From contig JAUYSO010000017.1 of NCBI GenBank assembly GCA_030696265.1, positions 136,368-168,807 on the forward strand: a stretch of DNA of 32,440 nucleotides, in the 5' to 3' direction. A model generated the notes under the pieces. That model worked only from the letters and a program-made list of their open reading frames with translations. It was not told where the DNA came from and searched no databases. Below are positions 1 to 32,440 of this stretch, piece by piece. The translations under genes were made by a program, and so were the position numbers. This DNA is from Myxococcales bacterium (GTDB taxonomy: Bacteria; Myxococcota; Myxococcia; Myxococcales; Myxococcaceae). Within the stretch, counting starts at the first letter, position 1. Each line of letters begins with the position of its first letter.

Positions 1-2865
1 GAGTGCGTCGTCGGTGAGGCTGATGGTGGTGGTGGCCGCTGCGTCGACGCCGTCCTTCACGCCGGGCGTCGCGGACTTCAGGTCTGCCGTGAACGACGGG
101 CCGTTCTTCACCTTGAAGGCGATGATGGCGTCGACCTCTTTGGCGAGGTTGGCGTTCTTCGCGAGGCGCTCCTTGAGGGCGGCGATGATCTTCGGCGCCT
201 TCGCCTCAGCAGGAGCGCTCGCCTGCGCCGCAGGAGCCGCCGCTGCCGGTGCCGGTGCGGACCCGAGGGCCGACTCGAACTCCTTGCGATCGATCTTCTT
301 GAGGAAGTCGAGCTTCTGCGACGCCATCACGTTGCCGCTGATCTTCAGCTTGCCGCCCTGGAAGAGCTTCATCGGGTCGGCCTTGCCGCTCACCATGTCG
401 AGCCAGTCGGCATCGGAGAGGTCGAGCGTGCAGTCGGCCTTCTCGGCGGTGCCAGCCTTCACCGAGCCGCCGCCGTTCTTGAGGTCGAGCACCCAGGCGG
501 AGTCGGGGTTCTTGAGGCGGAACTGGTAGACGTTGCCGACGGCCTTCACGAGGTCGGGGCTCTTCGACAGGTACGCGCCGATGGCCTGGAAGCTGATGGC
601 TGAGGTGACCGTCGCAGCTGCAGCGGCTGCGGGAGCAGGAGCAGCTCCACCTGAGACCGCCGCGGCGACGGCCGAGCGATCCATCTTCTTGAGGAAGTCG
701 AGCTTCTGCGACGCCATCACGTTGCCGGAGATCTTCAGCTTGCCGCCCTGGAAGAGCTTCATCGGGTCGGCCTTGCCGCTCACCATGTCGAGCCAGTCGG
801 CGTCCGAGAGGTCGAGCGTGCAGTCGGCCTTCTCGACCGTGCCGGCCTTCACCGAGCCGCCGCCGTTCTTGAGGTCGAGCACCCACGCGGAGTCAGGGTT
901 CTTGAGGCGGAACTGGTAGACGTTGCCGACGCTCTTCACCAGCTCGGGGTGCGAGGCGAGGTGCGCGCCGATGGCGTTGAACGAAGCGGCGGCGTCGATC
1001 TTCGCGGCGACGGGCGCAGCAGCAGCGGCGGCCTTCGGAGCCTCCTTCGCCTTCGGCTTCGGGATCTCAGGGTAGAGCTCGACGGCGGCGTTCGAGATGC
1101 AGACCTTCTCGCGCTCGACGACGGTGGCGCGAACGATGATGCGAAGATCGCTCTCCTTCCACATCTCGATCTTGAGCGTCTCGCCCGGGTACACGGTCTC
1201 GGCGAAGCGCACCTTGATGCTCTTGAAGAAGCGCGGATCGCCCTTGCTGAACGCATTGATGACGGCGCGGCCGACGAAGCCGAACGTGCACAGGCCGTGG
1301 AGGATGGGCTTGTTGAAGCCGAACATCGTCGCGAACTCGGGGTCGACGTGCAGCGGGTTCCAGTCGCCCGAGAGGCGATAGAGGAGCGCCTGGCTCTCGG
1401 TCGTCTTCTCGGTCGCGACAGCATCGGGAGGACGGCTCGGCGGCACGTTGACGTCGGACGAGGGGCCTCGGTCGCCGCCCCAGCCACCGGCGCCGCGCAC
1501 CACCATCGAGACGTCGTTCTTCACCAGCAGCTCGCCGCTCTTCGCGTCGTACGTGTCGAGGTGCGTGACGACGACGGCGTTCTTGCCCTTGTCGAGGATC
1601 TCCGAGATGCGCGCCTTGTGCACGAGCTCGGCGCTCGGCGGCAGCGGGCGGAGCACCTCGGTGTATTGCTCTCCGTGGAGGATGCGGTCGAGCCCGTAGT
1701 GCAGGCCCGGCGCGCTCTTGCCTTCGGAGACCATCTTGAAGATGGCGTTGAGCGCGGGGATCACGCCGTACGTGGGCAGCGCGTAGAAGCCTTCGCCGTT
1801 GCGCTCGTAGACGAGGTGCAGGTCGCTCGCGTCGGTCGGGTTCTTCCCGGCGCCAACGCCGAGCGCATACAGCGCAAGGTCTCGCTCGTCATACGTCGAG
1901 CGCGCCTCTTCCATCTCGAAGCCGAGCGCCGCGTCGACGTCGATGAACTCGTTGCCGCCCTTCGACTTCGACGACAGGTTCGACATCACGGGGCCGAGCG
2001 CCTCGGTGATGTTGGCGGGGTGCGTGGACTTCGTGAAGTCGGTGACCTGCTCCCATGCGCCACGAATGGCCTCGGGGGAGATCTCGCGGCCGAGCTTGAA
2101 CGTCTTGCCCTCGGTGCGCTCCCAGCGGAGCTTGCCGAAGAAGCCGGCGCCGACCTCGAAGAGGCCGCCGTTCTCGGTGCACTCCTCGTGCGCGAGCCAC
2201 GCGACGAGCGGCGTCACGTACTCGGGCTTCAGGTTCTCGAGCATGTCCTTCGGCAGCACCGTCTCGGTGAGCCGCGACGCCGCGATGGGCGCGATGGCGT
2301 TGGCGCGCACGTTCTTCTTCTCGCCTTCGATGGCGAGCGTGTTCGACAGGCCGACCAGGCCGAGCTTGGCGGCCGAGTAGTTCGCCTGACCGAAGTTGCC
2401 GTAGATGCCGGCGGCCGAGGTGGTGAAGATGATGCGCCCGTAGCCCTGGTCGCGCATGTACGGCCACGCCGCGTGCGAACAGGCGAACGCGCCGTTCACA
2501 TGCACGCGCATGATCAGGTCCCAGTCGTCCTTCGTCATCTTCTGGAAGCTGACGTCGCGGAGGATGCCGGCGTTGTTGATCAGCACGTCGATGCGGCCGA
2601 ACGCGTCGATGGCCGTCTTGATGATCTTGTCGCCGTTCTCGACCGAGTCGTAGTTGGCGACGGCAGCACCCCCGGCAGCCTTGATCTCTTCGACGACCTT
2701 GTCGGCAGCGGCCGACGACTGGCCCGCTCCGTGCGCGGTGCCGCCGAGGTCGTTCACCACGACCTTCGCGCCGCGCTTGCCGAAGAACAACGCGTGGGAG
2801 CGGCCAAGCCCTGCGCCCGCGCCCGTGATGACCACCACTTTTCCGTCGAAGCGAAGCTCACTCAT
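1..2865 (-). CDS. Peroxisomal-MFE-2-like multifunctional beta-oxidation enzyme: N-terminal SDR dehydrogenase, MaoC/hotdog (R)-hydratase, then three SCP2 sterol-carrier domains. Partial: the C-terminus runs off the window start.
   Basis: The minus-strand frame starting at ATG (complement of 2863-2865) translates as MSELRFDGKVVVITGAGAGLGR...NNAGILRD, a Rossmann TGxxxGxG SDR. At about 1380-1340 it gives LYRLSGDWNPLHVDP (hydratase-2/MaoC signature). Two near-identical SCP2 domains follow (…VGNVYQFRLKNPDSAWVLDLKNGGGSVKAG…ADCTLDLSDADWLDMVSGKADPMKLFQGGKLKISGNVMASQKLDFLKK). A third, divergent SCP2 (…AFKVKNGPSFTADLK…TTTISLTDDAL) is still open at position 1. It is missing from the ORF track because there is no stop inside the window. 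The + strand ORF 949..2892 is its shadow. Confidence 0.85.
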   Translation of the reverse strand, partial: MSELRFDGKVVVITGAGAGLGRSHALFFGKRGAKVVVNDLGGTAHGAGQSSAAADKVVEEIKAAGGAAVANYDSVENGDKIIKTAIDAFGRIDVLINNAGILRDVSFQKMTKDDWDLIMRVHVNGAFACSHAAWPYMRDQGYGRIIFTTSAAGIYGNFGQANYSAAKLGLVGLSNTLAIEGEKKNVRANAIAPIAASRLTETVLPKDMLENLKPEYVTPLVAWLAHEECTENGGLFEVGAGFFGKLRWERTEGKTFKLGREISPEAIRGAWEQVTDFTKSTHPANITEALGPVMSNLSSKSKGGNEFIDVDAALGFEMEEARSTYDERDLALYALGVGAGKNPTDASDLHLVYERNGEGFYALPTYGVIPALNAIFKMVSEGKSAPGLHYGLDRILHGEQYTEVLRPLPPSAELVHKARISEILDKGKNAVVVTHLDTYDAKSGELLVKNDVSMVVRGAGGWGGDRGPSSDVNVPPSRPPDAVATEKTTESQALLYRLSGDWNPLHVDPEFATMFGFNKPILHGLCTFGFVGRAVINAFSKGDPRFFKSIKVRFAETVYPGETLKIEMWKESDLRIIVRATVVEREKVCISNAAVELYPEIPKPKAKEAPKAAAAAAPVAAKIDAAASFNAIGAHLASHPELVKSVGNVYQFRLKNPDSAWVLDLKNGGGSVKAGTVEKADCTLDLSDADWLDMVSGKADPMKLFQGGKLKISGNVMASQKLDFLKKMDRSAVAAAVSGGAAPAPAAAAAATVTSAISFQAIGAYLSKSPDLVKAVGNVYQFRLKNPDSAWVLDLKNGGGSVKAGTAEKADCTLDLSDADWLDMVSGKADPMKLFQGGKLKISGNVMASQKLDFLKKIDRKEFESALGSAPAPAAAAPAAQASAPAEAKAPKIIAALKERLAKNANLAKEVDAIIAFKVKNGPSFTADLKSATPGVKDGVDAAATTTISLTDDAL
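282..990. repeat. Tandem duplication, two units of about 390 bp at roughly 282-600 and 672-990, more than 90% identical over about 270 bp. Each unit encodes one SCP2 domain plus its Ala/Pro-rich linker.
   Basis: The block atcttcttgaggaagtcgagcttctgcgacgccatcacgttgcc...gagcttcatcgggtcggccttgccgctcaccatgtcgagccagtcgg...cttgaggcggaactggtagacgttgccgac is repeated with only scattered substitutions. The translated domains differ at about 6 residues. Confidence 0.8.
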
Positions 2866-2932
2866 GCGTGCGTCCTCTCGAGGGGCCGGTGAACGAATGA
2901 CCCGAAGCCGTGCGGCACTGGGGGCTTCAGAG

Positions 2933-2948
2933 CAGAATATTGATTCTG
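2933..2948. promoter_or_regulatory. Perfect 6-4-6 inverted repeat CAGAAT-ATTG-ATTCTG in the divergent intergenic region between the MFE-2-like gene and the SGNH hydrolase gene. A third ATTCTG half-site lies at 3011-3016. Putative operator for a dimeric transcription factor.
   Basis: The palindrome was read directly. It sits in an AT-rich patch (agcagaatattgattctggagtcaacatcg) unusual for a 70% GC genome. It is 70 bp upstream of the minus-strand ATG and 85 bp upstream of the plus-strand GTG. Confidence 0.3.
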
Positions 2949-3032
2949 GAGTCAACATCGGAGCTTTGACCGTCCGGAGGACCGTCACCGGCGCGCGACA
3001 CTGCACGCCAATTCTGAAGCACACTCCGCGCG

Positions 3033-5096
3033 GTGCGCGTCCTCTCTGCGGTCGTGAAGGTGCTCGTCGGGCTCACCCTTGGCGTCGTCATCGCCGAGCT
3101 CGTCTTCCGTGCGCGTGACGACGGCGCGTTCCCTCACCTGAACCTCTACGAAGAAGACGCGTCGCTCGGCGTGAAGCTCGCGCCGAACGCGCAGATGAAG
3201 CTCAAGCTCGGCACCAACCCGACGACGACCATTCACACCAACGCGCTCGGCTTCCGCGGGAGCGACTGGGCATCCCCTGCTCCGACCGACGTCCTGGTGG
3301 TCGGCGACTCGCAGGTCTTCGGACTCGGCGTGGAAGACGGCGAGACGTTTTCGGCGCAGCTGGCGGCGATTCGGAAAGTGAACGTGCTCAACGCGGGCGT
3401 GCCGACGTACGGCCCGGGCGAATACACGGCGCTGGTCGAGCGCCTCGTCGCCGAGCGAAAGCCGAAGCACGTCGTCTACGTGATGAACGTGTCGAACGAC
3501 CTCTTCGAGCTCGGCAAGCCGAACAGCGGCCGCCACCACGTGTGGGACGGCTGGGCGGTGCGCAGCGAGACGGCTCCGACCTCGACGGTGAACTTCCCGT
3601 TCCGGCACGCGGTGATGAACGGTTCTCACCTCGTCTACGCGGCCCGCCGCCTCATGGCCGGCTCGGTGAACCTCGCGCAAGAGAGCGCTGGAGAAGGCAC
3701 GTGGAAGGACATCGTCACGGCGTCGTCGGTCACCAAGCCGCTGGAGCGCGACGACACCGCGACGAAGGAGGCGCTCGAGAAGCGCAACGCGACGACGAAG
3801 CAGCTCGACGAGCTTCAGCTCGAGCTCGACCGTCACGTGACGGACCGGATCAACCAGAACGAGCCGTACGCGCAGGCCGCGAAGGTGCTCCCGCCGCTCA
3901 AGAACGGTGACCCGCGCGACATCGTGCAGGTGCCGTTCATGGAAGGCGCGCGCGCCGTCGACGTCACCGCGCACCAGCTCTACACGGCGGCGCTCGGCAT
4001 CGAGGGCAACGAAGACAAGCTGCTCGCGATCGCCGAGAAGACGAAGGACGCCGAGCTGAAGGCGCTCGTCGAGAAGCGCAAGGCGCTGCGGATCGCACTG
4101 GGTTCGACGCTGGGTACTTCAGACGCCCACGCCGTCACGCCGCTCGAGGCTCTTTTCCAGCGCACGAAGGACGCCTGCGACCAGGCGGGAGCGACATTGC
4201 TGGTGGTCGCGCTTCCGCTCGACGTGATGGTCTCGAAGGACGAGTGGAAGAAGTACGGCAAGGAGCCTGTCGACCTCTCGGTCACGCAGGTCCTGCTCGA
4301 CGACATCGTGTCGCGCGCTGAAGCGATTGGTGCGCTCGCGCTCGACCCGACCGAGGCGCTCCGCAAGGCCGAGCCCGGCGCGTTCCTCGACGGCGACCTT
4401 CACCTCACGCCGAAGGGCCATCGTGCCTTCGCTGAAGCGCTCCACGTGGCGCTCGACTCGAAACCGAAGCCGAAGAGCGCACTCGTGTTGCCAGAAGGTC
4501 GTTCGTGGCCGCCGACGGACGACGAGTGGCGCGCCGTGCCTGAGGTGAACGTGAAGGGCTCGACCGCCGCGAACTGCGAGACCCGGCAGGTGCGCGAGTG
4601 GTTCCGCATGACGTGCCGGGATCTGTACCCTGATGAAGAAGACGCTCCGACGCTGCGCGTCGAGTCGATTCAGGTGCTCCGTGGAGGCCACGGCGACGTG
4701 TTGCTCGACGGCTCGTACAACCAGCGCACCGTGATCCTGCCGGTGCTCGATGGAGAGACGACCGTCCTCGACGTCGCCTGGGAAGACCACACGCGCGAGC
4801 TCATCCTCGAGCACCCCAAAGGCGGCGCGCCGAAGCGAGCCTTCGGCGACAAGGAACCGAAACGGAAGACCGAGCGCCCAAACTGGAAGGGGATGGATGC
4901 CGACGGGAATCCCTGTCGCGACCGGCGCTGTGAGCCAGTGGAGTGGTCGAACCCGCTCCGGGCCATCACCTGCAAGGAGGGCGAAGTGCCCTCCGGTGCG
5001 CTCCGTCGCTGCGCCGTCCCCTGTAACACCTCGGCGCCCTGCGCGACGGGCACGTGCCACCCGTGGCCGACCGGCGACTTCTGCGGAGCGCCCTGA
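3033..5096 (+). CDS. Membrane-anchored SGNH/GDSL-family hydrolase or acyl-esterase with a long helical middle region and a Cys-rich C-terminal domain.
   Basis: GTG start. The N-terminal hydrophobic helix is VLVGLTLGVVIAELVF. SGNH block I reads VLVVGDSQVFGLGVEDGETF and is followed by NAGVPTYGPGEY. About 12 Cys lie in the last 150 aa (CETRQVREWFRMTC…CRDRRCEPVEW…CAVPCNTSAPCATGTCHPWPTGDFC). Third-position GC is high throughout. Confidence 0.7.
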   Translation: MRVLSAVVKVLVGLTLGVVIAELVFRARDDGAFPHLNLYEEDASLGVKLAPNAQMKLKLGTNPTTTIHTNALGFRGSDWASPAPTDVLVVGDSQVFGLGVEDGETFSAQLAAIRKVNVLNAGVPTYGPGEYTALVERLVAERKPKHVVYVMNVSNDLFELGKPNSGRHHVWDGWAVRSETAPTSTVNFPFRHAVMNGSHLVYAARRLMAGSVNLAQESAGEGTWKDIVTASSVTKPLERDDTATKEALEKRNATTKQLDELQLELDRHVTDRINQNEPYAQAAKVLPPLKNGDPRDIVQVPFMEGARAVDVTAHQLYTAALGIEGNEDKLLAIAEKTKDAELKALVEKRKALRIALGSTLGTSDAHAVTPLEALFQRTKDACDQAGATLLVVALPLDVMVSKDEWKKYGKEPVDLSVTQVLLDDIVSRAEAIGALALDPTEALRKAEPGAFLDGDLHLTPKGHRAFAEALHVALDSKPKPKSALVLPEGRSWPPTDDEWRAVPEVNVKGSTAANCETRQVREWFRMTCRDLYPDEEDAPTLRVESIQVLRGGHGDVLLDGSYNQRTVILPVLDGETTVLDVAWEDHTRELILEHPKGGAPKRAFGDKEPKRKTERPNWKGMDADGNPCRDRRCEPVEWSNPLRAITCKEGEVPSGALRRCAVPCNTSAPCATGTCHPWPTGDFCGAP

Positions 5097-5099
5097 CCC

Positions 5100-5774
5100 A
5101 TGCGGCTCGTCTTCGCGCGACTGCTCAAGCCGTTTCGCTGGCGAAGCCCACGGGCCACCGCGCGCATGTTGATGGCGTTCGCGCGCGCCGAGCGCTCCAG
5201 CTTCTTCGACATGATGGAGGCGGCGAACACCACGAGCGATCTCTCGCGCCGCGCCAAATACCTGAGCCACGCCGTCGATGAGAATCGCCACGCGCAGATG
5301 TTCTCGCTGCGTGCGGTGGAGCTCGACCCCACGCTCGCCTTCGACGACTCGGTGGCGCGCGCCGACTTCGAGCACTTGTTCACGCGACTGGGAGAAGCGC
5401 GCTTCCTGGCCTTCGTGCACCTCGGAGAGAAGCGTGGCCGCGCGCAGATGAAGCTGTTCCGCGATGAGCTCGCCGCGTTCGAAGGCACGGCCCGCGCGGA
5501 CACGAAGACGAAAGCGCTCCTCGACGCGGTGATGGTCGATGAAGCGGTCCACGAGTCGTACACGCGGGAGTTCCTTTCCACGCTTGCACCCGATGCCAGC
5601 GAACTGCGCAGCGCGCGGTTCTGGGAGCTTCGTCGCGGGTGGCTGCGGTGGGGCGCGGCGTCGTCAGGGGTGTTGTTCACGCTGACGATGTGGACGCTCT
5701 ACGTGTTGATGGCCCCACTGGCGCTGATGGAGCAGCTCAAGGCTCCGAGCGCTTCAGGGTGGCGAGCACCGTAA
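5100..5774 (+). CDS. Ferritin-like di-iron-carboxylate four-helix-bundle protein with a C-terminal transmembrane helix. Function unknown.
   Basis: The ATG lies 3 nt after the TGA of the SGNH gene, so the two are translationally coupled. Two ExxH motifs (DENRHAQMF and DEAVHESY), each with an upstream Glu (FFDMMEAAN, HLGEKRG), match an E…ExxH…E…ExxH di-iron site. The C-terminal hydrophobic segment is GVLFTLTMWTLYVLMAPLALM. Confidence 0.55.
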   Translation: MRLVFARLLKPFRWRSPRATARMLMAFARAERSSFFDMMEAANTTSDLSRRAKYLSHAVDENRHAQMFSLRAVELDPTLAFDDSVARADFEHLFTRLGEARFLAFVHLGEKRGRAQMKLFRDELAAFEGTARADTKTKALLDAVMVDEAVHESYTREFLSTLAPDASELRSARFWELRRGWLRWGAASSGVLFTLTMWTLYVLMAPLALMEQLKAPSASGWRAP

Positions 5775-5780
5775 CGGCGG

Positions 5781-6656
5781 TCAGGGCGGCGCTTCGAGCT
5801 TCAACGCGCCGAGCAGCTGCTCCCACCCGCGCTCGAGCTCGGGCCCGGCCTCGTTCGGACCGGTCGCCTCGAGCGTCAACGCCGGCGCTCGGCTCGAGGG
5901 CGCACCGGCGTGCACCCACTCGAAACGAAGCGTCTTCACGGCGGCAGGCGTGGTGAGCGTCATCACCAGCTCCGTCCCGCGCAGGCCAGCCACGGTACGG
6001 GAGCGCTCACGGAGAACCTGGAGCGTGCCGCCGAGCTGCTCCACCTCACGCGCGATGTCGGCTGGCGCTCGTTCTCGGGCGACGACGTTCGAGCTCACGA
6101 TGAGGCTCAGGCGAGCGCGAGCCGGGCCGACGAGCGAGAGCCGGGCGTTCTCGACCTGGGAGACGCGCTGAAACGCACCGTGCTCGACCCCGAACCCATC
6201 ACGACTGTGCGGCGTGTAGACGCGCACCAATTCGCGCAGCAGCTTCTCGGCGATGGGCAGCTTGCCCTCGGGAAACTCGCGGCGCAGCCACAGCACGTGG
6301 TCGTCGTACGGCTTCATCAGCTCGATCAGCAGATCGTTCCCACTCATGAAGGTGACCGCGCGGCCTGCGTCGCCCCAATCGAACCGCTCCCGCTCGGCGC
6401 CGGCAGGGAGCGCGGCGAGGTGACGTGCCCACCGCTCGTCGGGCGACAGCTCCAGCGGCTCGGTCCACGCCTCGGTGCCGGTGAGCACCGTCTCACTGCT
6501 CTCGCGGGTGAAGCCGGGTGGCACGCCGACGCGCAGGCGGCCGAGCGGCAACAGCGACGGCGCAGCGACAGGTTGCACGTCCACGTTCGGAGCAAAGAGA
6601 GGTCGAGGGCTGGCGCAGCCCACCGCGATCGTGGCGACCATGAGCCAGTGCCTCAC
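5781..6656 (-). CDS. Lipoprotein of unknown function.
   Basis: The N-terminus MRHWLMVATIAVGC carries a lipobox (AVG|C). The amino-acid composition is balanced. It converges on the di-iron gene with a 6-nt gap. Confidence 0.7.
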   Translation of the reverse strand: MRHWLMVATIAVGCASPRPLFAPNVDVQPVAAPSLLPLGRLRVGVPPGFTRESSETVLTGTEAWTEPLELSPDERWARHLAALPAGAERERFDWGDAGRAVTFMSGNDLLIELMKPYDDHVLWLRREFPEGKLPIAEKLLRELVRVYTPHSRDGFGVEHGAFQRVSQVENARLSLVGPARARLSLIVSSNVVARERAPADIAREVEQLGGTLQVLRERSRTVAGLRGTELVMTLTTPAAVKTLRFEWVHAGAPSSRAPALTLEATGPNEAGPELERGWEQLLGALKLEAPP

Positions 6657-6731
6657 AGCGGGAACTCACCTCGAAAGGGGACCCTGCGCTACCGTCTTCC
6701 GTCTGCGCTCCTCGACTTCACAGGCAGCTCC

Positions 6732-8432
6732 ATGAGCGCCGTGCTCGGCATCTCGGCGAACTACCACGACGCGGCGGCGGCGCTGGTCGTCGACGGCCAG
6801 CTCATCGCGGCGATGCAGGAGGAGCGCTTCTCTCGCATCAAGAACGATCCCTCGTTGCCGATCGCCGCCGCGCGCGCGTGTCTGGCGATGGCGAAGCTCG
6901 ACGTGAAAGACCTCACGCACGTCGTCTTCTACGAGAACCCGTACCGCAAGCTCGAGCGCGTGCTCACGATGATGCTGCGCTCCTTCCCTGGCTCCTTGCG
7001 CCAATTCCCGCGCGCCATCGCGTCGCAACTGAGCGGCAAGGTGCAGGTCCTCGACGAACTCTCGAGCCGCCTCGGGGTTCCGCGCGACCGCATCAGCCAT
7101 CGCGAACACCACGAGTCACACGCCGCGAGCGCGTTCTTCTGCAGCCCCTTCCCTCGCGCCGCCGTGCTCACCGTCGACGCCGTCGGCGAAGAGACCTCGA
7201 CCGCGCTGTGGCTCGGCGAAGGCACCACGCTCACGCTGCTGGAGCGCATCACCTTCCCCCACTCGCTTGGCCTGCTCTACTCGGCGCTGACGGCGTGGTG
7301 CGGCTTCGAGGTGAACGAGGGCGAGTACAAGGTGATGGGCCTCGCCGCGTTCGGCACGCCGCGCTTCCGCGCCGAGTTCGAGAAGCTCGTCACGCTCGCG
7401 CAAGACGGCAGCTTCGAACTCCACCTCGAGTACTTCGACGCGCACGCGAACACCGAGGTCGGGTTCTCCTCGAAGCTCGAGGCCCTGCTCGGACCGCGTC
7501 GCATGCCGGGTACGCCGTGGAACTTCTCCGACGCCGCCGATCGACGCTTCGCCGACGTCGCGTGCACGCTCCAGGCAGTGCTGGAGGACGCGATGTTGGG
7601 GCTCGCGAGCCGAGCGAAGGCCCGCACGCAAGCCGACGCGCTCTGTCTCGCTGGAGGCGTCGCGCTCAACGCCGTGTCGAACGCCCGCCTCGCGCGCAGC
7701 GCCGGTTTTCGTGACGTCTTCGTTCAACCTGCCGCAGGCGACGCGGGTGGAGCACTCGGTGCCGCCCTCCTCGGGGCCCTCGACGCGCGCACGCCGCGAG
7801 TCACTCCGATGGAGCACAGCGCGTGGGGCCTTCCTGTCTCGGCCGATGACGCACGCAGCATCGCGACGTCGCTCGGCCTCAAGATGACTTCGCTCGCGAA
7901 CCCCGCGACCGACGTGGCCGCGCTGCTCGCAAAAGGAGACGTCGTCGCCTTCGTGCAAGGCCGCTTCGAGTGGGGCCCGCGCGCGCTCGGCCATCGTTCG
8001 TTGCTTTCGCTCCCGACGCCGCTCGCCGTGAAGGAGCGCCTCAACCGCGTCATCAAACGCCGCGAGCCGTTTCGCCCGTTCGCGCCCGCGGTGCTCGAAA
8101 GCGACGCCTCACGCTTCTTCGGTCCCTTCGCGTCACGCCTCGCGCCGTTCATGGTGACGGTGGCCGACGTGAGAGACGACGCGAAGCCCGTGCTCGAGGC
8201 CGTCACGCACGTCGATGGCACCGCGCGCGTGCAGACCGTGCTTCCCTCCACACCCTTCGGAGCCCTCATCGACGCGGTCGGCCGCCAGACGGGAACACCC
8301 GTGGTGCTCAACACCTCACTCAACGGGAAGAGCGAGCCCATCGTCGCGTCGGTCGCTGACGCGTTCGCGTTCTTTCTCGGCCACTCCGCCGACGCGCTGG
8401 TCGTCGAGGACGTGCTCATTCGCAAGTCGTGA
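6732..8432 (+). CDS. Carbamoyltransferase of the NodU/CmcH/TobZ family (O-carbamoyltransferase).
   Basis: The N-terminus MSAVLGISANYHDAAAALVVDGQLIAAMQEERFSRIKNDPSLP is the conserved start of this family. The metal-binding motif HHESHAASAF is present. A GGVALN-type ATP-binding region follows later. The ORF-track entry 5910..8432 is an artefactual 5' extension that overlaps the minus-strand lipoprotein gene. Confidence 0.9.
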   Translation: MSAVLGISANYHDAAAALVVDGQLIAAMQEERFSRIKNDPSLPIAAARACLAMAKLDVKDLTHVVFYENPYRKLERVLTMMLRSFPGSLRQFPRAIASQLSGKVQVLDELSSRLGVPRDRISHREHHESHAASAFFCSPFPRAAVLTVDAVGEETSTALWLGEGTTLTLLERITFPHSLGLLYSALTAWCGFEVNEGEYKVMGLAAFGTPRFRAEFEKLVTLAQDGSFELHLEYFDAHANTEVGFSSKLEALLGPRRMPGTPWNFSDAADRRFADVACTLQAVLEDAMLGLASRAKARTQADALCLAGGVALNAVSNARLARSAGFRDVFVQPAAGDAGGALGAALLGALDARTPRVTPMEHSAWGLPVSADDARSIATSLGLKMTSLANPATDVAALLAKGDVVAFVQGRFEWGPRALGHRSLLSLPTPLAVKERLNRVIKRREPFRPFAPAVLESDASRFFGPFASRLAPFMVTVADVRDDAKPVLEAVTHVDGTARVQTVLPSTPFGALIDAVGRQTGTPVVLNTSLNGKSEPIVASVADAFAFFLGHSADALVVEDVLIRKS

Positions 8433-8435
8433 GCG

Positions 8436-8609
8436 ATGCTCTCGCCCGTGCTGTCCGTCCGAACGCTCAGAGACCTCGTCGGCCACTTCGCGAAGCAGAA
8501 CAGGCTCGTCCTGCTCCCGCTCCTCGTGGTGCTGTTGCTCGCGGCGGTGCTGCTCGTGCTGACCCAGGGCCTCGCGTACGTCACGCCCTTCGTCTACGCG
8601 CTCTTCTGA
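8436..8609 (+). CDS. DUF5989/SxtK-like small membrane protein of 57 aa. It is not in the ORF track because it is shorter than 60 aa.
   Basis: The ATG is 3 nt after the carbamoyltransferase stop. The translation is MLSPVLSVRTLRDLVGHFAKQNRLVLLPLLVVLLLAAVLLVLTQGLAYVTPFVYALF. This fits the DUF5989 pattern: a basic N-terminus, one TM helix, and a conserved LTQG…PF(I/V)Y(A/T)LF C-terminus. Proteins of this type typically sit next to carbamoyltransferases. Confidence 0.65.
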   Translation: MLSPVLSVRTLRDLVGHFAKQNRLVLLPLLVVLLLAAVLLVLTQGLAYVTPFVYALF

Positions 8610-8719
8610 AGGCGAGCTTCGAAGCCACACCTGTGACGGCTGGCGTCACGAAGCCCCACGACAACCATCCGGCTTCTGGCCATGGAGCGTTGGCAAGGCC
8701 TGTGCTTCGTTCCGCGCTC

Positions 8720-10033
8720 ATGAAAACTCCAGCCCTGCTCCTGCTCTCCAGCGCGCTGCTGCTGTTCGCCTGCCCGCCTCCGCCTGGCACCTGCGCGACG
8801 ACCGGTACTGGCTCCATCGCGGTGACGTTCGCGGGCCTGCCCGCAGGCACGGACGGCACGGTGACGCTGATGGGCCCGACGTCGCAGACGCTGACGATGG
8901 GCCAGACGGTGATGGTGGGCGCGGGGACCTGGGCGGTCTCAGGTGGCCTCGTCACCGTCAGCGATCCGCTCGTTCGAACCGTCTACGCCGCGCGTGCGTC
9001 GGCGCCGAACTTCTGCCTCGTGAAGGACGCCACGCAAGCGGTCACGGTGACGTGGACGAAGGTCGCCACCAGCAACCGCCTGTGGGTCGGCAACAGCTCG
9101 GGCGGCATGGGCAGCACGCACGCCTTCGACTCGGCGAGCCTCGCCACCACGGCCACGGTCACCTCGTCGTGGAACGCCAACCTCGCAGCGAGCGGCTCGA
9201 CCGCCTTCGACAAAGAAGGAAACCTCTGGGCGCTGGGCAACACGACGGTGGACCCGTTGATCGCCCGCTTCCCAGCCGAGGGCTTCGCGACGCCTGCCGC
9301 GCCGATGGCCGACCGCCGCATCGAGGTGGCCGGCGTGAGCTGTTTCCCGCGCGCCAGCGCCCTCGCCTTCGACAAGAACGGCAACCTCTTCGTGGGCTCG
9401 AGCTGCAAGCGTGAAGTCTACAAGCTGCCGGCGGCGTCGCTCGATGGCTCGAGCACCGTCACGCCCTCACTGACGTTGACCGGCTTCATGGCGGTCTCGG
9501 GCCTGGCCTTCGACAAGGACGGCAACCTCTGGGTCTCCGACTCGTCGACCGAGGAGCTGCTGCGCTACGACTTCGGGTCACTCGACGGCGCCTCGGCAAC
9601 GGCCACGCGCCGGGTGAAGGCCCGCAAGTCAGACCAGCCAGCCGACCCCTCTGCGCTGAAGCCTGACGCGCTGGCGTTCGACAAGGACGGGAACCTGTGG
9701 AGCTACGACTTCGGCCTCAACCTGGTGTTCGCCGTCCCCGCCGCGGAGCTCCCCGGCACCGGTCCCCGGTCGGCGACGCCGCTGGTGCGCATCTCGCTCC
9801 CCGTGAGCGCGGTGCTCGAAGGGCTCGCGTTCGATGAAGGTGGCGGGCTGTGGCTCCCGTACAGCGCGGGCAACCTCGCTCGGCTGGCTCCGGCACAACT
9901 GACGGTGAGCACCGGCTCGGGAGCCCCGACGGTGCCCGACACCATCATCACCGGCTCGTCGCTCGGCAGCGCGCAGGGCCCCGCCTTCTACCCGGCAGCG
10001 AAGGGCACGCCGCTGTTCCACGCGTTGCCGTAG
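8720..10033 (+). CDS. Lipoprotein with an NHL/SGL-type beta-propeller fold of unknown function.
   Basis: The N-terminus MKTPALLLLSSALLLFAC carries a lipobox (LFA|C). A propeller-blade motif recurs at least five times: AFDKEGNLW, AFDKNGNLFV, AFDKDGNLWV, AFDKDGNLW and AFDEGGGLW. The ORF-track start at 8429 is an Arg/Pro-rich extension that overlaps the DUF5989 gene. Confidence 0.75.
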   Translation: MKTPALLLLSSALLLFACPPPPGTCATTGTGSIAVTFAGLPAGTDGTVTLMGPTSQTLTMGQTVMVGAGTWAVSGGLVTVSDPLVRTVYAARASAPNFCLVKDATQAVTVTWTKVATSNRLWVGNSSGGMGSTHAFDSASLATTATVTSSWNANLAASGSTAFDKEGNLWALGNTTVDPLIARFPAEGFATPAAPMADRRIEVAGVSCFPRASALAFDKNGNLFVGSSCKREVYKLPAASLDGSSTVTPSLTLTGFMAVSGLAFDKDGNLWVSDSSTEELLRYDFGSLDGASATATRRVKARKSDQPADPSALKPDALAFDKDGNLWSYDFGLNLVFAVPAAELPGTGPRSATPLVRISLPVSAVLEGLAFDEGGGLWLPYSAGNLARLAPAQLTVSTGSGAPTVPDTIITGSSLGSAQGPAFYPAAKGTPLFHALP

Positions 10034-10036
10034 CGG

Positions 10037-11770
10037 CTACGGGATCGTCAGGACCGCCTGCGAGAAACCCGCTTTGCCTCCCGGAGCCGCTGGTCCACCG
10101 GGGCCCGGGTTGTTGACGGTCGAGGTCAGCGTCACGCTGCTCGACACAGAGACGACGCCGATGGAAGGCCCGCCTGCGCCAGCTCCGCCTGGGCCGCCCT
10201 GCCCGCCTTCGCCTCCGGTGCCGCCGTCGCCAGCGCCCGGCACGTTCATCATCTGGGCCGTGAGTTGACAGGAAAAGGCACAGAGGGAGCGATTGCAGCT
10301 CGCGCCAGTTGGGTTGAGACAGCTCAACGGGTTGCCCTGGGCGCCGAGCGAGCCACCCGCGCCAGCGCCACCATCAGCACCTGCTCCACCGATTCCGCCA
10401 GCGCCTGACTCGAGCCTCGAGTTCGTCACCACCATGGTGCTGCCGCCAGCAGCGAACAGCGCAATCGACGCGCCGGCGCCGATGCCTCCCGCAGCCCCTG
10501 CTCCTCCAAGGCCGCCACAGCCACACCTGCCGCTGGAACCGCTCATCGCAGTCGTGGAGACGGGGCAGGCGAGCATCTGGTTGCTGCAGTTGGGTGGCGC
10601 GCTGCAACCGACGGCGCACGGTGTCGGAATGGGTGCCGGCGCGATCGTGCCGTTGAAGCCGGGCCCTCCAAGTATTCCAGGTGCGCCGTGGCCCGCAAGG
10701 TACCCAGTGATGTCGAACCAGCCGCCATCCGACGGACGGCCCATGGCGCCCCGCAGGCCAGGCCCGCCGCTGGAGCAGTCGTTCGTTCCAGCGCATGAGG
10801 TGGTGCCCGTTGCCGCAGCGGGGTCCATCGGCGTGCCCCCATTGCTCGCGTCGTTTGCGATCACCAGCACGTCGTCGAGCGCGACGTTCGACGCCGTCGC
10901 CCGAAGCCCATACGTCGAGCCGTTCTTCATGTTGGTGTCGCCCGAACGAACGGTGAGTTGGCGGACAGTCACCGGATCGCCGGAGACCGCGACGAACTCG
11001 AGGCCCACGCCTGAACCCTGAATCACCGTGCGGGCGCGAGCCGAGGGAGCGCAGTCACGTGACCAGTCGGGCAGAAATCCACCCGACAACGTGCGCCCAC
11101 CCTGCACGCTGCCAAGGGTGAGCGTCTCTGCGTAGACGCCCGGCGCGATGGCGATGACGGACCTGCGCTGCGTCCGCGAGAGTGCGCGATCGATGGTCGC
11201 AAACGGCGCAATGGCGGTTCCGGCGTTGGTGTCGCTCCCGCCGTCGACGTTCACGAAGTAGGTGTCGAGCGGGTTGAGTTGTGCGCCACACCCTGCTGTT
11301 CCGCCTGCGACTCCGCCGCCTGCGACTCCGCCACCAGACGTTCCGCCACCACCGGCGATTCCGCCACCGGACGTTCCGCCGCCTGCGATTCCTCCGCCTG
11401 ACACTCCGCCGCCTGACGTTCCGCCCCCTGCAATGCCGCCGCCTGCGATTCCGCCGCCTGACGTTCCGCCGCCTGACGTTCCGCCCCCTGCGATTCCTCC
11501 GCCTGACGTTCCGCCTCCTGCGATTCCTCCGCCAGCCGTACCGCCGTCACTGTCGAGGCAGTACCGGCCAGCCTCGAGCGAGACGCAACGCAGGCCCTCC
11601 GGGCACCCTCCGTCTGCCTCACACCTGAAGTTCACGCCCGTGGGGAGGCTGCACCCCGCGAGCACCATCGCCAGGAAACAGATTGTGGTCCAACGCACGG
11701 AATCACCATAGCCGCTTTCCCGCGCAGACGGAGCCAGCCGCATACGAGAGTGAAGCGCTGCTGACATCAC
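10037..11770 (-). CDS. Secreted lipoprotein: N-terminal Cys-knot-like motif, (GG[IT][AS]G)x15 linker, DUF1565-like right-handed parallel beta-helix, and a Gly-rich C-terminus.
   Basis: The signal peptide and lipobox are …FLAMVLAG|C; the start could be ATG 11770 or 11743. The N-terminal motif CEADGGCPEGLRCVSLEAGRYC is followed by the tandem Gly array. After it, PFATIDRALSRTQ…IAIAPGVYAETLTL matches the N-terminal signature of DUF1565 beta-helix proteins. The C-terminal 200 aa are Gly/Ala-rich. Confidence 0.75.
   Translation of the reverse strand: MMSAALHSRMRLAPSARESGYGDSVRWTTICFLAMVLAGCSLPTGVNFRCEADGGCPEGLRCVSLEAGRYCLDSDGGTAGGGIAGGGTSGGGIAGGGTSGGGTSGGGIAGGGIAGGGTSGGGVSGGGIAGGGTSGGGIAGGGGTSGGGVAGGGVAGGTAGCGAQLNPLDTYFVNVDGGSDTNAGTAIAPFATIDRALSRTQRRSVIAIAPGVYAETLTLGSVQGGRTLSGGFLPDWSRDCAPSARARTVIQGSGVGLEFVAVSGDPVTVRQLTVRSGDTNMKNGSTYGLRATASNVALDDVLVIANDASNGGTPMDPAAATGTTSCAGTNDCSSGGPGLRGAMGRPSDGGWFDITGYLAGHGAPGILGGPGFNGTIAPAPIPTPCAVGCSAPPNCSNQMLACPVSTTAMSGSSGRCGCGGLGGAGAAGGIGAGASIALFAAGGSTMVVTNSRLESGAGGIGGAGADGGAGAGGSLGAQGNPLSCLNPTGASCNRSLCAFSCQLTAQMMNVPGAGDGGTGGEGGQGGPGGAGAGGPSIGVVSVSSSVTLTSTVNNPGPGGPAAPGGKAGFSQAVLTIP
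11293..11545. repeat. About 17 tandem copies of a 15-bp unit (consensus ccgcctgacgttccg / ccgcctgcgattcct). On the minus strand it encodes the (GGxxG)n linker.
   Basis: Direct reading gave cctgacgttccgccgcctgacgttccgccccctgcgattcctccgcctgacgttccgcctcctgcgattcctccgcc. There are no spacers, so this is not CRISPR. Confidence 0.85.
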
Positions 11771-11797
11771 GGCGAGTCACCCATTGATCCGCCTTGA

Positions 11798-13330
<1,533 letters not shown>

Positions 13331-13350
13331 GCGGAGCGGAGCGGATCAAT

Positions 13351-13755
13351 ATGGCGAAGCTCAAAGTCGAAGTCGTCACTCCTGAGCGCCGGCTGGCGCA
13401 GCTGGAAGCCGACGAGGTCATCGCTCCCGGTGCCGAGGGTCTGTTCGGTGTTCGCCCCGGCCACGCGCCGTTCCTCTCGCTGCTGATGCCGGGCCCCCTC
13501 ACCGTGAAGACCGGTGGCACGAGCGAGCTGTTCTTCGTCGCTGGCGGCTTCGTCGAGGTCGGCGCGCAGAACGTTCGCGTGCTGGCCGACTCCGCGCAGC
13601 CCGCGAAGGACATCGACACGGCGGCGGCGAAGAAGCGCATCAGCGAGGCCGAAGAGAAGCTCAAGGGCCTCGAGGTGACCGACCCGAAGGCCGAGCCGCA
13701 GCGCGACCTCATTCGACGCGAGCAGAAGCGCCTCGAAGTCGCGGCGATGAAGTAA
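13351..13755 (+). CDS. atpC: F0F1 ATP synthase subunit epsilon.
   Basis: The ATG is 20 nt after the atpD stop. The N-terminus MAKLKVEVVTPERRLAQLEADEVIAPGAEGLFGVRPGHAPFLSLL is typical of an epsilon subunit, and a helical tail follows. The ORF-track entry 12541..13755 is a 5' extension that overlaps atpD. Confidence 0.9.
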   Translation: MAKLKVEVVTPERRLAQLEADEVIAPGAEGLFGVRPGHAPFLSLLMPGPLTVKTGGTSELFFVAGGFVEVGAQNVRVLADSAQPAKDIDTAAAKKRISEAEEKLKGLEVTDPKAEPQRDLIRREQKRLEVAAMK

Positions 13756-13794
13756 TCGCTGACTGGCGTCGAGCCTGACTCCCATGTCGTCGGT

Positions 13795-13816
13795 GGGCCA
13801 CGACCTTCGCTGGCCC
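13795..13816 (+). terminator. Possible hairpin after atpC: stem GGGCCA / TGGCCC with a 10-nt loop and no U-tract.
   Basis: The inverted repeat gggccacgaccttcgctggccc was read 40 nt after the atpC stop. The lack of a T-rich tail makes it weak. Confidence 0.15.
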
Positions 13817-13834
13817 GGCTGGTAGCTTCGCAGC

Positions 13835-15403
13835 ATGGATGTGGCTTCGGCCCTCGCGGCATTCGAAGACTCGGTCTTTGCCGCCTGCTGTGCCCAGTTT
13901 CCCCGGGCGTGCTCCGCGTGCCGCCGGCCCCACCCCACGTTCCTCAGCTACCTCGAGTCGACGAAGCGCATCGGCGCGCCGAAGCTCGACCCTGACGACG
14001 ACGAAGACGACGCCATCGGGCTGTTGAGCTTCGCCAACTGCGAGTGCGGCAGCACGCTGGCGATTCGATACGAAGACATCTCGAAGCACGCAGCGTTCAA
14101 CGCAGCCGTGCGGCGCGACATCGCGACGACGGGCCGCTCCGACGCCGAGGTGCTCGAGGCGCTCATCGAGGCCGTCAACGCCAGGGCCCGCTCGGCGCAG
14201 GCCCCGCAGGCCTTCATGCCGTCGGTGCCCGACCAGCGCCTGCTCGACGTGGGCGCCGCGATGATGGCGATTCTGGAGCGCGGCTCGGTGCGCGTCCCAC
14301 CGTTCCCTGCCGTGGCGTTCAAGGTGGCCGAGCTCGCGCGGTCGGCCGACGCCACCCCCGAGCAGATCGCGAAGGTCATCTCGAGCGACGCGACGCTGGC
14401 GGCCGAGCTGCTCCACCTGGTGAATGCGCCGATCTACGCCCGGGGGCAACCGGTCACCTCGTTGTCGATGGCCGTGAAACGGCTGGGCATGAAGGAGGTC
14501 GCGCGCCTGGCCATCGCAGCGGGCGTCGGCGGCGCGACGGCGACGGTCGGGCCCCTGTCGCCCGTGCGCCTGCACCTGTGGCATCGGAGCGTGACGACGG
14601 CGATGGTGAGCCGCTCGCTCGGCACCAGGCGCGGTCTTCAGTCCGACGAGAGCTTCCTCGCCGGCCTGCTCCACCCCCTGGGCTCCATCGTCGGCACGCT
14701 GAGCCTCGAGATCTTCCTCTCGGAGCACCCCACCTTCGCGGCGCAGCCGCTCTCGTTCTGGCTGCGCGTGCTCGAGGTCTTCCGCGCCGAGCTCGGTGCG
14801 CTGACGGCGAAGCGCTGGCATCTGCCGAGGACGCTGGGAGAGGTCATCAGCACGCAGTCTGGCGCGGGCAGTTCGGGCTGTGAGGCTCCGGCGATGATCG
14901 ACCTCGTCCTGGCTTCGGCGCAGATCGCCCGCGTCGTCTCCGAGGTGGACGAGGTCACCGACGCCACCCTGGCCGCCGTGCCGGCGCTCACGGCCGACGA
15001 GCGCGCGCACCTGGTGAAGGCGCTGCCACCGCTGGCCGAGGCCGTCGCCTCACTCGAAGAGGCGCCAACGTCCAAGGCCGCGCCGACTCGGGTGCTCCCG
15101 GCCGAGCCACCGGCCACAGCCCCGGCCCCGGCGAAGGACGTGTTCGTGGTGAACAGCCGTCGGCGCGAGGACCGCTTCAAGGTCGTCTCGTTCATGCCTC
15201 GAGCCCTGGTGCTCGAGGGCAAGGGCATGCTGGCCGAGCACGTGCTGGCGAGCCTCGAGGTCGACGCGCAGCCGCCGCTCCCGTTGTGCGCGGTCGCCAC
15301 GTCGGTCGGCACCGTCGCCACCGGAGCCCAGCGGCTGGTGCTGGCGCCGTTCGCGATGAGCGCCGAAGCGGCGCGCCGGCTGCGCGAGCTCACGAAGGGG
15401 TGA
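13835..15403 (+). CDS. HDOD-domain signalling protein with an N-terminal Cys cluster and a PilZ-like C-terminal region.
   Basis: Residues about 150-320 match the HDOD consensus: FPAVAFKVAELARSADATPEQIAKVISSDATLAAELLHLVNAPIYARGQPVTSLSMAVKRLGMKEVARLAIAAG. The N-terminus has three Cys clusters, CC…CxxC…CxC. The C-terminus VFVVNSRRREDRFKV…VLEGKGML resembles the PilZ RxxxR and DxSxGG motifs; this last call is tentative. Confidence 0.8.
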   Translation: MDVASALAAFEDSVFAACCAQFPRACSACRRPHPTFLSYLESTKRIGAPKLDPDDDEDDAIGLLSFANCECGSTLAIRYEDISKHAAFNAAVRRDIATTGRSDAEVLEALIEAVNARARSAQAPQAFMPSVPDQRLLDVGAAMMAILERGSVRVPPFPAVAFKVAELARSADATPEQIAKVISSDATLAAELLHLVNAPIYARGQPVTSLSMAVKRLGMKEVARLAIAAGVGGATATVGPLSPVRLHLWHRSVTTAMVSRSLGTRRGLQSDESFLAGLLHPLGSIVGTLSLEIFLSEHPTFAAQPLSFWLRVLEVFRAELGALTAKRWHLPRTLGEVISTQSGAGSSGCEAPAMIDLVLASAQIARVVSEVDEVTDATLAAVPALTADERAHLVKALPPLAEAVASLEEAPTSKAAPTRVLPAEPPATAPAPAKDVFVVNSRRREDRFKVVSFMPRALVLEGKGMLAEHVLASLEVDAQPPLPLCAVATSVGTVATGAQRLVLAPFAMSAEAARRLRELTKG

Positions 15404-15447
15404 GTACCTCCCGGGCCCGGCTCGGCGGTGCGTGATAGACGAGGGGC

Positions 15448-16575
15448 ATGACGCCGTTCTTCCTCGTCTCCGTCTTGACGGTCGCGACCCCAGACGCCGG
15501 AGTGGCGACGCCGACCCAGGCCGCCATGCGAAGCGCCCTCGACGCGTTGTTCGGCCTCGAGCCCCTCGTCGCCAACCCGGAGCGGTTGCGAGACCCACTC
15601 CAGGCCGAGGACATCACCCGGCGCCTCGACGCGCTCGCGGGGCTCAAGCACGCCTTCCCTGCCGATGCGAAGGCGCAGGAGCCTGCCACCGCCGCGCTGT
15701 CGGGCCTCTTCTCGCAGTACGCCCTCGAGACGCGCCGGCGCTTCACCTTCGGTGACCGCGAGACCGTTCCCTCTCGCGTGCGCACGCTGATGAGCCTGTG
15801 CTTCACCTGTCACAGCCGCGAGCGCGCGCCCGCCGACTACCAGGACATGGAGAAGCACCTCGACGCGATGAAGCTCTCGCCGTTCGACAAGGCGCAGTAC
15901 CTCGCGGCGACGCGCCAGTTCGACAAGGCCATCGACGCGTACGGCGCCCTCATCGCGCAGCCGGCGAAGGACGAGCGCTCGCTCCTCGTGCAGGCCCGCG
16001 CCATCAAGGACCTGCTGACGCTGCTGGTCCGCGTGAAGGACGACCCGAAGGCCGCCGACGTGTTCCTCGAAGGGCTCGCGAAGCGCGAAGACGTGGCGCC
16101 GTTCCTCAAGCGGCCCGTCGCGGCCTGGCGCAAAGACGTGCTGGCCTGGAAGAAGGAAGGCTTCGATGCCCAGCGGGCGTCGGCGAAGGATCTCTTCGCG
16201 AAGGGCAAGGCGCTCGTGCGGCAGGCGAGCGGCCCACGCAGCTACCTGCCCGACGAGACGTACGTCGTCGCGTACCTGCGCGCGAGCGCGTACCTGAACC
16301 TGGCGCTGCACAAGAACCCGGCGCTCCCGCAGCGTGGCGAGGCGCTGTTCCTGCTCGGCCTCTGCACGGGCGCGCTGAAGTCTCCGCTGTTGTGGGACGT
16401 CGACCTGCTCTTCTTCGAGGCCTGCATCCGCGAGAACCCGAAGTCGGCCCTGGCGCGGCAGTGCTTCACGCAGCTCTCTGACCGGCTCTACTTTGGCTAC
16501 ACCGGCTCGTCGGGCACGCACCTGCCGGAGGACGAGCTCGAGCGCCTGTCGACGCTGCGCGCGCTGGCCGAGTGA
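15448..16575 (+). CDS. Secreted helical (TPR-like) protein with a single CxxCH motif; possible c-type heme attachment.
   Basis: The N-terminus MTPFFLVSVLTVATPDAGVA is signal-like. The CxxCH motif is in SLCFTCHSRERAP. Helical repeats are rich in Lys, Ala and Leu. Its stop TGA at 16573-16575 overlaps the start region of the next gene. Confidence 0.65.
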   Translation: MTPFFLVSVLTVATPDAGVATPTQAAMRSALDALFGLEPLVANPERLRDPLQAEDITRRLDALAGLKHAFPADAKAQEPATAALSGLFSQYALETRRRFTFGDRETVPSRVRTLMSLCFTCHSRERAPADYQDMEKHLDAMKLSPFDKAQYLAATRQFDKAIDAYGALIAQPAKDERSLLVQARAIKDLLTLLVRVKDDPKAADVFLEGLAKREDVAPFLKRPVAAWRKDVLAWKKEGFDAQRASAKDLFAKGKALVRQASGPRSYLPDETYVVAYLRASAYLNLALHKNPALPQRGEALFLLGLCTGALKSPLLWDVDLLFFEACIRENPKSALARQCFTQLSDRLYFGYTGSSGTHLPEDELERLSTLRALAE

Positions 16576-16579
16576 CGTG

Positions 16580-17497
16580 ATGTCGCCGTCGAAGCCGCTC
16601 TCGCCTCGCGCGGCGCACGCGCTGCTCCACGTGACGGTCTTCACCTGGGGCTTCACCGCCATTCTCGGCCGGCTCATCAGCATCTCGGCCGTGCCGCTCG
16701 TCTGGTACCGGCTGGTGGTGGTGCTCCCGGTGATGGCGCTCGCCTTGAAGTGGAAGGGCCAGGCCTTCGCCACGGCCCCGAAGACGATGCGGGCCTTCTG
16801 GGGCATCGGCGTGCTCGTCGCGCTGCACTGGCTCTGCTTCTACGGGTGCATCAAGTACGCAGGCGTCGCGGTGGCGGTGTTGTGCCTGTCGACCATCACC
16901 TTCTTCACCGCCCTCATCGAGCCGCTCGTCTTCAAGCGCGGCATCGTGGTGGCCGAATTGCTCATTGGCCTCGCGGCGGTCGGCGGCGTGTCGCTCCTGG
17001 TGCGCTTCGAGACGAACGCGACGCCGATGGGCCTGGCGCTGGGGCTGGGCTCGGCGCTGTTCTCGGCGGGCTTCGGCACGCTCAACGGGCGCTGGAGTCA
17101 GGGCGAGCCGGCCGAGCGCGTGACGCTGCACGAGCTGTCGTCGGGGCTGGTGGTGACGTCGCTCGCGTTCCTCGCCTGGGACTTCGTGCCGCCGTGGGCG
17201 CTGTCGGGCGCCGACGTGGGCTGGCTCTTGCTCCTCGGCGTGGTGTGCACGGTCTTCCCGTGGCTGGCGAGCCTGCGCATCCTCGAGACGTTGTCGCCGT
17301 ACACCATCGCGCTCACCGTCACGCTCGAGCCCGTCTATTCGCTGGTACTCGCGTACATCTTGTTCCCCGGCGAAGAGCAGCTGACGTGGCGGTTCTACAC
17401 GGGCGCGCTCGGCCTGCTCTCGCTCGTGCTGCTCAACGGGTGGCTGAAGCGACCGAAGCCTCCGGGCACGGCGTTCGCGCGCGCAGCAGAACGGTAG
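16580..17497 (+). CDS. DMT-superfamily (EamA-like) transporter.
   Basis: About 10 hydrophobic helices are arranged as two EamA-like halves (…LGRLISISAVPLVWYRLVV…; …LSGADVGWLLLLGVVCTVFPWLASLRILETLSP…). The start is ATG 16580, or GTG 16577, immediately after the upstream stop. The ORF-track entry 16493..17497 extends 5' into the previous gene. Confidence 0.85.
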   Translation: MSPSKPLSPRAAHALLHVTVFTWGFTAILGRLISISAVPLVWYRLVVVLPVMALALKWKGQAFATAPKTMRAFWGIGVLVALHWLCFYGCIKYAGVAVAVLCLSTITFFTALIEPLVFKRGIVVAELLIGLAAVGGVSLLVRFETNATPMGLALGLGSALFSAGFGTLNGRWSQGEPAERVTLHELSSGLVVTSLAFLAWDFVPPWALSGADVGWLLLLGVVCTVFPWLASLRILETLSPYTIALTVTLEPVYSLVLAYILFPGEEQLTWRFYTGALGLLSLVLLNGWLKRPKPPGTAFARAAER

Positions 17498-17507
17498 ACG
17501 TCTCCAT

Positions 17508-18101
17508 TCAGTCGCCGCGCCTGGTGAGCGTCTCGACCATGAGCCCACAGGCGGCGAGCGCGAGCTGATAGCGGCGCAGGAGGTGCGGGTCGTCCCGCAA
17601 CGCCGCAGCGAGGTCGTGCCGATGGGCGACGGACTTGAGGACGCTGGCCGCGGCCTCTGCCATCTCGACGTAGCCGAGCGGAAACGGCGCCCAGTCGGGG
17701 CGGCGCTCCTCGGCGCGAGGCGGCGGTTGCGCGCGCGCAGGCTCAGCCCGTGGAGCCTTCTCACCGAACACCATCGTCGACGACGGCGCCGAGCGCTGCG
17801 ACGTGGTGGTGAGGAAGTCGACGGACTGGATCTCCGACGTGCAGGCGGTGCCCACCGAGAGCCGCTTCCCAATCCAATCCAACGCTGATTGCGCGTAGAG
17901 GCTCTGGCCATCGAGCTGCGGAGCGGAGTCTTCGTAGCGCTCACCAGCGGGCTCGGTGCGCGTCAAGACGGTGCAGCGGCGGTCGGCCCCTTCGGTCTGC
18001 ACTTCGAGCTCGTAGGTGCTGTTGGCCGTGCGAATTCGGTACACCCGCCACTTTTCGGATCGCCTCGTCGTGGCTCCGAACACCATCGTCGCTCCTGCCA
18101 T
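17508..18101 (-). CDS. Hypothetical protein.
   Basis: This is the internal Met (MAGATMVFGATTRRSEKWRVYRIRT…) of the ORF-track entry 17508..18224. The upstream 41 codons are Arg/Gly-rich junk. The composition and codon usage are plausible and there are no recognisable motifs. It converges on the DMT gene and diverges from the rSAM operon. Confidence 0.45.
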   Translation of the reverse strand: MAGATMVFGATTRRSEKWRVYRIRTANSTYELEVQTEGADRRCTVLTRTEPAGERYEDSAPQLDGQSLYAQSALDWIGKRLSVGTACTSEIQSVDFLTTTSQRSAPSSTMVFGEKAPRAEPARAQPPPRAEERRPDWAPFPLGYVEMAEAAASVLKSVAHRHDLAAALRDDPHLLRRYQLALAACGLMVETLTRRGD

Positions 18102-18306
18102 TGGCCGTCTCCCGGGGTGTTGGCCAGCTCGAGCGCTGGCGGGACGAGCCAGTGCAACTCTGACGCCTGTGCCATGTCGCCCGCGCCCGAGCAGCACGTC
18201 GAGGCGACCGAGCTGGCTTCCCAAGCAGGCGGATCATCTGCATCGAGACGGTGGCAGCAGAATTGCTCTCGAGCTTCGCCACACCGGCCGGAGGGAGCCA
18301 CCCATC

Positions 18307-18672
18307 ATGTCGTCTCTGTCGAAGTGCCCAGCGTGTTCAGGCGTCGTCCCCGTTTCACTCTCCGAATGTCCCCACTGCGAGGGACCGCTCACGCCGAGGT
18401 CGTCGCTCGGCAGGCTGGCGATGGGCCTGCTCGGAGGACTCGGGGCCTCGATGACGCTGATGGCCTGCTACGGGGCGCCTGCGACGGGCTGCCGGTCCGT
18501 CAGTGAGACGCTCCCCGACGGAGGCGTGACCAGCACCTTCCGCTGCCCGGGTGACCTCGTGAACCAGCCCGACGGTGGCACGACGGTCTTCACCGACGAC
18601 AGCGGCGCGCCCTCCGACGCCGGCGCTTCGGACGGCGGCTCACGAGACGGCGGCGCTGACGGCGGGCCCTGA
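18307..18672 (+). CDS. Small Cys-rich protein of 121 aa: double CPxC zinc-ribbon, a hydrophobic helix, and an acidic Gly/Ser/Asp-rich tail with further Cys. Candidate substrate of the downstream rSAM.
   Basis: The ATG is preceded by GGAGGGAG about 9 nt upstream. The translation is MSSLSKCPACSGVVPVSLSECPHCEGPL…LAMGLLGGLGASMTLMACYGAPATGCRSVSETLPDGGVTSTFRCPGDLVNQPDGGTTVFTDDSGAPSDAGASDGGSRDGGADGGP. The ORF-track entry 18016..18672 includes an Arg/Pro-rich junk extension at the 5' end. Confidence 0.6.
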   Translation: MSSLSKCPACSGVVPVSLSECPHCEGPLTPRSSLGRLAMGLLGGLGASMTLMACYGAPATGCRSVSETLPDGGVTSTFRCPGDLVNQPDGGTTVFTDDSGAPSDAGASDGGSRDGGADGGP

Positions 18673-18682
18673 GGCACCGCCC

Positions 18683-19909
18683 ATGACGCGTCGACAAGAC
18701 CTCTCGCAGGCACACCACCCGGCCTACGTCGTGTGGGAGCTCACGCTGGCGTGCGACCAACCGTGCACGCATTGCGGCTCACGCGCCGGCGAGGTGCGTG
18801 AAGGCGAGCTGTCGACGCAGAAGGCCCTGTCGGTCGTGCAGGAGCTCGCTGCCATGGGCACGCGTGAAGTCGTGCTCATCGGTGGCGAGGCGTACCTGCA
18901 CCCGGGGTTCCTGGAGATCATCGCGGGGCTGAAGGCCGCCGGCATTCGGCCGGTGCTCACGACGGGAGGGCGCGGCATCGATCGCGCCCTCGCGTTCAAG
19001 ATGGCGGGCGCGGGGCTGTACCAGGCCTCCGTCTCCATCGATGGCCTCGAGCCGACGCACGACCTGATGCGCGCCGCCCGAGGAAGCTTTCAATCGGCCA
19101 CCGCCGCGATGGGCTTCATGCGCGAGGCCGGCATCGTGGTGTCGGCGAACACCAACGTGAACCGCCTCAACCTGGGCGATCTCGAAGACCTCTTCGAGCA
19201 CCTGCGAGCACAGGGCATTCACGCGTGGCAGGTGCAGATCACCGCGCCGCTCGGCCGCGCTGCCGACCGGCCCGCGATGCTCCTCCAGCCGTGGGACTTG
19301 TTGAACGTCGTGCCGCGCGTCATCGCGCTCAAGAAGAAGGCCTGGGCCGAGTCGCGCATCGCCGTGATGGCCGGGAACAACCTGGGGTACTTCCACCCCG
19401 AGGAGCCGGTGCTCCGTTCGTTGCCCGAGCACCCCGAAGACGCGTGGCGTGGCTGCAACGCGGGCAAGTTCGTGATGGGCATCGAAGCGAACGGCGCGGT
19501 GAAGGGCTGCCCCTCGCTGCAGCCGTCGTACATCGGCGGCTCGCTGAAGGACTCGACGTTGAAGCAGGTCTGGGACGAGGCGCCACAGCTGGCGTTCGCG
19601 CGCGCGCGCACCGTCGACGACCTCTGGGGCTTCTGCCGCACGTGCCCGTTCGCGCAGGAGTGTCTGGGCGGCTGCACCTTCACCGCGCACTCGGTGCTGG
19701 GTCGCCCGGGGAACAACCCGTACTGCTACTTCCGCGCGCGTGCGCAGCAGAAGAAGGGCGTTCGCGAGCGGCTGGTGTTGCGGGAAGCAGCGCCGGGACA
19801 GCCGTTCGACAACGGCCGCTTCGAGGTCGTCGAAGAGCCGTTCGACGCCGTCGATGTGAAGCCGCCGACCCCGCGCGAGCTCGTGAAGAAGCGCGCGCCA
19901 ACCGTCTGA
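18683..19909 (+). CDS. Radical SAM enzyme with a C-terminal SPASM domain; PqqE/MftC/anSME-like peptide- or protein-modifying maturase.
   Basis: The ATG is 10 nt after the stop of the small Cys-rich gene. The N-terminus reads YVVWELTLACDQPCTHCGS, giving CX3CX2C in the same context as PqqE-type enzymes. A GGE-like VLIGGEAYL SAM-binding segment is present. The C-terminus has CNAGKFVMGIEANGAVKGC…CRTCPFAQECLGGC, i.e. C-x11-G-x5-C followed by CX2CX5CX3C, the auxiliary-cluster signature of a SPASM domain. Confidence 0.9.
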   Translation: MTRRQDLSQAHHPAYVVWELTLACDQPCTHCGSRAGEVREGELSTQKALSVVQELAAMGTREVVLIGGEAYLHPGFLEIIAGLKAAGIRPVLTTGGRGIDRALAFKMAGAGLYQASVSIDGLEPTHDLMRAARGSFQSATAAMGFMREAGIVVSANTNVNRLNLGDLEDLFEHLRAQGIHAWQVQITAPLGRAADRPAMLLQPWDLLNVVPRVIALKKKAWAESRIAVMAGNNLGYFHPEEPVLRSLPEHPEDAWRGCNAGKFVMGIEANGAVKGCPSLQPSYIGGSLKDSTLKQVWDEAPQLAFARARTVDDLWGFCRTCPFAQECLGGCTFTAHSVLGRPGNNPYCYFRARAQQKKGVRERLVLREAAPGQPFDNGRFEVVEEPFDAVDVKPPTPRELVKKRAPTV

Positions 19910-19927
19910 CCTGTTCCAGGAGTCACC

Positions 19928-21268
19928 ATGTTCCGTCTTCACCCGCGCTGGCTGCTCGGACTGCTGTTGCTCGCCGCCTGTGCGCCGCCCGCCCCCGACC
20001 CCGTCGTCACGCTCAACGGCGTCGCGAGTGGCGCTCCAGTGAAGCTCGGCGAAGTCTCGGCCTGGGACATGGAAGACGGCCTCAGGGCGCAGCTGAGTCT
20101 GGTCTCGTCGAGGAGCACGGTGACCTGCACTCGCGATGGCGCCGCCGACCCGTGTCTGCGCACCACGACAGGAGAAGACCGGGTCGACCTGTCCTGGCCC
20201 CGCACGAAGCTGGGCAGCGAAGAGACCACGGTCGTCGTGTTGGTCGACGGCGTCGAAGCCGGGCGCTGGGTCGTCTCACGCTCCATCGTCGACCTCGGCC
20301 TCACGGTGTGCGCGGCGAACACGAGCGCTGAAGATGATGGGCTCCCGCTGGACCGCTGCAAGGCGCTGAACCCGTTCGGTGACCTCGAGCTGCCAATCGA
20401 CCGAACCGACGCGGTGCTGATCAAGCGTGCGCGCTTCAGCGTTCGCAGTGGGGAGACGACGGTGAAACGAATCAGCGTCGTCTCTCACGGCGACGACGAG
20501 AAGGGCGGGCTCGGCGGCCTCCTGCCCTTCTTGAAGCTCATGCCGGTGACGGCAGAGACGTCGGCGCTGCTCGAGCTCGACACGCGGGCCAACGTGACGG
20601 TGGGAACCCGAGCCCTGAGCTGGCCGGCTGCCTCCGCGACGGGCCGTACGGTTCGCGACCTCGACCCCACCCGGGCTCCGGTGCGGGTGCGCATCGGGTC
20701 GCCGGTGGAGATCTCGCGGAGCATTCAAGCCATCGCGGAGCCCGCGACGCTGATCGGCTTCCGCGACGAGGCCGGCATCCTCACGCTGACGTCGTCGTTG
20801 CCCGCGCAGCTGGAGCCCTCGGCGCCCACCGGCCTCACGGTCGTCATGAGCCCGAAGGCCGTCGGAGCCCGCTCCGTCTGGCCGCGGCTCACCGTTCGTG
20901 GCTCGACGGGCGAGTGGACCGACCGCATCCCCTTCGCCATCGAGGGGCTCGCCGCGACCGATTGCAGGCTCAAGGCCTCTGACGTCAACGTTGGCTCGGC
21001 AGTCGTGGGCGAGACGCGCATCGCCCGGCTTCAGGTGCGCAACACCGGAACCGGAGCGTGCACGAAGCTGCGCGTGCGGCCGTTGCCTGCCGGGCTCGGG
21101 CTCGAGTCGAGACCGATTCCCGCGCCCGGCGCGATGGCCGAGTGGACTCTGTCGTTCACTCCGCGGACTGTGGGTCCGCAGGTCGTGTTGCTCGAAGCCG
21201 ACTTCGATGACAGCCAGCCGTCGTTCGCCGATCTCACCGTTCGCGTGGAAGCGACCGTCACCCGGTGA
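19928..21268 (+). CDS. Lipoprotein of unknown function with a beta-sandwich-like C-terminus; third gene of the rSAM operon.
   Basis: An AGGAG RBS lies 5 nt upstream of the ATG, and the gene starts 18 nt after the rSAM stop. The N-terminus MFRLHPRWLLGLLLLAAC carries a lipobox (LAA|C). The C-terminal region (…TDCRLKASDVNVGSAVVGETRIARLQVRNTGTGACTKLRV…) looks like an ASH/choice-of-anchor-type beta-sandwich. Confidence 0.75.
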   Translation: MFRLHPRWLLGLLLLAACAPPAPDPVVTLNGVASGAPVKLGEVSAWDMEDGLRAQLSLVSSRSTVTCTRDGAADPCLRTTTGEDRVDLSWPRTKLGSEETTVVVLVDGVEAGRWVVSRSIVDLGLTVCAANTSAEDDGLPLDRCKALNPFGDLELPIDRTDAVLIKRARFSVRSGETTVKRISVVSHGDDEKGGLGGLLPFLKLMPVTAETSALLELDTRANVTVGTRALSWPAASATGRTVRDLDPTRAPVRVRIGSPVEISRSIQAIAEPATLIGFRDEAGILTLTSSLPAQLEPSAPTGLTVVMSPKAVGARSVWPRLTVRGSTGEWTDRIPFAIEGLAATDCRLKASDVNVGSAVVGETRIARLQVRNTGTGACTKLRVRPLPAGLGLESRPIPAPGAMAEWTLSFTPRTVGPQVVLLEADFDDSQPSFADLTVRVEATVTR

Positions 21269-21280
21269 GACGCTCACGCA

Positions 21281-22384
21281 TCAGTCACGCATGAAGTGGC
21301 ACGTGTACCCGCCCGGGTTCTTCTGCAGGTAGTCCTGGTGGTAGTCCTCGCCCTTCCACCACTTCTTGAACGGCTCGATGGTGGTGGCGATGGGCTTCTT
21401 CCAGGTGCCAGCCCTGTTCAGCTTCGCGATGACCTCATCGGCCACCTTCTTCTGCGCGTCGTCCATCACGAAGAGCGCCGAGCGGTACTGCGTGCCGACG
21501 TCGTTGCCCTGACGATTGGGCGTCGTCGGGTCGTGCATCTTGAAGAACCACTTCTCGAGCAGGGTCGCGTACGAGAGCACGGCAGGGTCGAACACCACCT
21601 TCACCGACTCCGCGTGGCCCGACTTGCTGTCGTGGGTGTCGTCGTACTTCGGGTTGTCGAGGTGGCCCCCGGTGTAGCCAACCTCGGTCTCGACGACGCC
21701 CGGAATCTTGCGGAGCAGGTCCTCCATGCCCCAGAAGCAGCCACCAGCGAGGTACGCGGTCTCGGTCTTCACGGCGGCCTTCTCCTTCGACGAGGTGGAT
21801 GACGCAGGTTGGAACAGCTGCAGGTACTCCCCGTACCCCTCGGCCTCGAGCTTCGCGACGGGGATGAAGCGCAGCGACGCCGAGTTGATGCAGTACCGCA
21901 AGCCGCCCTTGTCCGACGGGCCGTCATCGAAGACGTGGCCCAGGTGGGCGTCGCCGCCCTTCGAGCGCACCTCGACGCGAACCATGCCGAAGGCCACGTC
22001 CTTGTGCTCGACGACGACCTGCTTCTGAATCGGCTTCGTGAAGCTCGGCCAGCCAGAGCCCGAGTCGAACTTGTCGAGGGAGCTGAAGAGCGGCTCGCCG
22101 GTGGTGATGTCGACGTAGATGCCGGCCTCGTGGTTGTTCCAGTACGCGTTGCGGAACGGCGGCTCGGTGTCGGCTTCACACGTCACCTTGAACTGCTCTG
22201 CGGTGAGCTTCTTCTTCAGCTCGTCCTTCGAGGGCTTGAGGTAGTTCTTCACGGGGAGCTCCGGATCGGTGGTGGTGGAGGCGTTGGCGCCGGGCGCTCC
22301 CGTCCTGCCCCTCGACGACTGCGCCCAGGCGACGGCGGCGACGGCGAGGGCGATTCCAACCATCAGGAAGACGAGGCGGCTCAT
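21281..22384 (-). CDS. msrBA: Secreted bifunctional methionine sulfoxide reductase, MsrB domain followed by MsrA domain.
   Basis: The signal peptide is [21 protein letters not shown]. The MsrB part is marked by CEADTEPPF…GWPSF…RYCINSASL. The MsrA part is marked by [14 protein letters not shown]…GYTGG. The ORF-track start 22465 and the Met at 22399 are upstream alternatives that I consider less likely. Confidence 0.88.
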
Positions 22385-22491
22385 TGTGTCGGGCTCCATG
22401 GGTTCGTTCGCGACACGGGGCTTACGCCGCGCGGCAGGCGCTGGTTTCGCCCGAATGGGCGACATGGCCAGAACCTGTTGAAATCACTGCG

Positions 22492-23490
22492 TCAGCTACG
22501 CTCGAACAGCGCGCCAGCCCAGGTGAGGCCAGAGCCGACGACGCACAGGGCGATGGCCTTGCCGAGCGCGTCGGTGCCCCAGTGCTCCGAGAAGACCGAC
22601 GGGGCGCCAGAGGCGCCGACGTTGCCGCGAGTGTCGACGTTGAAGCGGTGCCGCGACTCGGGCACCTCGCAGCGACGGGCGACGGCCTCGAGCATGCGCA
22701 GGTTGGCCTGGTGGCCGATGAAGGTGAGGTCGTCGACGCTGCGGCCCGGAGCGCCCTCGAGCCACTCGCGGCGCAGCACCTCGTAGACTTCACCGGTGCG
22801 CTTGATGGCGAACTTCTGCACCTCGGCGCCCTGCTGCGTAAAGTGACCGAAGCGCGGCACCTTCACCTTGTCGGCGCCAGCAGGCTCGCCCTTCAGGTAC
22901 GTCGACGTCACCTTCCACGGGCCAGGAACACGCGGCGAGACGATGGCGGCGGTGGAGCAGTCGCCCCACAACACACAGCTCGAGCGGTCCGAGTAGTCGA
23001 CGACGCGGGTCGAGTTCTCGGGGTTCACCAGCATGATGAAGTCGGGGAGCTTCTCGGGCCGCATCGCCTCGACGAAGTAGAGCTGGCTGCAGAAGCTCGA
23101 GCAGGCGCTGGAGAGATCGAGCGACGGCGCGTCGATGCCGAGCGCGGCAGCCACGCGGTTGGCCTCGGCAGGAATGCACTCGTCAGGGCTGCAGCTGCCC
23201 GAGAGCACCATGCCGATGTCCTTCACGGTCAGCTTCGCGCGCTCGAGGGCCATCAGGCCGGCCTTCGCGCCCGTCTGGGCGTTCGACATCGTCGCCGCCT
23301 CGATGGCGCGGCGCGGGTCACGGTTCTTCGTCTCGCGGATGTAGTCGAGCGGCAGCACGGTGTGGCGAGAGCGAATGCCCACGCGCTCCATGATCCACGT
23401 CTCGTTCGTCTCGATGCCAAGGCTCTCGAGGAACGCGTTGGTGAGCAGGTTCTCGGGGTGAAAGTGACCGATGGCGTGCAGGTACAACAC
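22492..23490 (-). CDS. FabH-like beta-ketoacyl-ACP synthase III with an atypical ACSSF active-site context.
   Basis: The start is GTG 23490, with GAGGGGAGG 7 nt upstream. The N-terminus VLYLHAIGHFHPENLLTNAFLE…WIMERVGIRSRH matches the FabH N-terminus. The catalytic Cys lies in SSACSSFCSQL. The His and Asn lie in HQANLRMLEAV…GNVGASGAPSVF. The ORF-track start 23556 adds 22 Arg-rich codons. Confidence 0.85.
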   Translation of the reverse strand: MLYLHAIGHFHPENLLTNAFLESLGIETNETWIMERVGIRSRHTVLPLDYIRETKNRDPRRAIEAATMSNAQTGAKAGLMALERAKLTVKDIGMVLSGSCSPDECIPAEANRVAAALGIDAPSLDLSSACSSFCSQLYFVEAMRPEKLPDFIMLVNPENSTRVVDYSDRSSCVLWGDCSTAAIVSPRVPGPWKVTSTYLKGEPAGADKVKVPRFGHFTQQGAEVQKFAIKRTGEVYEVLRREWLEGAPGRSVDDLTFIGHQANLRMLEAVARRCEVPESRHRFNVDTRGNVGASGAPSVFSEHWGTDALGKAIALCVVGSGLTWAGALFERS

Positions 23491-23740
23491 GGCTGACCTC
23501 CCCTCGCGTGCGCGGTGCTCGCGAAGGCGCCTCCTAGCCTGCGGTCGAATTGGCACGCATCAAGGGAAGTGAAACATTCTGTCGTCTTTCGACGCTCCGT
23601 GACGCAACGCAGACAAACGGCGGGCCCCGCACGCGCTCTGGCGAACGTCAATGGTCGTTCGAGGACTCGGGTTCCAGGGTCCACCGAGGGCGGGTGAAGG
23701 TCAGTGGTGGCCTGCGTGCCGCAGGGTAGCGTGCGCCGCC

Positions 23741-25138
23741 ATGCGTCTGCTGCTCCTCCTCGTGCCGGCCGTGCTGCTCGGCTGCCCTGCGTCTCACCGC
23801 TATCCACAGCTGATTCGGCGTGAAGCCTCACCCGCGCCCGTCACCATCTTCCGCGACGTGCGGGTCTTCACCGCCACCGACACCAGCTCGCTCGAGCACC
23901 AGGACGTGCGCGTGGAGAACGGCCGCATCGTCGGCATCGCGCCGACCGGCACCGACCTCACCGGAGCCCGCGTCATCGAAGGCGCTGGCAAGACGCTGAT
24001 GCCCGGCTACGTCGACTTCCACGTGCACCTCACTGGCAGCCCTGCGCCACCGTGGGCGGTCGCGTGGCCCGATGAAGACCACAACGGCCGCGCGCTGCTC
24101 GCCTCGGGCATCACCAGCGCGATGGACGTCGGCGGCGAGCTCGAGAAGCTCAAGGCGTTGTGGAAGCGGCAGGCCGACCCGTCATGGCTGGGGCCCCGCT
24201 TCTGGTACTCGGGGCAGATCGTCTCGTTGAAGGGCGGCTACCCGACGTCGATGGTGAAGATTCTGTTTCCCTGGCCGGCCAGCACGCTCGCCGACCAGCG
24301 CTTCTCGGGACCGGTGACGAACCCGCTCGAGGCCGTCGCGGCGGTCGACTGGCGCCTGCACAACGGCGCGCACCACATCAAGCTGGCCATCGCGAGCGTG
24401 CCGCTCAACGCGCAGACGATGCCGCCCGAGCTCGTGTCCGCGACGGTGAAGCGGGCTCATGAGAAGGGCGTGAAGGCGGTGGCCCATATCGACACGGCGG
24501 TGCACGCCCTGAGAGCGGCGCGCGCAGGCATCGACGCGCTGATGCACGGCATTCATCTGGGTGAGCTGACCGTGGCCGAGGCGCAGGAGCTCAAAGCAGC
24601 AGGCGTGGTCGTCGCTCCGACGCTGGTGGTGTTCGAGCGCGCAGAGGCGCTGGTGCAGTTCCGCTTCGCGCCCACCGAGGTGGAGAAGCGCCTGTACCCG
24701 GAGTCGTTCCTCACGCCGTTCTCACCCGACGTCGCCCGAACCAGGACGCTCGACCCGCAGCTGATGGAGTGGCTCGGCCAGCTGCAGGCCGACCGCCCGA
24801 AGCGCCTCGCCGCGGCGAAGACGCTCTTCGACGCAGGCGTCCCGATTCTGGTGGGCAGTGATGGCGCGGGCTCCATCGGGTGTCTGGCGGGCGGCGCGTT
24901 CCTCGACGAGCTGCGGCTCTTGTCGGAAGCGGGCATCCCGAACGCTGACGTGCTGCGTGGCGCGACAGTGCTCCCTGCGCGTTTCATCGCCGGCGCCAAC
25001 GCCGACTTCGGCACCATCGAGCCCACCAAGCGCGCCGACCTCGTGCTGCTCGACGGCGATCCGCTCACCGACATCACCGCCACCTCGCGCATCGTCACCG
25101 TGATGCAGGGCGGCGTCGTCATCGAGAAAGTGGAGTGA
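23741..25138 (+). CDS. Amidohydrolase-superfamily metallo-hydrolase; lipoprotein.
   Basis: The N-terminus MRLLLLLVPAVLLGC carries a lipobox. The HxH metal motif is GYVDFHVHL. Downstream are HHIKLA (Lys), VAHID and HGIH, and the conserved Asp in VGSDGAG. The ORF-track start 23651 is upstream junk. Confidence 0.85.
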   Translation: MRLLLLLVPAVLLGCPASHRYPQLIRREASPAPVTIFRDVRVFTATDTSSLEHQDVRVENGRIVGIAPTGTDLTGARVIEGAGKTLMPGYVDFHVHLTGSPAPPWAVAWPDEDHNGRALLASGITSAMDVGGELEKLKALWKRQADPSWLGPRFWYSGQIVSLKGGYPTSMVKILFPWPASTLADQRFSGPVTNPLEAVAAVDWRLHNGAHHIKLAIASVPLNAQTMPPELVSATVKRAHEKGVKAVAHIDTAVHALRAARAGIDALMHGIHLGELTVAEAQELKAAGVVVAPTLVVFERAEALVQFRFAPTEVEKRLYPESFLTPFSPDVARTRTLDPQLMEWLGQLQADRPKRLAAAKTLFDAGVPILVGSDGAGSIGCLAGGAFLDELRLLSEAGIPNADVLRGATVLPARFIAGANADFGTIEPTKRADLVLLDGDPLTDITATSRIVTVMQGGVVIEKVE

Positions 25139-25926
25139 CGTCGGCGAGGCTCGCGCGCTGGGCGGCGCTGGACGTCGCCGTGATGATCGCCTGCTGGGGC
25201 GTCAGCGCTGTCGGGCCCTGGTGGACGTTCCTGCTCGTCGCGCCCGTCATCGGGGGCCGCCTTCACGCGCTCGGCGTGTTGCTGCACGACGCCTGTCACG
25301 GCGCTGGGAAGGCCGTCTGGCTCGAAGCGCTCGGCGGCTGGCCCCTCGGCACCACGCTCGACGCGATGCGCGCGCATCACCTGCGACACCACGCGCGCAC
25401 CAACCTGCCGAACGATCCATACCTCGTACCGCGGAAGGCGCTTGGAGACGCGCGGCTCTTCCTGCTGCTGCTCGTCATCTTCCCGTTCTGGGTGTTCCGT
25501 TCACTTCTGGGCACCGCGTCGCTCGTCGCGCCTCGCCTGACGCCGCTGTACGCCCAGCTCCTGGTGTCTGGAGAAGACGACGACGCGGGCCGGCGAGACG
25601 TCGAGCGCGCCCGCCGCACCGAGTGGCCCGTGGTGGTGACGTGGGCGCTCCTGCTGATGGCGACGGCGCTGGAGCCCGCCTTCTTCGCCCAGCACTGGTG
25701 GCTCCCGCTCGGCTGGACGGCGCTGTTCAACGCCTGCCGGTTCCTCGCCGAGCACTCCACCGCGCCTGCGGAGCGGGGCCTCGAGTCGACGACCCGCGAA
25801 CATCGGAGTCGCTGGCTCGCGCCCTTCGTCTTCCCGCATCACGTCGGCTACCACCGCACGCACCACGCGTTCCCCACCGCCTCCTGGGAAGCGCTGCCGA
25901 GGCTGGCGACGACGCCACCTCCCTGA
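25135..25926 (+). CDS. Fatty-acid-desaturase-family integral-membrane di-iron enzyme (desaturase, hydroxylase or ketolase type).
   Basis: The GTG start overlaps the amidohydrolase TGA in a GTGA junction. Three His boxes are present: HDACH, HHLRHH and HRTHH. There are four or more hydrophobic helices. Confidence 0.8.
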   Translation: MTSARLARWAALDVAVMIACWGVSAVGPWWTFLLVAPVIGGRLHALGVLLHDACHGAGKAVWLEALGGWPLGTTLDAMRAHHLRHHARTNLPNDPYLVPRKALGDARLFLLLLVIFPFWVFRSLLGTASLVAPRLTPLYAQLLVSGEDDDAGRRDVERARRTEWPVVVTWALLLMATALEPAFFAQHWWLPLGWTALFNACRFLAEHSTAPAERGLESTTREHRSRWLAPFVFPHHVGYHRTHHAFPTASWEALPRLATTPPP

Positions 25927-25972
25927 TCGTTTCGCCAACAAACCGGGACGACGGAGGACGTGGGCAGTACGG

Positions 25973-26890
25973 TTGTGGCGCATGTCCCGCGTGCGCCACG
26001 AGCGCCTCTGCATTCTGTCGCGTCAGCGGTCGCTGTACTCGACGACCCGCCTCGTCGAAGCCGCCGAGGCCCTCGACGCCAGCCCCATCGTCATCGACAC
26101 CCTGCGCTGCACCATGGTGATCGGCCCCGACGGCTCGCGGCTGCTCTACCGGGGCGTCAGCGTCGAAGGCCTCTCGGCCGTGATTCCGCGCATCGGCACC
26201 AGCATCACCAACTACGGCATGCAGGTCGTCAACCACCTCGACTCGATGGGCGTGCCCGTCGTCAACGGCGCCTCGGCCATCGCGCGCAGCCGCGACAAGG
26301 TGCGGTGTCTGCAGGTGCTCGCGGCCGGAGGCGTCGGCGTGCCCCGCACCGTGATGGCGAACGACACGGCGCACATCGTCCGGCTGGTCGACGCCGTGGG
26401 CGGGTTGCCCTGCATCATCAAGCTGCTCCGCGGCACCCAGGGCGTCGGCGTGATGATCGCCACCACGATGACCGAGGCGCGCACCATCGTCGACACCTTC
26501 ACCTCGCTGGGCCAGGAGATCTGCCTGCAGGAGTTCATCGCCGAGTCGAGCGGCAGAGACGTGCGCGCGCTCGTGGTGGGCGACCGCGTCGTGGGCGCGA
26601 TGCGGCGCCAGGCCCGGGCCGGTGAGTTCCGCAGCAACATTCACCGCGGGGGAGAAGGCAGCCCCGTCACCCTCGAGCCAGTGTTCCTCGAGACGGCCGT
26701 GAAGGCGGCGAAGCTCGTGGGCCTCGACATCTGCGGCGTCGACATGCTCGAGGGCAAGGACGGGCCGCGGGTGATGGAGCTGAACTCGTCTCCGGGTTTC
26801 GAGGGGCTCGAGCACGCGACCGGACAAGACGTGGCGTCGGAGGTGGTGCGCTTCGCCCTCGACCGCGCTGCCGCCGCGCGGAACTCGTGA
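25973..26890 (+). CDS. RimK-family ATP-grasp alpha-L-glutamate (amino-acid) ligase.
   Basis: The segment LCILSRQRSLYSTTRLVEAAEA…VIPRIGTSITNYG…ASAIARSRDKVRCLQVLAAGGVGVPRT…IIKLLRGTQGVGV…EFRSNIHRGGEGSP…MELNSSPGFEGLE is collinear with E. coli RimK. The real start may be the Met at 25982. Confidence 0.85.
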   Translation: MWRMSRVRHERLCILSRQRSLYSTTRLVEAAEALDASPIVIDTLRCTMVIGPDGSRLLYRGVSVEGLSAVIPRIGTSITNYGMQVVNHLDSMGVPVVNGASAIARSRDKVRCLQVLAAGGVGVPRTVMANDTAHIVRLVDAVGGLPCIIKLLRGTQGVGVMIATTMTEARTIVDTFTSLGQEICLQEFIAESSGRDVRALVVGDRVVGAMRRQARAGEFRSNIHRGGEGSPVTLEPVFLETAVKAAKLVGLDICGVDMLEGKDGPRVMELNSSPGFEGLEHATGQDVASEVVRFALDRAAAARNS

Positions 26891-26912
26891 CCGCCGGCAG
26901 ACGTCTGGGCCT

Positions 26913-27767
26913 GTGATGACGCTGACGCTCCTCGCGCTGCTCGCCGCCACGCCAGACCTCCTCGACCGCTGCCCGGCCCCGCTGCTCACCACCTCGAAGC
27001 TGACGGCAGGCGACCGCGTCGTGGCTCCGTCGGGCGGCGTGGTGACCGCGTCGACCGATGACGTGCTCGAGGTGCGCCTCTGCGCGTACGAGAACCACGA
27101 GGTGCGCGAGGTGCTGCTGACGGTGAAGCAGCCGAAGCTTCGAGCCGTCGAGGCCGGCGCCACCGTCGTGGCGGGACAACCGTTGGCCCGGGGGAGCGCC
27201 TTGCTCGATGGACAGGCGCCGACACGCTTCTTTCGCGAGCACGCGTTTCTCTACGACCCACGCCACGAAGCCGTGCTGCTCGTCGTCGACGTCGAGACGA
27301 ACGAAGCGCGTCGCTACGAACGCGGCGTGCGCACGCACACGTGGGAGGTCGGGCGCGGCCAGGCCGAGGGCGTCAAGACCGTGCGCGGAGACCTGAAGAC
27401 GCCACGCGGCCTCTACTTCGTCACCGACAAGTCCACCGGGCCGTTCACGGGCGACTTCGCCGGCTACTACGGAGGCCACTGGGTGAAGCTCAACTACCCG
27501 AACGCGTTCGACGCTCGCCGCGGAGAGAAGGAGCGGCTGCTCTCGCCTGAGCAGTCCGCGAGCATCGCGCAGACCTGGTGGAGACGAGCGCTGCCGACCC
27601 AGAAGACCAAGCTCGGCGGCGGCATCGGCTTCCACGGGTGGATTGCGCCGTGGCGCGGCGACGTCGAGGGCTTCGGGCTGTCATGGGGCTGCGTCGTGCT
27701 CCACCCGGAGGACGTCGCTGACTTCTACGCGCGCCTGCCGGTCGGTGCCGCCGTCGTCTTGAAATAG
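26913..27767 (+). CDS. Secreted L,D-transpeptidase (YkuD) domain protein.
   Basis: The N-terminus MMTLTLLALLAA is a signal peptide. The catalytic motif is GGGIGFHGWI…SWGCVVL, a His with a Cys about 20 residues later, as in YkuD domains. Confidence 0.8.
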   Translation: MMTLTLLALLAATPDLLDRCPAPLLTTSKLTAGDRVVAPSGGVVTASTDDVLEVRLCAYENHEVREVLLTVKQPKLRAVEAGATVVAGQPLARGSALLDGQAPTRFFREHAFLYDPRHEAVLLVVDVETNEARRYERGVRTHTWEVGRGQAEGVKTVRGDLKTPRGLYFVTDKSTGPFTGDFAGYYGGHWVKLNYPNAFDARRGEKERLLSPEQSASIAQTWWRRALPTQKTKLGGGIGFHGWIAPWRGDVEGFGLSWGCVVLHPEDVADFYARLPVGAAVVLK

Positions 27768-27774
27768 CCAGCCA

Positions 27775-28737
27775 TCAGCTCAGGCCCTTCGCCGCGCGCT
27801 GACTGAAGACCGAGAAGAGCAGCGCGAGGCTCGGCATCACCAGCACCGCTGCCACGGCGCTCGCGATGAGCAACACCTGCAGCGTCGCCGGGTGCGCGCG
27901 GCTCGACGCCAGCGTGTGCTCACCCCACACCAGCACCTCACCCTTCGCGACCGCCCACCCGATGACGACGGTGCTGGCGAGCGCTCCGACCGCGAAACGC
28001 GCCGCGCGGTAGCGACGCGTCGCCTGCATCGCCACGGCGAGGAACCCCAACAGCGTTCCGGCGAGGGCTGGCAGGCCAAAGCCGACCCGCGTGATGAGCA
28101 GGGGCGCGACGTCTGCCGCCACGGCGAGCGCGAGCCACGAAGCGGCGCCCGCCACCACGAGGCTGACGATGGCGCGACGCCGGAAGTCCTCGCGCACCGC
28201 CTCGTCGGTCGCCGCGACCGCCAGGTACGTCGCCGCCAGCGCCGCGACGAGGGCCAACATGAAGAAGCCTCCCGCGACGACGAAGAGGTCGAGCTCGAGT
28301 GACAGCGGCCGCTCGCGCACCATCGCCGCGCCGATCGCCCCGAGGATGAAGGGGCACCCGATGCTGGCGGCAGAGAACAGCGCTCCGAAGCGGCGGCGGC
28401 GCACCGGGTCGCTGTCGTAGTGGCGGAACGTGAAGGCCGAGCCCCGCATCACCAGGCCCATCGCGTACAGCGTCAGCGGCGTGAAGAGCGCGGTCGTCAG
28501 CGTCGCGAACGCGGGCGGGAAGGCGCTGAAGAACAGCACGAAGACGAAGATGAACCAGACGTGGTTCGCCTCCCAGATGGGCCCGATGGTGCGCTCGATG
28601 AGCGCGCGCTGGTCGTCTTTGCGTGGCCCAGAGGCCAGCAGGTCCCACACGCCGCCACCGAAGTCCGCGCCGCCGCCGAGCACGTAGAGCACCAGCCCGC
28701 CCACCATCACCGCGGCGATGACATGCTCAAGCCCCAT
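27775..28737 (-). CDS. cydB: Cytochrome bd ubiquinol oxidase subunit II.
   Basis: The protein starts MGLEHVIAAVMVGGLVLYVLGGGADFGGGVWDL…WEANHVWFIFVFVLFF. The internal Met at 28737 overlaps the cydA stop by 11 nt, the typical cydAB arrangement. The ORF-track start 28788 adds 17 junk codons. Confidence 0.9.
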   Translation of the reverse strand: MGLEHVIAAVMVGGLVLYVLGGGADFGGGVWDLLASGPRKDDQRALIERTIGPIWEANHVWFIFVFVLFFSAFPPAFATLTTALFTPLTLYAMGLVMRGSAFTFRHYDSDPVRRRRFGALFSAASIGCPFILGAIGAAMVRERPLSLELDLFVVAGGFFMLALVAALAATYLAVAATDEAVREDFRRRAIVSLVVAGAASWLALAVAADVAPLLITRVGFGLPALAGTLLGFLAVAMQATRRYRAARFAVGALASTVVIGWAVAKGEVLVWGEHTLASSRAHPATLQVLLIASAVAAVLVMPSLALLFSVFSQRAAKGLS

Positions 28738-30055
28738 GCGGCACCAGCGACGGCTCGACGGTCGGCTCGGGCTCGCGGAACAGCCCACGAAGGAGCGCCA
28801 CCACCGTCACCGCAAGGAAGACGTACAGCGCTGCGAAGACGGCGAGGCGGCCCGCGAGGCCTTCGACGCGCGTCGACGCATCGGCGGTGAGGAGCAGCCC
28901 TCGCACCACGTACGGTTGTCGTCCCCACTCCGTCACCAGCCACCCGGCCTCCATCGCGACCGGAGCAGCCACACCAGCCGCCACGAGCGCAAAGAGGAAC
29001 GCACGCTGCGGTGGCCATTCCTTCTTCCGCCAGCGCCAACCGAGGGCGAAGAGCGAGAGCAGCGCGAGGAAGCCGCCAGCGCCCACCATCACCTGGAAGC
29101 TGAGGTGCGTGCGGGTGACGGGAGGCCGCTCCGCCACTGGCACCTGGTCGAGGCCGGTGATGACGGCGTTCGGGTCCGCAGCGCCGAGCACCGACAGGCC
29201 ACATGGAATCTCGAGGCCGAACCGGACCGTGCCTGTCGCTTCGTCGGGCAGCCCACCGATGAGGAGCGGCGCGCACGCCATCGTCGTGAAGTGGGCCTCC
29301 ATCGCGGCGAGCTTCCACGGCTGGTGCTTCGTCACTTGCTTCGCCGCGACGTCACCCGAGAGCGGCAACAGCAGCGCCGCGACGGCGCCGACCGGCAACG
29401 CGACGTTGAGCGCGAGGCGATGAAATGACGGCTCCCTTCCGCGCAGCAGCAACACTGCGTGCACTGCCGCCATCACGAAGCCCGTCACCGCGTACGACGA
29501 GAGCAGCACGTGGACCACCTGCGTCGCTGCTGAGGGCGCGGTGAAGACGAGCCACGGCTGCTCGAGGTACGCGCGGCCCGCATCCCACTGCACCGGCACC
29601 GGCAGGTTCATGAAGGCGTTCACCACCGTGACGAAGCCCGCCGACGCGGCGCCCGAGACCGCCACCATCACGCCAGAGAAGCGGAACACGCGCGGCGAGA
29701 CGAGCTCGCGGCCATACAAGACGATGCCGAGGAAGATGGCCTCGAGGAAGAAGGCCACGCCCTCGAGCGCGAAGAGCGGGCCGACGACCTCACCGAAGCG
29801 CCGCATGAACTCTGGCCACAAGAGGCCGAGCTCGAGTGAGAGCACCGTGCCCGAGACCGCGCCGACCGCGAAGAGAATCGCAGTGCCCTTCGCCATGCGC
29901 TGGGCGAGCAACCGGTAGCGCGGCTCGTTCGTCCGCGTCGCCATCGTCTCGGCGATGACCAGGAGCAATGGCAGCCCGACTCCGAACGCCGCGAAGATGA
30001 TGTGAAACGCCAGCGAGAGCCCCATCTGTGCTCGCGCGAGCGTGGCGGTATCCAT
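28727..30055 (-). CDS. cydA: Cytochrome bd ubiquinol oxidase subunit I.
   Basis: The N-terminus MDTATLARAQMGLSLAFHIIFAAFGVGLPLL is that of a CydA. A Q-loop region and nine TM helices are present. The protein is 442 aa. Confidence 0.92.
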   Translation of the reverse strand: MDTATLARAQMGLSLAFHIIFAAFGVGLPLLLVIAETMATRTNEPRYRLLAQRMAKGTAILFAVGAVSGTVLSLELGLLWPEFMRRFGEVVGPLFALEGVAFFLEAIFLGIVLYGRELVSPRVFRFSGVMVAVSGAASAGFVTVVNAFMNLPVPVQWDAGRAYLEQPWLVFTAPSAATQVVHVLLSSYAVTGFVMAAVHAVLLLRGREPSFHRLALNVALPVGAVAALLLPLSGDVAAKQVTKHQPWKLAAMEAHFTTMACAPLLIGGLPDEATGTVRFGLEIPCGLSVLGAADPNAVITGLDQVPVAERPPVTRTHLSFQVMVGAGGFLALLSLFALGWRWRKKEWPPQRAFLFALVAAGVAAPVAMEAGWLVTEWGRQPYVVRGLLLTADASTRVEGLAGRLAVFAALYVFLAVTVVALLRGLFREPEPTVEPSLVPHGA

Positions 30056-30170
30056 GCTGCCTCCAGTGCCCCGCGGGAATAGTGACCTCGCCCAGCCGCC
30101 GCCATCGCAACGCGACGCCAGGGCGATGGGAGTCAGAAGCAGCGCCCGGGGATTCGGGAGTTCGCGCTCG

Positions 30171-32440
30171 TCAGTTGACTTCGATGCAGCCGATGTCGGG
30201 GTTGCTGCCCACCGGGTTGGGGCGGCTGGCGCCGTTCAAGTCGACCGCCGGCGCGCCTGTCGTCGTGCCTGCTGCGCGCGCCGGTGACGGGCTGGCCGGC
30301 GCGTAGTTGCCGTTGCCCGCGTTCACGAAGTCCGGGTCGCCGGCGACGTTGCCGGAGGACCCCATCAGCCCATTGATGGCCGCCGTGGTGGTGAGCGCCG
30401 TCGTGCCTTCATCGAAGTACAGCGGCGGGTTGAGGCTGGGCGAGTCGGTGAAGAACAGGTTGTTGCCGAGCGTGGCCGGGTCTGCGCCGGTGCTCGTCTC
30501 GCGGAACGCCACCGCCACCGAGCCCGAGCCCTGCGCCGGGCCAGCGAAGAAGATGTTGTTCCGCCACGTGCTCCCGACGAGGGCTGTCGCCGAGCCTGCC
30601 GGCCCCACCAGCTGCGCGCCGATGCTGTTGAGCGACGGCGAACCACCGCCAGAGGTCCTCGAGACGATGGTGTTCGAGTGGAAGTTCGCCGACGGCGTCG
30701 AGCCATCCGAGCGCTGGGCGAGCTGATTCGAGACGCCGATGCTGGTGAGGCACGGGCCGCCGACGATGAGGTTGTTGATGACGGACGCTGCAGAGCCCTG
30801 GAGCGTCATGCCGACGACGGTCGCGTTGTTGCCGCAGGTGATGCCGTTGCCGCCGACCCCAAGCCGGTTGGCCCGAAGGCTCGGCGACGAGTTGCGCAGG
30901 AGCACGTGGTTCATCTGGGTGCCCGAGGCGGCCGAGAAGGTGTTGTTCGCGAGCTCGTCGCACGAGCCGCGACACGAGGCGGGCTGATTGCCGCACGTTC
31001 CATCGCATGCGAGGCCAATGGAGTTGGGCGCCGAGACGAAGCCACCGAAGGCCGAGACGCCTGAGATGGAGCAGCGCGCGTCGAAGCCGTTGGGGTTGCG
31101 GAAGCCGGCGAACGAGCAGGCGATGCCGACGGTGTTCTCGGGCCCCATGCCGAACGCTGGAGCCTGGGAGGCGCCGGTGAACGTCGCGGAGCTCCCTGCC
31201 GTGCCCTCGAAGCGCACGGCACACCCGTCGAGCGCGGCGCCTCCGACGGCCGAGCTGTTGTTGCCTCCGACGACGCCGCCCGTCGCGGTGACGTTGCGAA
31301 CGATGGGGTTGCCGCTCCCCGGAGAGAGCGCGGGGCAGTTGTCGAACAACACGCCGACACCGAAGCGAGGCACGTTCATCACGTTGGCCACGCGCGGGCA
31401 GCCGACGGCCGTCACGCCCTCGACGCGCGTTCCGCTCGCTTCGCCCGACGACGCGAAGCCGAAGCAGCTGTTGGCGGCGCCTGCCGTGTACGTGCCTCGA
31501 GTGAAGGTCGAGCCCGGGCTGCTGATGATGAAGACGCCCGCCGAGGTGGTGCCGCCGTTCTCTGCCCTGAAGTCGACGCCCGCCACCGTGACACGCGCGA
31601 AGAGGCCCGCGAGACCGACGCTCGACGTCGAGCCAGAGCCCGCGTTCACCGTGCTGTTCGCGGGGCCTCCGCCTTGAAGCGACGGCGCAGCGGGAGCGGT
31701 CATGGTGCCAAGCACGTCGATGCCGATGGCATCGGCAGCGGTGCCGATGGCGATCTGGGGAGGCGCCACGTCGAAGTCACGGACGACGGGAGCGCTCTGC
31801 GTGATGGTGATGCCCGTGACGCGGCCGCCGACGAGGCCAGGGCCGCTCTTCTCGATCGAGAACCCGTCGAGCGAGGTCGCCGCCGTGAGGCCTGCAGGGA
31901 ACTTCAACCCCGTGGCCGCAGTGTTGCGAATCGACGTGCGGGGACCGTTGCGGGTCCACGTGAAGTTGCCGGCGCTCCCGGTGACCGACCATCGCCCTTC
32001 GAGCGAACGGCCTTCGACCATCGTGACGTCTTCGGAGTAGTTCACGGTCGCGCCGCCGAAGCGGGCCGCCACGTAGACGCGCGCGCCGTTGTTCATCGTG
32101 GCCAGCTGGATGCCACGGCCGATGGTCGAGACCGGGCTGTTTCGCGTTCCCGGGTTCGAGTTGTTCGCGCCCGGGCAGTTGCCACACACGTACGCATCAT
32201 TGACGGCGGCACCTCCGGCGCTGCCACCTGCGGCGCTTCCACCTGCGGCGCTTCCACCCGCGGCGCTTCCACCCGCGGCGCTGCCACCTGCGGCGCTTCC
32301 ACCTGCGGCGCTTCCACCTGCGGCGCTGCCACCCGCGGCGCTGCCACCTGCGGCGCTTCCACCTGCGGCGCTGCCACCTGCGGCGCTGCCACCTGCGGCG
32401 CTGCCACCTGCGGCGCTGCCACCTGCGGCGCTGCCACCTG
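30171..32440 (-). CDS. Secreted right-handed beta-helix (DUF1565-like) protein with an (AGGSA)n low-complexity array near its N-terminus. Partial: the start lies beyond the window end.
   Basis: The ORF track starts at GTG 32189, but the same frame stays open with no stop through the 15-bp repeat to the window edge (…GGSAAGGSAAGGAAVNDAYVCGNCPGAN…). PVSTIGRGIQLA…VYVAARFGGATVNY is a DUF1565-like N-terminal signature. The body is Gly, Asn, Ser and Thr-rich, with beta-helix rungs and several CxxC pairs. It ends …NPDIGCIEVN. Confidence 0.75.
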   Translation of the reverse strand, partial: GGSAAGGSAAGGSAAGGSAAGGSAAGGSAAGGSAAGGSAAGGSAAGGSAAGGSAAGGSAAGGSAAGGSAAGGSAGGAAVNDAYVCGNCPGANNSNPGTRNSPVSTIGRGIQLATMNNGARVYVAARFGGATVNYSEDVTMVEGRSLEGRWSVTGSAGNFTWTRNGPRTSIRNTAATGLKFPAGLTAATSLDGFSIEKSGPGLVGGRVTGITITQSAPVVRDFDVAPPQIAIGTAADAIGIDVLGTMTAPAAPSLQGGGPANSTVNAGSGSTSSVGLAGLFARVTVAGVDFRAENGGTTSAGVFIISSPGSTFTRGTYTAGAANSCFGFASSGEASGTRVEGVTAVGCPRVANVMNVPRFGVGVLFDNCPALSPGSGNPIVRNVTATGGVVGGNNSSAVGGAALDGCAVRFEGTAGSSATFTGASQAPAFGMGPENTVGIACSFAGFRNPNGFDARCSISGVSAFGGFVSAPNSIGLACDGTCGNQPASCRGSCDELANNTFSAASGTQMNHVLLRNSSPSLRANRLGVGGNGITCGNNATVVGMTLQGSAASVINNLIVGGPCLTSIGVSNQLAQRSDGSTPSANFHSNTIVSRTSGGGSPSLNSIGAQLVGPAGSATALVGSTWRNNIFFAGPAQGSGSVAVAFRETSTGADPATLGNNLFFTDSPSLNPPLYFDEGTTALTTTAAINGLMGSSGNVAGDPDFVNAGNGNYAPASPSPARAAGTTTGAPAVDLNGASRPNPVGSNPDIGCIEVN
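32205..32440. repeat. At least 15 perfect tandem copies of a 15-bp unit, gc(t/g)(g/t)ccacc(t/c)gcggc. The array continues past the window end and encodes (AGGSA)n on the minus strand.
   Basis: Direct reading gave gctgccacctgcggc gcttccacctgcggc gcttccacccgcggc …. There are no spacers. Confidence 0.85.

Follow-up and report, generated by a model that had tools for sequence, protein, structure and literature searches.

An SxtJ-less carbamoyltransferase-SxtK module of Myxococcota and the DltX-like tail of its membrane microprotein

What is the role of a membrane protein of fewer than sixty residues encoded directly behind a carbamoyltransferase gene? In the saxitoxin pathway, SxtJ and SxtK have carried the label 'unknown' from the first description of the cluster onwards, and they are still entered as 'unknown' or as 'hypothesised to work in conjunction' with SxtI (PMC2885083; bioRxiv 10.64898/2026.06.11.731795). 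The same question is raised by the myxococcal locus described here, part of a stretch of 32,440 nucleotides (the window) in which an O-carbamoyltransferase (CT) gene is followed at once by a gene of the SxtK/DUF5989 family (Table 1). The identity of this gene and the synteny of the module around it, taken alone, can be stated with high confidence. The function proposed below, in which the microprotein would connect the CT with a periplasmic enzyme, is held with roughly balanced confidence.

Table 1. Positions of the module genes and adjacent features, counted from the first letter of the window.
Feature	Position	Strand	Remarks
TM-anchored SGNH/AlgX-like protein	3033..5096	+	687 aa
Ferritin-like di-iron protein with C-terminal TM helix	5100..5774	+	224 aa
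Tli4_C-like protein	5781..6656	-	291 aa, Pfam Tli4_C 26 bits
O-carbamoyltransferase (CT), TobZ/NodU/CmcH family	6732..8432	+	566 aa, ATG 6732, TGA 8430..8432
SxtK/DUF5989 microprotein	8436..8609	+	57 aa from ATG 8436, TGA 8607..8609
GC-rich inverted repeat GTGACG-gctgg-CGTCAC	8633..8649	+	starts 24 nt past microprotein stop

The sequence-only reading of this stretch had placed the micro-ORF and quoted its 57 codons, both exactly. Its ATG lies 3 nt (GCG) past the TGA of the CT gene, and this tight spacing suggests translational coupling, as had been proposed. The expected family memberships were borne out by a Pfam scan, in which DUF5989 (PF19451) matched residues 9-57 of the microprotein (model positions 2-49 of 49) with 53.0 bits (E 3.4e-14, gathering cut-off 27) and both Carbam_trans_N (227.9 bits) and Carbam_trans_C (187.9 bits) matched the CT over their full length. 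The GC content of the micro-ORF by codon position is 0.71/0.33/0.95, resembling the flanking genes, and drops to 0.59/0.65/0.69 in the same frame within the 110-nt gap past its stop. Comparison with close orthologues revealed about five synonymous codon differences for each non-synonymous one (16:2, 15:3, 13:3, and 10:2 in L013, L012, L011, and L010, respectively). The start codon is ambiguous on these sequences, as ATG 8436 is not kept in L010-L012, which have only a GTG equivalent to window position 8448; this conserved GTG would yield a protein of 53 aa beginning 15 nt past the CT stop codon. The gene is genuine and belongs to the SxtK/DUF5989 family. Its description as unannotated holds for the first ORF track and fails for the public contig containing the window sequence, where the gene is already called and tagged PF19451; NCBI names its relatives 'DUF5989 family protein'. 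The microprotein is thus not new as a gene; its family is known, it is an unremarkable member, and the module around it is a variant. It has 46 close homologues, and the family as a whole comprises at least 818 representative clusters at 50% identity; a literature search found no mention of DUF5989 by name.

The CT begins with MSAVLGISANYHD, and its translation contains the motifs HREHHESHAASAF and GPRALGHRS. Both marks of the family are therefore present, namely the His-rich metal motif HHESHAASAF and a GPRALGxRS-type motif, the latter cited as the putative catalytic site of SxtI (bioRxiv 10.64898/2026.06.11.731795). The protein combines a Kae1-like N domain with a YrdC-like C domain and aligns end-to-end with the solved structures of GdmN (E 4e-85), NovN, and TobZ (E 3e-71). 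It is not a NodU orthologue, since it reaches only 139.7 bits against the NodU equivalog NF041651, far under the cut-off of 1000. As it has neither a signal peptide nor a TM segment, it is predicted to be cytoplasmic. TobZ, GdmN, NovN, and NodU share its full-length two-domain architecture and conserved motifs, but work alone on soluble antibiotics or Nod factors, without SxtJ or SxtK partners, whereas the CT of the window is paired with SxtK.

Comparison across genomes revealed what else belongs to this pair. CT and SxtK genes are adjacent in about 25 Myxococcota loci, and in about 20 of the Myxococcota loci the order TM-anchored SGNH protein, ferritin-like di-iron membrane protein, CT, SxtK is collinear, which defines a conserved unit of this phylum. 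The collinear loci come from Myxococcaceae, Nannocystaceae, and Polyangiales, together with one Bdellovibrionales-labelled and one Caulobacteraceae-labelled MAG. The earlier suggestion that the SGNH and di-iron genes go with the pair is thereby supported. They had been placed just upstream of it, which is correct as to the side, but the opposite-strand gene for a Tli4_C-like protein intervenes before the CT. That gene was found only in the closest relatives (L005/L007/L014) and is absent from L010-L012 and from all loci of the Nannocystaceae/Polyangiales type; by this distribution, it is a lineage-specific insertion between the SGNH-di-iron genes and the CT, outside the module. The propeller lipoprotein gene downstream (ATG 8720) had also been counted into the block, at a distance of 111 nt that is in fact 110 nt. 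It does not follow SxtK in L005/L014, lies 3.6-6 kb off in L010-L012, and is missing in all distant loci; as its synteny is lineage-specific, it was rejected as a module member. Of the block whose conservation in relatives had been put forward for checking, the CT-DUF5989 part is kept and the propeller is not.

The SGNH protein starts with an N-terminal TM helix, which is followed on the periplasmic side by a split SGNH domain (interrupted by a helical insertion), by a beta-sandwich, and at the C-terminus by a domain that is rich in Cys and evidently extracytoplasmic; the GDS...DxH residues of the protein are intact. The Pfam AlgX model matches it. Its structure was predicted from alignments of database homologues, and fold searches with this model did not favour DltD, AlgX, or PatB-type transferases over ordinary esterases; the best match was CgnD, followed by generic esterases. 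CgnD comes from the biosynthesis of crocagin, a RiPP whose pathway likewise includes a CT, CgnI (PMC10070186).

The di-iron protein keeps E31, E61xxH64, E109, and E148xxH151 in aligned full-length orthologues. One orthologue (L039) scores above the Pfam cut-offs for Phenol_Hydrox and Rubrerythrin, and the window protein itself gives only sub-threshold AurF/Phenol_Hydrox matches. In about 13 loci, the di-iron gene touches or overlaps that of the CT. SxtJ was absent from the window and from the Myxococcota loci when searched with a custom SxtJ HMM, and the di-iron protein stands at the position usually held by SxtJ, which it may replace. The C-terminal helix (residues 176-215) aligns to a conserved SxtJ helix (hhalign P 3.9e-5, probability 70%), and the custom SxtJ HMM weakly matches this helix in about 25 orthologues; the Pfam SxtJ model (PF19588) gave no match to the di-iron protein. 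By these alignments, the idea of a helix shared with SxtJ is suggestive only. Prediction of the di-iron protein with AF2 from its single sequence gave a poor model (pLDDT 52.7), which was kept out of the fold search.

Seen against the saxitoxin cluster, the Myxococcota module is an SxtJ-less variant of a widespread SxtJ-SxtK-CT(-GDSL) cassette. The sxtI-J-K-L block and the window share the CT family, a PF19451 microprotein of about 54 aa beside the CT, and a GDSL/SGNH gene (PMC2679770, PMC2684587); in the saxitoxin cluster this gene is sxtL, a GDSL lipase adjoining sxtK (PMC2684587, PMC2679770). Unlike that block, the window has no SxtJ (PF19588), and a di-iron membrane protein is located immediately upstream of the CT among the module genes instead. 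Its SGNH protein is also larger, at 687 aa versus 426, with the additional helical insertion, beta-sandwich, and Cys-rich domain, and the module is not accompanied by toxin core genes, as it is in the sxt cluster.

Linkage of DUF5989 to CTs outside toxin clusters, which had been asserted as established, was confirmed in a metagenome survey. The 80 loci were found with the narrower alignment A3, the broad A2 being too diverse, and are biased to the mainstream subfamily; among them, 68 contain a CT, 63 in the canonical J-K-CT or CT-J-K order. SxtJ is encoded immediately upstream of SxtK in about 75 of these 80 mainstream loci, unlike in the window, and one protein (P0176) is a fusion of the C-terminal half of SxtJ with SxtK. 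Among 117 ORFs flanking mainstream cassettes, with 144 families in all, GDSL lipase was the commonest neighbour family, and MBOAT was not in the top 25 that were displayed. Sugar-nucleotide and glycosyltransferase genes are further neighbours, and the cassettes often lie within polysaccharide clusters. Of 51 loci having at least 1 kb of flank, 13 (~25%) place an LA_2490-like SGNH gene no further than 1.5 kb from the block, and all 12 usable SGNH neighbours carry an N-terminal TM anchor and then an A-E-x-x-[FL]-R-type motif, as in the window protein. The sequence-only reading had overlooked both the absence of SxtJ, a near-obligate partner of the family, and the occurrence of SxtK without a CT.

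DUF5989 is indeed not exclusive to CTs. In about 17 Archangium-type loci, its gene follows that of a TlpA-like redoxin with an ATGA overlap, and in two MAGs, of Latescibacterota and Gemmatimonadaceae (L051, L052), it follows a putative prs gene of 314 aa with no CT within 10 kb. In Archangium sp. 5N606, the SGNH-di-iron-CT genes occur without SxtK, whose gene lies about 1 Mb away, so that SxtK may act in trans. The redoxin-SxtK genomes that could be checked still hold the SGNH gene, and one of them still holds the di-iron-CT genes.

The microprotein itself starts with a basic N-terminus, continues with a single TM helix, and closes with a tail of 15 residues that ends in T-P-F-V-Y-A-L-F. From its charge distribution, the positive-inside rule predicts an N-in/C-out topology. 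Conservation is concentrated at the far end: the N-terminal segment is variable and is the least conserved part, and invariant residues are found only in the predicted periplasmic tail, A-P-F-[IV]-Y-x-x-F-COOH. Of the 150 best DUF5989 representatives, 138 have an F.Y..F terminus; within the tail, conservation is 100% at P(-7), F(-6), Y(-4), and F(-1) and 0.91 at A(-8).

This tail resembles that of DltX. Both proteins are about 50 aa long, with a basic N-terminus predicted inside and one TM helix (PMC12148441), and both share an N-terminal L-K-E-L-W-like segment. The extracytoplasmic tail (predicted for SxtK) comprises 15 residues in each, the SxtK tail being equal in length to that of Bt407 DltX, and ends in F-[IV]-Y-x-x-F-COOH with the Tyr placed 11-12 residues past the TM helix. 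The operon of each also encodes an activating enzyme that is cytoplasmic and adenylate-forming. The SGNH partners may correspond as well: DltX has an SGNH transferase, and the N-terminally TM-anchored SGNH protein of the SxtK module, collinear in Myxococcota and adjacent in 13 of 51 mainstream loci, could by its fold be a transferase or an esterase. Unlike the Dlt system, the SxtK module has neither an MBOAT (DltB) nor a carrier protein; moreover, DltX handles an aminoacyl group whereas SxtK would handle a carbamoyl group, and SxtK occurs in Gram-negative/diderm lineages. In profile comparisons, none of 41 diverse DUF5989 members matched PF12459 (DltX) at E<=10 in a Pfam scan. With these 41 sequences, hhalign aligned DUF5989 and DltX collinearly from end to end, but weakly (P 0.0018, probability 14.6%), the DltX profile being shallow, and with 14 sequences only the tail was aligned; the DltX alignment has low diversity, the seed search having returned only B. 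cereus-group sequences. The likeness is one of motif and architecture, and not of detectable sequence-family membership. The MBOAT-SGNH O-acetylation pairs, PatA/PatB and AlgI/AlgJ/AlgX, likewise offer a C-terminal FXYXXF at the outer membrane face to a periplasmic SGNH-like transferase (PMC12148441), but there FXYXXF forms part of the MBOAT itself and the acyl group comes from acetyl-CoA, whereas the window has a free-standing microprotein and encodes no MBOAT. A literature search found no link of SxtK to acyl shuttles.

Taken as a whole, these features point to SxtK as a membrane partner that would link CT chemistry to the periplasmic SGNH enzyme for carbamoyl or acyl modification of the envelope, a statement to which we give about even weight. 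Briefly, the cytoplasmic CT would activate carbamoyl phosphate with ATP, as TobZ does, and the microprotein, inserted N-in/C-out, would form the membrane-spanning link from this chemistry to the membrane-anchored SGNH protein, so that the module would place or process a group of the acyl type, carbamoyl, on a glycan or lipid of the envelope. The functional centre of the microprotein would be its periplasmic Tyr-containing tail and not its cytoplasmic N-terminus. What we infer is that the parts associate physically, which substrate they act on, and in which direction the group passes. Envelope carbamoylation is likewise a presumed outcome, indirectly strengthened by the polysaccharide genes around mainstream cassettes; the module of the window stands outside any polysaccharide cluster. 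Against the functional statement weigh the SGNH adjacency of only about a quarter in the mainstream loci, the fold searches, which do not set the SGNH protein apart from ordinary esterases, and the occurrence of SxtK with no CT or SGNH gene nearby. To our knowledge, there is no route by which a cytoplasmic carbamoyl donor reaches the periplasmic side.

A more specific version, drawn by analogy with DltX, makes SxtK a carbamoyl/acyl shuttle: Tyr54 would carry the CT-activated group and pass it to Ser93 of the SGNH protein, and from there to an envelope polymer, with SxtJ or the SxtJ-like helix of the di-iron protein serving as the membrane conduit in the role of the MBOAT. This version is rather unlikely as it stands. 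If true, it would represent the first MBOAT-independent acyl-Tyr relay and the first trans-membrane O-carbamoylation pathway, and would explain the role of SxtJ and SxtK.

Alternatively, SxtK may act on the cytoplasmic face as a tether which, with SxtJ or the di-iron TM helix, recruits or stabilises the CT at the inner membrane for a lipid-linked or membrane-bound substrate; the tail would then be a structural interface anchor, and the SGNH protein would act independently, as the kind of esterase or decarbamoylase that SxtL has been proposed to be. The tight CT-SxtK spacing, the dominance of CT adjacency, the CT's want of any membrane segment, and a basic SxtK N-terminus predicted to be cytoplasmic all suit such a tether, but the segment of SxtK that would face the CT shows the lowest conservation, and the tail beyond the membrane is invariant. 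In addition, SxtK persists away from CTs behind a periplasmic TlpA-like redoxin, and in saxitoxin synthesis the intermediate is small and soluble, with no obvious need of a tether. We regard this alternative as possible, though somewhat unlikely.

The redoxin-SxtK pairs with their ATGA overlap, the SxtK genes behind the putative prs gene, and the relocated gene of Archangium sp. 5N606 would also be accommodated if SxtK were a general-purpose membrane microprotein with no part in carbamoyl transfer, such as one that partners membrane-anchored enzymes of the periplasm, and its CT linkage a matter of operon history. However, SxtJ and SxtK lie directly beside the CT in 63 of the 80 loci, which are diverse, and their two gene orders argue for selection on this linkage; the retention of SGNH, and once of di-iron-CT genes, in the redoxin-SxtK genomes further allows SxtK to act in trans. 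An unrelated function is accordingly improbable.

A role of the CT-SxtK pair in tailoring a secondary metabolite, as sxtI/J/K have for saxitoxin, would draw on the homology of the cassette to sxtI-J-K-L (PMC2684587) and on the SGNH domain, whose structure comes nearest to that of CgnD from a RiPP pathway with a CT (PMC10070186). The surroundings render it highly improbable. No PKS, NRPS, amidinotransferase, RiPP precursor, or other core genes are present within the 32-kb window, as the sequence-only reading had maintained, nor are the saxitoxin core genes (sxtA PKS-like, sxtG amidinotransferase, others). The neighbours in the window are housekeeping genes (MFE-2-like, atpD, MsrAB, cytochrome bd), the flanks of the module vary between relatives, and the SGNH protein is membrane-anchored with its Cys-rich domain evidently extracytoplasmic. 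Finally, although high-GC DNA yields many spurious ORFs, a chance unexpressed micro-ORF can be dismissed in view of a Pfam score twice the gathering cut-off, a GC3 of 0.95, a synonymous excess of up to 16:2, and conservation across phyla.

What is new here is the SxtJ-less Myxococcota module with its di-iron membrane protein, and the lead that the invariant residues of SxtK form the same FXYXXF tail that DltX and PatA use for acyl delivery to SGNH transferases. For two proteins of the saxitoxin cluster listed as 'unknown', the DltX-like tail provides a testable idea of function. If the functional parallel is true, acyl-Tyr relay chemistry would extend to carbamoyl groups and to MBOAT-free systems; if it is superficial, the locus would be a routine member of a known DUF.

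Some minor observations concern the region behind the module and the reach of the cassette. A scan for promoters and terminators gave nothing informative. The inverted repeat downstream of the microprotein gene appears in the MFE fold and carries no T-run, the region folding no more stably than shuffled sequences (z -0.41), and could, as a weak indication, mark the end of the operon. A literature search on pSymB and carbamoyltransferases yielded nothing relevant. The SxtJ-SxtK-CT cassette is also present on Sinorhizobium meliloti pSymB, at 484.4 kb of NC_003078.1, the annotation being taken from strain Ak57.

The carbamoyltransferase frame (CT), which opens with ATG, closes with TGA, and carries MSAVLGISANYHD, HHESHAASAF, and GPRALGHRS, matches Pfam Carbam_trans_N (227.9 bits) and Carbam_trans_C (187.9 bits), each at full length. 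The microprotein frame (referred to as K) opens at ATG 8436, three bases past the CT stop, and scores 53.0 bits against DUF5989 (PF19451; gathering score 27), which bears out both identities proposed in the sequence-only reading. GC at the three codon positions of K is 0.71, 0.33, and 0.95, reverting to non-coding values directly past the stop, and codon differences from orthologues are mostly synonymous (16:2, 15:3, 13:3, and 10:2, synonymous to non-synonymous). K is confirmed as a real gene by its Pfam score, this GC3 pattern, and the excess of synonymous differences. Its earlier description as unannotated applies solely to the first-stage ORF track, since the public contig already calls it and tags it PF19451; as a gene it is real but ordinary, a member of a known DUF adjoining its usual enzyme partner. 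ATG 8436 is missing in three orthologous loci (L010-L012), and GTG 8448 may instead be the conserved start, giving 53 aa. CT aligns end to end with GdmN, NovN, and TobZ, whose structures are solved, scores far below the NodU equivalog threshold, and has neither a TM segment nor a signal peptide. It is predicted to be cytoplasmic and, like TobZ, would use carbamoyl phosphate and ATP.

Features of the window, with gene order from frame-specific GC3 and Pfam/NCBIfam scans
Feature	Position	Strand	Evidence
SGNH/AlgX-like protein, 687 aa	3033..5096	+	Pfam/NCBIfam and GC3
Protein with two ExxH motifs (di-iron), 224 aa	5100..5774	+	
Tli4_C-like protein, 291 aa	5781..6656	-	Tli4_C, 26 bits (cut-off 25)
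CT, 566 aa	6732..8432	+	Carbam_trans_N and Carbam_trans_C
K microprotein, 57 codons	8436..8609	+	DUF5989
Perfect 6-bp hairpin	8633..8649	+	
Beta-propeller lipoprotein	8720..10033	+	
577-aa protein	10037..11770	-	
atpD	11831..13330	+	
Radical SAM/SPASM protein	18575..19909	+	
446-aa protein	19928..21268	+	

An exhaustive profile search returned at least 818 representative clusters of the DUF5989 family (E≤0.001), in which the domain nearly always closes a protein of 50-80 aa at its very C-terminus. Mainstream members then served as seeds for a metagenome scan, a sample thereby biased toward that subfamily, which yielded 80 loci ordered SxtJ-K-CT (37), CT-SxtJ-K (26), or with CT elsewhere (5); the 12 loci without CT lie on mostly short contigs. 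About 75 of the 80 have an SxtJ gene immediately before K, two examples matching PF19588. Among 117 ORFs flanking the mainstream cassettes, GDSL-lipase families are commonest, followed by sugar-nucleotide enzymes, aminotransferases, glycosyltransferases, and methyltransferases. Of the 51 loci with enough flank, 13 have an LA_2490-type SGNH gene no more than 1.5 kb from the block. In all 12 usable SGNH neighbours, as in the window's SGNH protein, an A-E-x-x-[FL]-R-type motif comes after an N-terminal TM anchor. The same order recurs in saxitoxin clusters, where sxtI (CT), sxtJ, sxtK (165 bp), and sxtL (GDSL lipase) follow one another (PMC2679770, PMC2684587). The window thus holds a version, lacking SxtJ, of a cassette that is widespread and also present in the sxt cluster.

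One representative protein of 116 aa (P0176) is a complete SxtK fused to the C-terminal half of SxtJ, a possible Rosetta-stone hint of their association or possibly a gene-calling artefact. Sinorhizobium/Ensifer megaplasmids also carry SxtJ-K-CT (S. meliloti Ak57 pSymB, locus L143, 6962..13993; NC_003078.1, 484420..484563), with a 671-aa 'acyltransferase' and a response regulator ~2.5-5 kb upstream. On S. meliloti pSymB the three genes are annotated as hypothetical (SxtJ position), DUF5989, and carbamoyltransferase; in most Sinorhizobium/Ensifer records the K match has no annotated feature beneath it. The pSymB cassette provides a tractable host.

Scanning genomes with aligned K homologues gave 50 loci, mainly from Myxococcota, against which the window's proteins were run by tblastn. 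The SGNH, di-iron, CT, and K genes are collinear in about 20, labelled Myxococcaceae, Archangiaceae, Nannocystaceae (including Enhygromyxa salina), and Polyangiales, plus one Bdellovibrionales-labelled and one Caulobacteraceae-labelled MAG; in about 13 of these, the di-iron and CT genes abut or overlap. In the window the two are separated by the opposite-strand gene for a Tli4_C-like protein (a T6SS immunity-type domain), which is otherwise limited to the closest relatives. The propeller gene does not follow K in L005 and L014, lies 3.6-6 kb off in L010-L012, and is absent elsewhere, which rules it out as a member. Since neither is conserved with the unit, the module comprises four genes: the earlier proposal was right to include the SGNH and di-iron genes, wrong about the propeller, and overlooked the absence of SxtJ. 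This Myxococcota-specific four-gene variant is one of two points that go beyond what was known, the other being the FXYXXF/DltX parallel described below.

A custom HMM built from 15 SxtJ sequences and run over six-frame translations of 58 loci found a true SxtJ in only one (L044, Nitrospinota). The conserved SxtJ helix (model ~63-102) matched the last ~40 residues, a C-terminal TM helix, of about 25 di-iron orthologues, with hardly any matches elsewhere, and profile-profile alignment of the two families gave P 3.9e-5 and 70% probability over 40 columns. Because the Pfam SxtJ model does not match the di-iron protein, a common membrane helix is suggestive only; the di-iron protein may be a fusion replacing SxtJ in Myxococcota. 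Its N-terminal part keeps a ferritin-like ligand pattern (E31, E61xxH64, E109, E148xxH151) in the full-length orthologues aligned. The window protein passes no Pfam model; an orthologue passes the thresholds for Phenol_Hydrox and Rubrerythrin, and with the ligand pattern this makes the original di-iron assignment sound.

The SGNH protein, 100% identical to NCBI Q8S33_06865 (Myxococcales MAG), shares with its homologues (n=50) G91-D92-S93-Q94, N155-D156, D455-x-H457, a C-terminal cysteine set, and, where the N-terminal TM helix ends, A21, E22, and F25. In its confident AF2 model (pLDDT 85.7), the TM helix is followed by an SGNH core that a helical insertion interrupts, then by a beta-sandwich and a Cys-rich end. 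The insertion spans ~180 residues (about 200-385), and the beta-sandwich and Cys-rich domain, with invariant cysteines, occupy about 515-687. Among solved structures the closest is CgnD, the leader peptidase of the crocagin pathway in another myxobacterium; this pathway also includes a carbamoyltransferase, CgnI (PMC10070186).

The main support for rivals to a CT-linked function of K comes from K loci that lack CT. In about 17 Archangium-type loci the start of K is overlapped (ATGA) by the stop of a gene for a membrane-anchored, CxxC-containing TlpA-like redoxin. This TlpA/ResA-like redoxin, with the motif WAPWCGVCK, precedes K in Archangium/Myxococcaceae-type MAGs (L002, L008, L015-L017, L020-L034; e.g., L002 9459..10162), with K 75-85% identical; a TPR protein follows in L002-L004 and L015. 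K has been relocated by ~1 Mb within one genome, that of Archangium sp. 5N606 (JASGKS010000001.1, 9.4 Mb), which has SGNH-diFe-CT without K at 7.42 Mb (L141 8001..12416) and redoxin-K at 6.38 Mb (L031); a second redoxin-K genome has an isolated SGNH homologue. In Latescibacterota and Gemmatimonadaceae MAGs, K lies between an upstream prs-like 314-aa gene and an apt-like gene, both read by eye, and neither CT nor SxtJ was found within ~10 kb in L051 (9002..10782) and L052 (9028..11082). These loci suggest that K can act in trans, or have a role not strictly bound to CT.

K consists of a basic N-terminus RTLRDLVGHFAKQNR, one hydrophobic helix, and an uncharged 15-residue tail TQGLAYVTPFVYALF, for which the positive-inside rule predicts an N-in/C-out topology. 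In 137 diverse representatives, full conservation is confined to P(-7), F(-6), Y(-4), and F(-1) (A(-8), 0.91), and the N-terminal segment varies; 138 of the best 150 representatives end in F.Y..F. The conserved part would lie across the membrane from CT, which counts against K being a mere cytoplasmic tether.

The tail resembles that of DltX of teichoic-acid D-alanylation, a protein of ~48 aa in which a TM helix of 22 residues separates 11 cytoplasmic N-terminal residues from an outside tail of 15, GFHDTNTSTFIYNEF (PMC5541007). Its FXYXXF tail is described as an 'acyl shuttle': the MBOAT DltB loads its Tyr with D-Ala, which DltD, a TM-anchored SGNH protein, moves from DltX to lipoteichoic acid; other MBOATs, PatA among them, carry FXYXXF as a fusion, and for PatA an acetyl-Tyr intermediate was demonstrated (PMC12148441). 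K shares with DltX its size, predicted topology, tail length, exact FXYXXF motif, a Tyr 11-12 residues past the helix, and an LKELW-like N-terminal segment. In Myxococcota the operon of K also encodes an adenylate-forming activating enzyme and an SGNH protein with a TM anchor. However, the DltX Pfam model matched none of the 41 diverse DUF5989 members scanned (E≤10), hhalign aligned the families collinearly at full length with P 0.0018 and 14.6% probability (the DltX profile being shallow), and no MBOAT was found in the window or among the 25 commonest families listed for the 117 flanking ORFs; moreover, we know of no route for the carbamoyl group across the membrane. For these reasons a DltX-like shuttle role for the K tail is held as a possibility, and a rather unlikely one, not as a finding. 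A literature search found no connection of SxtK/DUF5989 to the DltX acyl shuttle, and the parallel makes a long-standing 'unknown function' directly testable.

Outside the module, the window (68.7% G+C) holds housekeeping genes: an MFE-2-like enzyme, HDOD, radical SAM/SPASM, MsrAB, KASIII-like, amidohydrolase, YkuD, and cytochrome bd. Pfam/NCBIfam scans of the 32 kb found no polysaccharide cluster and, as the sequence-only reading had stated, no natural-product core gene. The GC-rich hairpin GTGACG gctgg CGTCAC, which starts 24 nt past the K stop and lacks a T-run, could be an operon terminator and is statistically indistinguishable from shuffles. The radical SAM/SPASM protein and the following 446-aa protein, which has no Pfam match, could form a peptide-maturation pair unrelated to CT and K.

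Follow-up and report, generated by a model that had tools for sequence, protein, structure and literature searches.

A conserved pair of a predicted PlpX-like tyramine splicease and a candidate zinc-ribbon/lipobox precursor in Myxococcota

The window considered here, the whole stretch of 32,440 nucleotides from a Myxococcales bacterium, carries three neighbouring genes on its forward strand. The first (18307..18672, an ORF call with a GGAGGGAG ribosome-binding site) encodes a small protein of 121 aa, our candidate precursor and substrate; the second (18683..19909) encodes a radical SAM/SPASM enzyme (rSAM) of 408 aa, the predicted tyramine splicease or "X protein"; and the third (19928..21268, with AGGAG in front and the lipobox LLLAAC) encodes a lipoprotein of 446 aa. 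The ATG of the rSAM lies 10 nt past the stop of the small ORF, and the lipoprotein starts 18 nt past the stop of the rSAM. Inspection of ORFs and sequence found all three, with the motifs ascribed to them in a preliminary description of this DNA, at their positions. The splicease-like pair is set here among housekeeping genes and, as that description had it, has neither a dedicated peptidase nor an exporter in its vicinity.

Judged from its sequence, the small protein appears to consist of a zinc ribbon, a signal-peptide-like segment, a combined lipobox and X-Y-G (XYG) site and an acidic tail, all on the forward strand. The zinc ribbon (C7-x2-C10 ... C21-P-H-C24, with CPAC at residues 7-10 and CPHC at 21-24; 18325..18378) is followed by an uncharged, signal-peptide-like h-region of 17 aa with Arg/Lys before it (L37-A53; 18415..18465). 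The conserved core T50-L-M-A-C54-Y55-G56-A-P58 (18454..18480) overlaps the lipobox (LMA, then C54) and includes the predicted splice site C-Y-G (18466-18474). The acidic, Asp/Gly/Ala/Pro-rich tail (18475..18669), predicted to be periplasmic or surface-exposed, ends in DGGP and contains two further cysteines, C62 and C80, which together with C54 are those outside the ribbon. The features of a lipoprotein precursor (charged n-region, uncharged h-region, lipobox) are all present; the lipobox Cys stands as late as residue 54, against about 15-35 in standard lipoprotein rules, because of the 30-aa zinc ribbon. We propose that this ribbon, as part of the signal-peptide n-region, serves in the cytoplasm as a leader or for recognition. 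A folded zinc ribbon in such a position is unusual. AF2 modelled the small protein with low confidence (mean pLDDT 51), and the result was uninformative.

Homologues of the small protein fall into at least 376 database clusters; those from a named organism are all from Myxococcota, and those named by their source are "hypothetical protein", save one stray JGI label. Across 52 diverse sequences (alignment A2, 33% mean identity), invariance is confined to the columns of the four zinc-ribbon Cys and of Y55 and G56, while conservation reaches at least 90% at T50 and A53. The zinc-ribbon pattern is found in all 78 homologues and a single YG in 75 of them. At the core positions, T occurs in 72 of these 78, L in 62, M in 59, A in 75 and P (+2) in 63, and the residue X before YG is C in 68, L in 5, I in 2, P in 2 and A in 1, giving myxobacterial cores such as MACYGAP, MALYGVPC and AIYGLPPC. 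The T-L-M-A-C conservation could reflect enzyme recognition purely. A PS51257-like lipobox pattern is matched in 74 of 81, the h-region has a family median of 19 uncharged residues, and 68 of 78 homologues carry 2-4 K/R within the 10 residues ahead of it. In all 10 proteins in which X is other than Cys, a separate Cys in a lipobox-like setting is retained 3-16 aa ahead of that position. Counted from the lipobox Cys onward, the number of Cys is odd in 77/78, and the resulting even number in the tail suggests disulfides. The tails are otherwise hypervariable (median net charge -7; G 17%, D 15%, A 13%, P 10%), and the PGDL of the window is PGDI in P0121 and missing in others. Some loci have two precursor genes, some precursors have 2-3 XYG sites, and one paralogue (in L059) has CSG instead of CYG.

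The linkage between small protein and enzyme is far above chance. Of 80 Myxococcota loci with the rSAM, 76 have a homologue of the small protein beside it, encoded upstream in the same direction or divergently, and the other four lack such a partner; both the X variants and the gene orientation follow the rSAM clades. No third conserved neighbour, including a Y protein (PqqD-like), was found across the 80 loci. The preliminary description had envisaged a three-gene unit, with the small protein or possibly the lipoprotein as substrate. Its expectation for the small protein is borne out, as the zinc-ribbon gene is co-conserved with the rSAM in other genomes and its product is probably the substrate, the two forming a conserved pair across myxobacteria. 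The lipoprotein has to be dropped, both from the unit and as a substrate: it occurs in only 2 of the 80 loci (L002 and L004), and the slot after the rSAM is variable: one relative, its rSAM 98% identical, has a different lipoprotein of 600 aa there, another has one of 192 aa, and in two more the slot is empty. It contains 0 Tyr and therefore no XYG, and its sole family match is a weak one to choice-of-anchor D (26 bits against a cut-off of 45). The gene is probably co-transcribed in the window; its product is an unrelated passenger, outside the conserved system.

A constant partner need not be a substrate, and the small protein might instead be a membrane anchor or regulator that holds the rSAM through its cytoplasmic zinc ribbon, with the true substrate elsewhere. 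The ribbon and the transmembrane segment are indeed the best-conserved global features, and the loci offer neither an RRE nor another conserved neighbour. We nevertheless regard this as distinctly improbable: the Y-G, which lies beyond the hydrophobic segment on its trans side, equals the zinc ligands in invariance; the occurrence of several tandem copies, of more than one XYG site and of hypervariable tails is typical of a precursor; and both sister families of the enzyme have XYG-bearing peptide partners.

The enzyme carries the radical SAM motif CX3CX2C (C24/C28/C31; nt 18752-18775) and a complete seven-Cys SPASM set (C258, C276, C318, C321, C327, C331, C348; nt 19454-19726), arranged as C258-x12-G-x4-C276, C318-x2-C-x5-C-x3-C331 and C348. 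The SPASM motif had been recognised before, with a spacing (C-x11-G-x5-C) that is off by one residue. The two Pfam models put forward for checking it, PF04055 (65 bits) and PF13186 (27 bits), both score over their cut-offs; the rSAM core begins at about residue 14, and neither an N-terminal RRE domain nor a signal peptide was found in the protein. Its top NCBIfam matches are TIGR04103 (426 bits, residues 14-390) and TIGR03913 (374 bits), with all remaining rSAM/SPASM families at 143 bits or less. Both values are under the curated cut-offs (725 and 592), and equivalog membership in TIGR04103 was accordingly set aside for a sister branch. When true members of the two families are scored on the model of the other family, they reach 414 and 435 bits, and the window enzyme therefore appears to be a co-equal third branch of the TIGR04103/TIGR03913 clade. 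The same double match was seen in the ten representatives scanned of its nearest non-myxobacterial relatives. Identity to the nearest other clade members is 41-47%, and a Nostoc member of TIGR04103 is 46% identical over 385 aa (E = 7e-127). This Nostoc plasmid enzyme, annotated as TIGR04103 by PGAP, reaches 853 bits on that model; its locus has the order Nif11 precursor, rSAM and 71-aa ORF, which is the published A-X-Y arrangement, and the core of the Nif11 precursor is RGSIALYGLPPELF (..ALYGLPP..).

Profile scores and identities would thus place the window rSAM in the wider splicease clade, apart from other SPASM families, and its link to validated spliceases runs through the Nostoc homologue and an InterPro assignment. 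The chemistry of PlpX-type spliceases was reportedly published by Morinaka et al. in Science in 2018 and is said to have been expanded in 2022. We take IPR026482 to be the same family as TIGR04103. The founding member of the spliceases, PlpX, has been placed in IPR026482 (PMC11002830). The YG-x-P context of the small proteins resembles the published PlpXY splice tags, PIRPLYGLPI and the engineered PIRPGYGLPI. Spliceases tolerate varied X (PMC9811515), and binary, Y-less spliceases are documented (PMC11414181), so no Y gene would be needed here. The genes had earlier been taken for a family not yet described, a view that gives way to the position of the enzyme within the PlpX-type clade.

The families to which the rSAM had first been likened (PqqE, MftC, anSME, QhpD and the sacti- and ranthipeptide synthases) fare poorly in NCBIfam scores, and it groups with none of them. 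PqqE was rejected (TIGR02109, 77.5 bits against a cut-off of 381, no PqqA/PqqD neighbours), as were MftC (TIGR03962, 113 against 265, no MftA/MftB neighbours) and anSME (TIGR03942). A clustering with anSME, which the preliminary description held to be incompatible with its proposal, was not found: the model is absent from the best 25 NCBIfam matches of the window rSAM and gives 59 bits on the Nostoc relative, and there is no sulfatase within the window. The third-best match, AhbD at 143 bits, raises the idea of an AhbD/NirJ-like enzyme that modifies tetrapyrroles and is tied to haem biosynthesis, and hemE or hemE-hemH-hemY does adjoin the pair in one Polyangia clade and at one Pyxidicoccus locus. 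We find this hardly credible, since AhbD scores roughly a third of what the splicease-clade models do and stays far under its cut-off of 500, and the hemE neighbour occurs in 5 of 80 loci plus the separately fetched Labilithrix locus L081, not in the window.

Thioethers between Cys and Asp/Glu, as in QhpC or ranthipeptides, had also been suggested. A sacti-, ranthi- or QhpC-like synthase that links tail Cys to the Asp/Glu/Gly-rich tail, or that modifies the lipoprotein, would suit a SPASM rSAM adjoining a Cys-containing acidic peptide, and among solved structures SkfB is the nearest in sequence (72 bits). However, 13 of 78 homologues lack any Cys past the lipobox Cys and it is the Tyr-Gly that is invariant instead; sactipeptide maturase models are low on the window rSAM (SkfB 73 bits, StsB 72 bits), the PapB ranthipeptide model gives 57 bits on the Nostoc relative, the QhpD model is not among the best 25 NCBIfam matches, and the lipoprotein is neither co-conserved nor Tyr-containing. 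We judge such a synthase very improbable.

With co-conservation, homology and motif anatomy directly observed, we think it reasonably probable that the pair is a Myxococcota-wide two-gene system, in which a PlpX-like tyramine splicease without a Y/RRE protein acts on a ribosomal zinc-ribbon/lipobox/XYG substrate whose acidic tail is disordered. The enzyme could also share the X-Y-G recognition and carry out another Tyr-directed radical reaction, such as a Cys-Tyr or Tyr-backbone crosslink, or a side-chain cleavage without re-ligation. The rSAM is under both curated cut-offs and 41-47% identical to the nearest other members, and scores of this kind make a different Tyr-directed reaction possible. 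X is Cys in 68 of 78 homologues, and we know of no report of a native CYG splice site; moreover, the odd Cys parity would likewise agree with use of the first Cys in a crosslink. Against this, tyramine excision is the sole characterised chemistry of the clade and the Y-G-x-P core is close to known splice tags. In the 10 proteins with L, I, A or P at X, the nearest Cys is 3-16 residues off, in a lipobox context, and an obligatory Cys-Tyr link is therefore disfavoured. On balance we rate another Tyr-directed reaction as unlikely, while keeping it in mind.

For the tyramine splicease, the chemistry, processing and function that we infer would run as follows. The cytoplasmic enzyme would bind the precursor, with the zinc ribbon and/or the hydrophobic helix serving as leader or activator. 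By 5'-deoxyadenosyl radical chemistry, the tyramine part of Tyr55 would be excised and the carbonyl carbon of Tyr55 joined to the carbonyl of the preceding Cys54; the enzyme clade and the invariant XYG point to this step. The protein would then be exported N-in/C-out; its lipobox Cys would receive the lipid and signal peptidase II would cut off the zinc-ribbon signal peptide, as suggested by the lipobox, the length of the h-region, the positive-inside charges and the Cys parity. The product would be an acidic lipopeptide of 50-70 residues, with an electrophilic ketoamide on the lipidated N-terminal residue or, in the variant clades, 3-16 residues further. A free thiol beside a ketoamide may behave unexpectedly. 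More tentatively, the backbone may be spliced at the lipobox itself, with the zinc-ribbon signal peptide doubling as RiPP leader, a possibility about which we are rather doubtful.

In line with what was first suggested, the likely product is a module of the membrane or periplasm and not a RiPP that diffuses away. The ketoamides of characterised spliceotides inhibit Ser/Cys proteases, and we therefore favour, by analogy and speculatively, a membrane-tethered protease-inhibiting or carbonyl-reactive surface module as the most likely role. If the backbone is indeed spliced at the lipobox itself, the products would be a previously unrecognised class of membrane-anchored, ketoamide-headed acidic lipopeptides. 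Spliceotides would thereby gain a native setting in the cell and a function for the first time, such as protease inhibition by a tethered molecule or covalent capture at the cell surface, and the splicing would be a post-translational change that could gate signal-peptidase II/Lnt processing.

Among known systems, the type I PlpA/PlpX/PlpY and PcpAXY of Pleurocapsa (PMC11414181) are close, with an X protein of the same rSAM/SPASM clade (TIGR04103 being the best match here), an adjacent ribosomal substrate with X-Y-G-x-P, and multiple precursors or sites at some loci. Unlike them, the window system has no Y (PqqD-like) protein, GG cleavage site, exporter or epimerase; its leader is a zinc ribbon with a signal peptide, where theirs is Nif11/NHLP, and X is mostly Cys rather than Met/Leu. 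By architecture, it compares with the type II, two-component enzyme-precursor systems of Rheinheimera with a single XYG (RhaX/RhaA, RcsX/RasX), in which a leader helix, the part of the precursor upstream of the site, is believed to act as activator of the enzyme (PMC11414181, PMC11626197). Their products are small soluble disulfide-containing peptides in RiPP multi-BGCs, whereas the window precursor is pre-lipoprotein-like and lies among housekeeping genes.

The sister rSAM TIGR03913, the "GDL motif peptide-associated rSAM/SPASM maturase" of Azospirillum, Burkholderia and Aureibacter, is 41-44% identical and has one to three small partner genes directly upstream with a conserved Tyr-Gly/Ala (YG in 42, YA in 10 and YM in 1 of 53 DUF1843/GDL peptides). 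These helical DUF1843 peptides bear a GDL..MK motif and have no zinc ribbon, signal peptide or lipobox, and the C-terminus of the enzyme is roughly 90 aa longer than that of the window rSAM. We rejected an assignment to this system (374 bits against 591.75), the small protein having no conserved GDL..MK helix. In the "rSAM/lipoprotein system" of Haft (TIGR04133/TIGR04134), an rSAM/SPASM protein is likewise paired with a small putative lipoprotein; the clade and the partner family differ, and the window rSAM gives 128 bits against a cut-off of 425. RiPP or protein substrates that bear a signal peptide and are modified ahead of export include bufferins (MNIO), QhpC/QhpD and anSME-sulfatase; in these, a metalloenzyme acts on the precursor in the cytoplasm and the general machinery then carries out the export, no protease or transporter being dedicated to it. 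The logic is that proposed here with other enzyme families and chemistry, and to our knowledge none of them modifies a lipobox cysteine or uses a zinc-ribbon n-region. Spliceotides as a kind are already known, and it is the architecture of the precursor that seems new.

The three open reading frames lie on the plus strand, exactly where the preliminary description had placed them. The first (18307-18672) encodes the small protein of 121 aa, with CPAC at residues 7-10, CPHC at residues 21-24, an uncharged stretch from L37 to A53, and then C54, C62 and C80 within an Asp/Gly-rich tail. The gene of the radical SAM enzyme (rSAM; 18683-19909) begins with an ATG 10 nt past the stop of the small ORF. 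Its CX3CX2C motif is formed by C24/C28/C31, its SPASM set is complete (C258-x12-G-x4-C276, C318-x2-C-x5-C-x3-C331, C348), and the radical SAM/SPASM architecture claimed earlier holds in Pfam, where the Radical_SAM and SPASM domains each score above cut-off. The third ORF (19928-21268), 18 nt past the rSAM gene and with AGGAG ahead of it, encodes a lipoprotein of 446 aa. The window has a G+C content of ~69%, its nearest relatives are Myxococcota MAGs (rSAM identity 95-98%), and it is otherwise ordinary, with atpD, an HDOD protein, an EamA transporter, msrBA, a KAS III-like gene, an amidohydrolase, a desaturase, rimK, a YkuD transpeptidase, cydAB and a carbamoyltransferase. An Rfam search of the window gave no matches, and a promoter/terminator scan found nothing. 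Upstream of the small gene lies an intergenic stretch of ~800 nt (17498-18306) whose sole ORF (238 aa, minus strand, 17508-18224, low GC3) has no Pfam match; neither an Rfam match nor a sigma-70-like promoter was found in this stretch. Elsewhere in the window, a lipoprotein-like ORF of 291 aa (5781-6656, minus strand) weakly matches Tli4_C (26 bits), the immunity protein of a type VI lipase effector.

In an NCBIfam search, the enzyme scored 426 bits over residues 14-390 on TIGR04103 (nif11-class peptide radical SAM maturase 3; cut-off 725) and 374 bits on TIGR03913 (GDL motif peptide-associated maturase; cut-off 592), followed by AhbD (143 bits; cut-off 500), MftC (113; 265), PqqE (78; 381) and SkfB (73; 300). 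For calibration, a genuine TIGR04103 member scored 414 bits on TIGR03913, and a genuine TIGR03913 member 435 bits on TIGR04103. Because the enzyme is no more distant from either of these families than the two are from one another, and because it stays under both equivalog cut-offs, we place it by its sequence outside TIGR04103 and TIGR03913 proper, as a third, sister branch of the same clade. Among 1.84 billion cluster representatives, searched exhaustively, 512 matched the enzyme at E <= 1e-30. Of the nearest non-myxobacterial ones (41-47% identity) ten were scanned, and these show the double match to TIGR04103 and TIGR03913. Among solved structures there was no close match; the best, SkfB and PqqE, are distant.

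Eighty loci with relatives of the enzyme at 60-98% identity emerged when one genome per species was scanned. Their titles are nearly all Myxococcota, with both Myxococcia and Polyangia present, the exceptions being MAGs with the loose names "Proteobacteria" or "delta proteobacterium" and one labelled Solirubrobacteraceae (L044). Cultured genera include Corallococcus, Citreicoccus, Pyxidicoccus, Archangium and Vitiosangium, and Cystobacter was found in a separate search. A homologue of the small protein adjoins the enzyme in 76 of the 80 loci (by tblastn, then by motif search where tblastn missed), on the same strand and upstream in some clades, the window included, and divergently in others. 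Two tandem copies of the small gene occur in four loci (L068, about 5097-5900; L011; L036; L039), and several genomes hold two paralogous pairs from different clades (L001/L024, L011/L059, L022/L023, L007/L049). The three genes had been proposed as one unit, of which the small protein and the enzyme are borne out and the lipoprotein is not. When neighbouring ORFs were clustered all against all, no third gene proved common to the 80 loci, and tblastn with the lipoprotein, which contains no Tyr, matched in two of them only (L002 and L004). The slot between the rSAM gene and msrBA also varies among close relatives: it holds an unrelated Gly-rich lipoprotein of 600 aa in L001 (7221-9023), whose enzyme is 98% identical to that of the window, a lipoprotein of 192 aa in L003 (7289-7867), and nothing in L006 and L007. 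Because the lipoprotein is so confined and its slot so variable, the supposed triad is a pair plus a passenger, and we rejected it as a conserved unit. The slot itself is hypervariable, with three unrelated lipoprotein genes or none in closely related genomes.

The pair is surrounded by housekeeping genes, without export or protease genes. In one Polyangia clade hemE adjoins it, just downstream of the rSAM gene in L039, L040, L045 and L053 and as hemE-hemH-hemY in Labilithrix (L081, 11044-14350); outside this clade, hemE lies beside the pair in a Pyxidicoccus locus (L025, 4398-5444). A haem-related role of the enzyme could be read into this adjacency, but hemE is absent next to the pair in the window and most loci. 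With the adjacency restricted to one clade plus one other locus, we set the haem link aside as poorly supported.

The conservation of the small protein is concentrated in a few residues. In an alignment of 52 diverse members, trimmed nine residues beyond the motif, the columns have a mean identity of 33% and only C7, C10, C21, C24, Y55 and G56 are invariant, T50 and A53 being at least 90% conserved. Over 78 sequences the core reads T-L-M-A-X-Y-G-x-P, with T in 72, L in 62, M in 59, A in 75, and P two residues after the G in 63; X is C in 68, L in 5, I in 2, P in 2 and A in 1. Exactly one YG is present in 75 of the 78, and Y55 is the single tyrosine of the window protein. On a neighbour-joining tree of the enzymes, the variants in which X is not Cys and the gene orientations each fall in coherent clades, from which we infer that enzyme and partner have co-diverged. 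In one second-copy paralogue (L059, 5669-5986), whose enzyme is the longest branch of the tree, C-S-G replaces C-Y-G; this pair may be decaying or repurposed. The preliminary description had instead pointed to the tail cysteines, as sites of thioethers like those of QhpC or ranthipeptides. These are not conserved, 13 of the 78 proteins having no Cys past the first (lipobox) one, and the low family scores also speak against a sactipeptide-, ranthipeptide- or QhpC-like thioether enzyme, a model that we rejected as poorly supported. Equally poorly supported is the reading of the small protein, with its invariant Tyr-Gly, as a non-substrate anchor. A profile search recovered at least 376 clusters of the family; those with a source name are all "hypothetical protein", bar one stray JGI label, and those with a named organism are all Myxococcota. 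NCBIfam and Pfam searches returned no family for the window protein, whose AF2 model is of low confidence (mean pLDDT 51) and served for no structural conclusion. The tails of several members (P0304, P0306, P0308, P0314 and others) match PF11617 (MopE-like putative metal-binding motif); that of the window protein does not.

The chemistry of the clade points to what may happen at this tyrosine. InterPro entry IPR026482 is, we take it, built on TIGR04103. PlpX, the founding tyramine splicease, has been placed in the SPASM subclass IPR026482 (PMC11002830), and spliceases cut a tyramine equivalent (C8H9NO, 135.06 Da) out of the Tyr of an X-Y-G motif. As a stand-in for a validated splicease we used a PGAP-annotated TIGR04103 enzyme of a Nostoc plasmid (853 bits on TIGR04103), which shares 46% identity with the window enzyme across 385 residues (E = 7e-127). 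Its locus has the published A-X-Y order of Nif11 precursor, rSAM and a 71-aa ORF, and the precursor ends in ...AIAGG/RGSIALYGLPPELF. The sister family TIGR03913, sampled in eighty metagenomic loci around its relatives and in annotated Azospirillum and Aureibacter plasmids, tells the same story of peptide partners with a conserved Tyr: one to three DUF1843 "GDL" peptides are encoded upstream of the rSAM, with the Tyr about a dozen residues ahead of the GDL motif. Gly does not always follow it, the context in 53 peptides being YG 42, YA 10 and YM 1 (L082-L161), with a further non-Gly example in Azospirillum (L163, 2552-2746). The XYG rule would be less strict in TIGR03913, provided that its enzymes are spliceases. 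The P-G-D-L-V at residues 80-84 of the window protein, considered as a link to the GDL peptides, is not conserved and is coincidental. Taken together, we consider that the pair probably is a splicease with its precursor, spliced at C54-Y55-G56. The serious alternative, a diverged member of the clade that carries out a different Tyr-directed reaction, strikes us as rather unlikely; even if the splicing prediction is wrong, an uncharacterised rSAM modification still has its site at the invariant Tyr-Gly.

The conserved core doubles as a textbook lipobox, L-M-A|C, closing a signal-peptide-like segment. Across the family the h-region has a median of 19 uncharged residues with 2-4 Lys/Arg in the ten preceding ones, the acidic tail beyond it has a median net charge of -7 and a high content of Gly, Asp, Ala and Pro, and 74 of 81 sequences match a PS51257-like pattern. 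Where X is not Cys, a separate lipobox-like Cys is retained 3-16 residues upstream in all ten proteins (in sequences such as VSSSC, ASSC, AIAC, VVAC and AAAC), and from the lipobox Cys onward the number of Cys is odd (1, 3, 5 or 7) in 77 of 78 proteins. This parity points to a single Cys that is lipidated or modified, with an even number left for disulfides, and both features argue that the lipobox is real, not a by-product of recognition by the enzyme. We hold a lipoprotein fate somewhat less probable than splicing, the caveat on this prediction being that a zinc ribbon of ~30 residues lies ahead of the signal sequence and puts the lipobox Cys as far in as position 54.

In the mechanism that we propose, the cytoplasmic enzyme would bind the precursor while it is nascent or before export. 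The role of leader or activator, played elsewhere by a leader helix or PlpY, would here fall to the zinc ribbon, the hydrophobic helix or both. To judge from its anatomy, the precursor, once spliced, would then be exported N-in/C-out, receive a lipid on the lipobox Cys and be cut by signal peptidase II. The product would be an acidic lipopeptide whose lipidated N-terminus bears, or lies close to, an electrophilic ketoamide. Because characterised spliceotides inhibit Ser/Cys proteases through their ketoamide, a tethered inhibitor or a reactive surface module would be a reasonable but speculative function.

Spliceotides were discovered through heterologous expression. Here, a splicease-like enzyme and a single stereotyped substrate that resembles a lipoprotein precursor extend across two myxobacterial classes, including the cultivable genera Corallococcus, Archangium, Cystobacter and Pyxidicoccus. 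If our reading is true, the cell envelope would be a testable native setting for spliceotide chemistry, a zinc ribbon inside a signal peptide would be a new type of leader, and a beta-amino-acid ketoamide at or beside a lipidated N-terminus would matter for the processing of lipoproteins and for the surface and predation biology of myxobacteria. Scott et al. 2022 reportedly put the number of predicted splicease systems at 939, from 189 genera, and the myxobacterial clade may already be among them. In the open literature, with Scott et al. 2022 and Morinaka et al. 2018 outside the search, we found no paper on myxobacterial spliceases, and a literature search for TIGR03913, TIGR04103 and their model names had no matches.

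Compared with known systems, the likeness begins at the splice site: the variant myxobacterial cores MALYGVPC and AIYGLPPC differ little from the ALYGLPP of Nostoc, and the splice tags of PlpXY in protein engineering are PIRPLYGLPI and the engineered GYG form PIRPGYGLPI. The precursors of the L068 clade, with two or three XYG sites in repeated D-A-Y-G, are like the multi-site spliceotide precursors. Cyanobacterial type I systems require a small Y protein, and the many later types are binary, with enzyme and precursor only (PMC11414181); the myxobacterial pair, if it splices, would add another Y-independent splicease, with the short defined tag TLMACYGxP for protein engineering. A splicease with an XYG precursor is a known kind of system. 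What appears to be new is the zinc-ribbon leader, the combination with a signal peptide and lipobox, the predicted splice site on the lipidation Cys, and the housekeeping-like, phylum-wide distribution.
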